Source of the DNA: Thermoplasmatales archaeon
GTDB taxonomy: Archaea; Thermoplasmatota; Thermoplasmata; Thermoplasmatales; GCA-001856825
DNA: 64,000 nucleotides
Reading direction: 5' to 3'
NCBI GenBank assembly: GCA_027345195.1
Contig: DAHWIJ010000015.1
Location: forward strand, 64,375-128,374
Positions 1 through 64,000 of the stretch are shown in pieces; position 1 is the stretch's first letter, and each line of letters begins with the position of its first letter. The notes beneath the pieces are model-generated. The model saw nothing but the letters and a program-made list of their open reading frames with translations. It did not search any database and was not told the DNA's origin. The position numbers were made by a program, and so were the translations under genes.

Positions 1-1
1 C

Positions 2-1381
2 AGGGATACTATGATTAAATCCGGCCCTCTCTTCATAAAACTCGGGCAGCTTCTCTCTTCCAGGAGGGATGTGGTTCCGGAGGAGTACATAGAAGTTCTG
101 ACCGACCTCCAGGACCAGGTTCCTATGCCGCCGTTCGAGCCCGTTAAAGAATTGCTTGAATCAGAAATCGGGAAATTATCTGAAAAATTCGAGTATTTTG
201 ATGAAACAGGATTGTCCGGTGCCAGCCTTGGACTCGTGTACAGGGCAAGATACAATGGGAAGGAAGTCGCAGTAAAGGTAAACCGCCCAAATATCAGGGA
301 AACAATAAGGAGAGACAAGGACAAGGTAATAGCATTTGTATCTCTTCTTGAACGGTTCACCGGCAAAACGTTTTCGCTTTCTGCGTTCACTGAACAGTTC
401 CTATCCAGTCTCGAGTCAGAACTTGACTATAAAAGGGAAGCAGAGTCGATCGAGATAATGCGGAGGAAGATAGAGGAGCTGGAACTGGAAATGGATGTGA
501 TTGTTCCCAAGGTGTATTCCGAAGTATCCACATCAAAGGTGCTGGTTATGGAATACGTAGATTTCATCAAAATAACGAATACCGAGGAACTGGAAAGAAA
601 CGGCGCAAATCTTTCAAAGATTGCTAGAGTGATAGACCAGCTTTTCCTGAGGCTCGCATTGCGCGAGGGGAGGTTTCATGCAGACCCCCATCCTGGAAAT
701 CTGGGATGGAGAAGGGACAACAAACTGGTCTTGCTGGATTATGGAATGACGTCCGAACTTCCGGAGGACCTCAGGGACAAACTCCTTATGGGCTACTATT
801 ACCTTTCCAATCTAGACGCAAGACATCTTCTGGGGGTACTTGTAGATATTGACCTCGTCGACCCGCTGGCAGACAGAGCGTTCATGGAACAGGTGCTTAA
901 CACGATTTTTAAGGACCTAAGAGGACAGGAGATCAGTAGTTTCGAATACGAGGAACTTGTTCAAAAAGCGAACTCGGTGCTTTTCAGGTTTCCATTCAGG
1001 CTTCCTTACAACCTAGCGCTTTTCGCGAGAATGTCCGTCATCCTCGAAGGAGTGTGCAAAACTCTCGACAAAAACTTCAATTTTATCCTAGTGGTTGCAG
1101 ATATAATGAAAGAGGAGAAGGCTGGGTACAAGATCTTAAAGAAAAGAATCCTGGAACTTCCCAACAGAATCCAGAAATTAGTCACCGACTACCTGAGCAT
1201 ACCGGAACTTATAAGGAACTTGAACAGACCCCAACCCAAGAAGAAAGAACCAAATTACCCTGCAGCAATAGTGGCCTCTGGTTTACTCGTGTCAGGTGCG
1301 ATAGTAATAAGTAGCACCATCTACGGCCTGCTGCTCTTCGCGGGCGGTGCAATACTTGCGGGGATTTCTTTCAAAGGTTAA
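2..1381 (+). CDS. ABC1/UbiB-family atypical kinase, 5' end cut by the window edge
   Basis: The frame is open back to position 2. It has FIKLGQLLSSRRDVVPEEY and HADPHPGN motifs typical of the ABC1/AarF domain, and hydrophobic C-terminal TM segments. Confidence 0.85.
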   Translation, partial: RDTMIKSGPLFIKLGQLLSSRRDVVPEEYIEVLTDLQDQVPMPPFEPVKELLESEIGKLSEKFEYFDETGLSGASLGLVYRARYNGKEVAVKVNRPNIRETIRRDKDKVIAFVSLLERFTGKTFSLSAFTEQFLSSLESELDYKREAESIEIMRRKIEELELEMDVIVPKVYSEVSTSKVLVMEYVDFIKITNTEELERNGANLSKIARVIDQLFLRLALREGRFHADPHPGNLGWRRDNKLVLLDYGMTSELPEDLRDKLLMGYYYLSNLDARHLLGVLVDIDLVDPLADRAFMEQVLNTIFKDLRGQEISSFEYEELVQKANSVLFRFPFRLPYNLALFARMSVILEGVCKTLDKNFNFILVVADIMKEEKAGYKILKKRILELPNRIQKLVTDYLSIPELIRNLNRPQPKKKEPNYPAAIVASGLLVSGAIVISSTIYGLLLFAGGAILAGISFKG

Positions 1382-1743
1382 CTGATAGGAACCGTTTTTA
1401 CTTCCTTCCTCTTGACAGATATCTCCAGGACCCCATCTGTCAGGGAAGCCTTTACTGAATCGGGTTCAAATTCACTGCTGATCCTGATGAACTTGGAGAA
1501 TTCCTCTACTCTTTCTTCGTATATTAGTTTCCCCTCTATTTTCTTCTCCCTTTCACCTGAAACTTTGAGTCCTCCTTTGGTGCTGAGGATCTTCACTTTT
1601 TCTTTCTTGAATCCGGGAAGGTCAAGGTAAATGTGTATCTCATCCCCATCCTCCGAAATATCGATAGGTGGGTAGAATACCTCTGAAATCGTCTTGATTC
1701 TCTGGCCGGCCTTCTTGACTACTCCTTCAATTCCTATCTGCAT
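1378..1743 (-). CDS. Small heat-shock protein, Hsp20/alpha-crystallin family
   Basis: 121 aa. It shows the alpha-crystallin domain pattern IHIYLDLPGFKKEKVKI ... SGERE ... SLTDGVLEISV. Confidence 0.85.
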   Translation of the reverse strand: MQIGIEGVVKKAGQRIKTISEVFYPPIDISEDGDEIHIYLDLPGFKKEKVKILSTKGGLKVSGEREKKIEGKLIYEERVEEFSKFIRISSEFEPDSVKASLTDGVLEISVKRKEVKTVPIS

Positions 1744-1797
1744 GATAATAAAGACCGGCTGGACATATAAGGATTTTGTTTCACGCTGGTTAAAGAC

Positions 1798-3123
1798 TCA
1801 TACGAGAAGTTTTGAGATTTCCCTCTCCCGCGTCTCTATCCACTCCGCGTTCCTTGAACTCAGGTAAATCCTGATCGCCGGCTCCGTTCCAGATTTCCTT
1901 ATGAGGATGAAACTGTCATTCTCCACCAGTCGCAATCCATCAATCTCGTCTGCCTTCATCCTGGGGTAGAGCTCCCTTAGGCGAGCCTTGATCAATTCGA
2001 AATCTGACCTGTTCTTCACTTTTATCCTCTTAAGCTTGTAATCAGGCAAAGATTTTACCAATTTTGAAAGGTCTTCCCCTCTTGTTGCAACTAGATCGAG
2101 GGCGAGAGCGACGGATAGCCCTCCGTCACCCGCGTTGAGATAGTGAGGTAGTATGACTTTACCGTTCTCCTCCCCACCCATGATTCCCTTTGCTTCCTTC
2201 AGTACCTCTGAAACTACGGGTGAGCCCACCGGCGTCCGGATTACTTTTACCCCGTGTTTTTCTGCTATCCTGTCTATAAGGAAGCTCGAGGCTACAGGGA
2301 ATACCAGGTCACCCTTCCTTTTTTCAAGAATATGGTCCGCAATCAGCGCAACAAACTTGTCGCCATCCACCAGTTCGCCCCTCTCGTCGAGAAACACGGC
2401 ACGATCCCCGTCCCCGTCATGTGCCACAGACATGTTAAAACCTCCCGCCCCTGCAAATGAGATGAGATATCCAATGTTCTCCTCAGTGGGCTCTGGCTCC
2501 CTTCCCGGGAAAAAACCGTCTGAATTTGCATTGACGCTAACGTATTCAGTCCCCAGCATATGAAGCAGCTTAGGGGTTGTGACATGGGTTGTGGAGTTGG
2601 CGCAATCAACAAGAATCCTAAAGCGTCTTTTCGAAATCCCCTCTCTATCTACATTCTTGATTATCTCTGCGAGATAAGGCTCGACAGCCTCCTTAGAAAC
2701 GGAAACCCCTACTGCATTCCACTTTGATTTCCTGAAATCTCCGCGTAATAACAGACCTTCTATCTTGGATTCCTCTTCCTTTCCAGGATTTGTCCCGTCC
2801 CTGTCTATCACTTTGAAACCGTTGAAATCCGGAGGATTGTGAGATGCTGTTATCATCACACCTGGGATTCCGTTGATCTTACAGTATATCTGTGCTGCAG
2901 GAGTTGGTATCATGCCGAGGTCATCTACTTGCTTTCCAGTATTGAGGAGACCTGCCTCGACCACATTTTTAAGTATGGGAGAGGTTGTTCTGTTGTCGTA
3001 TGCTAGGGCGACTTCTCGGTCATCGTAATAGGTCCCAACGGCCATACCCAGCTTATAACCGAGCTCGGGGGTTATACTCTCATTCAAAACTCCCCTAATA
3101 CCGTTCGTCCCGAATAGAGGCAT
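1798..3123 (-). CDS. Phosphohexomutase (phosphoglucosamine mutase or phosphomannomutase family)
   Basis: N-terminal FGTNGIRG, active-site TASHNPPDFNGFK and Mg-binding AHDGDGDRAVF. Confidence 0.9.
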   Translation of the reverse strand: MPLFGTNGIRGVLNESITPELGYKLGMAVGTYYDDREVALAYDNRTTSPILKNVVEAGLLNTGKQVDDLGMIPTPAAQIYCKINGIPGVMITASHNPPDFNGFKVIDRDGTNPGKEEESKIEGLLLRGDFRKSKWNAVGVSVSKEAVEPYLAEIIKNVDREGISKRRFRILVDCANSTTHVTTPKLLHMLGTEYVSVNANSDGFFPGREPEPTEENIGYLISFAGAGGFNMSVAHDGDGDRAVFLDERGELVDGDKFVALIADHILEKRKGDLVFPVASSFLIDRIAEKHGVKVIRTPVGSPVVSEVLKEAKGIMGGEENGKVILPHYLNAGDGGLSVALALDLVATRGEDLSKLVKSLPDYKLKRIKVKNRSDFELIKARLRELYPRMKADEIDGLRLVENDSFILIRKSGTEPAIRIYLSSRNAEWIETREREISKLLV

Positions 3124-3187
3124 CGTACGTCATTGGAAGGTGAATACTAATATTTTACTTAGACGTACGTTTCTTGAATTCTGGGCA

Positions 3188-4252
3188 CTAAACCCTGATC
3201 GGTTCAATTTTAGACCCACTTGACGTGTTGATCTCATCGATCCTGATGGTCCTGTTGGTTAGGTTGTAGTAATCTCTTATCACATTATCTGTAATCCTTC
3301 TCTGTTGCTCAGAATCAGCGAACACTAAAACAGAACCAGAATACTCACTTACATTGAAGATGTAATTGGAAACCTTGTACTTTTCGATAAATTTGGCTAT
3401 TGTCTTCTGGGAATCGGAAAGGACACCAAGATTATAACCTAAAGATTTGGAATACTCGGAAGCAGCTGAAATGAAGGATGCAATATCGTTCTTTCTAAAC
3501 GATTCCATTGCCAGTTCAAACATTTTCTCTTCTAAATCAATATGGTTCCTTATGCCGACGAACGGGAATGAAAGGGAAGATGTGCTCCTGTTCCTCATGT
3601 TAGCATCCTTGAATTTCCGGAAGTTCCTCTGGAAATTGAGAAAGTTGTGGTTTGTCTCCAGAGAATTTTCCGATATCAGTATCAGCGAGTATGGCTCGAA
3701 GCTGATAGGCTCGTTGCTGTAATTGTGGGAGATTTTATCATAAATCAGGATGTTCCCTTCTTTCCCTATCCTTCTAGTTGCAGTTTCGTGAGAATAGTTC
3801 TCCCCCTTGATCTTGTCCTGTATCTCAGAGCTAATTTGTACTAACTCAGAGGTGCTGAGATTGATTCCATTGACCTGGGCAAATGACTCTACGACAAGGT
3901 CCACGAATGCAGAATAGTAGCCTAGCGACAGGTTGTACCTGAGCTGTTCGTCTGCAAGTATGTAGGGCGAGAATGTCCACCCCCTCTGCAAGGCTATGTT
4001 CATCATCATAACTAGGGGGTCGTACCAAGCGTTGGTCAATCTGGAAGCTTTTGGCGGGAGGTCAATGAAGTTAGTGCCCTTCCACCTGACAGTCTCATTC
4101 TTCCGGACAAGGGAATGAATAGAGAGGGAAAGAGGAAATGATATAACCTTCCTTAAAGTTGAAACAGATGGAAGCCCGAATATTGTACAAATACCCGCCT
4201 CCGAGATTCTGAAGCCTCCAGAAAAGGAATTAACAACTTCTTCGTCAAACAT
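3188..4252 (-). CDS. Hypothetical protein (ORFan, no motif recognised)
   Basis: An uninterrupted 354-aa ORF with only short overlapping alternatives. It is rich in N, S and I, has almost no Cys or His, and no signal or TM segment is evident. Confidence 0.55.
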   Translation of the reverse strand: MFDEEVVNSFSGGFRISEAGICTIFGLPSVSTLRKVISFPLSLSIHSLVRKNETVRWKGTNFIDLPPKASRLTNAWYDPLVMMMNIALQRGWTFSPYILADEQLRYNLSLGYYSAFVDLVVESFAQVNGINLSTSELVQISSEIQDKIKGENYSHETATRRIGKEGNILIYDKISHNYSNEPISFEPYSLILISENSLETNHNFLNFQRNFRKFKDANMRNRSTSSLSFPFVGIRNHIDLEEKMFELAMESFRKNDIASFISAASEYSKSLGYNLGVLSDSQKTIAKFIEKYKVSNYIFNVSEYSGSVLVFADSEQQRRITDNVIRDYYNLTNRTIRIDEINTSSGSKIEPIRV

Positions 4253-4286
4253 TATTTGACAAATATTTTAAACATAAAAGTTTTCT

Positions 4287-4718
4287 TTGTCCATGATTGT
4301 TTCTGACGGCACTATACTGGATCTCATCCAGTCGGGCACACTGTCAATTGAGCCATTCAATCAGGAAAAACTCACTCCAAACGGATATGACTTCAGTATA
4401 TCGGAGGGGGTATTCCTCAAACCAGGCGAGGGTGCCCAGGTGGAGACAGTGGAAGCTGTTTCCATACCCGGTTTCATAGGTGCGATGATGTTCCTCAGGT
4501 CTTCCTATGCCAGAAGAGGAGTGGTAGCGAGCTTTGGTTTTGTTGATGCAGGATTCAGAGGAAAGATCAGGTTCTATATCAAGAATCTGGGAAACGAAAC
4601 AGTTGAGATAGTTAAGGAAAAAGGGGTATTTCAGATGATTTTCCTCAACATGGATAGGGAAGCTCTGAAAACTTATGAAATGAGGTCCGGTCACTATCAA
4701 AATCAGGGATTGAAGTGA
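4287..4718 (+). CDS. Compact dCTP deaminase/dUTPase-fold protein
   Basis: 143 aa. N-terminal ILDLIQSGTLSIEPF ... LTPNGYDFSI and core RSSYARRGV ... VDAGFRGKI ... QMIF match the Dcd/Dut trimeric fold family. Confidence 0.7.
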   Translation: MSMIVSDGTILDLIQSGTLSIEPFNQEKLTPNGYDFSISEGVFLKPGEGAQVETVEAVSIPGFIGAMMFLRSSYARRGVVASFGFVDAGFRGKIRFYIKNLGNETVEIVKEKGVFQMIFLNMDREALKTYEMRSGHYQNQGLK

Positions 4719-4805
4719 AAGTGTTCCTTCACACGCTCTGAGTAAAACCATGGTTGTCTCCTTATCTGCGTTCCTCTACCGTTTCCTAAGTAAGGTGTTA
4801 CGGGT

Positions 4806-5582
4806 TTGGGTTTACTAAAGCTCATTAAGTACCCGGGATCAAAGAACGCGCTAATACCCCACATTAACAACATATACAGGAAATCAGGATGTGACATTTT
4901 TGTCGATGTTTTTGGAGGATCGGGGACCGTGTTACTGAATACTCCCACGCACCAATCAGTATTCAATGACCTGAACGAGGAAATCACTAACCTTTTCAAA
5001 TCCATCAAGACCAATCCGGAAGAATTCTATGACCTTATACAGAAATTTACTAGCACAAGAAGAGCGTTCCGAGAATACGGTAGAAGTTCCCGTTCAATTT
5101 ACTCCCCAAAACTTACTGGTTGGGAGTCTGCCTTCCTCACATTCTACAGGTTTAACACTGGATTTGGGGGGATGGGGAGCACTTATCAAACAACAAAGGA
5201 GAAAGCCAGCTATTCCTTCGTAAAGAAGGTCGAGGCCAATTTTAAACTAATTTCAGGTAAAGTTTCTGGTTGGACTATTGAGAATTTGGATTTCCGACTG
5301 CTGTTCAGGAAATATGACAGGGAGGACGTTTTCTTTTATTTTGATCCACCGTATCAAGGAAAAAAATGGTATGAATTTGGTTTTGAACTTCGTGACGTTA
5401 TGGATTTGAAGCAAATATTCTCGGAAATGAAGGGGAAGTATGTTCTCAACGTTGATTACTCCGATCTAACCTACAGGGAATTGCTCGGTGACCCAGACTT
5501 CATTGTAAGTAACTTGAATCAAAATAGGCTGAAGGCCTCAACCCCACAGTTTCGTAATTACTCATTCTATTCCAACATTTAG
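4806..5582 (+). CDS. Dam-type (D12 class) N6-adenine DNA methyltransferase
   Basis: YPGSK near the N-terminus, the SAM motif VDVFGGSGTV and the catalytic FYFDPPYQG. It uses a TTG start. Confidence 0.85.
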   Translation: MGLLKLIKYPGSKNALIPHINNIYRKSGCDIFVDVFGGSGTVLLNTPTHQSVFNDLNEEITNLFKSIKTNPEEFYDLIQKFTSTRRAFREYGRSSRSIYSPKLTGWESAFLTFYRFNTGFGGMGSTYQTTKEKASYSFVKKVEANFKLISGKVSGWTIENLDFRLLFRKYDREDVFFYFDPPYQGKKWYEFGFELRDVMDLKQIFSEMKGKYVLNVDYSDLTYRELLGDPDFIVSNLNQNRLKASTPQFRNYSFYSNI

Positions 5583-6031
5583 AGCTTTTCTATTATGTTA
5601 CAGCACATCAGAAAGGATATGCTACATTTTTCGTTTAAAGGTAGGAGCAATGGGTAATTTTGAAGTCATCTTAATGTCCAGGGGCATCAAACATATATTT
5701 CGGTGTGAAAGGGCACCTCGGTTCTTTTTGCCCGTCTGGTACAATCTTTAAGATATCTCCTCCTTGATTCCATCCCATTATGTTTTGCTGTAGGGCTTCA
5801 GGGTCGCGTTATCATGACCTCCCAAAGACATGTGAACGCATATCTTTGCCTCACTCGCGAAATTCTCTGCAGGTTCGTATTCTCGATGAATTTTATCTTG
5901 CTCAAATCTTCTGTCTGCAATCTTCTTTCACTGATTATTTTGACTTCCATTTTGGAGGGATTCTGGTGTGGCTTAATTCAATTGTCTTTTGCCGCTTAAA
6001 ATCTATCATGCATTAAACCCATTCTGCATAT

Positions 6032-6104
6032 GCAGGTGCCGGGATTTGAACCCGGGCTAAAGGCTTGGAAGGCCTTTGTGCTACCAGGCTACACAACACC
6101 TGCT
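6032..6104 (-). tRNA. tRNA-Gly (anticodon UCC)
   Basis: Hand-folded cloverleaf. Acceptor GCAGGTG/CACCTGC, anticodon arm AAGGC-CTTCCAA-GCCTT, a 4-nt variable loop, T arm CCGGG-TTCAAAT-CCCGG and discriminator A. CCA is not encoded. Confidence 0.9.
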
Positions 6105-6289
6105 CTCGCATTTCCTGAATGGTAGCAATTTAATTAAGTCTTCGCAATTTGTAATTCCCAAGTGAACAAATACGTCATGCAATGAAAATGAGAATTCTCT
6201 CGGCAGGGTCTTACCATTTCCAAAGTCTCCTATTTCCTCCCTTTCCAATATCCGGAAACTAGTTATAATTTCCAGAAATTATCAGATAA

Positions 6290-6808
6290 ATGAGGAAAAA
6301 CCTGGTGATGGTGGGGCTGGTAATCTTAGTGGTTGGAATCATCATTGCTGCCGTTTCAGCAGTGGAACTGAACCAATTGGAATCTACCTCCATTAAGGGA
6401 GCAAGCAACGCCATGTTCGTAGGCCAAAATGGTGAATACCATTCTGAACTTCTTAACGTGTCCTCGGAGCAGGTGGTTTTCTTAGTTTCAAACGTTCACG
6501 CCTACCTAATCCCATCTGCTGACCTGAATACAGTAAATTCTGGCAACATCGGCAACTACGCTGTCACTCCAACTGTCCAGCAGGGAAACATTTCGACATT
6601 TTCTGGTATATCTGGAGAGTTCTACGTTGTTACATTCGCGAATAGCATGCCATCTGTATCATATGCAGTAATAGCCGGAGGAATCGCGCGACTGGCGGTT
6701 ACCGGTCTCCTTCTCATTATAGGTGTACTGCTCATAATTATAGGAGCGATTATAGCGGTGATTGGAGCGGTCTTGAAACCGAAGAACATACCTAAATACC
6801 AGTTCTAA
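6290..6808 (+). CDS. Hypothetical membrane protein
   Basis: 172 aa with an N-terminal TM helix (LVMVGLVILVVGIIIAAV) and a C-terminal TM pair. No catalytic motif recognised. Confidence 0.55.
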   Translation: MRKNLVMVGLVILVVGIIIAAVSAVELNQLESTSIKGASNAMFVGQNGEYHSELLNVSSEQVVFLVSNVHAYLIPSADLNTVNSGNIGNYAVTPTVQQGNISTFSGISGEFYVVTFANSMPSVSYAVIAGGIARLAVTGLLLIIGVLLIIIGAIIAVIGAVLKPKNIPKYQF

Positions 6809-6879
6809 GAACCACATTCCCCTTGAAATATAATGCGTAGGATCTATCCTGAGGTAATGGACCACGGAACCTTTATATT

Positions 6880-9003
6880 TTGTTGATGATTGGTAGAGTG
6901 ATGAGGGAATACTTCAGGGACGACGAGATACGGTCCTTCTGGAATAAGCTTCTGGAATTGAAAACAGAAGACATCTCAAGGATCAATTCCATTGATTCGA
7001 AGGACAAAACGTTGCATATCAGCTATGAGGAAATGGATCGCATAGACATGAACTTCGCCCTCCTTTTCTTAAAGTATCCCGAGGAATATCTTTCATTTTT
7101 GAAGGAGGTACTATACGGGCGAGGAGAGGGGGACCAGAGGCAGGAAGGCCTCCTATCCGAAGATTTCAAGTCCAGGAAAGACTCGAGGGTGAGAATTTCC
7201 ATATCATCCAAGCTCCCCGATATCAAGAGAAACATCAGGGAACTGAGAAGCGAGGACCTGAATACTTTCCTGCAGGTTGAAGGGGTAGTGAAGAGGGTTT
7301 CAGAAGTCGTCCCAACGATTATTAATGCAGCATTCCAGTGCGGCTACTGCAAGGAGGTCAATCTATATCCGCAGAACGGTAATAGGATACTAGAACCGTT
7401 CAGGTGCGAGCACTGTGGAAAACCGAAGGAAGAAGTGAAGTTCAAGTTTATCCCGGAGAGATCGACGTATTACGATACCCAGATCATTACCATAGAGGAG
7501 AAGCCAGAGTTCCTGAGGGGAGCGGCACAGCCAGCCAGACTGGTTGTCCACCTGGAGGACGAACTGTGTGGAAAAAATAATCCTGGTGACAGGGTGTCAA
7601 TAAATGGAATACTCAAGGGAAAGCAGAAATCACAAGGTACCCAGAGCCTCTCCAGGCAGTTCGACATATACCTCCAGGCTATGTACGTTGAAAGGGAATC
7701 GTCGGAATATGAAGAAGTGATGCTAGAGGAACAGGACATTAAGTCCATAAAGAAGGCTGCGAAGGACCCGGAAATTTACTCCAAGCTTGTTGGCAGCATC
7801 GCACCAGCTGTATTCGGTAACGAGATAGTAAAAGAAGCAATAATTCTCCAGCTCTTTGGAGGGGAAAGGAAAGCTTTCGAGGATGGGTCATATATAAGGG
7901 GGGACATTCACATCCTCCTGTTCGGAGACCCAGGAGTGGCCAAGAGCCAATTGCTTACATATGCTGCAAACATCGCACCCAAGTCCGTATACACATCAGG
8001 GAAGGGAAGTTCTGCAGCTGGCCTGACTGCGGCAGCAGTCAAAGATGATCTATCAGAGGGAAGGTGGACACTTGAGGCTGGGACGCTGGTTTTAGCAGAT
8101 GGCGGTCTTGCAGCGGTTGACGAACTCGACAAGATGGATAAGGAGGACAGCGGGGCCATGCATCAAGCAATGGAGCAGCAGACAGTCTCTATCTCAAAGG
8201 CGGGCATAAATGCGACGCTGATGTCTAGATGTGCCGTGCTGGGGGCAGCAAACCCAAAATTCGGGAGGTATGACGAAAACGAGCCATTCCCGACACAGAC
8301 TGAGTTTCCAGCCACTCTCCTCTCAAGATTTGACCTGATATTTGTTATAGTAGATAGGCCGGGGAAGGTGGACAATGACATGGCAGACTACATTCTTAAG
8401 GTGCACAAGGCAGGAGAAAGCATAGCCAGCGGAAGGGGTGCTGAAAAGACTCAGATATACCCGGTATTTGAGAGGGATTTCCTGAAGAAATACATAGTAT
8501 ATGCAAGGAAGACCTGCTTCCCGATGCTTTCTCCGAGGGCCAGCGAGATGATAAAGAAATTCTATGTCGACAAGAGGGCTTCAACAGCCAAGCAGGGAAC
8601 AGTCTCCATCACCCCGCGTCAACTGGAGGCCCTTGTGAGGCTGTCGGAAGCTTCGGCAAGGGTAAGACTCTCTGACAGAGTGGACGAACAGGACGTAGAG
8701 AGAGCGGAGAGACTGATGGAATCATTCCTGAATCAGACAACCGTAGTAAATGGAATACCAGATGTTGACATAATTCTCACCGGGTATGCCCAAAGGGACA
8801 GAAAGGCAGCATTTTCCCTCACGGATATCATAAGAAGACTCATGGACGGAAGTCCGAACAGGTGGGCATCCAAGAGCGACATAATCGAAGAGGCAAAGAA
8901 GGCAGGGGTCGACCAGAGTCAGGTGGAAAGGACGCTTGAGATGATGAGCAAGAACGGTACTGTTATCAAAGGAAACAACGACCAATCATACCGCCTCACT
9001 TGA
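6880..9003 (+). CDS. mcm: MCM replicative helicase
   Basis: Zn motif CGYCKEV...CEHCG, Walker A GDPGVAKS, Walker B VDELDKM and the arginine finger SRFDL. At 707 aa there is no room for an intein. The exact start is ambiguous (6880, 6886 or 6901). Confidence 0.97.
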   Translation: MLMIGRVMREYFRDDEIRSFWNKLLELKTEDISRINSIDSKDKTLHISYEEMDRIDMNFALLFLKYPEEYLSFLKEVLYGRGEGDQRQEGLLSEDFKSRKDSRVRISISSKLPDIKRNIRELRSEDLNTFLQVEGVVKRVSEVVPTIINAAFQCGYCKEVNLYPQNGNRILEPFRCEHCGKPKEEVKFKFIPERSTYYDTQIITIEEKPEFLRGAAQPARLVVHLEDELCGKNNPGDRVSINGILKGKQKSQGTQSLSRQFDIYLQAMYVERESSEYEEVMLEEQDIKSIKKAAKDPEIYSKLVGSIAPAVFGNEIVKEAIILQLFGGERKAFEDGSYIRGDIHILLFGDPGVAKSQLLTYAANIAPKSVYTSGKGSSAAGLTAAAVKDDLSEGRWTLEAGTLVLADGGLAAVDELDKMDKEDSGAMHQAMEQQTVSISKAGINATLMSRCAVLGAANPKFGRYDENEPFPTQTEFPATLLSRFDLIFVIVDRPGKVDNDMADYILKVHKAGESIASGRGAEKTQIYPVFERDFLKKYIVYARKTCFPMLSPRASEMIKKFYVDKRASTAKQGTVSITPRQLEALVRLSEASARVRLSDRVDEQDVERAERLMESFLNQTTVVNGIPDVDIILTGYAQRDRKAAFSLTDIIRRLMDGSPNRWASKSDIIEEAKKAGVDQSQVERTLEMMSKNGTVIKGNNDQSYRLT

Positions 9004-9022
9004 GAACTGGAAAAGAAGGAAG

Positions 9023-9325
9023 ATGACCTTGATATGGACACGACTTTATAGAACTCCAACAGACACCCTGCTTGCTGCGGCTGATGAGGATCTCCTAGGC
9101 AAGGAACTCAGGGAGGGGAAGTTCAGGCTGAAGGTATCCGAGAACTTTTACAAAGACATCCTGGTTGAAGAACAAGCGCTCGAGGGTCTCCTTTCCCTCT
9201 GCACGATAGCCAACCTAGTAGGAGAGAGGTCCGTAGGAATCGCAATGGACTCAGGGTACATTTCTAGGGAGAACGTGATATACATCCAAGGGATACCTCA
9301 TGCACAATTCACGACAATGGAATGA
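9023..9325 (+). CDS. Conserved archaeal DUF424-like protein
   Basis: 100 aa. The pattern LLAAADEDLLGKEL.EG ... V.E (recalled from memory) matches DUF424. Confidence 0.65.
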   Translation: MTLIWTRLYRTPTDTLLAAADEDLLGKELREGKFRLKVSENFYKDILVEEQALEGLLSLCTIANLVGERSVGIAMDSGYISRENVIYIQGIPHAQFTTME

Positions 9326-10370
9326 AGGCCCATTCATCAGGTTCAACGCAAAGTCCATTTCAAGGGAATATGGAATAACGATAGATGACCTTTCGGACAA
9401 CCAAGCTTACATTGTCTCTTCCTACGATCCAGGAATCGAAAGGAGAAAATGGAACGTAGAAAATGGAGTCATATACGGACTCTCCCTCCAAGACCTGAAC
9501 GAAATTATCGAAATTTTTCATCTTCCCCTGAGAAAGAATTTCTGGAGAGTTCCTCCCTCCCTAAGAATCCGTGGGAGCCAAAAATCACTGAAATTTCCGA
9601 TGTTCATGATGGTCATTAACATGACCCCGGACTCATTCTATCCGGGCAGCAGAATTGCCGAGGAAGATCTGGAACAAACATTGAGCCTAATAAAAAACGA
9701 GGGAGGGGAGGTGGTAGACATAGGAGGCCAGAGCACGAGACCTGGAAGCGACCCGGTCTCTGCGGAAGAGGAAATGAGAAGAATCAAAAGGGCGGTTGAA
9801 GCTGCACTGAACATGCGGCTGATTGTTTCAGTTGATTCCTTCATGCCAGAAGTACTGAGAGAGTGTCTTGAAATGGGTATACACATAATTAACGATGTGT
9901 CTGGCTTGGAGAACATGGAAATTGCTAGCCTATCAAGAAGGTACGACGTACCGCTGGTCTTAATGCACAAGAAGGGAGATTTCAAGACTATGCAAAGGTC
10001 CCCGCACTATGGGAATGTCATTAACGAGATACAATCATTCTTCCTCAGCAAGTTGTCTCAAATCTCAGAAATGGGGATAGAGGACAATGTTATCCTCGAT
10101 CCCGGGATAGGATTCGGTAAGAGAGTTGAGGACAACATAGCAATAATAAACAACCTAAGTGACTTCAAACTCGGACATCCGTTACTTATCGGCCTCTCCC
10201 GCAAGAGCTTCATTGGCGCCATCACAGGGGAAAAGGTAGAAGAAAGGGGGATGTCTTCACTTATCTTGAATTCAATAGCTATATCCAATGGAGCGGACAT
10301 TGTTAGAACTCATGACCTGGTTGAAAATATGAAACTGATGAAAATAATTAGAAAATTGAAAGAATATTAG
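9300..10370 (+). CDS. folP: Dihydropteroate synthase with an unassigned N-terminal extension of about 100 aa
   Basis: The DHPS core starts near residue 100: MTPDSFY, VDIGGQSTRPG, INDVSGL, LMH and DPGIGFGK. The upstream 100 aa are open and protein-like, but I could not assign them. Confidence 0.88.
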   Translation: MHNSRQWNEGPFIRFNAKSISREYGITIDDLSDNQAYIVSSYDPGIERRKWNVENGVIYGLSLQDLNEIIEIFHLPLRKNFWRVPPSLRIRGSQKSLKFPMFMMVINMTPDSFYPGSRIAEEDLEQTLSLIKNEGGEVVDIGGQSTRPGSDPVSAEEEMRRIKRAVEAALNMRLIVSVDSFMPEVLRECLEMGIHIINDVSGLENMEIASLSRRYDVPLVLMHKKGDFKTMQRSPHYGNVINEIQSFFLSKLSQISEMGIEDNVILDPGIGFGKRVEDNIAIINNLSDFKLGHPLLIGLSRKSFIGAITGEKVEERGMSSLILNSIAISNGADIVRTHDLVENMKLMKIIRKLKEY

Positions 10371-12457
10371 ATGTGAATAAGGTAGTGGTACATTATTATG
10401 GCGACAAAGAGGATGGATATTGTGTTTACTACCTTCACCAGCGGGTTGATTGCAGGACCTGCAGTATCCTTTGTCGCATCACCCACAGTATCACCAACTA
10501 CGGCAGACTTGTGAGCTTCGGATCCCTTGCCCCCGTAATTTCCCTGCTCTATGTACTTCTTTGCGTTATCCCAGGCACCTCCACCCACAGTCATCATGAT
10601 CGCAAGTGGAAATCCGGAAATTATGACGCCCATCAGGAGACCACCGACCGCCAGGGGTCCTAGAACAAATCCAAGGACTATGGGTGTGAGAACAGCTATC
10701 GCAGCTGGGACCATCAGCTGTCTGAGCGCTTCTTTGGTGACGATATCAACTGCCTTACCATAATCCGGTTCGTCCTCTCCACTCAGAATCTTCGGCTTAA
10801 GCTTGAACTGAGACCTCACCTCCTCTACGATTGCAGATGCTGCCTTACCCACCGCATTCATGAGGTACGAGGTAAAGAAGAATGGCAGTGATCCACCAAT
10901 CAGGAGGCCTGCGACAACTATTGGGTCGTCGAGCTGGATGCTCTGGAACTGAGGGACGGCTGATATGAGGGTTTTAAATGCGGCAAATAGAGTGAGCGCG
11001 GCAAGCGCGGCGCTACCAATTGCATACCCTTTCGTAACTGCTTTCGTCGTGTTACCTACTGCATCAAGAGGATCCGTCACTTCCTTCCTGGTTTTTTCGT
11101 CGAATCCAGACATTTCCGCAATCCCCCCTGCGTTGTCTGTTATTGGTCCGTAGGAGTCTATTGAAATTATCATGCCAGTTGCTGATAGCATACTTGCAGC
11201 AGCGATTGCTATCCCGTAAAGTCCCATCTGGGGTTCTCTTCCGAATGATGTGAATGTTATGAAGAAGGAGATCACTATTCCAGCTACTATTACCACCGCA
11301 GGAATGAAAACAGCCTGAAGACCGTAGGCCAGGCCGGTAATGATGTTCGTTCCCGTACCTGTTACAGATGACTTTGCTATCTTTGCTACTGGGGGGAATC
11401 TTTCAGAAGTGTAATACTCCGTCACGTACACGATTATGCCCATTATGATTATGCCTATGATGGCATCAAAGAATATCGACAGGTTTCCATTCATCAAATA
11501 GTAATCTATGAAATAGAAACCTATAGCTGAGAGTATAACCGTCACTATCAATCCCTTGTACAGCGCTGTCATTATTCTCTGTTTCTCGCCCTTCTTGACG
11601 AAGAACGAGCCTACTATGGTCGCAAGAATTGCCACTCCACCTATAGCGAGGGGGAGAATCACCCCACTCTGCGTGAGATACTTCGACCCTGATGGAGAGG
11701 TGTAAATGAGATACCCCAAAAGCATTGCAGATAGGGCGGTGACGACATAAGTTTCAAAGAGGTCTGCGCCCATTCCCGCGCAATCACCGACATTGTCCCC
11801 TACATTGTCTGCTATAACTGCAGGATTCCTAGGATCGTCCTCAGGTATCCCTGCCTCGACCTTTCCGACCAGGTCAGCACCCACATCGGCCCCCTTAGTG
11901 TAAATGCCGCCACCGACCCTGGCAAAGAGGCTGACGAGCGAAGCACCGAAAATGTAACCTACCATCGGAGTTGGATTTCCAAACCATATGTAGAATACCA
12001 CCAGCCCAAGCAGAGCGAGGGATGCAACCATCAGTCCTGTTACCGTTCCACCCCTGAATGCAAGTTTCAAAGCAGGATTGAGCCCTTTCTTAGCCTCTAT
12101 CGCAGTCCTCACATTGGCTCTGACAGAAATACTCATGCCAATGAGTCCTGCAACGGCAGATCCTGTCGCTCCGACGAGAAATCCTAAGGTAATCTTCCAC
12201 GCTTCCGATAAGCCGGATGATGCATAGAAGGCAATGAATATTATGATGGCCAAAACGGCAGCGAATATGAACACGTTGGTATACTGGCGCCTCATGAACG
12301 CGTTTGCACCCTGACGTATTGACATTGAAATTTTTTCAGGCTTCTCCTCAGTTACAGGTATTCTAAGAAGGAGAAAGCTCTGGAGACCTGCATATGCTAT
12401 ACCTACGAGTGCAGAAATCAGAACGAATAATTCCCAGTTTAGCAGTGATGATGCCAT
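10367..12457 (-). CDS. hppA: Membrane-bound H+/Na+-translocating pyrophosphatase
   Basis: 696 aa and polytopic, with GGGIYTKGADVGADLVGKVE and DNVGDNVGDCAGMGADLFE motifs. Confidence 0.97.
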   Translation of the reverse strand: MASSLLNWELFVLISALVGIAYAGLQSFLLLRIPVTEEKPEKISMSIRQGANAFMRRQYTNVFIFAAVLAIIIFIAFYASSGLSEAWKITLGFLVGATGSAVAGLIGMSISVRANVRTAIEAKKGLNPALKLAFRGGTVTGLMVASLALLGLVVFYIWFGNPTPMVGYIFGASLVSLFARVGGGIYTKGADVGADLVGKVEAGIPEDDPRNPAVIADNVGDNVGDCAGMGADLFETYVVTALSAMLLGYLIYTSPSGSKYLTQSGVILPLAIGGVAILATIVGSFFVKKGEKQRIMTALYKGLIVTVILSAIGFYFIDYYLMNGNLSIFFDAIIGIIIMGIIVYVTEYYTSERFPPVAKIAKSSVTGTGTNIITGLAYGLQAVFIPAVVIVAGIVISFFITFTSFGREPQMGLYGIAIAAASMLSATGMIISIDSYGPITDNAGGIAEMSGFDEKTRKEVTDPLDAVGNTTKAVTKGYAIGSAALAALTLFAAFKTLISAVPQFQSIQLDDPIVVAGLLIGGSLPFFFTSYLMNAVGKAASAIVEEVRSQFKLKPKILSGEDEPDYGKAVDIVTKEALRQLMVPAAIAVLTPIVLGFVLGPLAVGGLLMGVIISGFPLAIMMTVGGGAWDNAKKYIEQGNYGGKGSEAHKSAVVGDTVGDATKDTAGPAINPLVKVVNTISILFVAIIMYHYLIHI

Positions 12458-12583
12458 CTCCCCCGAATTTTTCGATCATTATTAACGTTTGCTCGAAATA
12501 TCTTCTAGGAACGAAGGATTTCGCTAGGGAAATTAAGATAGCGTCCTCTACCCTGTAACAGAAAATGATGAAAATTGGTATAA

Positions 12584-12961
12584 CTACAACGAAGACGGAG
12601 CTCTTATCTTGTTCCGGTCTATCTTCATACCTCTTGGGGTTACTATAAGATATCTGTTTCCGAGAGCGACTACATCTCCCCCGTTGTCTCCTGCAGTTCT
12701 CTTCAGTTCGCTGACAATTCTCCTCATTTGAAGCTCATCTGATTGAATGGCAGCATAATCCAATATGAGAACGTCCCCGTTGAGGACAATCTCTGAGAAC
12801 TGGGGAACCTCCTCGAACTTTACTAACTCCCCTATCTTGACGGATGTACCTGCACCAGGTTCGTCCGCAAATTGATATTCATTGAGATCAATGTATTTCC
12901 TTGGCTCCTTTGGAGGCTTATCTGTTCTTATAACGGTCTTTTTCCTGAATGTCATTGGCAT
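12584..12961 (-). CDS. sepF: Archaeal SepF-like cell-division protein (DUF552)
   Basis: 125 aa. It has a basic N-terminus and a C-terminal pattern (VKIGEL...GDVLILDYAAI...ELKRTAGDNGGDVVALG..YLIVTPRGMKIDR) typical of SepF. Confidence 0.75.
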   Translation of the reverse strand: MPMTFRKKTVIRTDKPPKEPRKYIDLNEYQFADEPGAGTSVKIGELVKFEEVPQFSEIVLNGDVLILDYAAIQSDELQMRRIVSELKRTAGDNGGDVVALGNRYLIVTPRGMKIDRNKIRAPSSL

Positions 12962-13152
12962 CGATGTTCACCTGCGAATAAATATATTCCTTGTTAATTA
13001 ATATTTTCATTGCATTTCCCTGTTTCTGGGCGTGATTTCTCTGGGCTTTTACTAACAAAGAATTCATGAAATCCCACTATAAGATATCAATTGTCTCTTT
13101 ACCACCCCAAATTGAAAGGAAAAATATTTTTGTCTGCAGGGATAACCTTACA

Positions 13153-13254
13153 CCCGGCTTAGCTCAGTTGGTAGAGCGGTGGACTGTAGAGGGATAGCGC
13201 TGTGGCGCAACCGCCGCCATCCACAGGTCGCTGGTTCAAATCCGGCAGCCGGGA
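13153..13254 (+). tRNA. tRNA-Tyr (anticodon GUA) with a 29-nt intron at the canonical 37/38 position (intron 13190-13218)
   Basis: Acceptor CCCGGCT/AGCCGGG with the C1-G72 pair typical of archaeal Tyr. D arm GCTC-AGTTGGTA-GAGC and anticodon arm GTGGA-CTGTAG[intron]A-TCCAC. The intron holds a GCGC-TGTG-GCGC hairpin. T arm GCTGG-TTCAAAT-CCGGC. Confidence 0.9.
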
Positions 13255-13526
13255 TTCGCAATTCACTCCAATTCTCTATGCAACTTCTAATGATGACTAA
13301 AAAACAAGGTTAAGACGAAAGAATATTGGGATTCTGAGTCGATGGGGATGAAAAGACAGTTTTGCACTGGACGTAAGGGTCAGTTTATAGCAGTTCCAGG
13401 ATTAAATTGAAAGTGTCGATCTATCTTAAAATATACCGTATCCGAAGTATTCCCGTCTTGAATGGAAATTTCTTTCAACCTCCTTTGGAAAACATTGAAG
13501 AAATAAGGATTCGATGTCCCCTGCTG

Positions 13527-15608
13527 TTATCGCCTTCTCTTAGACCAAATTATGCTCCAGATACCGCCAATAAAGAGGAGTGTGAAAATTACGATCTCGA
13601 TGAGGATATCAGCGTTTGATATCTTCTCTAGACTTCTGATTGGCAGGTGTGTTACACTCATTGGCGTTATTGTAACGTTTGTTTGGTACGACTTATATCC
13701 TGCTGCAGATATCATGACACTATATTTCCCAGGTGCAAGGGTAATATTGAAGCTTCCGTTATTGGTCTTGTAAACGGTTCCGTTCACAGAAATGACCACA
13801 TAAGATGGGCTGACCTTTCCAACCAGGTACCCATCGATTATGGAGAAGCGAACAGTCACCGTAACCGATGAACCGTTTACAGATGCTGACCCCGTATGAG
13901 TTGAGGGTGCATATTCTGAAGTTGATGGTATCAGGTAATCATACGTACCGTTAGTAACATGAAACGTTATCGTGTCGTTAGTCGAGTTTGCCACCCCATT
14001 GCCATTGAGCGTCACTGACCAGCTTGTTCCGGCAGGGAGACCCGATTCTACAAAGCGGATTGCGTATAGCACCGGAATGAATTGAACTTCTACAGTTCTC
14101 TTCGTCCCATTCACGATTAAAGCCCCGGAACCGTTAACTGCTCGGTACTCCCTATCACCAGTAGAAAAGGTGTAATTGTAGGACCCATTTTGTAGATAAA
14201 GTACGTACTGGCTACCGTTAATGGGACCAGAATGAATTCCAGAGACGTTCAAGTACCAAGTACTACCGCTGGGAAGGCCATTCTCAATGAATCTGACCTC
14301 ATAAGAATAGTTCTGCAGGACTGTCTGCTCTCCTGCCCTCAGTGATACCGTGCCGTAATTCTGGAATGTTCCTGTGGAATAGTCAAAAATCTCCACAACA
14401 TACTTTCCCGGAAAGAGGGTAACATTCACCCTCCCACCAATAAAACTGGTGATGTTCATCGGGCTTCCAGTATAATTAGCACTCTTGATATACAGCGCTC
14501 CCTCTGACACGTTGCTGCTGATCTTGAGAGAGGAGAGGTCCTTCGAGTAGTACAATGGACCAAGGAATCCGAGACCACTTGTTATATAAGCAGCAAGTCT
14601 TCCTGTGATGCTTCCGTATGTCCCGCTGCTGACGACATTGAACGCAGTTTCAGCGGTGTCGCTCCCGAAATTGAACGCGTTTGGAACAGCCTGATAGTTG
14701 TTTCCGTTAAAGTATTCAAGCATCAGCAGAATGGAGGAGTTGACGTCTTCCGTCTGGCTTGAGTTTCCCGGACCCCCAACGACCAGTTCCGCGTCGTAAT
14801 AAGTATTCGCAGGGTTATAGCTGAATCCGTCCACATAGAAGAACGGCTCCTCGGTCATGTTAGATGCAAATTTGAAGAGCACGTTATCGTAGACAACCCA
14901 CCCGAATCCGTCGTTGTAAAGGAAGGATACCTCCGGTGATATGTTATGCCCCAGATGTGCATCCGTCCTCAGCAAGAAGGAAGAGTTGTCCCTGAGTGTG
15001 ACATTGTTTCCAGGAAGAGAGGAGTTAGAATAGGAGTAATAGAAGAACGAAGTTCCTGAACTCGAATGCGTGGATGCAACTGTTCCATTTCCAGCAACAG
15101 TTGAATTGAACATACTTGCGTTTGGGGAAGAGATATTCCATATGTTGTCAATGAATGTTATCCTTAGGGAAGATGTGTTTAGAAGTGCAACGTTTTGTAC
15201 CCAGTAGTCGTATGTTACGTTATGATGAGAGAAGACCAGGTTAAGGTTCAGTTGAATGGAAATTTCATATGAGCCAAGTGCGGGGCTGACCATTGATATT
15301 GAGCGTATAGTAACGTTCCCCAGGAATGACGAAGTTGAGTAATTGTATGCACTCCCATTGTACCCTATCCCATAATCTGCAATGCCCATTGGAGCAGGCT
15401 CGGCGGTGTAGTACTTGTAGATGTTGACCTGTTGACTTGCATTTTCTAGAACGCTATTGTAGTTACCGTTCGACGGCATCGTCATATAATCTTCCGATCT
15501 AACCTCCTTCTGTAGGTATGCTCCTTGGGTAACTAGTGCAAGTGAGGAGAAAATTATGATAAGTGTGAGTCCTGCTGTGACGATATGCTTTCTCTTAACT
15601 CCGCTCAC
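13527..15608 (-). CDS. Secreted, membrane-anchored thermopsin-like (peptidase A5 family) glycoprotein
   Basis: N-terminal signal or TM segment and a C-terminal TM anchor followed by KRRR. The EPAPMGIADYG region and following blocks resemble thermopsin (recalled from memory). About 36 N-x-S/T sequons by hand count. Tandem repeats YEVRFIENGLPSGSTWYLNVSG and YAIRFVESGLPAGTSWSVTLNG, then a carboxypeptidase-regulatory-like beta-sandwich domain. Confidence 0.7.
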   Translation of the reverse strand: MSGVKRKHIVTAGLTLIIIFSSLALVTQGAYLQKEVRSEDYMTMPSNGNYNSVLENASQQVNIYKYYTAEPAPMGIADYGIGYNGSAYNYSTSSFLGNVTIRSISMVSPALGSYEISIQLNLNLVFSHHNVTYDYWVQNVALLNTSSLRITFIDNIWNISSPNASMFNSTVAGNGTVASTHSSSGTSFFYYSYSNSSLPGNNVTLRDNSSFLLRTDAHLGHNISPEVSFLYNDGFGWVVYDNVLFKFASNMTEEPFFYVDGFSYNPANTYYDAELVVGGPGNSSQTEDVNSSILLMLEYFNGNNYQAVPNAFNFGSDTAETAFNVVSSGTYGSITGRLAAYITSGLGFLGPLYYSKDLSSLKISSNVSEGALYIKSANYTGSPMNITSFIGGRVNVTLFPGKYVVEIFDYSTGTFQNYGTVSLRAGEQTVLQNYSYEVRFIENGLPSGSTWYLNVSGIHSGPINGSQYVLYLQNGSYNYTFSTGDREYRAVNGSGALIVNGTKRTVEVQFIPVLYAIRFVESGLPAGTSWSVTLNGNGVANSTNDTITFHVTNGTYDYLIPSTSEYAPSTHTGSASVNGSSVTVTVRFSIIDGYLVGKVSPSYVVISVNGTVYKTNNGSFNITLAPGKYSVMISAAGYKSYQTNVTITPMSVTHLPIRSLEKISNADILIEIVIFTLLFIGGIWSIIWSKRRR

Positions 15609-15762
15609 ACTCCCAGCACCTCTTCGCAGGTGATTAAAAATTCTGATATAGCTCTTACTCGCGGGAGTTAATAGCTACTCGATCGTGAAGGATATCGCTA
15701 TCCTTTATCCTTCAAAAGACCAGGTGGAAATTGGCAGGCAGGGATTGCGTGATGAGATGCAC

Positions 15763-17220
15763 TCAGTAAGTCCTGTTGGTGTAGTTGGGTGGTTCGCTAA
15801 GTAGCATCACATTGTGCGGGTGACTCTCCGTGATTCCCGCCTGGGTGACAAGTACAAAGCTTCCCTGTTTCCGTAGCACCTCTATCGTCGGCGAACCTGT
15901 GTAGCCCATTCCAGATTTCAGTCCCCCAATGAGCTGAAATATTGTGTCCGACACTTTCCCCTTATAGGGGACGGCCCCTTCTACTCCTTCAGGAACGAAT
16001 TTCCCCGAGCCAAGCTTACCGTACCTGTCACTCTCCCCTCCCATCACCGCCCCGAGGGAACCCATCCCCCTGTACGTCTTGTACCTCCTTCCGGAAATGT
16101 TTATCTCCGTCCCGGGAGCCTCGTCGGTTCCAGCAAGAAGAGAACCAAGCATAACCGTGCTGGCTCCGGCAGCAATAGCCTTGGCTATGTCCCCCGAATA
16201 CCTTATGCCGCCGTCTGCGATCACCGGAATTCCATGTCTCTCTGCAACTTCAGCAGTCTCAGCTACAGCAGTAAGCTGAGGCACCCCGATACCGGCCACG
16301 ATCCTCGTGGTACAGATGGAACCTGGTCCTATACCTGTCCTGAGACCATCCACCTCGGCTGAAATCAGGTCCTCCGCGGCCTTTGAAGTGGCGATGTTGC
16401 CGGCGATTATATCCACATCTATTTCCTTCCTCATCCTCTTGACTGAGTCAATCAGGTTCAGATTGTGGCCGTGTGCGCTGTCGACAACTATCACGTCCGC
16501 CCCTGCTTCCTGCAGCATCCTAGCCCGTTCGAGATCAAAGGCACCTACTGCGCCCCCTACCAACAGCTTCCCCTCTTCGTCCCTCACGGCATACGGGTCC
16601 TGTTCCCTCTTCATTATGTCCTTTGCTGTTATCAGACCTACCAAATTACCGGACGAGTCGATAAGCGGGAGTTTCTCTATCTTTCTTTTGTTCATTATAT
16701 CGAGAGCCTGTTCCATGGAAATGTCCGGATTTCCCGTTAGGACGTTCCTAGTCATTACGTCCTCAACCTTCCTGGTGCTACCCCTCAGAAACCTCACGTC
16801 CCTGCTCGTGAGTATCCCCACAAGCTTGTTGTCGCGGATAACGGGAAGCCCGGCAATCCTCTTTTCGTCCATAAGTTTGATCGCTTCCTGAACGGGTGTC
16901 TCAGGGTTTACTGTGTAGAGGTCCCTTATAACGAGCGACTCCTCCCTCTTCACCCTTCTAATCATCTCTGCCTGAGCCTGCCTGCTGTTGTTCCTGTGGA
17001 TAATGCCTATTCCTCCAAGTCTGGCCATCGCAATGGCCATATCCGCTTCTGTAACCGTATCCATTGGAGATGAAACGATTGGAATATTAAGCTTGATGTG
17101 ACGCGTGAGTGACGTCTCAACGTTGACGCCAATCGGTTCGACCCTGCTGGCACCGGGAATCAGAAGAACGTCGTCATATGTGTATCCCATTCTTGCATTC
17201 TCAAGTTTAGTCACAAACAT
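15763..17220 (-). CDS. guaB: IMP dehydrogenase
   Basis: Catalytic loop [11 protein letters not shown], an inserted CBS pair and 485 aa. Confidence 0.97.
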
Positions 17221-17379
17221 ATAGAGGTAATGAAAGTGATAATAAAATGTTATGGAGCAAATGTGAACGACGGGGGGCGATTGACCATTGGACTTGATAA
17301 GGCCCGCTATGAGGATGTATTGTGCTGAATCTTAGTTTTAGAATGATAGATAAACGTTTATATACATTCTTAATAGGGG

Positions 17380-17466
17380 ATTACAGGGGAGCTCGCTCAA
17401 GCGGGCTGAGAGGATCGATTTGATCGACCCACCGAACCTGATCCAGGTAATGCTGGCGGAGGGAAA
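17380..17466 (+). promoter_or_regulatory. TPP (THI-box) riboswitch
   Basis: The sequence GGGGAGC...GGCTGAGAGG...ACCC.CCGAACCTGATCCAGGTAATGCTGGCGGAGGGA matches the conserved TPP aptamer core (CUGAGA; ACCUGAUC.GG.UAAUGC..GCG.AGGGA). It ends 3-6 nt before the ATG at 17469. The SD-like GGAGGG lies inside the 3' aptamer strand. Confidence 0.85.
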
Positions 17467-17468
17467 AA

Positions 17469-18572
17469 ATGAATGAAAACGTAATAAAAAGAAAAGTGGA
17501 CTATAAGGTGTTTATTGTAGTCGGTTTAGTCATCGCTGCGGGCATATCTGTCTATGCCATTTATCCGGAAATTGCGCCTCACAAGGAGCCGGTGATCAAT
17601 ATTTTGACGTACGAATCTTTCTTTCAGTACGGGCGGAATCCAAACCAGACACTTGCCTACTTAATCAACAACTTCGAAAACTGGTACCACGTAAAGATAA
17701 ATTTAATAACTTCATCCCAAGACCTTTACAACCAGATACTTCAGTCGAAGGGGAGCGGGTATGACATCGTTATCGGACTCAATAACATTGATTCCTACCT
17801 TGCAGCGAACAGTGGGCTGCTTTACAAATTCAGCGTGACAAACGAAACATATCTCAACAAGACCCTTTACTCTTTCCTGCAATCATCAGGATATGTAATT
17901 CCATACGAGTATTCACCGTTGACAACAGACTACAACTATTCCGGGCCAATTAGCGTTCAGATAATAAAGAATCTCACCTTTTCAGACCTCACGAATTCTT
18001 CTATCGCAAAACAGTACATAGTGGAGAACCCGACAACCCCCAGCATCAACGGCGAGGATTTCCTTCTGGGTCAGATAGCCTTCTATAGTGGAATCCTGCA
18101 TCAGAACTGGACTTCGTTCTGGAACAGTTCGAAAGGGATGATTATAACCCAGGATTGGAGTTCAGGTTTTACCCTTTTCTCGCAGGGAAAGGGGCAGATG
18201 TTCTTTTCCTATGCAACTGACCCAGCTTACTTCAAGTATTTCAATGAATCGCCAATCGGGACCACACCCTTCCATTACAACGGGAAGAGTTACGCATGGA
18301 TGCAGGTACTAGGTATCGGAATACTGAACTCCTCTAAACACAAGTCAATTGACGAGGCATTCGTGAACTGGATGCTCGGACAGAACGTCCAGAACCTGAT
18401 TCCCCTAAACGAGTGGACTTATCCTGCCAACTTAAACGTCACCCTCCCTGCAGTTTATTCAGTGAATCCTCCGGTTGACTCCATAATACCTCTCAACAGT
18501 TACCTGAACATGACGGTAGCCGCACGGAGTCTCGCAGAGTGGTCTATTGAGTGGAGTTCTATTGAGTCGTAA
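17469..18572 (+). CDS. ABC transporter substrate-binding protein, thiamine-type by context
   Basis: N-terminal TM anchor followed by a periplasmic-binding-protein-like domain. It is the first gene after the TPP riboswitch and precedes the permease and ATPase. Confidence 0.7.
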   Translation: MNENVIKRKVDYKVFIVVGLVIAAGISVYAIYPEIAPHKEPVINILTYESFFQYGRNPNQTLAYLINNFENWYHVKINLITSSQDLYNQILQSKGSGYDIVIGLNNIDSYLAANSGLLYKFSVTNETYLNKTLYSFLQSSGYVIPYEYSPLTTDYNYSGPISVQIIKNLTFSDLTNSSIAKQYIVENPTTPSINGEDFLLGQIAFYSGILHQNWTSFWNSSKGMIITQDWSSGFTLFSQGKGQMFFSYATDPAYFKYFNESPIGTTPFHYNGKSYAWMQVLGIGILNSSKHKSIDEAFVNWMLGQNVQNLIPLNEWTYPANLNVTLPAVYSVNPPVDSIIPLNSYLNMTVAARSLAEWSIEWSSIES

Positions 18573-20064
18573 TTCCCTCCCCTCAGTATTCTTCTTCCTT
18601 TCCTTTGCGACCATTATAGTGGTCATCCCCTTGGCTATCCTTACTTTCTACGCTGTCCACATAGCCCCTACTAAGCTTTTTTTACATCTCTTAATCCTCT
18701 CCCTTGGGCAGTCGTTTCTGCAGGCAACCGTTTCAACGGCAATATCCCTGCCTTTAGGGCTTTTATTCGGTATAGTTTTAATAGTCTACAACGGGAGATT
18801 GAAGAGCACATTCATTTCCGTACTCCTGGTGACCTATGTTCTTCCCGGGATCATCATGGCGCTCGGAATAGTATCAATATTCGGATTCTCGTCAAGGTTC
18901 TGGGAAATAATCTACGGAAATGTAGTTTACAATTCCCCCATGGTGGCCGTTTTGGCATATTCCACTGGGAACTCCACTAACTTAAAAGAAGTCTACTCAG
19001 CAAAATTGCTTGGTGCCCCGGACCGGAGGGTAGTCTCAGGGTTCTACCTGCCAAATGCACTCAGGGGAGGACTACTGGGTGGAATTCTCACATTCATTCT
19101 CTCATTCGAAGGTTTCAGCCTTCCTCTAATAATTGGGGGGCCTTCTTACTCCACCGTGGAAGTTATGATCTATGAATTCAAGAGCATCTTCCCAACTTTC
19201 GCTGCATTCCCCTTTTCCACCTCTTCTTTCCTTGGCCTGATCCAAATTGCAATATTGGTTACCCCCCTACTCATCTATCTTGATATAAACCTGAGATCAA
19301 GAAGAAACGATACCGTCCTGCCGCTCCCTCTCCGCCGATACAATAAAATTGCATTCGTCGCTCTGCTCCTTTTCGTAATTTTTATCCTCTTCCCTCTTTT
19401 CGGGATGTTCGTTCGCTATCCCTTGTGGGAGATTAATCTTGCATCCATCACATCCAAGCTACAACTCCCCATCTCCCTTGTACTATGGAATACGGTCACT
19501 TTTTCATTTGCGAGCACCTTCCTGGCGTTTATGATATCTGTTCTGGTTGCTCTTCGTCCATCCACCTTCCGGAGGGGATTCGTAGTCATGCTACCGCTCA
19601 TCTTCTCACCCGTAACTCTGGCGCTGTCATATTTCCTTGTTTATGGGGAATTGGTGCCTAACAGCTTACTCATAATTCTGATCTTCACAGTCGTTGCTAT
19701 TCCGGTAACTATCAGGATGATGACACAGGCCCTTGTCACAATCCCACCTTCAGAAGTGAATTCCTCGAAAGTCCTCGGGGGGTCCCCCATTTCCACTCTC
19801 TTCCGGGTGCAGATTCCCCGAATAAAGTGGGAGATTTCCACAGTAATCTCCCTCATGTTCATAACTGTCATGGGGGAGTTTTCTTCAGTAGTCACCGTCT
19901 ATACAACTACAACACAAACCATTACCGTCGGAATATACAAACTCCTTCTCCTCAGGGACTTGCCCGGAACTTACTTCCTGACAGAAATTTTCCTAGCTGT
20001 AATATTTATTTCCTCATTCATCATCAACCAATTTGGAAAGAGTGGTTCAGTTGGACAAGCTTAG
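18547..20064 (+). CDS. ABC transporter permease (duplicated two-module ThiP/iron(III)-type)
   Basis: 505 aa and polytopic, with about 12 TM segments. It overlaps both neighbours in an operon arrangement. Confidence 0.8.
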   Translation: MSGVLLSRNSLPSVFFFLSFATIIVVIPLAILTFYAVHIAPTKLFLHLLILSLGQSFLQATVSTAISLPLGLLFGIVLIVYNGRLKSTFISVLLVTYVLPGIIMALGIVSIFGFSSRFWEIIYGNVVYNSPMVAVLAYSTGNSTNLKEVYSAKLLGAPDRRVVSGFYLPNALRGGLLGGILTFILSFEGFSLPLIIGGPSYSTVEVMIYEFKSIFPTFAAFPFSTSSFLGLIQIAILVTPLLIYLDINLRSRRNDTVLPLPLRRYNKIAFVALLLFVIFILFPLFGMFVRYPLWEINLASITSKLQLPISLVLWNTVTFSFASTFLAFMISVLVALRPSTFRRGFVVMLPLIFSPVTLALSYFLVYGELVPNSLLIILIFTVVAIPVTIRMMTQALVTIPPSEVNSSKVLGGSPISTLFRVQIPRIKWEISTVISLMFITVMGEFSSVVTVYTTTTQTITVGIYKLLLLRDLPGTYFLTEIFLAVIFISSFIINQFGKSGSVGQA

Positions 20065-20974
20065 GGTAGATGGCATCTCTGTGAGGATGGGACGCGAGGA
20101 CATCCTCAGGAATGTCACATTCTCCCTTAAAAACGGAGAGACGAAGGTCATCCTTGGAGCCTCCGGGAGCGGAAAGACTACAATACTGAACTCCATAGCA
20201 GGTATAATTCATCCTGGCAGCGGTTCGATTATAAAAGATGGTATTGACATAACAGACCTTGAGATAGACAGAAGAAACATTGGGTTCGTCTTCCAGGACC
20301 TTGGTCTCTTCTATTCAATGAACGTAGCCGAAAATATAGCCTATGGACTTAGGATTCGAACAAACAATTTGGGAGAGATAAACCGGAGGGTAGCGGAAAT
20401 CTGCAGGCTAATGTCCATTGAGAATCTGCTCCTGAAATTTCCTGCCCAGCTAAGCGGGGGTGAAAAGCAACTTGTCTCGCTGGCCAGAACTCTGGTGATT
20501 GAGCCTGACCTGATCCTTATGGATGAACCTCTTTCATCCCTTGACTCATTCCTCAGAAACAGCATGAGATGGTACATTAAGGACATACAGCGGAGGTTCA
20601 ACCTTTCGATCGTCTACGTCACTCACGACCTTGCTGATGCGGAAATACTAGCCGATTCTATTGCAATTCTAAGCGATGGGAGGATAGTGGAGGATGGAAG
20701 CAAGGAGGTTATACTTACAAGACCCAGGTCACTTGAGGGGGCCAGAATACTCGGATATAACATATTCTCAATGGGGGGGAAGACTTATGCGATCCACCCG
20801 ACCAGGATCAAAGCAGGAGGTCCTACAAAGGTGAAAATCCTTTACTCAGAAAGTGGAATCAGAAGAAATTACTTGGTCGAAACGGAGTTTGGGCGACTCA
20901 GCGTAACAGGCGAAGAACCACTGAACGAGGGTGATGGAATATCCCTTGAAAATGCCTTCCCTCTCGTCGAGTGA
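20033..20974 (+). CDS. ABC transporter ATP-binding protein
   Basis: Walker A GASGSGKTT, signature LSGGEKQ and Walker B LILMDEP. Confidence 0.92.
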   Translation: MERVVQLDKLRVDGISVRMGREDILRNVTFSLKNGETKVILGASGSGKTTILNSIAGIIHPGSGSIIKDGIDITDLEIDRRNIGFVFQDLGLFYSMNVAENIAYGLRIRTNNLGEINRRVAEICRLMSIENLLLKFPAQLSGGEKQLVSLARTLVIEPDLILMDEPLSSLDSFLRNSMRWYIKDIQRRFNLSIVYVTHDLADAEILADSIAILSDGRIVEDGSKEVILTRPRSLEGARILGYNIFSMGGKTYAIHPTRIKAGGPTKVKILYSESGIRRNYLVETEFGRLSVTGEEPLNEGDGISLENAFPLVE

Positions 20975-21001
20975 AGGGCAGGGAGGATTAAGATAATAGG
21001 G

Positions 21002-21637
21002 TTGTATATCGTCGTGAGGAGAATGCTTTGCGGATGTGACGAGGCTGGAAGAGGGCCGGTAATTGGACCAATGGTGATTGCGGTCGTTTGCGGTGACCAA
21101 GAAATCATGAGGGAAATAGGAGCTAGGGACTCAAAAGCTCTGTCGGAGAAGTCAAGGGAGCGCATTTATGATAGGATTGTGGAGAAAGCTGCATCAGTAC
21201 AATACGTCATAATAAGCGAAAAGGAGATAGACGAGGCGACTAGGATGAACGAACTTAACCTCCTTGAGGCCAAGACAATTGCTGGCCTCATAAAGAAGGA
21301 GAACGAGTATATCATAGACTGCCCGGACGTTAATGAAGAAAGGTTTGCAAGACTGATTTCTGAGCTAAGTGGAAATGACAAGATCATTTCGAAACACAAG
21401 GCGGACGTTAACTACCCCCTCGTGTCGGCAGCATCCATTATAGCCAAGGTGAAAAGGGAGAAGGAGGTCCTAAAGATAAAGAAGGAGATTGGTGAATTCG
21501 GGTCCGGATATCCGTCGGATGAACGGACTATCGCGTTCCTGAAGGGATACCTTGCAAAGAACGGAACTCTTCCACCGCATGTCCGCAGATCCTGGAAGAC
21601 TGTGGAAAAGATTGTGACCAGTCTGGATAGGTATTGA
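21002..21637 (+). CDS. rnhB: Ribonuclease HII
   Basis: The GCDEAGRGPVIGPMV motif, 211 aa, and SAASIIAK in the C-terminal half. Confidence 0.93.
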   Translation: MYIVVRRMLCGCDEAGRGPVIGPMVIAVVCGDQEIMREIGARDSKALSEKSRERIYDRIVEKAASVQYVIISEKEIDEATRMNELNLLEAKTIAGLIKKENEYIIDCPDVNEERFARLISELSGNDKIISKHKADVNYPLVSAASIIAKVKREKEVLKIKKEIGEFGSGYPSDERTIAFLKGYLAKNGTLPPHVRRSWKTVEKIVTSLDRY

Positions 21638-21663
21638 CCGTTCCCCCCAATCCACCATCCCTC

Positions 21664-21749
21664 ATCGCTTCCTACGGAAAACATATTTTTCTGCAAATTG
21701 GGACAGATTACTCCTCTTTCTCGTTGATCATGGGATGTATCGCTTCCTA
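21664..21749. repeat. 11-nt direct repeat ATCGCTTCCTA (21664-21674 and 21739-21749) in the rnhB-polD spacer
   Basis: Exact 11-mer found twice, 75 nt apart, in a non-coding spacer of about 210 nt. Confidence 0.5.
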
Positions 21750-21847
21750 TCTCTTTGTCAGGAGGCAAGGGCATAACAAGTTGAAGGTATCCCCAGCCTT
21801 TGACGGTTAAAGGACACCCCAATGAAATTCTTTTATTCCACAATCAG

Positions 21848-24800
21848 ATGTGCACCACAATGCCTGAGGAGCTTGAGAATTATTTTTTAACTCTAAAGAA
21901 TGGAGCCAACAGACAGTACGAAATTGCCGCACGTGCGAGGTTACAAGGTAAGGATAGCGAAACCAAGGTAGAGGTTCCTCAGGCTGAAGACTTGGCCGGA
22001 AGGGTTCAGGCCCTTACCGGAATAGAGGCATCAGAGATAATAAGAGATCTATCAAGAAAATACGACAGGGAAAGGGTTGCGATAGAGTCGGCAATCTCTG
22101 TATCTGAGAGCTATGATGGGCCTACGGAGACAAGAATAGAAAAGGGAATAAGGGTTGCCCTAGCCATACTCACCGAAGGCATTCTCGTAGCTCCCCTTGA
22201 AGGCATAACAGGGGTTAAGATCAAACAACGGGGTAACAGCAACTACCTCGCAATATACTATTCAGGACCCATTCGGAGTGCAGGAGGAACAGCCCAGGCT
22301 CTTAGCGTGTTCGTCGGAGACCTCCTAAGGAGGAAGTTTGGGATCGGAAAGTATGATGCAACTAAGGAGGAGATAGAGAGGTGCAAGGAGGAGATTCCTC
22401 TTTACGCTAGAGTGCAGCATCTTCAATATCTTCCAACGGCAGACGAAATTGAGAATGCAGTCAAAGGTTCCCCAGTATGCATAACGGGTGAAGGAACTGA
22501 AGAGGCTGAAATTACGGGTCACAGGAACCTCCCGGATATTGAGACGAATCGCCTGAGGGGAGGAATGGCCCTTGTGATTGCTGAAGGCCTGATTCTCAAA
22601 GGCCCGAAACTCAAGAAGTATGTCAGCACATTCGGGCTAGAAGGGTGGTCCTTTTCCTCTGAAAAAAAGGAGGAAAAGAACATCTTCCCCAATTCAAACT
22701 ACCTAAAGGAAATGTTAGCTGGCCGGCCAGCTCTTTCTTACCCGTCGAGGAAAGGTGGCTTCAGGCTTCGTTACGGGAGGTCAAGGAATACCGGACTTGC
22801 CGCAGTGGCGATTAATCCGGTGACGATGAAAGTTCTTGATGATTTCATTGCTGTGGGAACTCAGATAAAGATGGAGCGGCCCGGGAAGGCTGGGGCAGTT
22901 GTATCTAACTCCAATCTGGAAGGGCCGTGCGTCATCCTGAACTCTGGCAGTCTTGTTTACCTAAATGGCGAAGAGAAATACAACCTCCACAGGAACGAGA
23001 TCAAGGAAATCGTAGACCTGGGGGAAATGATGATCTCATTTGGAGAATTCATCGAAAACAACAAGGTCCTGTTTCCAGGAGCCTTCACCGAATCCTGGTG
23101 GAGAGAGGCCTGCAGTAAAAAACTGGGTTATGTGCCTGAAGTAAATGATGAGAGAAGTGCAGTGGAGGCCTCCGTTCGACTAAAGGTCCCTCTGCATCCT
23201 TCATACACATACCTGTGGCATGATGTAAGCGTTGAAGACCTACAGCTCTTCATGGAAATACTTGAGAACGACTCTAGAATTGTGGACCAATACCTTGAAC
23301 TCCCTGATACTGACTTCGCAAGGCGGTTCCTGACTGACATCCTCATCGAATTCGATGTCGCCGCCACTATAAAAATAAAAAATTTTCTTTCGCTGACGGC
23401 CACCCTGGGCATGAGAATCAACGATGGGAAGCTGTACAGGACAAAGAATGTGATGGGGAATGACGTGATCAAAGCAGTGAACGACCTGGCTGGTTTCCCT
23501 GTCTATCCGAAGGGCCTCACTCGCATAGGAGCGAGGATGGGCAGACCGGAGAAGGCGGAGGAGAGAAGGATGAATCCTCCGGTTCATGTCCTTTTCCCCA
23601 TCGGTAACGTCCAGAAGAACAGGAGGGATTTGAATCAATATGAAGAACTCCGTGGAACTGAGGTCCAGCTGAGGAGCTGCCCTGGGTGCGGAAACTCGAC
23701 CTACAGGAACATCTGCGAGAAATGCGGTTCGCACACAAATCCAACTGAAAGAACAAAGGAGTTCGTTGTAAATATTTCAGCCATACTTGAGGAGATGGGG
23801 AAGGAGCTGGGAGTATCGATTCCGAAGAAGGTGAATGGTGTCAGGGGGTTGACTTCAACGTACAAAACCCCTGAACCTCTTGAGAAGGGGATACTGAGGG
23901 CAGCGTGGTCGGTGTATCCATTCAAGGATGGGACGTGCAGGTTCGATATGTCAGATGTCCCCTTGACCCATGCGAGGCTTGAAGAGATAGGCCTCACAGT
24001 AGAGAGGGCAAAGAAGCTTGGTTATCAGAGGGACTATTTGGGGGAGGAGCTTTCCAGTCCTTGGCAGATCATAGAGATCTTCCCTCAGGACATAGTACCT
24101 AGCAGAAAGGCTGGCGATTACCTACTGAGGGTGTCGAAATTCGTGGATGATCTCCTGGAGAAATTCTACAATCTGGAACCTTTCTATAGGGCTGGAACCA
24201 GGGATGACCTTATTGGTGCTCTTGTTATAGGACTGGCACCTCATACTTCCGGAGGTGTGCTAGGCCGGATCATAGGTTATACGGAATGTGACGTCTGCTA
24301 TGCACATCCATTCTTCCATGCCGCAAAGAGAAGGAACTGCGACGGTGATGAAGATTCGATAATGCTCCTCCTGGATGGCCTTCTCAATTTTTCCCTGGAT
24401 TACCTTCCAAATTCAAGGGGTAGCCTCATGGATGCTCCCCTGGTTCTCTCCCTGAGGATAAATCCGACTGAGATAGATAAGGAGGCTCTGAATCTTGACA
24501 TAACAGGTGAGTATCCCCTTGAACTCCTCGAGGCGACCCACAAATTTCCTGACCCCTCTGAAATTTCTAAATATGTGGTCACTGCAGGTACAATGGTCAA
24601 GAACGGCCAATTATTCCCGAAATGCAATTTTTCTGACGACACTGCATCCATCAACCTAGGCACTAAGAGTTCCAGCTACAAGAGTATAGAGAGCATGGAA
24701 CAGAAGCTGGAGATGACCCTTGAGCTAGCCAGGAAACTTAGGGCCGTTGACGCCTCAGACGTCGCAGAGAGGATCCTCAAGTCTCACTTCATTCCGGACA

Positions 24801-25096
24801 TAATGGGGAACCTCAGAAAGTTCGGAGCCCAGACGTTCAGGTGCACAAGCTGCAACCAGATATACAGGCGACTTCCAATTAACGGTAAATGCAGGAAGTG
24901 CGGAACCCCACTCATAGGAACTGTCCACAAGGGGAACATTACGAAATACCTTGAGACGAGTTTCAATATCACGAATCAGTTTGATGTCAGCGGTTACGTG
25001 AAGCAAAGGATTGCAGTTATGAGAGAATCAGTTAACGCTATATTCGAGGCAAAGGGTAATAGCTTCAAGACACTGGAGGACTTCAATGATACCTAG
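21848..25096 (+). CDS. polC: DNA polymerase II (PolD) large subunit DP2
   Basis: GRPEKAEERRM, the catalytic NCDGDEDS block and the C-terminal Zn module CTSCNQ...CRKCG. About 1080 aa, so no intein. The start is most likely the ATG at 21848 or 21860 rather than the TTG at 21800. Confidence 0.95.
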   Translation: MCTTMPEELENYFLTLKNGANRQYEIAARARLQGKDSETKVEVPQAEDLAGRVQALTGIEASEIIRDLSRKYDRERVAIESAISVSESYDGPTETRIEKGIRVALAILTEGILVAPLEGITGVKIKQRGNSNYLAIYYSGPIRSAGGTAQALSVFVGDLLRRKFGIGKYDATKEEIERCKEEIPLYARVQHLQYLPTADEIENAVKGSPVCITGEGTEEAEITGHRNLPDIETNRLRGGMALVIAEGLILKGPKLKKYVSTFGLEGWSFSSEKKEEKNIFPNSNYLKEMLAGRPALSYPSRKGGFRLRYGRSRNTGLAAVAINPVTMKVLDDFIAVGTQIKMERPGKAGAVVSNSNLEGPCVILNSGSLVYLNGEEKYNLHRNEIKEIVDLGEMMISFGEFIENNKVLFPGAFTESWWREACSKKLGYVPEVNDERSAVEASVRLKVPLHPSYTYLWHDVSVEDLQLFMEILENDSRIVDQYLELPDTDFARRFLTDILIEFDVAATIKIKNFLSLTATLGMRINDGKLYRTKNVMGNDVIKAVNDLAGFPVYPKGLTRIGARMGRPEKAEERRMNPPVHVLFPIGNVQKNRRDLNQYEELRGTEVQLRSCPGCGNSTYRNICEKCGSHTNPTERTKEFVVNISAILEEMGKELGVSIPKKVNGVRGLTSTYKTPEPLEKGILRAAWSVYPFKDGTCRFDMSDVPLTHARLEEIGLTVERAKKLGYQRDYLGEELSSPWQIIEIFPQDIVPSRKAGDYLLRVSKFVDDLLEKFYNLEPFYRAGTRDDLIGALVIGLAPHTSGGVLGRIIGYTECDVCYAHPFFHAAKRRNCDGDEDSIMLLLDGLLNFSLDYLPNSRGSLMDAPLVLSLRINPTEIDKEALNLDITGEYPLELLEATHKFPDPSEISKYVVTAGTMVKNGQLFPKCNFSDDTASINLGTKSSSYKSIESMEQKLEMTLELARKLRAVDASDVAERILKSHFIPDIMGNLRKFGAQTFRCTSCNQIYRRLPINGKCRKCGTPLIGTVHKGNITKYLETSFNITNQFDVSGYVKQRIAVMRESVNAIFEAKGNSFKTLEDFNDT

Positions 25097-25853
25097 GGTT
25101 TACTTTGTAGGAACTGCAGGAGCAGGGAAGTCAACGCTTGTGAATTCATTCAAGGAATGGCTTGAGTACAGCAATTACGACGCCATAACTGTCAACCTGG
25201 ATCCTGGCGCAGAATTTCTTCCATATACTCCCGACATAGACATAAGGGAAAATATCTCGCTAGAGAGCGTTATGCAAAACTACAATTTGGGACCCAACGG
25301 AGCACAGATAGTTGCTGCAGACCTGATAGTTGAGGAGGCTGAAAGGGTCCGGGACCTCATAGACTCATACGATTCGGACTATACCCTCATTGACACACCA
25401 GGACAGCTAGAATTATTCGCATTCCGGAGTTCTTCTTCGCAGCTGATAAATGCCCTTGGGAATGAGAACAACGCACTCATATACCTTTTTGATTCAGCGC
25501 TCATGAAGAATCCGGGCTCATATATTTCCTCTAGATTCCTCGCGATGAGCGTTCTCACAAGATTCTACATACCTTTCCAGGGTGTCGTTTCCAAGTCTGA
25601 CCTCCTTGAGCCCAGGGAAAGGGAAAGGATCGAAATATGGGATAGGAACAAGAACGAGCTGATTGCTTCCCTCAGGAGGGAGAAAGCATCAATGAACGTA
25701 CAGCTCTCGGAAGCAATTCTGGAAGGGAGCGAAAGCTTGAATCTTCTCGGGGAAAGCGTCTTCGCATCATCGGAATCGGAAGAGGGGATGGAGGATGTGT
25801 ATTCGTTTCTCCAAAAACTCTTCTATGCGTCCGACGACCTGGAAAAGCGATGA
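25086..25853 (+). CDS. GPN-loop GTPase
   Basis: P-loop GTAGAGKST, the GPN motif LGPNGAQI and DTPGQLELF. It overlaps the polD stop by 11 nt. Confidence 0.85.
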   Translation: MIPRVYFVGTAGAGKSTLVNSFKEWLEYSNYDAITVNLDPGAEFLPYTPDIDIRENISLESVMQNYNLGPNGAQIVAADLIVEEAERVRDLIDSYDSDYTLIDTPGQLELFAFRSSSSQLINALGNENNALIYLFDSALMKNPGSYISSRFLAMSVLTRFYIPFQGVVSKSDLLEPRERERIEIWDRNKNELIASLRREKASMNVQLSEAILEGSESLNLLGESVFASSESEEGMEDVYSFLQKLFYASDDLEKR

Positions 25854-25900
25854 AACCGCAGTAAATTAAGAAAAGTATAAATAGTCCGTCAGACATACGT

Positions 25901-26998
25901 ATGATTATGCCAAATGAATATCCTATTCAAAATCATAATCAGAGGAATTTTCTTTCCCCTGATGACGAAGAACTGGCAAAGATAGTAGAATCCATGAAAG
26001 TGAACATAAAGATCGTTGGTTGCGGGGGTGCTGGAACCAACACAATAAACAGGTGCGCCAAATCCGGGATATACGGCGCTGAACTAATAGCGACGAACAC
26101 AGATGCACCGCACCTTCTCACTGTTCAGGCGAACAGAAAAATCCTTGTTGGGAAAAGGACAACACGGGGACTGGGAGCAGGCGCGATTCCACAAGTCGGG
26201 GAAGAAGCTGCCCGGGAAGATTATGACGAAATCCAATCTGCACTAGGAAATTCCGAAATAGTCTTCATCACATCCGGCATGGGGGGAGGCACAGGAACTG
26301 GAGTTGCCCCAGTTGTCGCTGAAGCTGCAAAACGTCAGAAATCGTTGGTGATAAGTATCGTTACTCTCCCGTTCTCCGCGGAGGGTAGAGTTAGGATGGA
26401 CAACGCGATATACGGGATTGACAGGTTGAGAAAGGTTTCTGACACAACAATCGTCATACCAAACGATAAGCTTCTCGAAATTGTCCCTAGACTTCCACTG
26501 GATCAGGCCTTCAAGGTGGCGGACGAAATTCTCATGGAATCCCTCAAGGGACTGACGGAAATAATAACGAAACCAGGTCTGGTGAACCTAGATTATTCTG
26601 ACATTCAGACAGTCATGAAGGAAGGGGGCGTTGCAATGATTGGTATTGGCGAAAGCACAGGTGGGAAGGCAACGGTGGAGGAGGCCGTCACTGAGGCGAT
26701 AACCTCACCACTTATCGAAGCGGACATCTCAACTACTAAGGGGGCACTAGTAAGGATTGTCGGCGGGGAGGACATGACGGTCTCACAGGCGGAGACTGCT
26801 GTTAGGATGGTTCAGGAGAAGGTAAACCCCATGGCGAGGATTGTCTGGGGCGCTTCCGTAGACCCGACCCTCGCAGGGGAATTCAAGGTACTGGTTGTCC
26901 TCACAGGCGTTAACTCTCCATATTTCCTTAGCTCCTCAAAGGGAGTGGCAATAAAGGGAGCGAGGGGATTGGATGCTGAAATAGATTCGGTGATGTAG
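25901..26998 (+). CDS. ftsZ: Cell-division GTPase FtsZ
   Basis: [12 protein letters not shown], the tubulin signature [17 protein letters not shown] and NDKL. Confidence 0.97.
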
Positions 26999-27000
26999 AG

Positions 27001-27381
27001 ATGGAGAAGAAAGGGTTCAGACTGACGTCCGGCCTATTTGGATTTGCTGCTTCGCTTCTGCTTATAGTATACATCTTTCAGGTGACACACGGGATTCTGC
27101 AGTCAGTTCTCTATACGGCCTTTGCATTCCTTGCGTATTCGCTAGCTTCTTACTTACTACTATCGAATTCCGGGAATAGAGTGGTCAAACTCATACCATT
27201 CGTCTACCTTGGAGCAGGGCTTTCGATGGTCTATGCGGTCGTAGTTCTTGCAGGGGGGCACAACATGTTCCTCTACCTAGCTGTGACCACTGCTGCAATT
27301 GCGGGTATAAGCTACCTTTATGCGACATACGCTGCGAACTACCACAGAAGTGTCAGCAAGTTGGGCGTAAAAGCCCACTAA
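27001..27381 (+). CDS. Hypothetical small membrane protein
   Basis: 126 aa with four hydrophobic helices. It starts 2 nt after the ftsZ stop. Confidence 0.55.
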   Translation: MEKKGFRLTSGLFGFAASLLLIVYIFQVTHGILQSVLYTAFAFLAYSLASYLLLSNSGNRVVKLIPFVYLGAGLSMVYAVVVLAGGHNMFLYLAVTTAAIAGISYLYATYAANYHRSVSKLGVKAH

Positions 27382-27455
27382 TTTCCTTTATTTTTTTGTT
27401 GCATTTCTTAATAACGTTCATGAAGTGTTAATATAGTATCTGTATATCAGCGAGA

Positions 27456-29558
27456 GTGAAAGAGAAGGTATTTGTATTTGCTGCCCTCCCTTACGTAAAC
27501 AGCAGTCTGCACCTTGGCCACATAGCTGGAGCCTACCTACCGTATGACGTATTCAGGAGATACCTGAAACTCAGGGGGTTTGAAGTTATAGCTACCTCTG
27601 GAAGCGACGAGCACGGCACTCCTATAACCTTAAGGGCTATCAGGGAGGGGATAAAACCCGAGGAGATAGTAGAGAAATTTCATAAGATTAACGTCAGCAT
27701 CTTCAATCAAATGGACATCGAGTTCGATGCATATATTGAGACGTCGTCGAAACTCCACAGAGATATAACATCAAACTTCCTGAAGAGGCTGAAAGACAGA
27801 GGGTTCATCTATGAAGCAGAGATGGTCCAGCCTTTTTGCTTAAAGGAAAACATATTCCTTGCTGACAGGTACGTCACAGGAAAGTGTCCTCACTGCGGCT
27901 ATGAATCCGCCACGGGGGACCAGTGCGAAAACTGCGGCCAGACCCTAGAACCTGGGGAGCTCATAAATCCGACATGCATTTTTGACCACAGCGTACCAGA
28001 ATTCAGAGAAACCAAACATCTCTTTTTCAAGCTATCCGCCCTGGCTGGAGACCTCCTCAGGTACATAGAATCAAGGCAGTCGTGGAGGATGAACGTCCTT
28101 AACTTTTCCAAAAATTTCATTTCTGGGGGGCTCAAGGATAGACCTATCACGCGAGACCTGAACTGGGGGGTTGATGTTCCGTTCGAGGGGTTCGAGAATA
28201 AGAAGATATATGTGTGGTTTGAGGCCCTAATCGGCTACCTGACCGGTATAAGCTCAGTCGTGGGCAGTCAGGAGGAGGCCTTACGGTTATGGAATGACCC
28301 CGGGCTCAGGTATTATCACTTCGTGGGGAAGGACAACATAGTCTTCCACTCAATCATCTGGCCGGCGATGCTTCTGGCACATGGGGATATGACCCTTCCG
28401 TATTTCGTAGCAGCCAACGAATTTCTCAATTTTCAAGGGGAAAAATTTTCCAAAAGCAAGGGAACCGGTTTCTCAATGCCACAGCTTCTTGAAAGATATA
28501 ACTCTGAATTCATCCGCTTTGGTGTGCTATACAACCTGCCTGAGGAGCACGATTCAGATTTCTCCATTGAAGAGTTTGAGAATAGGGTTAACACGGAACT
28601 GATAGACAAGTTCGGCAATTTCGTTAACCGCGCTCTAACCCTCGCCTTCAAGAAGGGGGCCGTCTCCGCAGACCAGATTTCGCAGAATGAGATGGATATC
28701 GACGCAGAGAACAAGATTAGGGAAACAATGGCCAACATAATTAGGGAGATGGATGGCGTTCACATTAGAAACGCATTCAGGTACTGGCTTGACCTGGCAT
28801 ACTTCGGGAACAGCTATATAACAGCCAGAAAGCCTTGGGATGCATGCAAGAAGGATGATGCGAATTGCAACGCTGCCATCTATACCGGGGTGAAGATAGT
28901 GTATGCCCTGGTTGTATTGGGACAGATATTCATTCCCAAGACCTCTGGCAAAATACTCTCCTGGCTAGGGTACGAGAAACCGGTGGAAATTCAAGAGGAC
29001 TTGACGTTCCCAGTGGCAAGGCTGGTTGTTAAACCTGAGAGGTTATTTGAAAAGATTGAGAACAAGGAAATAAACCTGAGGCTCAACGTTGCGAGGATTG
29101 AGGAAGTTTTAGATCACCCGAATGCCGAAAAGCTCTACCTTCTTGACTTAGATTTGGGGGATAGCAAGAGAAGAATAGTCAGTGGGATAAAGAACAGCTA
29201 CTCCAAGGAATCTCTGAAGGGGAAGAACATAATAGTTGTGACCAACCTTAAGCCGGCGGTGATTAGGGGGGAGGCCTCTAGGGGAATGCTTCTTGCTGCA
29301 GAAGATGAGCGCGGGATCCATCTCCTTCTAGCCCCCCTCGGCGCATCTCCCGGGGAGGAGGTCAAGATAGGGGATATGCAAACAAATCCAGTCGAAATAT
29401 CCATAGAAGAGTTCAGAAAATTCAACATCAAAACAGTTCTGAGTGAGGGAGACGTGGTCCCTGCACTCTTTGTTGGCGAGAAGCCCTACTTCTTTAAAAT
29501 ACTGGAGGGGAAAATTGTCGTTGACGGGGCGCCATCCGAAGGTTTAAGGATAAAATGA
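27456..29558 (+). CDS. metG: Methionyl-tRNA synthetase with a C-terminal tRNA-binding (Trbp111/EMAP-like) domain
   Basis: The HLGH (HIGH) motif, KFSKSKG (KMSKS) and Zn knuckles CPHCG...CENCG. The C-terminus includes HPNAEKLYLLDLDLG. Confidence 0.97.
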   Translation: MKEKVFVFAALPYVNSSLHLGHIAGAYLPYDVFRRYLKLRGFEVIATSGSDEHGTPITLRAIREGIKPEEIVEKFHKINVSIFNQMDIEFDAYIETSSKLHRDITSNFLKRLKDRGFIYEAEMVQPFCLKENIFLADRYVTGKCPHCGYESATGDQCENCGQTLEPGELINPTCIFDHSVPEFRETKHLFFKLSALAGDLLRYIESRQSWRMNVLNFSKNFISGGLKDRPITRDLNWGVDVPFEGFENKKIYVWFEALIGYLTGISSVVGSQEEALRLWNDPGLRYYHFVGKDNIVFHSIIWPAMLLAHGDMTLPYFVAANEFLNFQGEKFSKSKGTGFSMPQLLERYNSEFIRFGVLYNLPEEHDSDFSIEEFENRVNTELIDKFGNFVNRALTLAFKKGAVSADQISQNEMDIDAENKIRETMANIIREMDGVHIRNAFRYWLDLAYFGNSYITARKPWDACKKDDANCNAAIYTGVKIVYALVVLGQIFIPKTSGKILSWLGYEKPVEIQEDLTFPVARLVVKPERLFEKIENKEINLRLNVARIEEVLDHPNAEKLYLLDLDLGDSKRRIVSGIKNSYSKESLKGKNIIVVTNLKPAVIRGEASRGMLLAAEDERGIHLLLAPLGASPGEEVKIGDMQTNPVEISIEEFRKFNIKTVLSEGDVVPALFVGEKPYFFKILEGKIVVDGAPSEGLRIK

Positions 29559-30184
29559 GAGGCGACATTCACACCCATTCAAAGTATTCTCCAGATTCCA
29601 ACCTGGAACCGGCTGAGATAATCAAGACAGCCAGGATGGCAGGATTAGGTTTTATTGCGATATCTGATCACAACAGATTTGTTCAGCATAAGGGGGATAT
29701 GATCATTCTGAATGCAGAGGAGGTGTCTTCTGCGGATGGTCATATTCTCGCACTATTTATAGAAGGGGAGGTTCCCCCAAAACTTTCGCAGGAAGAGACT
29801 GTTGAGAAAATCCGTGACCTGAATGGAATAGCAATCTGTGCACATCCGTACAGGCTGGTTAACGGGGTGAGGTCGCGATTTGAGAATATCTATGACGCGA
29901 TCGAGGCAAAGAACGGAAGGTGTGGTACCTCGTGCAACGCGAGAGCCCAGCGGTTGGCAACAGAGTTAGGCATTCCTGTGACTGCAGGCAGTGATTCCCA
30001 CTATTATAACGAGGTTGGAAAGGTGTACATGGAGGTTGAAGAAGGGGATGAGGAATCCATAAGGAAGTCTATAGTCTCCGGAAGAGTCAAGATTGGAGGT
30101 GTTGACCTTTCCCTGGCCGGAAAATTTAATCTGTATTTCAAAATGGGAAAGGAGTATATACAAAGGGGTTTCAAGCGGATATAG
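29555..30184 (+). CDS. PHP-domain metal-dependent phosphoesterase
   Basis: DIHTHSKYSPDS, ISDHN and GSDSH motifs. It overlaps the metG stop by 4 nt. Confidence 0.8.
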   Translation: MRGDIHTHSKYSPDSNLEPAEIIKTARMAGLGFIAISDHNRFVQHKGDMIILNAEEVSSADGHILALFIEGEVPPKLSQEETVEKIRDLNGIAICAHPYRLVNGVRSRFENIYDAIEAKNGRCGTSCNARAQRLATELGIPVTAGSDSHYYNEVGKVYMEVEEGDEESIRKSIVSGRVKIGGVDLSLAGKFNLYFKMGKEYIQRGFKRI

Positions 30185-30212
30185 CCTCCCTTGAGAAAGA
30201 AGGTAAAGTAGC

Positions 30213-30710
30213 TTAGATGGAAAGCAGTCTTTCCGCTATTGTCTTTATTCTCTTCCGCATTTCCTCCTTCTGAGCCACCTTATCCTTGTTGTCGGTTATG
30301 TAGTCAGTCAACATCTCAAGGGTATCAACAGATTCATCAAGTCCGTTGAATCCAGTCCATGCCCTCATTCTGTTCCAGGGAAACCAGCTGCCTTCAAGAA
30401 TCTCCTTTCCCTTTTCTGTGATTGAATAATACTTCTTTCCATCCCTAATGTCGAGGCCAAGATAGCCCTCCTTGGTTAGACTGTCCAAGAGCGGATAAAT
30501 GTGCCCCGGGGATGGTCGCCAGTGTCCCATAGACATGTTTTCAATTTTTTCCATTATCATAGATCCGGTCGATGGCTCTCTGGAAACAATGCTAAGCACC
30601 CAATACTTCAGGCCGAATCCTCTGGATTGCCACCCGCTGTGTCCCATGTGACTGTGTCTGCTGTGCCCCCATCCTCCAAATTCTTCATCATCTCTCATCT
30701 TTATCACCAT
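30213..30710 (-). CDS. PadR-family transcriptional regulator with a Gly/His-rich N-terminal tail
   Basis: PSPGHIYPLLDSLTKEGYL is a PadR winged-helix signature. The N-terminus reads GGWGHSRHSHMGHSGW. Confidence 0.85.
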   Translation of the reverse strand: MVIKMRDDEEFGGWGHSRHSHMGHSGWQSRGFGLKYWVLSIVSREPSTGSMIMEKIENMSMGHWRPSPGHIYPLLDSLTKEGYLGLDIRDGKKYYSITEKGKEILEGSWFPWNRMRAWTGFNGLDESVDTLEMLTDYITDNKDKVAQKEEMRKRIKTIAERLLSI

Positions 30711-30830
30711 ATCTTTTTCAGATATCTATTTTAGATATGAAAAACAAGTACTTAAACTTAACCCAAGTAGCGATGGTGAGGAACGTACAATCTCTGCGAA
30801 CTGGTTGGTCTGCGCATTTCTCACGATGTT

Positions 30831-31253
30831 TTAGAGAATTTCAGCCACCTTGCTGCTCAAGCTCGTTATTTCCTTTTGAATGCTTTCATCGTACTTCTGA
30901 AGGTGGACCCCAATGAGGAACGAGTCCCTTATTGACCTTATGATAATTCTGCTCCCATTCCTTAGTTCTAGGTTCAGCTGGACAAACTTTACCCCAGTCG
31001 TGTTTGCGAGTTCAGACGCCCCTTCATACGTCAGGCTTACCAGGGAGGCTAGAAGTTGAGAGTCTACCCCTTCATTGTTACACACAAGTGGCACACCAAT
31101 CTTGGTGGTAAGAATGGTGCCCACAACGTACGGCTTTTTGGAGTATTCTTCCAGCAGGCCGTAAACATCCTCCCCTGACATTACTACTGTACATTTTTTC
31201 CTGTAATATAAATTTTCCAACTCTTTTGGTCCAAAATGAAAGAAATTCGTCAT
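30831..31253 (-). CDS. Roadblock/LC7 (MglB-like) domain protein
   Basis: 140 aa. The pattern YVVGTILTTKIGVPLV...SQLLASLVSLTYEGASELA...IIIRSIRDSFLIGV resembles the roadblock fold. Confidence 0.6.
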   Translation of the reverse strand: MTNFFHFGPKELENLYYRKKCTVVMSGEDVYGLLEEYSKKPYVVGTILTTKIGVPLVCNNEGVDSQLLASLVSLTYEGASELANTTGVKFVQLNLELRNGSRIIIRSIRDSFLIGVHLQKYDESIQKEITSLSSKVAEIL

Positions 31254-32125
31254 TCGACGTCTACGTCAAAAAGTTCTATCTCTTTCCCCCTAAGTAGTCC
31301 CAGATATAGGGTGCTCAGTTCTGCTATGATCTCGTTCTTGACGTATCCTTCGGAAGATGAGGAATCATAGGGGAACCCTCCGGTGTTTACTCCGTTGAAT
31401 CTTGATTCATTCTTCACCAGAAAGATATAGCCCCCCTCCTCCCCATCCTTCAGAGATGGCTCTGCATCTTGACCCACGAGCTTCACTTTCGTCTCAATGC
31501 CTGAGTTTGATGAGAGTAGCGAACGAAATCTCATTGCGAGACCTGCTGTAGAGGCTTCGTAAACGAGTGTCACATTCCCCTCGCGTATCTTGAGGGCAAG
31601 CTGCTTTGCCTCATTATTTGCAGACAGTTCCGACGGAAGGTTGGACTCAATAAACCGGTCCAATCCTCCGGTCTCTACCTTTATTCCGAAAATGGATAGC
31701 ATGCAGCCGAATATCTCCGGGAAGAGGAACCTAGCAGAATAGCCCTTCGGAAGGGGGAAATAGTCCCATCCCCTGCTTCTTGCCATTCCCTTAATCTGAC
31801 CCCCGGAAGATATCACTATACCCTTTCCCTTTGCACCATCCAGGGCAAGCATTGATTCCTTTAACTGGCCGGAGTAGGTGATTATGCAACTTGTGCAATC
31901 CGAATGAAATTGAGCGGAACCGTCCGGAAGCACCAGTCTTTCTCCAACGATATCCTTAGCCATTGCCGCTATGGTATACATATTACCGAAAGCATTCAGG
32001 CAGATAGTCCCTACCTCCCTCCCAGGATTGCATCTCAAGAATCTTTCAGGCGTCTGCTTGATCCAGGAGAAAGGTGGGGAATCGTCCATCTGGATAATGA
32101 ATTCGTCATCGAGGATGTTTTCCAC
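31250..32125 (-). CDS. SIS-fold protein resembling the archaeal bifunctional phosphoglucose/phosphomannose isomerase, with a degenerate first motif
   Basis: TYSGQLKESM, VISSGGQI, PKGYSARF and the C-terminal AGLAMRFRSLLSSNSG align with crenarchaeal PGI/PMI as I recall it. The GMGGSG phosphate loop is replaced by NAFGNMY. Confidence 0.5.
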   Translation of the reverse strand: MENILDDEFIIQMDDSPPFSWIKQTPERFLRCNPGREVGTICLNAFGNMYTIAAMAKDIVGERLVLPDGSAQFHSDCTSCIITYSGQLKESMLALDGAKGKGIVISSGGQIKGMARSRGWDYFPLPKGYSARFLFPEIFGCMLSIFGIKVETGGLDRFIESNLPSELSANNEAKQLALKIREGNVTLVYEASTAGLAMRFRSLLSSNSGIETKVKLVGQDAEPSLKDGEEGGYIFLVKNESRFNGVNTGGFPYDSSSSEGYVKNEIIAELSTLYLGLLRGKEIELFDVDVE

Positions 32126-32194
32126 ACTCCTATATCAACAATAGGTAGATAAAAACTAAAACAAACTTTTATTCTCTGAAACATTCCTGATTAA

Positions 32195-32944
32195 ATGGAG
32201 ATATCGATACTTGTAACCGTCAAGAACAGTCTTGAAAACCTGAGGTCACTAATCTTATCTCTCCAGTCCCTTGATAAAGGGTATGAAATCGTTGTGGTGG
32301 ACGCATATTCTACAGACGGTACTTTCGAGTATCTCCAGGGTTTAAATCGTGATTCAAGGGTCGTCATTGGCAGAAAGAAAGGCAACAGGGCGGTGGGGAG
32401 AAACGAATGCATAAGGCTATCAAGGGGGGAGAAGCTCGTGTTTCTAGACTCAGACACCCAGATTTCAGATAGCTGGGGCAAATCCCTTGAAGCTGCCGTG
32501 ACTCATGACATTGTAGCAGGCAGGATTATCCAGCAACCAGAATATCGATGGTCTGACTTGGGCAGGGTACCTATGCTGTTCAACGGAAAGGATGTGACTT
32601 ATCCCTCCAACAACCTGATGTATTCGAGGTACGTCATAGATGAGATTGGGATGTTTGACGAGCGCTTCAACACTGCCGAGGATATAGACCTGAACATCAG
32701 GGCCGTCATGAAGGGGTACGAGATTTTTTATGACCAAAACCTTGTGGTGTACCACCATCCCAGACAGACATTTGCGTCCCTTATGAGACAAAGCTACAGC
32801 GACGGAATCGGGAGGAGACTCATAAGGAAGAAATACGGTCTCAGGAGTTCTTTTAACACGGTAAATCTCAGGAAGCATCCTGTCATAGAATCATCGAGGC
32901 TGGCCTTCGGTTTCCTCGGTTACGTTTTCGGGAGGTCGAATTGA
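32195..32944 (+). CDS. Family 2 glycosyltransferase
   Basis: VVDAYSTDGT, the DxD-like FLDSDT, and AEDIDL. Confidence 0.85.
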   Translation: MEISILVTVKNSLENLRSLILSLQSLDKGYEIVVVDAYSTDGTFEYLQGLNRDSRVVIGRKKGNRAVGRNECIRLSRGEKLVFLDSDTQISDSWGKSLEAAVTHDIVAGRIIQQPEYRWSDLGRVPMLFNGKDVTYPSNNLMYSRYVIDEIGMFDERFNTAEDIDLNIRAVMKGYEIFYDQNLVVYHHPRQTFASLMRQSYSDGIGRRLIRKKYGLRSSFNTVNLRKHPVIESSRLAFGFLGYVFGRSN

Positions 32945-33633
32945 TATCTTACATCATCCCCGCTCTCAACGAAGAGGGTACCATAGGTAAGGTCATAGAA
33001 ACTATAAAGTCTATGGACAGGGAGTGCGAGATTATAGTGGTAGACTCGAATTCAACGGACAGGACTGCAGAGATTGTTCTATCGCTCGGTGCAAAACTGG
33101 TGAACGAGGAAAAACTTGGTTACGGAAATGCATACAGGGCCGGTTTCCTCGCGGCAAAAGGCGATCTGATAGCGACGCTTGACGCAGATGGCACATATCC
33201 GGCAACAGAACTCCTAAGAATGAGGGAACATCTGGCTAAAGGTTACGATTTCGTATCAGGTGAAAGGCTGACAGGCGCAACAAGGGAGGCGATGAGCCTG
33301 CAGCACAGAATTGGCAATGTAATCTTGAATCTTGTGACGAGGGTACTGTTCATGGTGGATATCAGGGACAGCCAGTCCGGGATGTGGCTCTTCCGAAGGG
33401 AAATAATGGAAAGAGTCCTCCCCCGAGGTACGGGAATGGAGTTCTCGGAGGAGATAAAGATAAGGGCAGCAACGGAATTCTGCTATTCAGAGATACCGAT
33501 CAGGTACGAAAGACGCATGGGTGAGAAGAAACTTAGGCCATGGAAAGACGGCATTTCCAATCTCATATTCCTCTTCAGGCTGAGGATAAGGTCTGGATTG
33601 AGGACAAAGTCCTTCAGATGTTCTCGATCCTAG
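32941..33633 (+). CDS. Family 2 glycosyltransferase (dolichyl-phosphate sugar synthase-like)
   Basis: IIPALNEEGTIG, VVDSNSTDRT and LDADGTYP. It uses a TTG start that overlaps the upstream stop. Confidence 0.85.
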   Translation: MISYIIPALNEEGTIGKVIETIKSMDRECEIIVVDSNSTDRTAEIVLSLGAKLVNEEKLGYGNAYRAGFLAAKGDLIATLDADGTYPATELLRMREHLAKGYDFVSGERLTGATREAMSLQHRIGNVILNLVTRVLFMVDIRDSQSGMWLFRREIMERVLPRGTGMEFSEEIKIRAATEFCYSEIPIRYERRMGEKKLRPWKDGISNLIFLFRLRIRSGLRTKSFRCSRS

Positions 33634-34354
33634 GCGCGATGAGGAATGTTACCTTTCCCTTGCCGTTCATTATGGGGGATTCCATCCTTAGTGGATAATC
33701 GTTCCCAACAGCGATTGAAACCTCCTCGGTAGTTTCCAGGGCCCGAAGAAATTTGGTGAGATATTCAAGAGCGAAAGAGCTTCTAGAATCTGTTGTGAAG
33801 ATGAACTCCTTCGCAAGGCTCTTGGGTATCGTCATCTCAGTTGTTTCGGAATCTGTCTCACCTTTCGCGTATATCCTGAGTTCATCGCTCTTTATGCTGA
33901 AAGTGACGACTTCAGAGATTCCCTCTGCAGCCTTAATCCCCTGTGAAAGGAGATTTATGTCCGTGACAATCTTGTCCGGTGGTTCAATGGAGGGGATTTT
34001 GGGGGTGGTCAGCGCAGACGGATCTATTATCGGTATACCTGCAGAAAGATTCCCCAGCTTCATTGATATCTTCTTCCCGTCATACTTGAACTCTATTATC
34101 TCATTGGGAGCTGTCAGTTTCAGGAAGTTCCTCATCTTTTCAATGTCGAGGCCAAGACTGTCCTCACCATTCACATCATATTCCTGAAATGCCTCCCTCT
34201 TGATCTCCATTGAAATCATTGCGACCCTGGCGGGGTCCATAACCTTTGCGGATATCCCGTCAGGCTTGAAATCTACTCTAGCCTCTTGGACGAGTGTCAA
34301 TATGATATTGGAAAATTCCCTTATAGTCTTGGCATCAACCTTAACCTGAAGCAT
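33614..34354 (-). CDS. pcn: DNA polymerase sliding clamp PCNA
   Basis: 246 aa. The N-terminal pattern, with VDFKPDGISAKVMDPARVAMISMEI, is typical of archaeal PCNA. Confidence 0.92.
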   Translation of the reverse strand: MLQVKVDAKTIREFSNIILTLVQEARVDFKPDGISAKVMDPARVAMISMEIKREAFQEYDVNGEDSLGLDIEKMRNFLKLTAPNEIIEFKYDGKKISMKLGNLSAGIPIIDPSALTTPKIPSIEPPDKIVTDINLLSQGIKAAEGISEVVTFSIKSDELRIYAKGETDSETTEMTIPKSLAKEFIFTTDSRSSFALEYLTKFLRALETTEEVSIAVGNDYPLRMESPIMNGKGKVTFLIAPRIENI

Positions 34355-34473
34355 AATTACCGAGAGTAAAAAATTACGTCCTTTTAAGCTTTTCCTTGAG
34401 CCCGTTGCCCAATAGGATGGCTAGTTTCGGTTCCATATCTAGTGACCAAGCGCAGAATTGAAAGGTGATCTAT

Positions 34474-34638
34474 TCAGTGGCTTAACTGACTGGTCGTCTG
34501 CTCTGAATAGCCACATCTGCCGCACGTAAGCCTGTCAGCGTGCTGGGCGAGGAACACGCCCGGACCGCACTTCGGACAGAACTTCCCCTTCCTGACGAGC
34601 TTTCCGTCCTCAACCTTGTACATTTCCCTCTTTTGCAT
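34474..34638 (-). CDS. rps27ae: 30S ribosomal protein S27ae (absent from the supplied ORF track)
   Basis: Hand translation of the minus strand gives [54 protein letters not shown]. This is the C4 zinc ribbon typical of S27ae, lying directly downstream of S24e as in other archaea. An alternative start is at 34623. Confidence 0.85.
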
Positions 34639-34936
34639 TTTTTTCTCCTTCCTTTGATTTCAGTCCGTTTCTGATGAGCAGGAAGTCTGGTTCTAGTGCC
34701 ATCGCTTCCTCTTTTGTCCTGTACACCTTCGCATACCCCTCGGTAAAATTTTTGCCGAATTTCGACTTCTGATTGTCTATTATCACAAGCTCCTTCTGAA
34801 CCTGGAGATTGGCAGCAATCTGATTCCTAGTTTCCTCTCTGCTTGGTGTCTTTTCCTTTGGATGTATGACCCTAAAGTGTACCTCTGTCCTGTTCAGGAG
34901 TTTATTTTCCTCTCTGCTCTCTATTTCGATCTTCAT
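34610..34936 (-). CDS. rps24e: 30S ribosomal protein S24e
   Basis: N-terminal [22 protein letters not shown], followed by [13 protein letters not shown]. Confidence 0.9.
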
Positions 34937-35446
34937 TCACTCTCCCCTTATTCTCTCAATGTTCGAATTCACCATCTGCCTGAGGTGTTCGCCAACCTCA
35001 TAGACGGCTATCCCCTTATCGGGAACGCCATAAATAACTATCGCACCGTCCGGTGCCAAAAGTATAGAGGGGATTGAAGCCAGGTCTTCCTCACCCTCCA
35101 CCTCTATAAGCGTATTCCCCTTAGATTTCAGGGCCGTCTCGATGGAGTTCCAAAGCTCCACAGTGATTGACCCAGCCGGATTCTTAATTCTCATCGATCT
35201 TTCCCACTTGTTGGGCAGCTGGGGAAGAATCTCCTCCCTCTTTGTCTTGTAGTCAACGATTGATAGCTTCGGAACCATCTTGTATTTCAGCGCGGTTGCG
35301 GTCACCACATCCCCTACGGTGATCAGCATCTTTCCGGCCAGGAACTCGAGCTGCGATTCTTTGGTCACCAGAACATCCGGAACTCTTGAGAATATTTCCC
35401 TGAACTCTTGGGGTACTACCAAGTCCCTATCTAACTTTAATAGCAT
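34937..35446 (-). CDS. DUF359 protein (GTP-dependent dephospho-CoA kinase family)
   Basis: TVGDVV, SIVDYKTKR, IKNPAGSIT and EVEGEEDLASIP motifs. Conserved position between spt4 and rps24e. Confidence 0.75.
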   Translation of the reverse strand: MLLKLDRDLVVPQEFREIFSRVPDVLVTKESQLEFLAGKMLITVGDVVTATALKYKMVPKLSIVDYKTKREEILPQLPNKWERSMRIKNPAGSITVELWNSIETALKSKGNTLIEVEGEEDLASIPSILLAPDGAIVIYGVPDKGIAVYEVGEHLRQMVNSNIERIRGE

Positions 35447-35612
35447 ACTCGCCTGGAGATGATATACCCGCTCTCTTCCCTATTATCGACCTTTCCGTAT
35501 CCAACACGAAGAGGTACCCCTTCCATTCAAGTACCGTTTCCGAACCGCATTTCTCGCACTTCGTTTCCTCGGTAACATTCTTGCAGTTCCTGCACGCCCG
35601 CAGCTTTATCAT
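35427..35612 (-). CDS. spt4: Transcription elongation factor Spt4 (RpoE'')
   Basis: 61 aa with the zinc ribbon CRNC...CEKCG and a trailing WKG motif. Confidence 0.85.
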   Translation of the reverse strand: MIKLRACRNCKNVTEETKCEKCGSETVLEWKGYLFVLDTERSIIGKRAGISSPGEYAIKVR

Positions 35613-36187
35613 TTTGTCTCACCCTTCAGCCATGCGAATTTGCCGAGGAAATTCTGCCTCATCGTTAGTCCTATCTTGCTCTCGTCAAGCCTCGAGTCAG
35701 AAAGCGAGAGGGCCACGATCCTTGTCCGTACGAGGTCCCCGACCTTCAGGTCCCTCTTTGTATCCTTCCCCATCATCCTCTTGTTTTCCTCGTCGACTTC
35801 TATCCTGTCATCCATGACCTGGCTGACGTGAAGGAGGCCCTCAATTGGCCCAATACTCACAAACGCGCCAAATTTCTTGACATCCGCAACATCTCCCTCA
35901 ACCACCTCCTGCATCATTGGCTGGTAAGCGAGTATCTTCATCTTGACTTCCTGGTATACCCCACTATCTCCGTGGACGATCCGTCCCTCTCCGTCAAGTT
36001 TCGACTCCAGCACAAGGAGATTGATGTACTTCCTGTCATTCACATCCCTCACAAGATTCCTGTCGAGAACACCTATCTTACCTTCGACATTTTTGATCGC
36101 AATATCCTTGGCAGTCCTCTCGTACTCTTCCCCAAGATGCTCGGGTGGAACTCTGACGGTTTCGTTAGTCTCAATTACGAAATACAT
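35609..36187 (-). CDS. rpoE: DNA-directed RNA polymerase subunit E' (Rpo7)
   Basis: N-terminal MYFVIE..ETVRVPPEHLG and a C-terminal S1 domain (GDVADVKKFGAFVSIGP.EGLLHVSQV). Confidence 0.9.
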   Translation of the reverse strand: MYFVIETNETVRVPPEHLGEEYERTAKDIAIKNVEGKIGVLDRNLVRDVNDRKYINLLVLESKLDGEGRIVHGDSGVYQEVKMKILAYQPMMQEVVEGDVADVKKFGAFVSIGPIEGLLHVSQVMDDRIEVDEENKRMMGKDTKRDLKVGDLVRTRIVALSLSDSRLDESKIGLTMRQNFLGKFAWLKGETK

Positions 36188-36283
36188 GTAAACCTCTTAT
36201 ATACCCCCAGATTTATCATTGGTATATATTTTTTTCAAGCTAAAATTACCTCTGCGCTTTAACGATTGTAGTATAAAACATTC

Positions 36284-37660
36284 CTACTTGTTCAGCATGT
36301 TTTCCGTACTGAATATCCTTGATATCTGCTCCTCCGTCAGCAGCTTTCTCTCCCTCAGGACCTGCAGGAATGGAACGTTCCTCTCTCTGGCTTCCTTGAC
36401 AATCTCTGCTGTCCTCTCATATCCTATTACAGGATTCAGCAACAACGCCGTGCCTGGAGAATTTACAAGCACCTCGTACGCTCGGTCCTTATTTACCTTC
36501 AAGCCCTTCAGGGCCTTCTCTTCCAAAATTTCCATAGAGACTGTGAGAACGTCGAAAGCCTCCATCAGAGCTGTGTAAATTATTGGGGTGAATACGTTTA
36601 TCTCCATCTCCCCCTGGGATGATGCATCATTCACCGTATAAGCCAACCCGCGGGCATAGAGTGCGCTCATCGTGACAGCCTCCAGAATGCTGGGGTTGAC
36701 CTTGCCGGGCATGATGGAGGAGCCGGGCTGAACTGCGGGGAGAACTATTTCGTTGAATCCAGCAACTGGCCCGGAATTCATAAGTCTCAAATCCCTTGAT
36801 ATTTTGATGATTGATGCTGAAAGATTGCCTATCCATGAAGCCAGCAGGTTGAAGTCCGAGGTGAACTGCATAACTGTCATCAGGTTCTCTGCAGGGACAA
36901 AATTCTCTTTGTAGAATTCATTTATGTTCTTGTAAACCAGTTCTTTCACGTCGGACGGAAGATTAGCACCTGTTCCCACTGCCGTCCCACCAAGATTGAG
37001 CCTTCTGAGTCGAGTAAGGATGTAATCCTTCTCAACAAGGAACGACCTAAGTTCGTCTGCGTATGCCTTGAATTCACCACCGAAGGTGACCGCAGATGCA
37101 TCCTGAAGATGGGTTCTCCCGGTTTTGATGTTGTTTGAATTCTCCGCCGCCAGAGCATCTAGTCTCTTTATAACCTTCTCAAGATTCACCGAAAAGGACT
37201 TGAGGGTAAAATAGGCTGTGATTCTTATGGCTGCAGGGATGGTATCGTTCGTCGATTGACCGACGTTTACCTGGTTGTGAGGACTTATTATCTCGTGGCT
37301 CCCCAACGGTTCCCCCATCAATTGAAGAGCTCGATTGGCAATGACCTCGTTCACATTCATGTTCGTGGATGTGCCTGCACCGGCCTGAATGTATTTCAGG
37401 GGGAAATCCAATTCATTCTTGTGCTTCAGCAGGTCGTCTGCCGCCCTTATTATCACATCTCCGATTTCATCCTTGATCTTTCCCTTGGAAGTGAATGCCT
37501 TCACATACGACCTCTTGATCACTATGAGCGTATCGATTATTCTCCTATCCATGTATCTGTAGTAAGGAAAATTTGAGACAGCCCTCACGGTCTCTGGCCC
37601 GTAGAGTCTTCCGTCAGGAATCTCTACCTCACCTAGCGAATCCCTCTCTTTCCTGACCAT
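36284..37660 (-). CDS. Fumarase/aspartase-family lyase, closest to aspartate ammonia-lyase
   Basis: Signature QPGSSIMPGKVNP, NMNVNEVIANRALQLMGE and TGRTHLQDA. The QPG context and N-terminus look more aspartase-like than FumC-like. Confidence 0.85.
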   Translation of the reverse strand: MVRKERDSLGEVEIPDGRLYGPETVRAVSNFPYYRYMDRRIIDTLIVIKRSYVKAFTSKGKIKDEIGDVIIRAADDLLKHKNELDFPLKYIQAGAGTSTNMNVNEVIANRALQLMGEPLGSHEIISPHNQVNVGQSTNDTIPAAIRITAYFTLKSFSVNLEKVIKRLDALAAENSNNIKTGRTHLQDASAVTFGGEFKAYADELRSFLVEKDYILTRLRRLNLGGTAVGTGANLPSDVKELVYKNINEFYKENFVPAENLMTVMQFTSDFNLLASWIGNLSASIIKISRDLRLMNSGPVAGFNEIVLPAVQPGSSIMPGKVNPSILEAVTMSALYARGLAYTVNDASSQGEMEINVFTPIIYTALMEAFDVLTVSMEILEEKALKGLKVNKDRAYEVLVNSPGTALLLNPVIGYERTAEIVKEARERNVPFLQVLRERKLLTEEQISRIFSTENMLNK

Positions 37661-37739
37661 GTTTCTGTATTATCTATGAATATTTAAAATGCCTACCGTC
37701 CCCCTTTGGACTAGAAAATCTCTTTCAGCAATTGAGCCC

Positions 37740-38252
37740 TTAACTCTTGGCGAGCATTCTTGATGCAACGAGTTCAAGTTCCGTTCTTGTGGCCCTATGG
37801 GAACGTGAAAACCACCATTTTTGAAACTGTGTATCGTCCCCTGAAAATCTAGGGAGGACGTGCACATGAAAGTGGTATATCGTCTGACCCGCTGGTGTAC
37901 CGGTAGAATGCATAATGTTTATGCCCTCGGCCTCTAGGTTCTTCCTCATCATTCCACTGATCAGCTGGGCAACCCTCATAACTTCAGATAGGGAATCAGG
38001 AGGAACATCTGAAATGTCCTTATAGTGAGTGTTTGGGATTACGAGCGTGTGCCCCTCGAAGAGGGGATGAATGTCAAGGAAGGCAGATACTTTTTCATCC
38101 CTGTAGATGAAGGTAGCATCCTCTTCTCCCCTCAGTATCCTGCAGAAGATGCAGCTGTTTGAATAATTCTCCACGTCACTCAACAGCAGTTCATTTTTGC
38201 GGCATTTATAGTCTTTTTGATTCCTCAATCCAACTACGTTTTCATGTACCAT
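37740..38252 (-). CDS. HIT-family nucleotide hydrolase/transferase
   Basis: Histidine triad HFHVHVLPR and an N-terminal CIFCRI. Confidence 0.85.
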   Translation of the reverse strand: MVHENVVGLRNQKDYKCRKNELLLSDVENYSNSCIFCRILRGEEDATFIYRDEKVSAFLDIHPLFEGHTLVIPNTHYKDISDVPPDSLSEVMRVAQLISGMMRKNLEAEGINIMHSTGTPAGQTIYHFHVHVLPRFSGDDTQFQKWWFSRSHRATRTELELVASRMLAKS

Positions 38253-38332
38253 ATAGATTTAACGAGGAAAAGATTAGAGATTTACTGCGTCTGTGACAAC
38301 ATGTTTTTATCCGCACTTCCAATCAATCACCC

Positions 38333-38710
38333 ATGGGCCACCAGGACGCATATTCCAAGCTAACTGAAGAGGAGGAGAGGGTCATACTGTTTGGTGGGAC
38401 CGAGATGCCATTCACCGGTGAATATTACAACAATTTCAGGAAAGGGACGTACGTATGCAAGAGGTGCGGAACGCCCCTTTACAGGTCTTCCGACAAGTTT
38501 GAATCAGAATGTGGCTGGCCAAGTTTTGACGATGAGATAGAGGGCGCGATAAGGAAACTGAAAGACAGGGATGGAAGAAGAACAGAGATAAGGTGTAGCC
38601 ACTGCGATGCACATCTTGGCCATGTATTCTATGGGGAGAGGTTTACGCCGAAGAACATCAGACACTGCGTTAATTCAATTTCCTTGAGGTTCATCCCAGA
38701 TGGTGAGTGA
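38333..38710 (+). CDS. msrB: Methionine-R-sulfoxide reductase MsrB
   Basis: [14 protein letters not shown] and [13 protein letters not shown]. Confidence 0.93.
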
Positions 38711-39245
38711 TGGAATGATCAAGTCTATCTATCTTGGCAGCGGGTGCTTCTGGTGCAGTGAGGCCGTATTCTCGATGATGGAAGGTGTTGTATCCACGCA
38801 ACCGGGATACTCTGGCGGAACAACACCAAACCCAACGTATGAAATGGTCTGTTCTGGAACAACTGGACATGCAGAGGTCACGAAGGTGGATTTTGATCCT
38901 GAGGTCATTTCTCTAGATGAACTGCTGGACGTATTCTTCCACATACACGACCCCACTTCTGTGAACAGGCAGGGCGAAGATGTGGGAGAACAGTATCGCT
39001 CAATAATCATATATGACGACCCACGAGACCTAGAAAGGATAAACGAAGCGATCGTCAGGGCGCAGAAAGAGCATTCTCGGAAAATCGTCACTGCAGTTGA
39101 ATCATTAAGGGCATTCTATCCAGCTGAATCATACCACAAGGACTATTTTAAGAAGAACCCGAATGCCGGTTACTGCAGAGCAGTCATCAGGCCAAAGGTA
39201 GAGAAGGTAAAACACTCATACAGCCTCCTTCTGGCGAAGCACTGA
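38700..39245 (+). CDS. msrA: Methionine-S-sulfoxide reductase MsrA
   Basis: GSGCFWC active site, GHAEV and the YHKDYF-type C-terminus. An alternative start is at 38715. Confidence 0.93.
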
Positions 39246-39286
39246 TACCTTTCTCTCAGCCATCTGAACCGAGGAGGTCGAGGCAA

Positions 39287-40300
39287 TCATTGTGGGAGGG
39301 GTTTGACCGTTTTACCGATCTTTCTGAGTATGCTCCTCTCGAAAATGACTTTCATATAAAGGGCGTCGTGTTCAAGAAGTGGGGAGAAGGAGATGAGGGT
39401 GAATTCGTCTTCAAAATCAGCGAGCGCATCCGCGAAAGGTTCAAATTTCAGGTTCCCTTTCTTGATCGGCGTTATCCTGTATTCACCCTGATCGATGAAT
39501 TCGACGCCGGAGAACTCAAAATATAGAGGCCTCTTCTTTTTCTTCACCTCCTGTATTATTTCGGTGAATTCTTCCTGCTCCGTGGGATAATTCTTTCTGG
39601 AAGAGTAGATATGAGATATGTTTGTGATTGCTGTTATCCCCTTCACGTTCGAAAGGAGATAATCTACCTCCTCCGGACTACCTATCACCTCTTCCTTGCC
39701 TGAATTTTCTATGCACAGTTTCGGCTTCAGTTTCAGTGAGTTCATTTTCTCGTAAATTTGCTTCAGGGATGATGCAGTCTTCGCGAGGCTCTTCTTCCTG
39801 TTGGATCCGCCAAGACCAAGATGCGTTATAAGATACTCTGAATCGAGCGAATCCGCAATAACACCGCCCCAGATAGTGTGCTGAATTGAATCCAAGATCA
39901 TCCTTTCGTCGTTAGAGAAATCCACGTAATAGGGTGTATGGAGGGAGATTTTGACATCCAGTTCCTTTGCTATGTCCCTGGCCAGGCTTAGCTCCTTGTA
40001 ATCTCTGGCCATGCTCCAGAAGAGCTCGGTACCTATGTCATCCTCTTCGATTTCCGTATTGAGACCAACTGACTTGTACTTCCCGTCCTCGTCACTTCTC
40101 AACAAATCGACAAGAAGCATGTCGTCGAGGTCTTTTGGTTTCATGCCCACAAAATCCCTCATCTCACGCTCCTGAGTGCTCACCCTGAATAGCTGAATTT
40201 CGAGATAGTTCAACCCAAGCTGAAACGTGTTTTCAACAGCATCCTTGACGGTCCTGCCTTTAGATCCAAGAGGAATACCAGCGATACCGAACCTATACAT
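39287..40300 (-). CDS. TIM-barrel protein of the xylose-isomerase-like/AP endonuclease family 2 (endonuclease IV-like) with an acidic insert
   Basis: N-terminal FGIAGIP...GLNYLEIQ, with spaced metal-ligand-like LHTPY, ITHLG, CIENSG and ISHIY. Confidence 0.5.
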   Translation of the reverse strand: MYRFGIAGIPLGSKGRTVKDAVENTFQLGLNYLEIQLFRVSTQEREMRDFVGMKPKDLDDMLLVDLLRSDEDGKYKSVGLNTEIEEDDIGTELFWSMARDYKELSLARDIAKELDVKISLHTPYYVDFSNDERMILDSIQHTIWGGVIADSLDSEYLITHLGLGGSNRKKSLAKTASSLKQIYEKMNSLKLKPKLCIENSGKEEVIGSPEEVDYLLSNVKGITAITNISHIYSSRKNYPTEQEEFTEIIQEVKKKKRPLYFEFSGVEFIDQGEYRITPIKKGNLKFEPFADALADFEDEFTLISFSPLLEHDALYMKVIFERSILRKIGKTVKPLPQ

Positions 40301-40428
40301 TCGCTTATCCTTATAAAAGGGAGGTAATAAAACCTTGTGAATAAATCGAGGATTTTTGATGCATGAGGGTCTCCCGCTACACCCTGGGTTAGTTTTTTCT
40401 ATAATTCAGAATCAACAGGAAAGAAACC

Positions 40429-40869
40429 TCAGTCAAGACGGAGTTCAGACCTGACGTCCTTTGCAATCCGGCCCAAGTCTGAATCTTCCACAACAACCCT
40501 CTTCAACGCCGCCTCCTCAAGCACCTTCACGTACTCAGAATCGTACCTTGGGATGACGTGGATGTGAAAGTGAAAGACCGTCTGGCCAGCGTGAAGGCCA
40601 TTGTTCTGGATCAGGTTGATTCCGTAGGGTTTATACAGATTGTCAAGCGCTACGGAAATGAGTTTGGCAACACGGAATGCCTCGCAGAGTGATGCATCGT
40701 CAATATCATACAAGTTTTCAAAATGTTTCTTCGAAATCACTAGAGAGTGCCCTTTGGAAACAGGGCGGTGATCAAGGAAAGCGACTGCAAGATCACTCTC
40801 ATAGATTATCTGAGCTTTGGTTGAACGGCTTGCTATTGCGCAGAATTGACAGCTCATCAATTCACACAA
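40429..40869 (-). CDS. HIT-family protein (second paralog)
   Basis: Histidine triad HFHIHVIPR and an N-terminal CQFCAI. Confidence 0.85.
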   Translation of the reverse strand: MCELMSCQFCAIASRSTKAQIIYESDLAVAFLDHRPVSKGHSLVISKKHFENLYDIDDASLCEAFRVAKLISVALDNLYKPYGINLIQNNGLHAGQTVFHFHIHVIPRYDSEYVKVLEEAALKRVVVEDSDLGRIAKDVRSELRLD

Positions 40870-40926
40870 ATCCTCCCTCAGATATAATTCTTTGACTGTC
40901 CTGGACGAATTTCATCCCCCGCTGGT

Positions 40927-42087
40927 TCATTCAGGTACAGGTCTTGCAAGAAACAGAATGGGAACAAGTGCTATCCCTATCAGACCTAAAATAAGCCAGC
41001 CGTAATCCGGACCTAGCCTGTCGGTCAGGAGCGTGAATATAAACGGTGAAACAGATCCCACCGCTATACCTATGAAATTTACGAATGATAGGGCAAAGGG
41101 AACCATCGACCTATCACTCACATAATGCATTGACAGAACGTATAGAGCCGAGAAACCTGACTGGACGGTGAATCCTCCCACGCCGGCTACCAGGACCAGA
41201 ATGGCCACGTTGACTGAATGAGGGATGAGTATGAACGCAATGCTGCTTACTACCAGTGTTGCGTAGGTGAACGGTCTCCTGATCCGTGACTTCGAAAGGA
41301 GATACCCGCCGACAAACCCTCCAAGAAAACCTATAGTCAGGAACACGCCATCCACGAGTCCGGAATAGAAAGATCCAACCCTCAGGTAGTTCTCTCCGAA
41401 ATAAACGAGGAACTGCCCCCCTATCGTCTCCACAAAAGTCGCCGCCAGCGTTCCGATCGCCAGGAACCACAGGAATTTGTTTCTGACTATAGTGAACATC
41501 TTTCTGTTGAACCCCTCTGATTCTGCCTTGTGCTCTACCATCCCCCTTAACGCGACGAAATTTTCTGTTGCCGCAGCCAGCATGAGGACCCCTCCAATGG
41601 CAAGTCCGAGACGCCAGCCCACGGCCTTATCAACGAAAACCCAGCCAAATGCACCTGCTCCAGCACCAAGCCCGAATACACCGTTGTATATCCCCACCTG
41701 CTGTGGGTAAGCGCCTGGGGGGGAAATGTCTCTGAGTATCGAGAGACCCGGGGAGAAAAAGAACGCGGAACCCCATCCTGCCAGGAATCTTGAAAGTGAA
41801 AGTTCAATGAGGTTGTTTGATAGACCTGATAATACGGCTCCTATCCCGAGGAGTAGGAGACCGACGAAGGCCACCTTCCTCGAACCTATTCTGGATGCGA
41901 TTGCTCCTCCGATTAACTGGAATGGTGCAAGACCTACGTAGAAGAACGTAGTAATTATCCCCAATTGGACTATCTTCAGGTTCAGGTCACTGGCAATGTA
42001 AGTCAGGCCGGGTGCAATGTCAAACCAGTTCAGGGCATAGATTGCACGAGCAATGTTTATGGATGTCGCCTTGAAAAGATACCCCAA
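40927..42087 (-). CDS. MFS transporter
   Basis: 386 aa with about 12 TM helices and a typical MFS loop motif (IASRIGSRK). Confidence 0.85.
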   Translation of the reverse strand: MGYLFKATSINIARAIYALNWFDIAPGLTYIASDLNLKIVQLGIITTFFYVGLAPFQLIGGAIASRIGSRKVAFVGLLLLGIGAVLSGLSNNLIELSLSRFLAGWGSAFFFSPGLSILRDISPPGAYPQQVGIYNGVFGLGAGAGAFGWVFVDKAVGWRLGLAIGGVLMLAAATENFVALRGMVEHKAESEGFNRKMFTIVRNKFLWFLAIGTLAATFVETIGGQFLVYFGENYLRVGSFYSGLVDGVFLTIGFLGGFVGGYLLSKSRIRRPFTYATLVVSSIAFILIPHSVNVAILVLVAGVGGFTVQSGFSALYVLSMHYVSDRSMVPFALSFVNFIGIAVGSVSPFIFTLLTDRLGPDYGWLILGLIGIALVPILFLARPVPE

Positions 42088-42208
42088 AATGCTACCCCCT
42101 CTTTCCGTCCCCTTGTATCAGATGCCTGCATTTTGCTCTACCAGCAGAGGACCTGACTTGCTTTGAAATGAAAATCAAATGCACGTCTATGAATTCCTCT
42201 TAGAATAT

Positions 42209-42226
42209 GAGGATTATCGAATCCTC
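42209..42226. promoter_or_regulatory. Candidate operator: 7-4-7 inverted repeat GAGGATT-ATCG-AATCCTC
   Basis: Perfect 7-bp arms in the 222-nt divergent spacer between the MFS gene and rubrerythrin, about 85 nt upstream of the rubrerythrin ATG. Confidence 0.35.
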
Positions 42227-42309
42227 GATATCAATTCCTGAATAAACAACCTGGTCTTCCGGAATTCCATACCCCTAAATAACCCGATTGCAATATCGAC
42301 CTGATCTAT

Positions 42310-42813
42310 ATGAGAGCATCCACTAAGAAGAACCTGGATGAGGCCTTTGCAGGCGAAAGCAAGGCAGCCATGAAGTATTCGATCTACTCAGAAGTTGCTG
42401 AGAAGGAGGGGTTCCCAAACATGTCAAGACTCTTCAAGGCCATTTCTTACGCTGAAACTGTCCATGCAACGAACCACTACAGAAACTTGGGAATGATAAA
42501 GGGGACATCAGTAAACATTGAGGATGCGATCGAGGGCGAGCATTACGAAGTTACGGAGATGTACCCTGTATTCAACGCAGTCGCAAAATTCCAGAACGAA
42601 AAAGGGGCTGAGATGTCAACACACTATGCACTCGAGGCAGAAAAAATGCACGAGTCCCTCTACCGAGACGCCCTCGAAAACATCAGGGAAAGGAAGGATG
42701 TGGAGATAGGCGATGTCTTTATCTGCCCAGTTTGCGGATATACTGTGACGGGCAAACCACCGGAAAAATGCCCGGTGTGCGGAACCTCAGGAACAAAGTT
42801 CAAAAAATTCTGA
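42310..42813 (+). CDS. rbr: Rubrerythrin
   Basis: Di-iron ExxH motifs (ETVHA, EGEHYE, EKMHE) and a C-terminal rubredoxin-like CPVCGY...CPVCG. Confidence 0.93.
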   Translation: MRASTKKNLDEAFAGESKAAMKYSIYSEVAEKEGFPNMSRLFKAISYAETVHATNHYRNLGMIKGTSVNIEDAIEGEHYEVTEMYPVFNAVAKFQNEKGAEMSTHYALEAEKMHESLYRDALENIRERKDVEIGDVFICPVCGYTVTGKPPEKCPVCGTSGTKFKKF

Positions 42814-43026
42814 CTACCTGCCACCCTCTTCCTTCATCCTCTCATCCTCCAAGAATAGCTCGCCTATCAGGTCTCTGACCTTCCAGTCGAGTGTGACGCT
42901 AGTGGTAACTGCAACTATCGTGTTATCCGCAAGACCTACTGACCTTAGGGAAGCAATCAGCTTTCTGTATTCAGCACTGTCAAAGTTGTGAAGAATTACA
43001 ACCTTCTTGGATGTCTGGGGTGTCAT
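42814..43026 (-). CDS. Small hypothetical protein
   Basis: A 70-aa ORF that fills the gap. It weakly resembles DUF3783-type small proteins. Confidence 0.4.
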   Translation of the reverse strand: MTPQTSKKVVILHNFDSAEYRKLIASLRSVGLADNTIVAVTTSVTLDWKVRDLIGELFLEDERMKEEGGR

Positions 43027-43153
43027 ATGCCCTCAAATCACGTTTGAGATATTAGAGCATTGTTTTAATTCCACTAGGTCCTGAACTACGTGCTTGAACA
43101 GCAAAGGAAGTTAGCAGAAGAGCAGTTTTTAAGGGTGAACTACATTTTACCTC

Positions 43154-43804
43154 ATGGAAAGGATAAGCAAGAGGGTATCAGAATACCTCTCGGCGAACCC
43201 CTGTGCGATGGACTCACTCCAGTCGGGAATAGTCAACTATTCTTCACTAGCAAGATACCTCATGAAGCAACTCAAGACGCAGAACTTCAATGCGGTCCTT
43301 GCAGCTATTAAAAGATACCCTGAGAGGAACCCTTCGTTGGAATCTGCCTACAGGTCTGCGCTCTCAGAATCAAGAATAGAAGCTTATTATTCCATCACGA
43401 ACCTTACGGTAAGGAATTCGGTGGAGAATTTTGTGAAGGTTTCGAACATATATTCCGCAATATATGGTTCCGGAGGGAAGATAAGGGTGGTACAGGGGAG
43501 CCAGGGGATAGTCATGGTGATTGATAAAAAGAACACCCCTGAAGTGAGGAAAAGATTCCCACCGGAGGAAATTCTCTCTTTCAGGGAGAATCTTGCTGAG
43601 CTCGTGATAATTTCCCCCCTCATAATAGAGAAACTTAGAGGCTATGTTGCCTACATCTCTACCATCCTGGCAATAAACGGTATAAACGTATATCAAGTAG
43701 CTTCGTTCTACAACGACGTCACCTACATAATGGATGAGGATTTCATGGATTCTGCGGTGAGGGTGATGACCAAACTGACTTCAGGGAAAAAGCTTAATCC
43801 ATAA
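43154..43804 (+). CDS. Conserved hypothetical protein with an ACT-like C-terminal domain
   Basis: 216 aa. The C-terminal GYVAYISTILAINGINVYQVASFYNDVTYIM resembles an ACT ligand-binding fold. Confidence 0.4.
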   Translation: MERISKRVSEYLSANPCAMDSLQSGIVNYSSLARYLMKQLKTQNFNAVLAAIKRYPERNPSLESAYRSALSESRIEAYYSITNLTVRNSVENFVKVSNIYSAIYGSGGKIRVVQGSQGIVMVIDKKNTPEVRKRFPPEEILSFRENLAELVIISPLIIEKLRGYVAYISTILAINGINVYQVASFYNDVTYIMDEDFMDSAVRVMTKLTSGKKLNP

Positions 43805-44258
43805 CCTCGAACACAAGCCTCTTCCTGCCTGCCATCGCTACTATCTCGAATTTTGGGCGCTCGGTTATTGCCATTACCCTGTACCTCCTATTCAAGACCC
43901 TCCCGACGACGCAGTATTTGGTCGGACCCTTTTCCAAAACATCTAAGGTAGCGAATCCTGTGACGGGGGCGAAAGGAGGGTAGGACAGGGCAAAGAAGAC
44001 TGCAGCCACTATGTTCGCGATAACGTAAGTGAAGTCATTCACAGGGACAAGCCTGTACGAGAATGGGCCGATGATCGCAGTAATAATTGATATGAGGTAA
44101 ACCATAACTCCAGGGCTGCTTCCTTCGGCATTTATTACCTTCTTGTTCCTGTAGAGAAAATTGGATCCGTTCAACCTGGACCTGATGACGAGCCCACGAA
44201 CGTAAAGGGAGACCGCTATGCCCACTAACAGGGATACGATGCCTGGGATCAAGTCCAT
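43794..44258 (-). CDS. Hypothetical membrane protein
   Basis: 154 aa with 3-4 hydrophobic helices. Confidence 0.5.
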   Translation of the reverse strand: MDLIPGIVSLLVGIAVSLYVRGLVIRSRLNGSNFLYRNKKVINAEGSSPGVMVYLISIITAIIGPFSYRLVPVNDFTYVIANIVAAVFFALSYPPFAPVTGFATLDVLEKGPTKYCVVGRVLNRRYRVMAITERPKFEIVAMAGRKRLVFEVMD

Positions 44259-45166
44259 GTGCCCAACTCCATCTCAAAGGAACAGCTCTGGCACATGTCT
44301 CCTGGCGTTGGTGAACCGCACACCCTGCACTTTCCCATCTTCACATTCTCCTCTCCTGCAGCCATGGACCTTATTTTTTCGAAGGAATTAAGTATAGCGT
44401 ACTTGGTCCCGGGAGTCCTTTCCTCCCATTTGTCTATCGAATCCCTGAATTCATTCCTAATGGCTTGACCTGCGTACGGGCAGGTTGCATGGGAGAATTC
44501 AATTCCCTGGAGAATCGCGTAAAGCAGAACTTCCTTCTCCGGTATCCTCAGAAGGGGCTGAAGTCTTGGAACCAACCCGGGTTTTGGAATTATATGCGGA
44601 CCCATCCTTCCTAGACGATCGATGTCACCACGGACAAGATTCATCATTATAGACTGCGCTGTGTCGTCAAGATTCAGTCCTGTCACGAGATAGTCGAGGC
44701 CTTCTTCAATCCCCGCCGTATTCAGCAGTTTCCTCCTGAAAACACCGCAATAGCTGCAGGGTTTCCTTTTCCCGTCTTCAGAGACCTTATCCATCGTAGT
44801 TCCGAAATTGTCCTCGATTCTCAGGATTTTGTGCTCTATACCGAGTCTCTTCGTCAACGACTCAGCAGCCTTAAGGGTCAGCTTCCTGTAAGAGCTGATC
44901 CCCTCATCTATTGTGACTGCAACAATGCTTACATCCCTTCTCTTCCCGAATACCCGGTGCGTTTCAAAGAGTGCTACTGAACTGTCCTTCCCGCCAGATA
45001 GTGCCACCCCAATTCTTATTGGATGTGAGATTTTTAGCTCATTTCTAAACTCTAGATTCACTCTCCTTTGAAAGAACTTTATGAAGTGTTCCTCGCACAG
45101 ATGGCTTCCATTATATTTCAGAAACGCTACGGGTTGATCGTTGCAAAATGAACAATGCATTGACAT
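44249..45166 (-). CDS. tRNA 2-thiolation PP-loop ATPase (TtuA/NcsA/Ctu1 family)
   Basis: PP-loop ALSGGKDSS, an N-terminal Zn finger CSFC...CEEH and a C-terminal CRVCG...CQSC. The start is chosen at MSMHCSFC (45166), which leaves a 41-nt AT-rich divergent promoter spacer. Confidence 0.85.
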   Translation of the reverse strand: MSMHCSFCNDQPVAFLKYNGSHLCEEHFIKFFQRRVNLEFRNELKISHPIRIGVALSGGKDSSVALFETHRVFGKRRDVSIVAVTIDEGISSYRKLTLKAAESLTKRLGIEHKILRIEDNFGTTMDKVSEDGKRKPCSYCGVFRRKLLNTAGIEEGLDYLVTGLNLDDTAQSIMMNLVRGDIDRLGRMGPHIIPKPGLVPRLQPLLRIPEKEVLLYAILQGIEFSHATCPYAGQAIRNEFRDSIDKWEERTPGTKYAILNSFEKIRSMAAGEENVKMGKCRVCGSPTPGDMCQSCSFEMELGTWT

Positions 45167-45207
45167 TGTAGTAAAAAAAGTTATAAAAGCCTTTATTATT
45201 ATTACCC

Positions 45208-45915
45208 ATGGAAGATTTTGAAAAGGAGCTTGCAGAGGTCTCGAAGTATTTCGAAAGCTTTGCAATGACGGACTACGAACTTCGTGGGTTCCTGGCGCTA
45301 ATACTTCTGGGTGCCAGCACGCCGGACACCATAGCGATGACTGCCAAAATACCTAGGACATCAACGTACAAGGTTCTGGAAAAGCTCGAGGAGAGGGGAT
45401 TCATCACCTCCCTAGAAGGGAGGCCTAAGGTTTTCAAGGCGAAGAATATATACGAAATCAGGAAAAATTTCTCGAAGAATTTCGACGTCCTTTTCGAGAA
45501 ACTGACGGACTTGAGTGAGCAGCTGACCCAGCAGGGGCTGCCACAGCTTATTTACACGATCTACGGCAGGGAAAGGGTGCTCGAGAAGATGAAGGAGGTG
45601 CTCAACTCTGCAGAGAGGTTCGCCTCTATTTCCACCCCTAAGCTCAGGGAGCTCAGAATCGAGCTGGGGAAGGAGATAGAATCTGCAATAACGAGGAATG
45701 TGACTGTTTCGATAGTTGTTCCTGACAACCAGCGGGTCCCCCAGGGAACTAGAGTCTTCCGGAACAACTCCCTTATAGCAACTGACATGGTCTCAGATGG
45801 AACCAGGGCGCTAATTGCGGCGCCAGACCTGTCGGCCTGCGGCTACACCGATAACCCCCTTCTGGCAGAGCACATAAACAGCTACATTGAGATGCTGATG
45901 AACAAGAAGACATAA
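45208..45915 (+). CDS. TrmB-family transcriptional regulator
   Basis: N-terminal winged helix YELRGFLALILLG..TPDTIAMTAKIPRTSTYKVLEKLEERGFI. Confidence 0.8.
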   Translation: MEDFEKELAEVSKYFESFAMTDYELRGFLALILLGASTPDTIAMTAKIPRTSTYKVLEKLEERGFITSLEGRPKVFKAKNIYEIRKNFSKNFDVLFEKLTDLSEQLTQQGLPQLIYTIYGRERVLEKMKEVLNSAERFASISTPKLRELRIELGKEIESAITRNVTVSIVVPDNQRVPQGTRVFRNNSLIATDMVSDGTRALIAAPDLSACGYTDNPLLAEHINSYIEMLMNKKT

Positions 45916-45928
45916 GGAGCTGCGGAAG

Positions 45929-46495
45929 TTGAAAGTATATGTGATAGATAACGGAGGGCAGTGGACTCACAGGGAGTGGCGGGTGCTGAGGGACCTCGAC
46001 GTTGAGTGCGAGATCAAGAGCAATGAATCCAGCGTTGATGAGATAGCAGACGCAGATGGGATTGTCCTTTCTGGGGGTGCTCCCTCTATAGCTTACGAGA
46101 GCTTCAAACTGGGCAACACCTCGCAGTTCCTCGCTGAACTTAAGATTCCAATTCTCGGCATATGCGTGGGGGCACAGTTCATGGGAATGTATTACGGCTC
46201 AGATGTCTCTCCCGCCAGGCATCCAGAATTCGGGAAGGTGGAAATAACCGTACTGGAGGAAGATTCGATCCTCAAGGGTGTCTCGAGAAAGTTCAGCGCT
46301 TGGGAGAATCACAACGACGAGATTATGGAAGTACCAAAGGGATTCACGTTGCTTGCCTCGTCCGAAACCTGTAAAATCCAGGCTATGGCCAACGTTGAAA
46401 AGATGAGGTACGCGCTCCAGTTTCACCCTGAAGTCGAGCACACGCAGTTCGGAAGACAGATATTCAGGAACTTTCTTGAACTATGTGTTCCCTGA
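45929..46495 (+). CDS. guaAA: GMP synthase, glutamine amidotransferase subunit A
   Basis: N-terminal VIDNGGQWTHREWRVLR, the nucleophile GICVGAQ and QFHPE. Confidence 0.93.
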   Translation: MKVYVIDNGGQWTHREWRVLRDLDVECEIKSNESSVDEIADADGIVLSGGAPSIAYESFKLGNTSQFLAELKIPILGICVGAQFMGMYYGSDVSPARHPEFGKVEITVLEEDSILKGVSRKFSAWENHNDEIMEVPKGFTLLASSETCKIQAMANVEKMRYALQFHPEVEHTQFGRQIFRNFLELCVP

Positions 46496-47009
46496 GGAAT
46501 TCCGTCACCTTCTCCCTGAATTCATCGATCGTTGAGTCGTTGCAGATGTAATGGTCCGCTGTCGCTATCACATTCCCTATACCCCATGACAGCTCCCTCT
46601 GCTCCCTGGCCTGGAACTCTTCGATATTCTTTGGGTCGTCCTCCCTTCCGCGCTTCAGCAACCTTCCAAATCTGATGTCCCTTCCCGAGGAAATTCCAAC
46701 TACAAGGCCGATCTGCATATCTTTCCTGAACCTGACAATTTCTTCAACGTTTCTAACGCCTTCGATAACGACAAAATTGCTCTTTACTCTTTCAATGGTC
46801 CTTTTAGCCCAGATATCCATCCCGTTGTCCCTTCTCTCCCTGGAGGCAATCTCACCACTCATCGAAATGCTGAGTCCTTTGTTTCTTGTGAATTCCCTCA
46901 CCACGTCTCCCATGTTTATGACCTCGATGCCCATTTTCCTTGCCACCATCGCAAATTCGTCCTTTCCTGAACCTGGCATTCCAATGATGAGGATAGCCTT
47001 TGACTTCAC
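46464..47009 (-). CDS. UPF0200-type P-loop nucleotide kinase (CoaE/adenylate-kinase-like)
   Basis: P-loop GMPGSGKD, MGDVVRE, RGREDDP and ELSWGIGNVIATAD. Confidence 0.7.
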   Translation of the reverse strand: MKSKAILIIGMPGSGKDEFAMVARKMGIEVINMGDVVREFTRNKGLSISMSGEIASRERRDNGMDIWAKRTIERVKSNFVVIEGVRNVEEIVRFRKDMQIGLVVGISSGRDIRFGRLLKRGREDDPKNIEEFQAREQRELSWGIGNVIATADHYICNDSTIDEFREKVTEFLREHIVQESS

Positions 47010-47088
47010 AATACCGCATTAGACCTAAGATATAATTATTTACGAGCGTGCCGCATATGAAGGCCCGATCCGGAGAGGGTAGAGGATG

Positions 47089-48345
47089 TCAGGAAACGGG
47101 CAGGGACTTCTGAGTAGGTCTCACGTCCTTAAGCTGGGATAGGGCCTCATCGCTCAGCAGTATCTCCTTCAGTTTGGATGATCCGTAATTGAGCGTCACA
47201 GTAGTCGTTCGCCCATATCTCCCGAAACTCTGGACCCTGGATTCTATCAGTCCCAGGTTGGTCATCTCTGCTACTATATCTGCTACCCTTCTCTGCGTCA
47301 GACTTGCAAGTCCCATTCTATCCGAAATCCTTTCGTAGAGATCGTAAAACTCACCCATCGTCGAACTCCCCCCATTCCTTATTTCATCTATAAGCGTAAT
47401 CGAAAATAGCACTAGCTTGCTGTGAAGTGGGAGGGTTGAAATTGTTTCGACGACTACATCCCTCTCAAGCTTACTCTTGGCGGCATAGATTGTCTCGTCC
47501 ACTATCCTCTTCCCGTTGTTTTTCTCCGTTAGCTCAACTGCAATCCTCAGCATATCGATTGCTCTCCTGGCATCCCCGTGCTCCTGGGCAGCTAATGCTG
47601 CACAGGTCCTCACCGCTGAGTCGTCTATAGAGTCTGCTATTCCGGCATAGAGGGACCTGTCCCGGAGTATGTCATAGATCTGCGACGCGTTGTAAGGGTT
47701 GTAGACCATAGTCTCCTCTATCAGTCTGCTCTTCACCCTCGGGTCGAGATACTCCGTAAACCTCAGGTCGTTGGATATGCCCAGGATGCTAATACTACCC
47801 TCACTGCTTATTTCATTGATCCTGAGAAGCTGGTAGAGAACCGAGTCTCCGCTCTTCTTTACAAGCTTGTCGATCTCATCAAGCACTATAATCGCTATCC
47901 CCCCGAAGTTCTTCATCTTCTCCAGCACAGTAGCATACAGCTTGTCCAGGGGCCATCCGGTGAAAGGCAGCTTCTCCTCCCAGGAATCAAGGAGCCCATT
48001 CCCAACTGCCAGCAGGATTCCGTAAGGGTTGTCGACTACCCCGCAGTTGATGTCGATAAGCTTTATCTTCGCGTCCAGTCTGGATTCGGTGGCCTTGGTG
48101 ATCTCGCTTTCCACGAATTTCACCACACTGGTCTTTCCTACCCCGGGCTTGCCGAATATGATTATGTTTGAGGGTTTGAAATTCTTGAGCGAAGGTGACA
48201 GTATCTCAGCAAGTTGTTCCGCCTCCTTTTCCCTGTGAGGAAGTCTCTCAGGCACGAAGCTTGGCTCAAGTGCCTGCCTTTTCCCTTTCACTATCATCGA
48301 AAAGTTATCGAATTTCTCAAACAGGTTTTTGGATAAATTTTCCAT
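47089..48345 (-). CDS. Orc1/Cdc6 replication initiator (canonical paralog)
   Basis: PERLPHREKE, Walker A GKPGVGKTS, Walker B VLDEIDKL and a C-terminal winged helix. 418 aa. Confidence 0.95.
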   Translation of the reverse strand: MENLSKNLFEKFDNFSMIVKGKRQALEPSFVPERLPHREKEAEQLAEILSPSLKNFKPSNIIIFGKPGVGKTSVVKFVESEITKATESRLDAKIKLIDINCGVVDNPYGILLAVGNGLLDSWEEKLPFTGWPLDKLYATVLEKMKNFGGIAIIVLDEIDKLVKKSGDSVLYQLLRINEISSEGSISILGISNDLRFTEYLDPRVKSRLIEETMVYNPYNASQIYDILRDRSLYAGIADSIDDSAVRTCAALAAQEHGDARRAIDMLRIAVELTEKNNGKRIVDETIYAAKSKLERDVVVETISTLPLHSKLVLFSITLIDEIRNGGSSTMGEFYDLYERISDRMGLASLTQRRVADIVAEMTNLGLIESRVQSFGRYGRTTTVTLNYGSSKLKEILLSDEALSQLKDVRPTQKSLPVS

Positions 48346-48471
48346 GTTGTTGGTAGAGAGGGGTATCCCGGTTAAAACCGTTTGTTATCATGTCTTTTAC
48401 CAAAATCAATAAATATTTCACGCTTCATGCCCTCCCCTTAATTTCGACTGGAAATTCCATGAAAGCTGCTG

Positions 48472-49785
48472 CTATTCGACGAGCCCTGAAGGTTTCTTGA
48501 ACTCCTCCCCTTCCAGTGGAACGCCCTCCTCCCTCTCCTTTTCATCAAGGAGGGATTCAACTTCTCCAACAAGGTAGAGGGAGCCAGTTACAACAGCATC
48601 TCTGCTTCCTTTAAGGACAATATCGAGAGCTCCGGATGGCTTCCTGCTGATTTCAACTTCCTTGAAGAAGAGTTTTGCTTCCCTCCTGAGGTCTTCCACG
48701 TCCTTCTTCCTCTCTACCTCATTCGGTTCTGTTATGAGCACCTCCTCCGATATTTCTGAGAGGGTCTGCATGATGTTGTAACTGTTCTTATCCTTCAGGA
48801 CTCCGAGTACGATCAGGGGGTCCTTTATCCCGTATCGCCTGATGTTGGAGGCAAGCGAGTGCATCGCCTCGGGATTGTGGGCTCCGTCAAGAATGAGGAG
48901 GGGATTTCTCCTCCTAATCTCAAACCTTCCAGGGACCTGTGCTTCTGCGAGCCCTCCTATTATTTCTTTTACGGATAGAGGATCAGGCATTGATTCTGCG
49001 GCAAGAACAGTCGAAATTGCATTATTTACCTGGTGCTCACCCAGCGCCTTCAAGTTTACTTCGTATGTGTTGTTTTCAGTTTTCAGGAGAAAACTAGTCC
49101 CTTCGAGGGTGTACTGAAGGTTGCTCACTTCGCACTCCCCGGCTTCCCTCACAGGGGAATTGTTCTGTCTAGCTATATTCAGGAGAACCCTCTGAGCCGT
49201 TTCTGGAACTTTTCCTATTACCACGGGCGTCCCCTTCTTGATGATTCCTCCCTTCTCCCTGGCGATATACTCAATGCTGCCTCCAAGCTTGTCCGCGTGC
49301 TCCAAAGAAATGCTTGTTATTACAGAAACTTCTGGCTTTATGATGTTCGTTGAGTCTAGCCTACCGCCTAGGCCAACCTCAACTGAGGCGAACTCCACCC
49401 CCTTTTTCCTGAAGAAATCGAATGCCATGATGGTGGTATACTCAAAAAATGTCAGCTGCGTTTCATTTTCATTATACTCTATGGTAGATTTGTGGCTTGA
49501 GACGAATTCGTCGATGAAACTGTCAGGCACCTCTTCATCATTCACGATGATCCTTTCGTTGAACCTTCTGAGATGCGGAGAGGTATATAGCGCAGCCCTG
49601 TACCTTCTCTTGAGTACCCGGTATATGAAAGTGGCTGTAGAACCCTTGCCATTTGAGCCCGCAACGTGGATGCTTCTGAAAGAATCCTGTGGATTACCGA
49701 TGCTCCTTGCAAACTCCAAGGTAGGACCCAGACCCAATTTTATTCCGAATCTCGAAAGAGAAAAGAGGAATTTTTCTGAATCCAT
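48472..49785 (-). CDS. folC: Folylpolyglutamate synthase/dihydrofolate synthase
   Basis: Mur-ligase P-loop VAGSNGKGST, EVGLGGRLDSTN and LDGAHNP. Confidence 0.9.
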   Translation of the reverse strand: MDSEKFLFSLSRFGIKLGLGPTLEFARSIGNPQDSFRSIHVAGSNGKGSTATFIYRVLKRRYRAALYTSPHLRRFNERIIVNDEEVPDSFIDEFVSSHKSTIEYNENETQLTFFEYTTIMAFDFFRKKGVEFASVEVGLGGRLDSTNIIKPEVSVITSISLEHADKLGGSIEYIAREKGGIIKKGTPVVIGKVPETAQRVLLNIARQNNSPVREAGECEVSNLQYTLEGTSFLLKTENNTYEVNLKALGEHQVNNAISTVLAAESMPDPLSVKEIIGGLAEAQVPGRFEIRRRNPLLILDGAHNPEAMHSLASNIRRYGIKDPLIVLGVLKDKNSYNIMQTLSEISEEVLITEPNEVERKKDVEDLRREAKLFFKEVEISRKPSGALDIVLKGSRDAVVTGSLYLVGEVESLLDEKEREEGVPLEGEEFKKPSGLVE

Positions 49786-49841
49786 TTGGAGGGAAAGCAG
49801 TTCCTTAGTAAAAAGGTTTATTTGCGTTCAAAATTAAGTTC

Positions 49842-50537
49842 GTGCGTTCAGTTAGAGTCATAGTCGTCGAACCTAAGAATCCTGGAAATCTTGGGGCAAT
49901 CGCGAGATTGATGAAGAATTTTGGGCTAAGTGACCTCACCCTGGTCAATGCTTACAGGATTCCAATTGAGGATATGATCAGGTCGATGAAGGGAGCTGAA
50001 ATATTGATGAATTGCAAGATGGCCAGAACGATCGATGAAGCGACACAGGACCTGGAGTTCACAGTCGGCACATCAGGAATTAAAAGCGATTCTCCCAAGG
50101 AAGTCCTAAGGAATTACATCGAGCCTAGGGAGTTTGTTTCCCTTGCCTCCAGGATAAAGGGAAAGGTGGGTATAATCCTTGGCAGGGAGGATATTGGGCT
50201 GACAAACGAAGAGCTGGCGAAGTGCGACTTTTTTGTTCATATACCAGCAAGTGATGATTACCCTATACTAAATGTTTCAAGCGCTGCAGCAATCCTATTT
50301 TATGAAATGTTCGGGAAGGCGGACACCAAGAAGCGTGAGACTATTACTAAGAGGGATTACGACAGACTTACAAGAAAATTCAGGGAGTCTTTGCTTGAAA
50401 GTGGATACCCCACACACAGAGTTGCAAAGACAACACTCTTATTCAGAAGGGTAGTTTCTAGGGCAATCCTTTCTCCGTACGAGTACAGGATCCTCATGGG
50501 CGCCGTAGGTTGTCGCTCTAGGAGGAAATTAGCGTGA
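49842..50537 (+). CDS. SpoU/TrmJ-family RNA 2'-O-methyltransferase
   Basis: VVEPKNPGNLGAIARLMKNFG, ILGREDIGLTNEE and LNVSSAAAILFYE. Confidence 0.85.
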   Translation: MRSVRVIVVEPKNPGNLGAIARLMKNFGLSDLTLVNAYRIPIEDMIRSMKGAEILMNCKMARTIDEATQDLEFTVGTSGIKSDSPKEVLRNYIEPREFVSLASRIKGKVGIILGREDIGLTNEELAKCDFFVHIPASDDYPILNVSSAAAILFYEMFGKADTKKRETITKRDYDRLTRKFRESLLESGYPTHRVAKTTLLFRRVVSRAILSPYEYRILMGAVGCRSRRKLA

Positions 50538-50558
50538 AAGGGTGGCGCACGCGCGAGT

Positions 50559-51494
50559 TTACCCTGTAAGAACAGAAACATGGTGGCCGTGGACATTCAC
50601 AATCCTGGCCACTTTTACCGTGGCAGCTATGGAAGCAGCGGCTGCAGGAATCGTGGGTAACCCTTCGATTTTCGTGACCATTTCCGAGTAGAGTGAAAGC
50701 TCTTCGTCGGTGACGAACTCGGCGAAGCCGTTTGACTCAACTAACGCCAGAAAGGCGAGTTCACCATCATATGAATGGTAGTTTACCAGGGGTTCATTTA
50801 TTTCTGTTTCCCTTAACTTTTCCACAGGGAAGTCAACCAGATGCGGTAGTCTGTTCTTAAAGCTGTAAATTATCGGATTGCCTCCGTCAGTGCTCGCTGC
50901 TATAATCCTTGGGACTCTGTCAGTTTGCCCGGCTTTTTTAAGTCTTTCAAAGCCGTGATAGACTCCAGCAAGTGTAGTTCCGTTTCCAACGGGGATAGAG
51001 ACTGTATCAGGAACTGACCCCAGTTCATCTACAATTTCCTTGGCAATCGGTGCGTAAGCTTCCAGACCCAGTTCCGGATGCGCTCCAGCATTTGCATCAA
51101 ACCAGTTTTCTCTCTTTGCATCATTCTTGCTTGCTTCTACAGAGTCTTCGTACTTTCCTTCTACAAGCACAAGTTTTGCTCCACTCCTTTTCTCTATTTC
51201 ACTGAGGCGTGGGGAATGAAAGCCCTTCGGGATGTATACGTATGATCTCATATTGTTGAGAGAAGCATAGTAAGCTATGGATGCGCCGTAGTTACCACAG
51301 CTCCCAACTACTACAGTATCGTATCCTTCGTCCTTTGCCTTTTTAATGTGAGCATAGGCAACACGATCTTTCTGGGTGCCTGTAGGATTTGACCGTTCAT
51401 ACTTGAGAAAAAGGTTATCCAGGCCGAGAACCGTTCCTAGTTTTGCGGCCCTCAATAGAGGGGTATTCCCTATGGCCTGCTGACTCGATCTCAT
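50559..51494 (-). CDS. Fold-type II PLP-dependent enzyme (threonine synthase/cysteine synthase superfamily)
   Basis: GNTPLL, the lysine motif NPTGTQKDR, and GNGTT in the glycine loop. Confidence 0.8.
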   Translation of the reverse strand: MRSSQQAIGNTPLLRAAKLGTVLGLDNLFLKYERSNPTGTQKDRVAYAHIKKAKDEGYDTVVVGSCGNYGASIAYYASLNNMRSYVYIPKGFHSPRLSEIEKRSGAKLVLVEGKYEDSVEASKNDAKRENWFDANAGAHPELGLEAYAPIAKEIVDELGSVPDTVSIPVGNGTTLAGVYHGFERLKKAGQTDRVPRIIAASTDGGNPIIYSFKNRLPHLVDFPVEKLRETEINEPLVNYHSYDGELAFLALVESNGFAEFVTDEELSLYSEMVTKIEGLPTIPAAAASIAATVKVARIVNVHGHHVSVLTG

Positions 51495-51574
51495 GTCTCC
51501 TAATGGAATACGTATTCAGCTTAAAACTGTTCCGCATATGCCTCTGGCATTTATTCTATCTCAGGTCTGTCACA

Positions 51575-52126
51575 CTAGTTGAATCCTACGCTGATACCCG
51601 GCCTGAATTCGGCCTGTCTTTGCGTATTACCACTAGTCTCGGTCACTGAGTCATTTGGACCGACGTCAATGTTAAGGAACTTCTTCACAACTTCATCCAC
51701 ATATCGATTTATCCTGGCCATAACCTGACTAAAGGGGAATTCCATCATTGAAGATGCAAAATTCTCATTTTCCACTACCGCAGCGCTGTCAACCATCCTG
51801 CTTATGGTCATCATTACCTCTTCCCCCCTCTTTCTCCTTTCAGGTGACTCGCTGTGAAATGGCATAATACCGACGAAAAAGACCCTGTTGCCTCTCGAGT
51901 TCAGACCAGAACAGATTGCATTCAGCACTGAGGAAGAAAACTGGCCTGCTGGGGATGAAACAATTACCACCCTGCCTCCCTTTGGTTGGGCGCGCACAAA
52001 CTCATCTACCCCACCAGAAGCAGAGAGCCTACTTGAATCAATAAACAAAGAATTCTCATAACCCAATTCCTTTACTATATTAACTCCCGCACCTCCTACA
52101 CCTATGATCTTGAAATTGTCTGACAT
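51575..52126 (-). CDS. Truncated FtsZ/tubulin-like protein (degenerate GTPase domain only)
   Basis: 183 aa. FKIIGVGGAGVNIV aligns with the FtsZ T1 loop, and IMPFHSESPERR...AVVENENF aligns with Fts[11 protein letters not shown]...IVIPNDKL. The tubulin signature GGGTGTG is replaced by SSPAGQF, and the whole C-terminal domain is absent. Confidence 0.6.
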   Translation of the reverse strand: MSDNFKIIGVGGAGVNIVKELGYENSLFIDSSRLSASGGVDEFVRAQPKGGRVVIVSSPAGQFSSSVLNAICSGLNSRGNRVFFVGIMPFHSESPERRKRGEEVMMTISRMVDSAAVVENENFASSMMEFPFSQVMARINRYVDEVVKKFLNIDVGPNDSVTETSGNTQRQAEFRPGISVGFN

Positions 52127-52311
52127 ATTAATGACATTGATATGACAGTATTTAAGCTTTTTTATATTTCAACGTATAACATCTATTAACCAACGGGCTG
52201 CCATTGTTTTCTCAAACCAGCGAATTGGTATCTTTGAAGGAGAACTCCGCCCCCTCTCAACTCCCGTCTTTTGGAGTTTTACGCCCAAATCTGGTCTGCG
52301 GAATCAATATT

Positions 52312-52965
52312 TCATAGTTCGTCTTTAGACTTCCTGTCAATGAGGAATCTGCAAGTTCCGTAGCCATTGACCTGAGTGTGGCTAGTATTAACCCTCATTC
52401 TCAAAACATTCTCAAACAATTTCTTCTCAAGGTCGCAAGCTTCCGCAAACTTACTTGAAATAGAGTAGATCGGGCAATTGAATTCTAGGAGTTCGTGCTT
52501 GTCCCTTCCAATGCTCTTCAACTCTGGGAGATAATTTTCCAGAAGCCGTAATCTTGCCAGCTCTTCCACCCTTTCCTTCCCTGATTTATTCCTGAGGGCT
52601 TCTTTGTAGTAAGCTGCAACCTTTTCGTACCTGTCATTTAGGAACTTGATTACTATTTCTCTATTCCCATTTTCAGCGATGAACTCAAGCAGGTCGTTGA
52701 AAAGTCTGTCCGACGAGGACCCAAATGCTGACGAAGCTTCTGACAGCAAATAGAATCTGTAGTATGGTCGACCTACCTTTTTCTTTGTAATCCTCCTCTC
52801 CAGGATGTGTCTGTTTTCTAGGGACTTTATGTGTTTGAGAGTGGCCACTTTAGAGATGCCTAGCGCTTCCGAGAGCTCTTCAAGGGACATACCGTCGGAC
52901 TTCTTGAGAGTTATTAACAACCTGGATTCAGTAGGATAGTCCTTCCATTTGTCGCCTTCATTCAT
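52312..52965 (-). CDS. Winged-helix (ArsR-like) transcriptional regulator with a C-terminal Cys-containing domain
   Basis: LSEALGISKVATLKHIKSLENRHILER...GRPYYRF. The C-terminus has NCPIY...EAC. Confidence 0.7.
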   Translation of the reverse strand: MNEGDKWKDYPTESRLLITLKKSDGMSLEELSEALGISKVATLKHIKSLENRHILERRITKKKVGRPYYRFYLLSEASSAFGSSSDRLFNDLLEFIAENGNREIVIKFLNDRYEKVAAYYKEALRNKSGKERVEELARLRLLENYLPELKSIGRDKHELLEFNCPIYSISSKFAEACDLEKKLFENVLRMRVNTSHTQVNGYGTCRFLIDRKSKDEL

Positions 52966-53034
52966 AATGTTGCAACTGTACTAATTTAATAACCTTTTCT
53001 GGTTTACGAAGTTTATAAACGATTTAGGTTAATT

Positions 53035-53727
53035 ATGCCAGTTCATTCCTCATATATGAACCCAAAATACACAGCAATCATAACCGGTGGAACATCCGGT
53101 CTTGGATTTGAGACAGTGAAAGTATTAGATAGGAAAGGATGGAGAGTGGCGACCTGTGGTCGTAGGAACGCAATAATAGAGAGGATAAAGAAGGATTCAG
53201 ATAACAGAATATTGGCTGAGGTCTGCGATATTAGGATTGATTCTTCCATTTCACTATTCCTCGGAAAAGTTGAAGATGCGTTTAAGGGGATTGACGTATT
53301 GGTGTTGAATGCAGCCGATATTGGCCCAGTCCCGCTGCCCACAATTGAAAATCTTGAAACAAGGGACCTGAGAATGACCTTTGAGACGAACTTTTTTGGA
53401 AATTTCAATTTCCTGAAGCTTGCTCTCCCACTCATGAGAGATGGGGGGATCGTCGTTCACATTACTTCAGACGCAGCAAAGGAGCCCTATCCTGGTTGGG
53501 CAGCCTATTCCTCATCAAAAGCAGCATTTGATATCCTTATCAAAATTCTCAACGAAGAGCTAAAAGCAAGGAGAATAAAGGCTTTCTCATTTGATCCAGG
53601 GGATATGAATACCGCGATGCATCACCTGGCAATACCTGACGACAGGTCCCCACTAAAGGACCCGAAGGTATCTGCAGAGGAGCTATTTATGGAAATAAGG
53701 AAGAGAGTGGGTGAGCATGATGAATGA
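53035..53727 (+). CDS. Short-chain dehydrogenase/reductase (classical SDR)
   Basis: TGGTSGLG cofactor loop, LNAA, and the catalytic S...YSSSK. Confidence 0.9.
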   Translation: MPVHSSYMNPKYTAIITGGTSGLGFETVKVLDRKGWRVATCGRRNAIIERIKKDSDNRILAEVCDIRIDSSISLFLGKVEDAFKGIDVLVLNAADIGPVPLPTIENLETRDLRMTFETNFFGNFNFLKLALPLMRDGGIVVHITSDAAKEPYPGWAAYSSSKAAFDILIKILNEELKARRIKAFSFDPGDMNTAMHHLAIPDDRSPLKDPKVSAEELFMEIRKRVGEHDE

Positions 53728-54790
53728 TTATTTTAGTGCCTATCTGCCAAGGCAGCTGTACGGGTACAGGAGAAGCGACGCGAAGATGATGATCGTCAAC
53801 CAAAACGCTGTGGTTGATTCAACCCTCGCTAATCTTCCCGACTCTTTGGAAGAAGGGGACCTGTTAATATTTAACAATAGCAGATTAATCCCCTCGAGTC
53901 TGGACGTTTATTCGGATGAGCTACAACAGTATTTGAAAATCAATGTGGGCACGGACAGGCTCTCAGGTCTATTTCTTCTCGAGGTGAGACCTAGGGGGAT
54001 CGGCTACAGGCTGAGGGAAGGGAGTTCCCTGGAACTTCTAGATGGATCTAACAGCGTGGTCCTCTTCAGGAGGTATAAGCCTTTTGACAGATTCTGGTGG
54101 GGGAAATTAAAAGAGCCGGATGAGACAATCGATGAAATACTCCGGGAGGATGGTAAATATATCAGGTACGAGCACATTCCATTTGACCTTCCTCCTAGTA
54201 TATACGATGGAATTTTCTATAAGGTGCCTGGAAGCGTGGAACTGCCTTCTGCCTCATTTTCTTTCGATACTGATATTATCAAGAAGCTGGGGGATAAGGG
54301 AATCAAGATGGAGGAGATCACGCTGCATTGTAACCTGGGCTCTCTGGAACCAAATGAGTTTGAAAATGAGTCCAGATTGTTAGAGGAAAGATTCTCATTA
54401 CCCATTAAGACTTTAAAGTCTATATTTGAAACACGGGCAAGAGGAAACAAGGTGATTGCAGTTGGTACAACCGTAGTAAGGGCGCTAGAGACAGTCGTAG
54501 GCATAACAACTGGCACTTTTAGACTCGGCAAACTGGTTGAACAGTCAAATAATGATTCACACATCTCAGGGAGCACCGGCCTTTTCATAAACGGAAATTA
54601 TAGATTAAGGATGGTTGACGGAATAGTGACAGGGATGCATGAGGAGGAGGGCTCGCATATCCGGATGCTTGAAGCGTTCCAGAGTAAAGAAACCTTGAAC
54701 AGGATGTCAAAGTACGCAAACGAATGGGGGTATCAGTACCACGAATTCGGTGACCTTGCATTGATTTTCTCGCAACGCAGAGAGAAGTAG
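53711..54790 (+). CDS. QueA-like S-adenosylmethionine ribosyltransferase-isomerase homolog
   Basis: EGDLLIFNNSRLIPSSL, HCNLGSLEP and NKVIAVGTTVVRALE align closely with E. coli QueA (GDLLVFNNTRVIPARL; HVGAGTFQP; NRVIAVGTTSVRSLE, as recalled). The TNFHLPES block is changed to TGMHEEEG. It overlaps the SDR gene by 17 nt. Confidence 0.85.
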   Translation: MSMMNDYFSAYLPRQLYGYRRSDAKMMIVNQNAVVDSTLANLPDSLEEGDLLIFNNSRLIPSSLDVYSDELQQYLKINVGTDRLSGLFLLEVRPRGIGYRLREGSSLELLDGSNSVVLFRRYKPFDRFWWGKLKEPDETIDEILREDGKYIRYEHIPFDLPPSIYDGIFYKVPGSVELPSASFSFDTDIIKKLGDKGIKMEEITLHCNLGSLEPNEFENESRLLEERFSLPIKTLKSIFETRARGNKVIAVGTTVVRALETVVGITTGTFRLGKLVEQSNNDSHISGSTGLFINGNYRLRMVDGIVTGMHEEEGSHIRMLEAFQSKETLNRMSKYANEWGYQYHEFGDLALIFSQRREK

Positions 54791-54845
54791 AGTTCATTTC
54801 AATTTTGAGCATTCATAGCAGTACGTATCAGAGATATTTTGCTCT

Positions 54846-55940
54846 TTAACGCTCATCCCTTTTCTCTGACTCTGCCGACCTCCGGATAGCTTCCAGTTTG
54901 GCCATAAGAACCTCCGGGGACACCCTCAGAATATACTCATTCTCGACGCCGGATGAGTACCCCTTCCCAATCTTCGTCTTTTTGACGAGTCCGGACAACT
55001 CGATCGTCTTCAGGAGCTTGTATACCCTTGATTCACTAATCCCGCCGCCAAGTCTCTTGAGGTCTGAAGACCGGAATGATTTCTCAGTCTCCAAAGATTC
55101 AAGAAGCTGCCTGAGGAGGTCTACCTCATCCATCTCGAGGCTTATTAGCGAACTCTCCTCAAGAGGGGGGGAGAAATCTCTGTATGCTCCAAGAACGGCT
55201 TCATCGTCCAATAATCTGTTGCTAGATTCTGCGTACAGAGCAGAATTTAGAAGGAGCTCTATTGCTGTTCTCGCGCTCCCCTGTTCTTCAACAAGCTCGG
55301 AAATTCTGCGTATGGCAGAGTCTGTATAAGTTCCTTCGTACAAACCAACTTCTGCCCTTGAGGAAGCTATGAGGTACAGCTCCTCGGAATTATATTCCCT
55401 GAGAGAAATCCTGTTGTACCTACCAAGTCCTGAGAGCGTACTTTTATCCAGGTACATTTCAGGTTCTTCCATTGACAGCAGAACAAGTTTAATCTGTGGT
55501 CCTCCAAGCTCCTGGCTTCTTGATAGGAGATATAGAATTTGTCCGTGACTTTTCTTAAGGGACTGTGACTCATCCAGAACGATCAGATTGTTTTTTTCGG
55601 GAAGCGTCCTGAAGAGTATTTCGGACAGAGGCTCCCCCCTTGCACTCCCTATTTCAGGCAATCTCAACCTTGGGTCGTTGAGAATCGTTGACACAATCGC
55701 CCTGTCTGTTTGGTTGATGTAACAGTTAACATATGCAACCCTGAATTCCTTCATCTCCTTCACCAGGAGTTTCCCAATGAGAGTTTTGCCTGTCCCGGGA
55801 TTACCTCTCACTACAAAGGTGGAGGAGATATCAACTGCCCTGATCATTTCCTTGAGGTGTTCGACCTCCTGCCTTCTTCCTATGATCGTTTCGGGTACGT
55901 AATCCTGTGACAGCACGACTGAATTTTTTATTATCTTCAT
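54846..55940 (-). CDS. Orc1/Cdc6 paralog (shorter and divergent)
   Basis: LSQDYVPETIIGRRQE, Walker A GNPGTGKT, Walker B VLDESQ and a C-terminal winged helix (SRVYKLLKTIELSGLV). 364 aa. Confidence 0.85.
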   Translation of the reverse strand: MKIIKNSVVLSQDYVPETIIGRRQEVEHLKEMIRAVDISSTFVVRGNPGTGKTLIGKLLVKEMKEFRVAYVNCYINQTDRAIVSTILNDPRLRLPEIGSARGEPLSEILFRTLPEKNNLIVLDESQSLKKSHGQILYLLSRSQELGGPQIKLVLLSMEEPEMYLDKSTLSGLGRYNRISLREYNSEELYLIASSRAEVGLYEGTYTDSAIRRISELVEEQGSARTAIELLLNSALYAESSNRLLDDEAVLGAYRDFSPPLEESSLISLEMDEVDLLRQLLESLETEKSFRSSDLKRLGGGISESRVYKLLKTIELSGLVKKTKIGKGYSSGVENEYILRVSPEVLMAKLEAIRRSAESEKRDER

Positions 55941-55994
55941 TTGGAACTTCTGTGGAGAGTAGAAAATTAATTATAAATCCTATTATGTCGGAGC

Positions 55995-56927
55995 ATGGAA
56001 TACACTAATCTCGGAAAATCTGACCTAAGGGTTTCAGTTATAGGATTAGGGGCTTGGCAAGCGGGCGCCAAGGGTTGGGGGAAAATCGTAGACTCTGACG
56101 TTAAAAATGCAATACTCACATCAATAGAGATGGGGCTCAATTTCATCGACACAGCTGAAGTTTATGGTGATGGTCATTCAGAATCGGTCATTGGAGAGGT
56201 AATTAAGGACATCAGAGACGACATAATAATTGCGACGAAGGCATCAGGAAATCACCTAAAGCCGGAATATCTGGAGAGGGCGTTGGAAGGGAGCCTCAAG
56301 AGGCTGAATACCAATTATATCGACCTCTACCAGATTCACTGGCCTGATATATACACCTCCCTCAGGGATACGATGAAAACTCTTGAAAGGATGGCTAACG
56401 ACGGCAAAATCAGGTACATTGGACTTTCGAATTTCAGCATATGCCAGATTGAGGAGGCAAGATCCTACCTTTCGAATATGGACATAGTGTCCAACCAGGT
56501 AAGATACAATATCCTTCAGAGGGAAATAGAGGAAGAAATGCTACCGTATCTTAACAAGGAGAAGATTAGCGTTATAGCATATTCACCACTGGCACAGGGG
56601 TTGCTCACCTTCAAGTATGACCACGCAAATCTAGAACCCACTGATGTGAGGAAAAACAACAAACTGTTCAATGAACAGAACATACAGGTGATTTCATCGT
56701 TCCTTTCAGTTCTTAGAGACATATCTCTCGAAACAGGGCATTCGGTAGTTCAGTTGGCTTTAAACTGGCTTATCTCGAGAGGAAACGTGATTCCCATCCC
56801 CGGAGCAAAGAACAGGGACCAGGCAACCATAAACCTACAGTCCAACGGATGGAGACTGACAGCCGAGCAGAGCAAGAGGATTGAGGACCAGTACAGGCTA
56901 ATAAAGGATAAACTTGATACATTCTGA
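55995..56927 (+). CDS. Aldo/keto reductase
   Basis: FIDTAEVYG, LYQIHWPD and IGLSNF motifs. Confidence 0.93.
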   Translation: MEYTNLGKSDLRVSVIGLGAWQAGAKGWGKIVDSDVKNAILTSIEMGLNFIDTAEVYGDGHSESVIGEVIKDIRDDIIIATKASGNHLKPEYLERALEGSLKRLNTNYIDLYQIHWPDIYTSLRDTMKTLERMANDGKIRYIGLSNFSICQIEEARSYLSNMDIVSNQVRYNILQREIEEEMLPYLNKEKISVIAYSPLAQGLLTFKYDHANLEPTDVRKNNKLFNEQNIQVISSFLSVLRDISLETGHSVVQLALNWLISRGNVIPIPGAKNRDQATINLQSNGWRLTAEQSKRIEDQYRLIKDKLDTF

Positions 56928-56971
56928 AAGCTCAGGGGATTGGCCCAGCGGCCACCCATTGGTCCTTTAAC

Positions 56972-57481
56972 TCAGTCCTTGATCCTGTGAATCAGCTCAA
57001 CACTTTCCCCGAACAGCATCTTCTTGAAATCGCTTGAAACGTCGTACTGTCGGGTCACAATTTCACTCTCAATAAGCATCAATTCAGAAAGCTCATCCGG
57101 GTATCCTTCCGAGAAGATGATCTCCTTAATTCCCGCATTGATGATCATTTTAGAACAATCGGAGCAGGGATGGGTCGTCACGTATATGATACTCCCGTTT
57201 ATTGCTGTCCCGTTGTAGGCTGCCTGTATTATTGCATTCTGTTCGGCGTGAAGGCCCCTGCAGAGTTCTCTCCTCTCCCCTGGCTTAACGTTGAGCTGCT
57301 CCCTAAGGCATCCTAGCTCATCGCAGTGGAGCGCCCCTCTTGGAGGCCCGTTGTAGCCTGTAGCCATGATCCTCTTCTCCTTTACGATGACCGCACCAAC
57401 CTTCCTTCTAACACAATTAGACCTAGTGGCGGCCATGAACGCCATCCTCATGAAGTACTCGTCCCAGGACGGTCTTTCCAT
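56972..57481 (-). CDS. dCMP deaminase (cytidine/deoxycytidylate deaminase family)
   Basis: WDEYFM, Zn motifs HAEQNAI and PCSDCSKMI. The start is chosen at [10 protein letters not shown] (57481) rather than the longer ORF start at 57595. Confidence 0.9.
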
Positions 57482-57704
57482 CTTACTTTCATGCTTGTCT
57501 TGTAAAAAAGGGTTTAGGTAGGTCGTCCGTTGATCTGAAAATCTGGTAATCCTACCAAAAGGACATTGATCTCGATCATCTACCGACCTATTCATTTCTG
57601 GAATGGTAAGGCAAAATTGAATTTCAGAAAAGGCACGGAACCGCTTCCTGATTTCTTCGACCCTCGCTACGCAATATTTTTATGACTCCTTGGATTATAA
57701 CAGT

Positions 57705-57890
57705 ATGGCGAAATACACATTCAAGTGTGCAGACATTGGGATGAACTGTGGCTTTGAAACAAAAGCATCCACCAAGGAAGAGCTGATGCCCCTAATAGCC
57801 AATCACGCCAAGACTGCTCACAATATGAATGAGATACCTCCGGATGTGATGCAAAAGGTCAATGCGGCCATAAAGAAAAAAATGTTCTGA
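57705..57890 (+). CDS. DUF1059 small protein
   Basis: MAKYTFKCADIGMNCGFE...HAKTAH pattern. Confidence 0.8.
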   Translation: MAKYTFKCADIGMNCGFETKASTKEELMPLIANHAKTAHNMNEIPPDVMQKVNAAIKKKMF

Positions 57891-58175
57891 ATCTAGGACC
57901 ACAAAGCTATTAAAACGATATTAGACCGGGCGTTGTCATACCTTCACCTACAGTAGGGGCTATGAACACGAAGTTTTAACCGCGCTCTCCAGGTTTTAAT
58001 GTTTTACCTCTCGCAAGCGTACGCCCCTTGCGATATTAACCTGCAAGTTTTAAAGTGCGAAATGTTCTTTGAGTGAAATATGTTGTCTCGATTTGGAATC
58101 ATTTCTATGCATTAACCTTCATTTTTAGTTCTGGTGCGAACAGAATTATTTTCAGAGGATATTGAATTTATTGCC

Positions 58176-58640
58176 ATGGAACCAAGAATAGATTATACCA
58201 GATATTCTCCCGAAATGCTAAGAGCATTGCGGTCTCTCGAGAAGGCAATTTCCAGGTCCGGACTGAATAGCCGCTTGCTTCATTTGGTCAAAATGAGGGC
58301 TTCGCAGTTAAATGGATGTGGATGGTGCCTGGACATGCATTCAAAGGATTCTATACTTGAAGCAGAAACAGTGCAACGTTTGGTGCTCCTTGATGCCTGG
58401 TGGGAATGCCCCCAGTATACTGACAAGGAAAAGGCGGCACTGGCGTGGACTGAGAGGGTTACCAATATATCAGAATGGAGGGACGATGATGTGATCTATG
58501 CGAATCTACGAAAACATTTTTCACAGGAGCAGATAGTCAACCTAACTTGGGCCATCGTTGCAATAAATTCGTGGAATAGGCTTAATGTTGCACTAAAGAC
58601 TGTTCCTGGGACTTATGAACCTCCACAGCGGAAATCCTAG
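58176..58640 (+). CDS. Carboxymuconolactone decarboxylase/AhpD-like protein
   Basis: LVKMRASQLNGCGWCLDMH motif. The start is chosen at MEPRIDY. Confidence 0.85.
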   Translation: MEPRIDYTRYSPEMLRALRSLEKAISRSGLNSRLLHLVKMRASQLNGCGWCLDMHSKDSILEAETVQRLVLLDAWWECPQYTDKEKAALAWTERVTNISEWRDDDVIYANLRKHFSQEQIVNLTWAIVAINSWNRLNVALKTVPGTYEPPQRKS

Positions 58641-58719
58641 AATGCTGTATTGCAATAGTCAACCATTTGTAGCTTCCGGGGCAATCAAATATTTATCTTC
58701 CAGCTTTCAATAGAAACGC

Positions 58720-59049
58720 GTGACTGAACCTAAAGTAGATCAATCCTCTTGGAAACAAGTTTCTAATGCGATAGACGGTATATATCAACAGCTTGCAGTC
58801 AGTGAAAACAATGGAACGGTCAAATTCCTAAAATTTGGTCCTAATAAGGCATACCCTAAACATCATCACCCAGACAGGGTTGAGTGGTTGTATGTCCTTT
58901 CGGGTGGAATGACCGTTGAGATCGATGGAGAGGTGCGACGTATGGAGGAAGGGGAGTACGCATACTTCCCCATCAACAGCCAGCATTCTCTTGAGGCCGG
59001 TGGCAAGGGAGCAACAGTCGTAGTTGCTGCATTCATACAGAAAACGTGA
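58720..59049 (+). CDS. Cupin-domain protein
   Basis: HHHPDRVEWLYVLSG and a second His motif near NSQHSL. 109 aa. Confidence 0.75.
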   Translation: MTEPKVDQSSWKQVSNAIDGIYQQLAVSENNGTVKFLKFGPNKAYPKHHHPDRVEWLYVLSGGMTVEIDGEVRRMEEGEYAYFPINSQHSLEAGGKGATVVVAAFIQKT

Positions 59050-59591
59050 AATTCGTCTGATTGGAGCGGTACATTAGAGACCTACATCATTCAATACTGT
59101 TTGGTCAGTAGGAGCAAATCCAGCAATCCTCCCGTAATTGCTCTCCATTACAAATCAAAGTTAGGGCAACTTGGACTTAACTTAAAACATCTGAACCCGC
59201 TTTTAGAAGCAATAATGGAATTCCCGATGACACTTCAATTAAATTCAGTCAGTATTTTGAGAGATACACCTGATATCGAATATTTTTAGCTCAGTCATAA
59301 CTTGTCGCCCTCCCAACCTGGTAATGACATTGTATCGAATCTGGTATCAGAAATGTTGAATTCAGATTTTTTGGATGTTTCGTGCTAGATGTCTTGCAGA
59401 AACACCGAGAGACCAAGAGGAAAATGGGCGCATCAAGAAGGAGATTGAGTGATACAAGAAAATACGTCAATCAACAGCCGTCATTGAGGACGGAAAGAAC
59501 TAATTTAAGATGGAGCAGTATCCAATTAGCGGCCTCCATCCCAATTGAATTGCACATTAGACTAACCGGTTACGCCCAGACAAATGCTCAG

Positions 59592-59666
59592 TGCTCCGGC
59601 CGGGATTTGAACCCGGGTCGTGGGATTGAGAGCCCCATATGCTTGGCCGGTCTACACCACCGGAGC
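59592..59666 (-). tRNA. tRNA-Glu (anticodon CUC)
   Basis: Acceptor GCTCCGG/CCGGAGC, anticodon arm TGGGG-CTCTCAA-TCCCA, T arm CCGGG-TTCAAAT-CCCGG and discriminator A. CCA is not encoded. Confidence 0.9.
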
Positions 59667-59774
59667 TAAGCCTAATCCGATAAAAATATAAAATATCTCT
59701 CAAAGCTTTTCGAGCCTAATTTGCGTTTGTGGTTGTGCCTCCGATGCTCCATCTGCTCATTCCCCGTTGCAATC

Positions 59775-62114
59775 CTAAATTATGAACTCTATCTTCCCAT
59801 TCCTGACAAAGTAGTGATTCTGTACAGGGCTGTCCTCGTATATCTCTATCCCGCCGCTGGACACAGTGACTCTTGCTCCATTGGAATTTACCCTGAACTC
59901 CTTTATCTTGTCCCCTTTTCCCTTGAGGAACTCCATTATGGCAGCTTCATTCTTCTCATCGTCCTGGATATCCACCAGGACCTCCTTAACCCTCCTTGCC
60001 TGGCCAGGGTCCTGCTTAACATCAGGTTGTATCAGCGGCTCAGTAGTCGAAATAATTGCCGGGCTGATGAATACCCTCTCCATTGCTTCTCTCCTCTCCT
60101 TTTCGCCCTTCTCCCTCCACAGTCCCAAGGCCCTCTGGAATATCGATACGAGATCATCCCCCTTTTTGGCGCTTTTCTCATCCTTCAGGTCCTTTTCCGA
60201 TAAGACTATATGAAGTTCGCTCTTCGCGCGGGTGAAGGCGACATACATGATCCTGGATTCCTCGTTAAGAGAGAAGTTGTGTCTTTCGCTCTTCCCTATA
60301 ATGCGCCTGCTCGGCGAGTTTATGAAGTCTTTATCCTTCTTGGCAACTATGCCTGAATATTCATCAGCGTAATATTTTTCCCTGTCCACCCCGGGTCTTA
60401 AGTCGTATATTATGACGGTGTTGAATTCAAGTCCTTTTGCCTGGTGAATTGTCATGATTTTTACTCTTGACGGGTCTTCCAGAAGATCGTCAATGGGCCC
60501 GCTCTCCTTGCTTTCTCTAGCATTCTGCAGCCATTCTGCAACCAGGTAGGGATCACCACCATAGCCGGTGACGTGGGATGATATGAGTTCTAGTATCCTG
60601 TACAGCCTTCCCACCTTCTCTCGGCCGTCCTTCGATCCGAGAAGCGCTGAGACGTAACCCTCTTTCAGTAAAATCCTGTTGAGCAACATATCCAGTCTTT
60701 CCTTCTTAAGAAATTCTCTGTATTTCCCTAGTTTACTGTCAAGGAGCTCTCCAAACCTTTCCTTTGATCTCACCAGGTCTGACGGAGTCAGCGCGAAAAA
60801 TGGGGAGAAAAGAAGGGAGACCTGGGCAACCTTGTCCCCCGGGTCCGCCAGGTATCTCACGAGGGAGAAAACATCAAGGCCTTCCTGAGATTTCAGCACC
60901 GACTCTCCGGAAATGAGAACGCTGTTCACGCCTTCCTTCCTCATTTGCCTGTTGAGATTGAAAAAATCGGTGGATGTCCTGCTAAGGATCGCTATCCCTC
61001 CGGGCGTTTCCCCTTCCCTTATCTTCTTCTTTACTATTTCCACAACAGCACGCACCTTGTCTTCTTCAATGTAACAGTAGACCCCGCCATCCTGGTCGGA
61101 ATAACCGTCCATGGGCTCATATTCCATGATGGATGGGAAGTAGCTGTTGAAGAACCGTATCAGATTTCTTCCGCTTCTCCTGTTTACTTTCAAAGTGCTG
61201 TGATTTTCAAGTCTTTCGGAAAACCTCCTCTGAGCACCCGGGTGGGCCCCCCGGAACGAATAGATACTCTGGTTGAGGTCACCGACAACAAAAAATGTTG
61301 AACCGTTGTCCAGAAGCTGCTCGAAGATCGCTATCTGTAATTCGTCGGTGTCCTGGAATTCATCAACCAGTATGAACCTGAACTTCCTTGCAATCTCATC
61401 CCCCCTGACTTCTAGTATCTTGAGGGTGTAGAGGAGCAGATCATCAAAATCCATGAGCCTGCCCCTCTTCTTGACCTCCTGATATTCATTTAGGAAGGAA
61501 AAGAGGAGGGATAGCAGGTCAGGCAGCACGGAAATCCGTGTTTTTGACAAGACCTCTTTGAGTATATCCGGATCAAAGGATTCCCCATTGTATTCCGTGT
61601 GGAACCCTTTTTTGGTGGAGATCATATAGTTAAGGTATCCCTTCTGCTCAACAAGTATTTCCGTGCATTCCTTAATGACCTGTTCTAGGTCTGTTTCATA
61701 GCTCTCTAGGATCCTGCTGAGAATGAGCCCGTTCTCAGTAACTTTCTTCTCATTCCTTATGCGTATTACGTAATTCCTGACGCTCTTCTCAAGTAGGTTG
61801 AACGATTCCAGATCATCCATTACCCTGAAATACCACGGTATCCCGACCTCACTTCCGTATTTCCTCACAATTTTTGAACAGAAATTGTGAATAGTTCCGA
61901 CGTTCGAGTTTGGTAGTTTCCTGATCAGGTCAATTTGTCCGTCCTTAGAAGCCCTCTGTTTGAGCCTTCGAAGAAGTTCTTCTGAGGCACGGTCTGTGAA
62001 TGTGATTGCTACCACGCTTTCCACCCCTTCCGTTTGCATCAGCTCGTAGCATTTGTTAATGAGCGCTTCCGTCTTTCCAGACCCAGGTACGGCAGCCACA
62101 AAATCTCCGTTCAA
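59775..62114 (-). CDS. UvrD/Rep/AddA-like superfamily 1 helicase without a nuclease domain
   Basis: SF1 motifs AAVPGSGKT, ITFTDRA, TIHNFC, LVDEFQDT, VGDLNQSIYSFRGA, TIHQAKGLEF and YVAFTRAKSEL. The TTG start lies 1 nt after the upstream stop. Confidence 0.9.
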   Translation of the reverse strand: MNGDFVAAVPGSGKTEALINKCYELMQTEGVESVVAITFTDRASEELLRRLKQRASKDGQIDLIRKLPNSNVGTIHNFCSKIVRKYGSEVGIPWYFRVMDDLESFNLLEKSVRNYVIRIRNEKKVTENGLILSRILESYETDLEQVIKECTEILVEQKGYLNYMISTKKGFHTEYNGESFDPDILKEVLSKTRISVLPDLLSLLFSFLNEYQEVKKRGRLMDFDDLLLYTLKILEVRGDEIARKFRFILVDEFQDTDELQIAIFEQLLDNGSTFFVVGDLNQSIYSFRGAHPGAQRRFSERLENHSTLKVNRRSGRNLIRFFNSYFPSIMEYEPMDGYSDQDGGVYCYIEEDKVRAVVEIVKKKIREGETPGGIAILSRTSTDFFNLNRQMRKEGVNSVLISGESVLKSQEGLDVFSLVRYLADPGDKVAQVSLLFSPFFALTPSDLVRSKERFGELLDSKLGKYREFLKKERLDMLLNRILLKEGYVSALLGSKDGREKVGRLYRILELISSHVTGYGGDPYLVAEWLQNARESKESGPIDDLLEDPSRVKIMTIHQAKGLEFNTVIIYDLRPGVDREKYYADEYSGIVAKKDKDFINSPSRRIIGKSERHNFSLNEESRIMYVAFTRAKSELHIVLSEKDLKDEKSAKKGDDLVSIFQRALGLWREKGEKERREAMERVFISPAIISTTEPLIQPDVKQDPGQARRVKEVLVDIQDDEKNEAAIMEFLKGKGDKIKEFRVNSNGARVTVSSGGIEIYEDSPVQNHYFVRNGKIEFII

Positions 62115-62115
62115 C

Positions 62116-64000
62116 TTACCACCTCCTTTCCTGCACCCTGCAGACGCTCAACAGTGGGCAGAAGAGCTCGTTCTCACACTTCCAAAGGTTTCCACCTTCC
62201 TTTACAACCGGGTCTACATCTCCATTGACGAAGTCCTGAAGCACTGGGTTTATTATATCGATGCACTTCCTCACCTGAGCTTCCTCGTTGGGAATGGAAT
62301 TGAAAAATCCAGCTGTACTGAATCCATCGTTAGTATCCTTGAAGGAAACATAAGCTGCTGCCTTCACCTTCTTCTTGAGTACCGCCTCCACTCCAAGCTT
62401 GTAAAAAAATAGCTGGACTTTATAGTGTTTCTCGTCGCAGAGATCATTCTTTGGATACCCGTACAGGGAACTCTTGTAGTCTATTATACAAAGACCCTCT
62501 CCCTGTTCATCCACCCTGTCCACGTATCCGCCTATGCTCATCCTTTCCCCTGAGAACTCATAGTATACCTGTTGTTCGTTGGTTGGAAAATGGAACTCCT
62601 TTTGAATAGTTCTTCTCCCGAGTTCGAGCGAGCGCTGGACATCCATCGAGAAGAACTTTACCAGTTTCCCGGTAGCGAGATACTTCTCCCTGTAGAACTT
62701 CAAAGCTTCTGTCCTAGATTCATACTTTTCCCTGGCTATCTCCCCCTTTATGTAGGAATCTGCCAGTTTTCTGAAACTTGCAGGTGGAAGGTCCGTGGAG
62801 TAGTACATCTCCAATATCCTGTGCGTCAGACTACCTGTAGTCCTTGGATCCAGGAATTCCCTCGGAGGGTCTATTTCGTCGACCCCCAGCAGACCATTCA
62901 CAAAACCTTTGAAATGGCACCCCGCGTAGTTTTCTATAAACGTCGGGTATATCGGCTTTTCCATCCTCTCCCTGATAATCGCCTTGTCGAGGAAATAATC
63001 TATTGAAATTTTTGAATCCCTGCCAAGTTCCCATTCCAGGAGAGGGTTTTGGGGTATGAAGATGGAATCCCTGGTCACTAATTCCCCCACCCCACTAATT
63101 TCATCGTAGAATGCAATAGGCTCCGTGTGGCCTAATTTTTCGTCCTGGAATGAGTAGGACAGCACCACCCTTTCAGATTGGGAAAGGAGTGTTTTGTATG
63201 CAAGGTCCATGAGATTCTCGAACCCGTCTTCAAGCTCTATCTTGGCGAGAAAGTCTCTCGCTTCCTGGGGGAATGACCTAAGGGAGGAAGCCGCGTCTAG
63301 GCCAACGATGAATAGATTGTCTAATGGGAGCCCAAGGAGGTCCAACGGCTTCCCAACAATCACTTCGAGGTCCCCCGATATATTCACCCTTGGAAGATAT
63401 TTCAAAGATTCCATGTCATTGATCAAACCCGATGCGTCGTTGGAATACCCCTCAAATGCCGAGAGGAGAATTCTTAGAATTTTTCCAGGATGATTCCCTT
63501 CACCAAGGTACTTGTCCAGGAATGCCATAAGGGATTTAATCCCCCCCTGATTTCCTATATCCCTTGACACTCCCTCCAGGTCCCTGAGAATGTCATCTCC
63601 GATCTTCAGTTCACGGAAAAGCGTCTCCCAGTCCCTCAGCCCCCTTGTGATGTTCTTTTCGTAGCAATGCTGCTTTATACGGTATAGCTTGGAGGGATCG
63701 ATGTTGGAATATGGATTCTCAAGTATTGAAATAACATGCTCAAAGGAGAAGTCTTCTTCGATACACCTTATAGCAGAGATGGCAAAGTTGTAAGGGGCAT
63801 CGTTCAAATAAATCTCCGAAACAGGTGAAGCTACGGAAGGGCGGACGCCGAACATTTCAAGTTCCTTAGCTATCCCGACTGCAAAGTAGTCATCAGGGAC
63901 AACTATCCCTTTTGTACCATCTGCTTCAAGGACTTCCCTTACGGTCCACCTAATTTCTGCCAGGTAATCTGAAAATCTTCTCTTTCTCACCTTTGCACTA
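62116..64000 (-). CDS. AddB-like PD-(D/E)XK (RecB-family) nuclease with a C-terminal Cys cluster, 5' end beyond the window
   Basis: GGYVDRVD, IIDYKS and QLFFY nuclease motifs. One upstream Cys (AGCHFKG) plus the C-terminal CENELFCPLLSVC. The frame remains open to position 64000. Confidence 0.75.
   Translation of the reverse strand, partial: SAKVRKRRFSDYLAEIRWTVREVLEADGTKGIVVPDDYFAVGIAKELEMFGVRPSVASPVSEIYLNDAPYNFAISAIRCIEEDFSFEHVISILENPYSNIDPSKLYRIKQHCYEKNITRGLRDWETLFRELKIGDDILRDLEGVSRDIGNQGGIKSLMAFLDKYLGEGNHPGKILRILLSAFEGYSNDASGLINDMESLKYLPRVNISGDLEVIVGKPLDLLGLPLDNLFIVGLDAASSLRSFPQEARDFLAKIELEDGFENLMDLAYKTLLSQSERVVLSYSFQDEKLGHTEPIAFYDEISGVGELVTRDSIFIPQNPLLEWELGRDSKISIDYFLDKAIIRERMEKPIYPTFIENYAGCHFKGFVNGLLGVDEIDPPREFLDPRTTGSLTHRILEMYYSTDLPPASFRKLADSYIKGEIAREKYESRTEALKFYREKYLATGKLVKFFSMDVQRSLELGRRTIQKEFHFPTNEQQVYYEFSGERMSIGGYVDRVDEQGEGLCIIDYKSSLYGYPKNDLCDEKHYKVQLFFYKLGVEAVLKKKVKAAAYVSFKDTNDGFSTAGFFNSIPNEEAQVRKCIDIINPVLQDFVNGDVDPVVKEGGNLWKCENELFCPLLSVCRVQERRW

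Follow-up and report, generated by a model that had tools for sequence, protein, structure and literature searches.

The gene pair and its junction

Two minus-strand genes lie at the right-hand end of the window, by which we mean the whole 64,000-nt stretch of Thermoplasmatales DNA analysed here. The window also encodes MCM, PolD DP2, Orc1/Cdc6 and thermopsin, in agreement with an earlier assignment to an archaeal chromosome. The features of the locus are as follows.

59591..59666, minus strand: tRNA-Glu(CTC), found by ARAGORN; a conserved neighbour that follows the pair on its strand
59775..62114, minus strand: helicase gene, 779 aa, UvrD/AddA-type SF1A, no nuclease domain (Pfam UvrD-helicase E = 5.5e-50, UvrD_C E = 9e-26)
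59778..59972, minus strand: conserved C-terminal helicase module of ~65 aa, not a nuclease (block in alignment A5)
62070..62093, minus strand: Walker A box AVPGSGKT, helicase residues 8-15; Q-motif segment absent
62112..62130, minus strand: gene junction GAA AGG AGG TGG TAA G TTG; layout shared with relatives
62116..64000, minus strand: 3' 1,885 nt of the AddB-like gene, residues 164-790 and stop; frame open to the window edge, rest from contig L001
62137..62943, minus strand: RecB-family PD-(D/E)XK nuclease domain, residues ~516-784 (Pfam PF12705 (PDDEXK_1) E = 6e-23)
62140..62178, minus strand: Cys771-X5-Cys777-X5-Cys783, proposed Fe-S ligands 2-4 (cysteine conservation)
62401..62520, minus strand: catalytic motifs GGYVDRVD (D657), IIDYKS (D670, K672) and QLFFY (Q692, Y696), read in the translation; residues invariant
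62917..62919, minus strand: codon of Cys524 (in AGCHFKG), proposed Fe-S ligand 1 (cysteine conservation)

A single spacer base (62115) separates the genes. The upstream frame stops at TAA (62118-62116), and the TTG at 62114-62112 is the earliest possible helicase start downstream of an in-frame stop, just as a preliminary description of this DNA had read them. A Shine-Dalgarno-like sequence, GGAGGTG, is embedded in the final nuclease-gene codons, 5 nt ahead of the helicase start codon. Gene order and junction are conserved in the related contigs L001-L017 and L021: L001-L016 show the stop, one base and then usually TTG, GTG or ATG; the gene coordinates of L021 imply the same layout; and L017 is the exception, its ATG directly abutting the nuclease-gene stop. 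The one-base spacing and the embedded ribosome-binding site are kept down to 26% protein identity.

Within the window, the nuclease frame comprises 627 codons and is open at the edge. It was extended using Logan contig L001, which is identical to the window over the overlap (checked for window positions 62001-64000 and 59701-60000) and reaches 4.4 kb beyond position 64000. L001:3919-6291 completes the gene, which encodes 790 aa and is equivalent to window positions 62116-64488. The preliminary description had suspected the rest of the system beyond position 64000. L001 gives no support for this: of the pair, only the first 163 nuclease codons lie there, and a 97-aa ORF in divergent orientation comes next. 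Two long ORFs, strong domain matches and the retention of the pair in other related contigs spanning both genes discount a chance origin of the frames.

The two proteins

The motifs AGCHFKG, GGYVDRVD, IIDYKS, QLFFY and CENELFCPLLSVC (CX5CX5C) were all found in the nuclease translation, and the PF12705 match covers profile positions 5-247 of 247. G552, H556, G654, D657, D670, K672, Q692 and Y696 are invariant among 74 AddB-like proteins. The four cysteines (C524 plus CX5CX5C) bracket the nuclease in the 1 + 3 arrangement through which AddB holds its 4Fe-4S cluster. They do not vary among the 16 aligned family members and are kept in at least 90% of the 74 AddB-like proteins; from this conservation we propose that the protein may hold a 4Fe-4S cluster. 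In characterised AddB and Cas4, the first spacing of the cysteine triad is CX2C. AddB has CX2CX5C where the present protein has CX5CX5C, and most relatives carry CX2-3CX5C at this C-terminal site.

The nuclease domain is preceded by an SF1-helicase-like scaffold without helicase motifs or a Walker A box. Using the 74-sequence alignment, we obtained an AF2 model with a mean pLDDT of 86.3 and a pTM of 0.77. In a Foldseek search of the PDB, the best five matches to this model were all AddB chains (E 2.6e-21 to 1.3e-19), headed by 4cei_B (E = 2.6e-21; TM 0.53, normalised to the query). AddA (1e-14), AdnA (1e-11), RecC (5e-11) and UvrD (8e-11) ranked below. The best curated sequence models were TIGR03623 (E ~1e-8) and addB_alphas (~1e-4), and the protein scored well under every curated AddA, AddB and RecB cut-off (addB_alphas, 20-21 bits where 486 are required). 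These two models (TIGR02786 addB_alphas; TIGR03623 'probable DNA repair protein') represent AddB relatives that, like the present protein, are without the AddB Walker A box. The matches to them comprise the nuclease domain only and reach 20-34 bits, where the cut-offs are 300-487. In the N-terminal part, the strand HIFYSSGAARAFS lines up with IVLPSxRAxxFL of these relatives. One partner gene of such a protein was examined, in L018; its product is a longer protein of the AddA type that matches PD-(D/E)XK at least weakly. The preliminary description had named an AddB-like RecB-family nuclease with four cysteines in an AddB-type layout, and both points hold: the upstream 790-aa product is AddB-like in its modelled fold, its nuclease motifs and its cysteine layout.

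Judged from its sequence, the 779-aa protein encoded downstream is an intact SF1A motor of the UvrD/AddA type; helicase motifs I to VI show no variation among the 21 aligned family members. The N terminus is MNGDFVAAVPGSGKT, with the Walker A box starting ~7 residues in. Since the Pfam UvrD-helicase match begins only at profile position 17 of 271, the helicase lacks the segment that normally bears the Q motif. A profile built in-house from the N termini of AddA/UvrD-like relatives matched only from position 21 of 86. The loss of the Q motif could mean a changed or weak ATPase activity. At the other end, the UvrD_C match stops near residue 640, and no PD-(D/E)XK match was found in the final 140 residues. 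They include the conserved ~65-aa module, which gave no Pfam match and has N722, I726, R741, T750, G755, E760 and G773 as invariant residues. The short N terminus without Q-motif segment and the missing nuclease domain, both previously noted for the window, extend to all 21 aligned members. The top NCBIfam models for the helicase were recB, pcrA and addA, all far under their cut-offs (addA_Gpos, 173 bits against 708).

Relatives and comparison with AddAB and RecBCD

Only three full-length clusters were found when 1.84 billion representatives were searched exhaustively. The pair is present in a clade of I-plasma-like Thermoplasmata and, in the related contigs that reach far enough, is kept together with its spacing and the tRNA-Glu that follows. 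Neither gene was ever found without the other among sufficiently long contigs.

Outside the clade, the nearest relatives give weak matches to the AddB and AddA models; those few that have a source organism name are bacterial. Among the 81 next-best helicase matches listed from outside the clade, 71 carry a PD-(D/E)XK domain and many are labelled AddA or RecB by their sources. The two nearest helicase relatives looked up each lie directly after a PD-(D/E)XK nuclease gene, one of which also carries an ADDB_N domain. Distant relatives from the exhaustive HMM search match addB_Gpos, addB_alphas and TIGR03623. The earlier characterisation of the pair as bacterial-type fits these relatives. It had also suggested horizontal acquisition. 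The best hits point the same way, but any transfer would predate the divergence of the clade and has left no compositional trace; a bacterial origin, ancient and unproven, is plausible.

The pair shares with AddAB (B. subtilis type; PDB 3U4Q, 4CEH, 4CEI) its two subunits, the addB-then-addA order, a single active SF1A motor and a partner in which an inactivated SF1-helicase scaffold is followed, at the C terminus, by a RecB-family nuclease with four cysteines (1 + 3). Structurally, the 790-aa protein matches AddB best, over the full length. It differs in having one nuclease instead of two, in a motor without nuclease domain or Q-motif segment, in a nuclease protein of 790 aa without Walker A box (AddB, ~1160 aa), in its archaeal host and in the scores of both proteins, which stay well short of the curated AddA and AddB thresholds. 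Together, the two products probably form a divergent helicase-nuclease complex of the AddAB type, in which one subunit is the motor and the other the nuclease. The pair is a previously undescribed, stripped-down relative of bacterial AddAB in a small group of acid-loving archaea.

RecBCD likewise combines a motor subunit with a dead-helicase scaffold subunit (RecC) in a holoenzyme with a single nuclease, and the 790-aa protein matches the RecC structure significantly (E ~5e-11, TM 0.40-0.42). There, however, RecB, the motor subunit, carries the nuclease and the nuclease-like domain of RecC is inactive, the reverse of the present arrangement, and no RecD-like second motor was found beside the pair.

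Genomic setting, alternatives and proposed mechanism

The preliminary description left the choice between a single-nuclease AddAB variant and a defence module. Our data favour the former; we consider it unlikely that the pair is an anti-virus module, which would load at the free ends of linear invader DNA and destroy it, much as RecBCD does in its antiviral function or UvrD-Cas4-like fusions from defence contexts. Among PADLOC models, GajB was matched by the helicase (best E = 3e-52) and Cas4, weakly, by the nuclease. The GajB matches reflect generic UvrD-family similarity, and no GajA-like or other defence partner was found at the locus. UvrD-Cas4-like fusions, and an unfused UvrD + Cas4-like operon of Clostridiales, were described by Hudaiberdiev et al. 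2017 (PMC5704561). Such systems also join a UvrD-family helicase to a pfam12705 nuclease in archaea and bacteria, the fusions being reported from restriction-modification or defence neighbourhoods of bacteria and mesophilic archaea (PMC5704561). Their small Cas4-like nuclease domain comes without an AddB-type scaffold, whereas the present fold match is to full-length AddB and not to stand-alone Cas4. The pair is less conserved across relatives (64-71% identity) than its HerA-like (88-91%) and aldo-keto reductase (91-94%) neighbours, as might suit defence, but this range resembles that of Orc1/Cdc6 (69-74%). In the window, L001 and I-plasma, the pair is flanked by housekeeping genes near orc1/cdc6, and no methylases, toxins, transposases or integrases were seen nearby. 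Its locus is the same in every related contig, its codon usage is native, and viral contigs (IMG/VR) contained no family member.

It is more doubtful still that there is no complex, and that a UvrD-like accessory helicase of repair or replication and an independent end-processing nuclease are merely co-transcribed. The helicase is indeed UvrD-sized, AddA/RecB models are preferred over PcrA/UvrD by a modest margin (PcrA scores nearly equal those of AddA), and UvrD and AddA structures are matched equally by its sequence (E = 1e-25 each). Against this, the strictly conserved spacing and embedded ribosome-binding site argue for stoichiometric co-production, the genes never occur apart in contigs of sufficient length, and the ~500-residue dead-helicase scaffold retained by the nuclease protein argues for partnership with a motor subunit. 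In AddB and RecC, such a scaffold makes sense only as a partner of the motor subunit (PMC3321194).

A recent bacterial insertion beside tRNA-Glu, a genomic island and not a resident archaeal system, would place the tRNA gene 108 nt after the helicase stop and the bacterial or AddA- and AddB-like nearest relatives in one picture, but is highly improbable: all close relatives have retained pair and tRNA together, with the variable stretch (0.6-7.1 kb) on the far side of the tRNA; in GC content, GC3 and codon usage, the pair cannot be told from MCM, PolD and MetRS; identity to bacterial relatives is only ~27-31% for the helicase and similarity of the nuclease protein is limited to its nuclease domain; and no integrase or repeats were seen. 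The tRNA-Glu was rejected as an integration scar of the pair; it is a conserved neighbour, and 11 related loci have it ~120-135 nt past the helicase.

The pair is most likely a vertically inherited, translationally coupled AddAB-type complex, and its cellular role is most likely the processing of double-strand breaks or broken forks. By analogy with RecBCD and AddAB, degradation of foreign linear DNA is a possible side role. We propose that the two coupled genes yield a heterodimer. As in B. subtilis AddAB, the motor would pull the 3'-ended strand (3'-to-5' translocation) and unwind from a duplex end, and the 5'-ended strand would be passed to the AddB-like nuclease and cut; PMC3321194 is the source for the strand cut by each AddAB nuclease and for what the Fe-S cluster does. 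Because no second nuclease would attack the 3' strand, it would be spared and a 3' single-stranded tail made constitutively, onto which the archaeal RadA recombinase could be loaded. By the same analogy, a Chi-like signal to stop 3'-strand cutting would not be needed; no Chi system is known from the archaeal host. A motor without Q motif would perhaps be less choosy for adenine nucleotides.

The expected end product, 3' tails without Chi regulation, equals that of eukaryotic Dna2 and the bacterial Dna2-like Bad, which also combine an Fe-S RecB-family nuclease removing the 5' strand with an SF1 helicase. Dna2 and Bad are, however, single polypeptides with an SF1B (5'-to-3') motor, an N-terminal Fe-S nuclease and no dead-helicase scaffold. 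A HerA-family gene, scoring far under the HerA cut-off, lies ~0.8 kb (two genes) upstream of the pair, with no NurA gene adjoining it. The presumed task of the pair is also that of archaeal HerA-NurA with Mre11-Rad50, 5'-strand resection at DNA ends (PMC3326311, PMC4641729); HerA-NurA consists of proteins unrelated to those of the pair, a hexameric FtsK-type translocase and an RNase-H-like nuclease.

Completion of the nuclease gene

The helicase gene and the AddB-like nuclease gene upstream of it are separated by one base, which lies between the nuclease TAA and the helicase TTG at 62114. The ORF coordinates, this gap, the TTG start, the frame left open at the window edge and the neighbouring tRNA-Glu were all as given in the preliminary description, and each motif string quoted there (AGCHFKG, GGYVDRVD, IIDYKS, QLFFY and CENELFCPLLSVC) was found in the translation of the nuclease ORF. 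Exact look-up of the helicase protein retrieved L001, a Logan contig of 8.8 kb. In reverse complement, L001 is identical to the window throughout the overlap (checked for 62001–64000 and 59701–60000), and it extends 4.4 kb past the window, which allowed us to complete the nuclease gene. The features are as follows.

54846–55940, minus strand: Orc1/Cdc6 gene, about 4 kb from the pair
59591–59666, minus strand (same strand as the pair): tRNA-Glu(CTC)
59775–62114, minus strand: helicase ORF, 779 aa; no possible start lies between its TTG and the preceding in-frame stop
62118–62116, minus strand: TAA stop of the nuclease ORF, whose frame is open to the window edge (627 codons)
62116–64488 (window-equivalent), minus strand: complete nuclease gene, 790 aa, completed from L001
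L001:3413–3706 (window-equivalent about 64701–64994), minus strand in L001: 97-aa ORF; it and the nuclease gene are divergently transcribed, with 212 bp between them
L001:1699–3416 (window-equivalent about 64991–66708), past the window edge: HerA-family ATPase gene and overlapping DUF357 gene

The remainder of the system had been suspected to lie past 64000. However, the neighbours found there in L001 were the 97-aa ORF on the opposite strand, the DUF357 gene, the HerA-family ATPase gene and, farther along, an aminotransferase gene and an amino-acid-kinase-family gene; the extension thus reveals no additional operon subunit.

The two proteins

The 790-aa protein matched PF12705 (PDDEXK_1) over the whole profile with E = 6e-23 (Pfam). 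Its NCBIfam matches (TIGR03623, the AddA C-terminal nuclease, addB_alphas and cas4) were weak, limited to the domain and far under the cut-offs. The addB_alphas score was 20–21 bits (cut-off 486.5) and the addB_Gpos score 10 bits (cut-off 903.7), and the protein stayed under the cut-offs of all AddB equivalog models tested (TIGR02773, TIGR02786 and TIGR02774). The catalytic Asp, Asp/Glu-x-Lys and QxxxY motifs of the C-terminal RecB-family PD-(D/E)XK nuclease of AddB are present, and G552, H556, G654, D657, D670, K672, Q692 and Y696 were invariant in an alignment of 74 AddB-like proteins (A4). In AddB, a 4Fe-4S cluster is ligated by four cysteines, of which one precedes and three follow the nuclease core. 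The same layout had been proposed for this protein. The candidate ligands C524, C771, C777 and C783 do not vary within the family and are at least 90% conserved among the 74 AddB-like relatives, but the first C-terminal spacing is CX5C and not CX2C as in AddB; the family has CX5CX5C at the position where most relatives have CX2-3CX5C.

AlphaFold given 16 close homologues reached a pLDDT of 55 and modelled the nuclease domain poorly; this model was replaced by one built on the 74-sequence alignment (AF2; pLDDT 86.3, pTM 0.77). In a Foldseek comparison of this model with the PDB, AddB chains ranked above AddA, AdnA, RecC and UvrD, which together with the Pfam match supported the AddB-like nuclease proposed from the sequence. 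The alignments to AddB spanned ~1100–1140 columns and covered nearly the entire AddB chain.

Foldseek matches of the predicted 790-aa structure in the PDB (E-value; query-normalised TM-score)
AddB chains (top five matches): 2.6e-21 to 1.3e-19; 0.50–0.53
AddA: 1e-14; about 0.27
AdnA: 1e-11; 0.34
RecC: 5e-11; 0.40–0.42
UvrD: 8e-11; about 0.30

No SF1 helicase motifs were found in the 790-aa sequence, and according to the model and the Foldseek comparison its N-terminal region has the UvrD-like four-subdomain fold devoid of helicase motifs that is typical of AddB. At the N-terminus, HIFYSSGAARAFS corresponds in the alignment to the IVLPSxRAxxFL strand of AddB-like proteins. An N-terminal Walker A box is a feature of AddB of the Gram-positive type only. 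The box (G..G.GK[ST]) was not found in the 790-aa protein, and since it is also missing from 73 of the 74 A4 sequences, it does not define the wider AddB-like family. A profile of the nuclease family had no match at E ≤ 1 among PDB sequences; the link to AddB came from fold comparison alone. The nuclease motifs, the Foldseek ranking headed by AddB, the alignment of the N-terminal strand and the missing Walker A box identify the 790-aa protein as a predicted short AddB-type subunit without Walker A, consisting of a dead-helicase scaffold and an Fe-S-type RecB nuclease. Cas4 did not fit (TIGR00372, 19 bits against a cut-off of 65). Whereas Cas4 is a stand-alone Fe-S RecB nuclease of about 180–220 aa that is usually encoded in a cas locus, this protein has 790 aa and an AddB-type scaffold, and no cas genes were found near the pair.

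The 779-aa protein contains the UvrD-helicase (PF00580, E = 5.5e-50) and UvrD_C (PF13361, E = 9e-26) domains. Its best NCBIfam models, recB (201 bits, cut-off 696), pcrA and addA_Gpos (173 bits, cut-off 708), all scored under their cut-offs, as did addA_alphas (125 bits, cut-off 861). Among solved structures, UvrD, AddA and PcrA were nearest by sequence (E near 1e-25 for each). An alignment of 21 family members (36–71% identity) showed no variation in the residues of helicase motifs I to VI, and the protein has the SF1A UvrD-like motor with intact motifs I–VI expected of an AddA. In AddA, an N-terminal Q motif precedes the Walker A lysine by about 21 residues. The 779-aa protein begins only 13 residues ahead of this lysine, and family members start 6–8 residues before AVPGSGKT; the exceptions are two database entries annotated with longer N-termini and one with a later start. 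Pfam aligns the protein only from profile position 17 onwards, from which it follows that the Q-motif segment is absent; against a profile of AddA/UvrD-like N-termini, the match was limited to position 21 of 86 onwards. PF12705 had no match in this protein even at E ≤ 1, and the C-terminal 140 residues hold only a conserved ~65-aa block without nuclease motifs in the family alignment. Pfam and the 21-member alignment therefore agree with the earlier reading of a helicase lacking both the Q-motif region and a nuclease domain.

Outside the clade, helicase identity falls to about 31% or less. PF12705 was present in 71 of the 81 listed next-best helicase matches, many of which are named AddA or RecB by their sources. 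The two closest helicase relatives that we looked up lie directly after PD-(D/E)XK nuclease genes, one of them also with an ADDB_N domain. In some of these AddA-like relatives, too, the nuclease domain was weak or undetectable.

Coupling, distribution and genomic context of the pair

The nuclease gene was always followed directly by the helicase gene in 15 genome contigs from GTDB representatives and in two further contigs with related pairs, L017 and L021. The intergenic gap was 0–1 nt in L001–L017 and L021, and the same order was seen in distant relatives (contigs L018, L019 and L020). As expected of an AddB gene, the nuclease gene thus lies immediately upstream of a co-occurring SF1A AddA-type helicase gene. 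The junction reads CAG GAR AGR AGR TGG, stop, one base and a start codon, which is TTG, GTG or ATG in every locus except L003; in L017, ATG follows the stop directly, in frame and with a gap of 0 nt. In most loci, the RRW codons give rise to a Shine-Dalgarno-like sequence, GGAGGTG, 5 nt before the start. The conserved gap, the start codons and the embedded Shine-Dalgarno-like sequence argue for translational coupling and a fixed stoichiometry of the two products. At L003:9563, the conserved start position of the helicase is occupied by ATC with no canonical in-frame start nearby, which points either to an uncommon start codon or to an error in sequencing.

The nuclease C-terminus encoded at the junction (window 62119–62133) is QERRW in 16 close members and in the protein cluster P0139, and QELRW in the most divergent member. 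Its Q and W are kept even in L017, where the ribosome-binding site is weak. We considered that this tail might supply a split Q motif, in trans or as a fusion remnant, and rejected this at the sequence level: attaching the tail to the helicase did not lengthen its match to an N-terminal profile built from 78 AddA/UvrD-like N-termini, and the chimeras scored no better than those with shuffled tails. The invariant RRW codons seem better accounted for by the embedded GGAGGTG ribosome-binding site. A fusion of the two ORFs by read-through or frameshifting is unlikely because no single recoding event is conserved across the loci, the spacer being 1 nt in most and 0 nt, in frame, in L017. In one genome (L011:12360–14721, MAG JAMCUN010000023), the helicase gene has a short duplication in which LKISIIPEL is repeated and the frame is shifted; this reflects either an assembly error or a pseudogene.

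The nuclease family is narrow. A word-indexed search yielded 17 relatives, 16 of full length (59–67% identity) and one 470-aa fragment; where source names were present, all were Thermoplasmata MAG proteins. A further word-indexed protein search with a wider alignment added no relatives. When 1.84 billion representatives were searched exhaustively with HMMER, full-length matches to the nuclease came from just three clusters (P0002, P0139 and P0140). The other HMMER matches (E of 1e-14 or weaker) fell mainly on the nuclease domain, and 10 of 10 that were checked belong to proteins matching AddB models.

The gene order aminotransferase, HerA-like, DUF357, 97-aa ORF, nuclease, helicase and tRNA-Glu is conserved. 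It is followed by a variable stretch of 0.6–7.1 kb and then by dCMP deaminase, aldo-keto reductase and orc1/cdc6. In the window, the variable stretch between tRNA-Glu and dCMP deaminase (57596–59590) carries cupin, carboxymuconolactone-decarboxylase-family and DUF1059 genes, and this 3' side of the tRNA gene looks like a cargo region or integration hotspot. The window represents core chromosome of an archaeon; among its genes are those for MCM, PolD DP2, FtsZ, MetRS, thermopsin and Orc1/Cdc6. A replication origin is probably close to the Orc1/Cdc6 gene. Next to orc1/cdc6, a plus-strand gene (53711–54790) matches the bacterial-type queuosine biosynthesis protein QueA (PF02547, E = 5e-54). QueA is unusual for an archaeon, where use of archaeosine is expected. 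In the related Thermoplasmata genome I-plasma, only housekeeping genes flank the pair within 10 kb in either direction, and no mre11, rad50 or nurA was found in that interval. The pair does not differ from core genes in GC content, GC3 or codon usage. We rejected a viral or mobile-element origin, as no relatives of the pair were found on IMG/VR viral contigs.

The HerA-family ATPase (478 aa; HAS-barrel, DUF87 and HerA_C domains) is encoded two genes, or about 0.8 kb, upstream of the pair, and the DUF357 gene follows its gene with an overlap of a few bases. The protein is 88–91% identical across close relatives and 84% in the more distant L015, and synteny of the region is retained even in the divergent locus L017. 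It scored 157 bits against the NCBIfam model of the double-strand-break-repair HerA (cut-off 970), and no NurA gene is adjacent to its gene. A functional link between this ATPase and the helicase–nuclease pair is possible. The 97-aa ORF had no match in Pfam, NCBIfam or PADLOC; it is 77–89% identical in relatives, and L017 has an ORF of similar size (95 aa) at the same position. Its product could be a regulator or an unrelated small protein.

Predicted function and alternatives

Bacterial end-resection machines are usually grouped according to how many motors and nucleases they have: two and one in RecBCD, one and two in AddAB, and two and two in AdnAB. The pair has the gene order and subunit logic of AddAB, and by analogy it would work like AddAB. 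However, canonical AddA has a nuclease domain and a Q motif, and the 779-aa protein has neither. Because these features are missing and every curated equivalog cut-off was failed, the pair should not be filed as AddAB proper. Existing source names are generic ('PD-(D/E)XK nuclease family protein', 'UvrD-helicase domain-containing protein', 'DNA helicase-2/PcrA'), and one helicase fragment is labelled exonuclease V beta subunit. Looking for AddAB in Thermoplasma or other archaea, we found no description of this pair in the literature. As far as the literature shows, the combination of one Q-motif-less motor with a sole nuclease on an AddB-like subunit has not previously been characterised. The clade that carries the pair is narrow and uncultured, and we infer the function.

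In Bacillus subtilis AddAB, the SF1A motor of AddA moves 3'-to-5' along the 3'-ended strand, which the AddA nuclease cuts until the dead-helicase domain of AddB binds Chi (PMC3321194). The AddB nuclease cuts the 5'-ended strand, and its 4Fe-4S cluster stabilises it and helps it to bind the DNA end (PMC3321194). The pair would have retained the motor and the AddB-like scaffold and nuclease, and lost the AddA nuclease. With only the AddB-like nuclease kept, the complex would unwind from a DNA end and cut the 5' strand alone, leaving 3' tails with no Chi-type switch required. The outcome would be the same as that of HerA-NurA in archaea or Dna2 plus a helicase in eukaryotes. The two products are further predicted to form a complex, bind an Fe-S cluster, share the polarity of AddAB and use ATP without a Q motif.

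Such a one-motor/one-nuclease form, with the nuclease on the AddB-like subunit only, would be the minimal member of the RecBCD/AddAB/AdnAB series. It would test whether an enzyme that has to remove the 5' strand alone can do without the second nuclease, and hence without Chi control. A UvrD-family motor working without a Q motif would interest helicase enzymologists.

A defence module is an unlikely alternative to this AddAB-like reading. The helicase matches PADLOC GajB models (E = 3e-52) and Cas4 model matches were also seen, but both amount to generic family similarity. Gabija consists of the UvrD-like GajB encoded beside GajA, an OLD-family ATPase-nuclease, whereas the helicase partner here is AddB-like/Cas4-like and not GajA. 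The neighbours match no other defence model save generic HerA, and the locus context is not that of a defence island. For the defence module that had been envisaged, the partner genes required for Gabija or other systems listed in PADLOC were not found. Like RecBCD, the pair may also degrade linear foreign DNA as a secondary activity. That the helicase and the nuclease are two independent enzymes is very unlikely, as this would leave both the conserved coupling and the retained dead-helicase scaffold unaccounted for. A recent genomic island at tRNA-Glu is barely credible, being contradicted by the conserved synteny and the native composition.

Archaea are thought to depend on Mre11-Rad50 with HerA-NurA, and under the AddAB-like reading some archaea would also have kept an AddAB-type machine by vertical descent. 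A more far-reaching idea, which we regard as quite unlikely, is that this minimal one-motor/one-nuclease enzyme is the main end-resection machine of the lineage: Chi-independent, replacing NurA of the Mre11-Rad50/HerA-NurA pathway, possibly acting with the upstream HerA-family ATPase, and driven by a Q-motif-less motor with relaxed nucleotide specificity. If so, an archaeon would have domesticated a bacterial-type architecture and simplified it to the eukaryotic Dna2-Sgs1 logic, in which a helicase is paired with an Fe-S nuclease that acts on the 5' strand only.

Finally, the AddA-like relatives L018, L019, P0058, P0092, P0131 and P0137 (contigs and protein clusters; 886–1113 aa) have a weak or undetectable PD-(D/E)XK domain. 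At least one of them is from a named bacterial MAG, and both of those whose contig was looked up follow PD-(D/E)XK nuclease genes. These relatives suggest that single-nuclease AddAB variants may also exist in bacteria.
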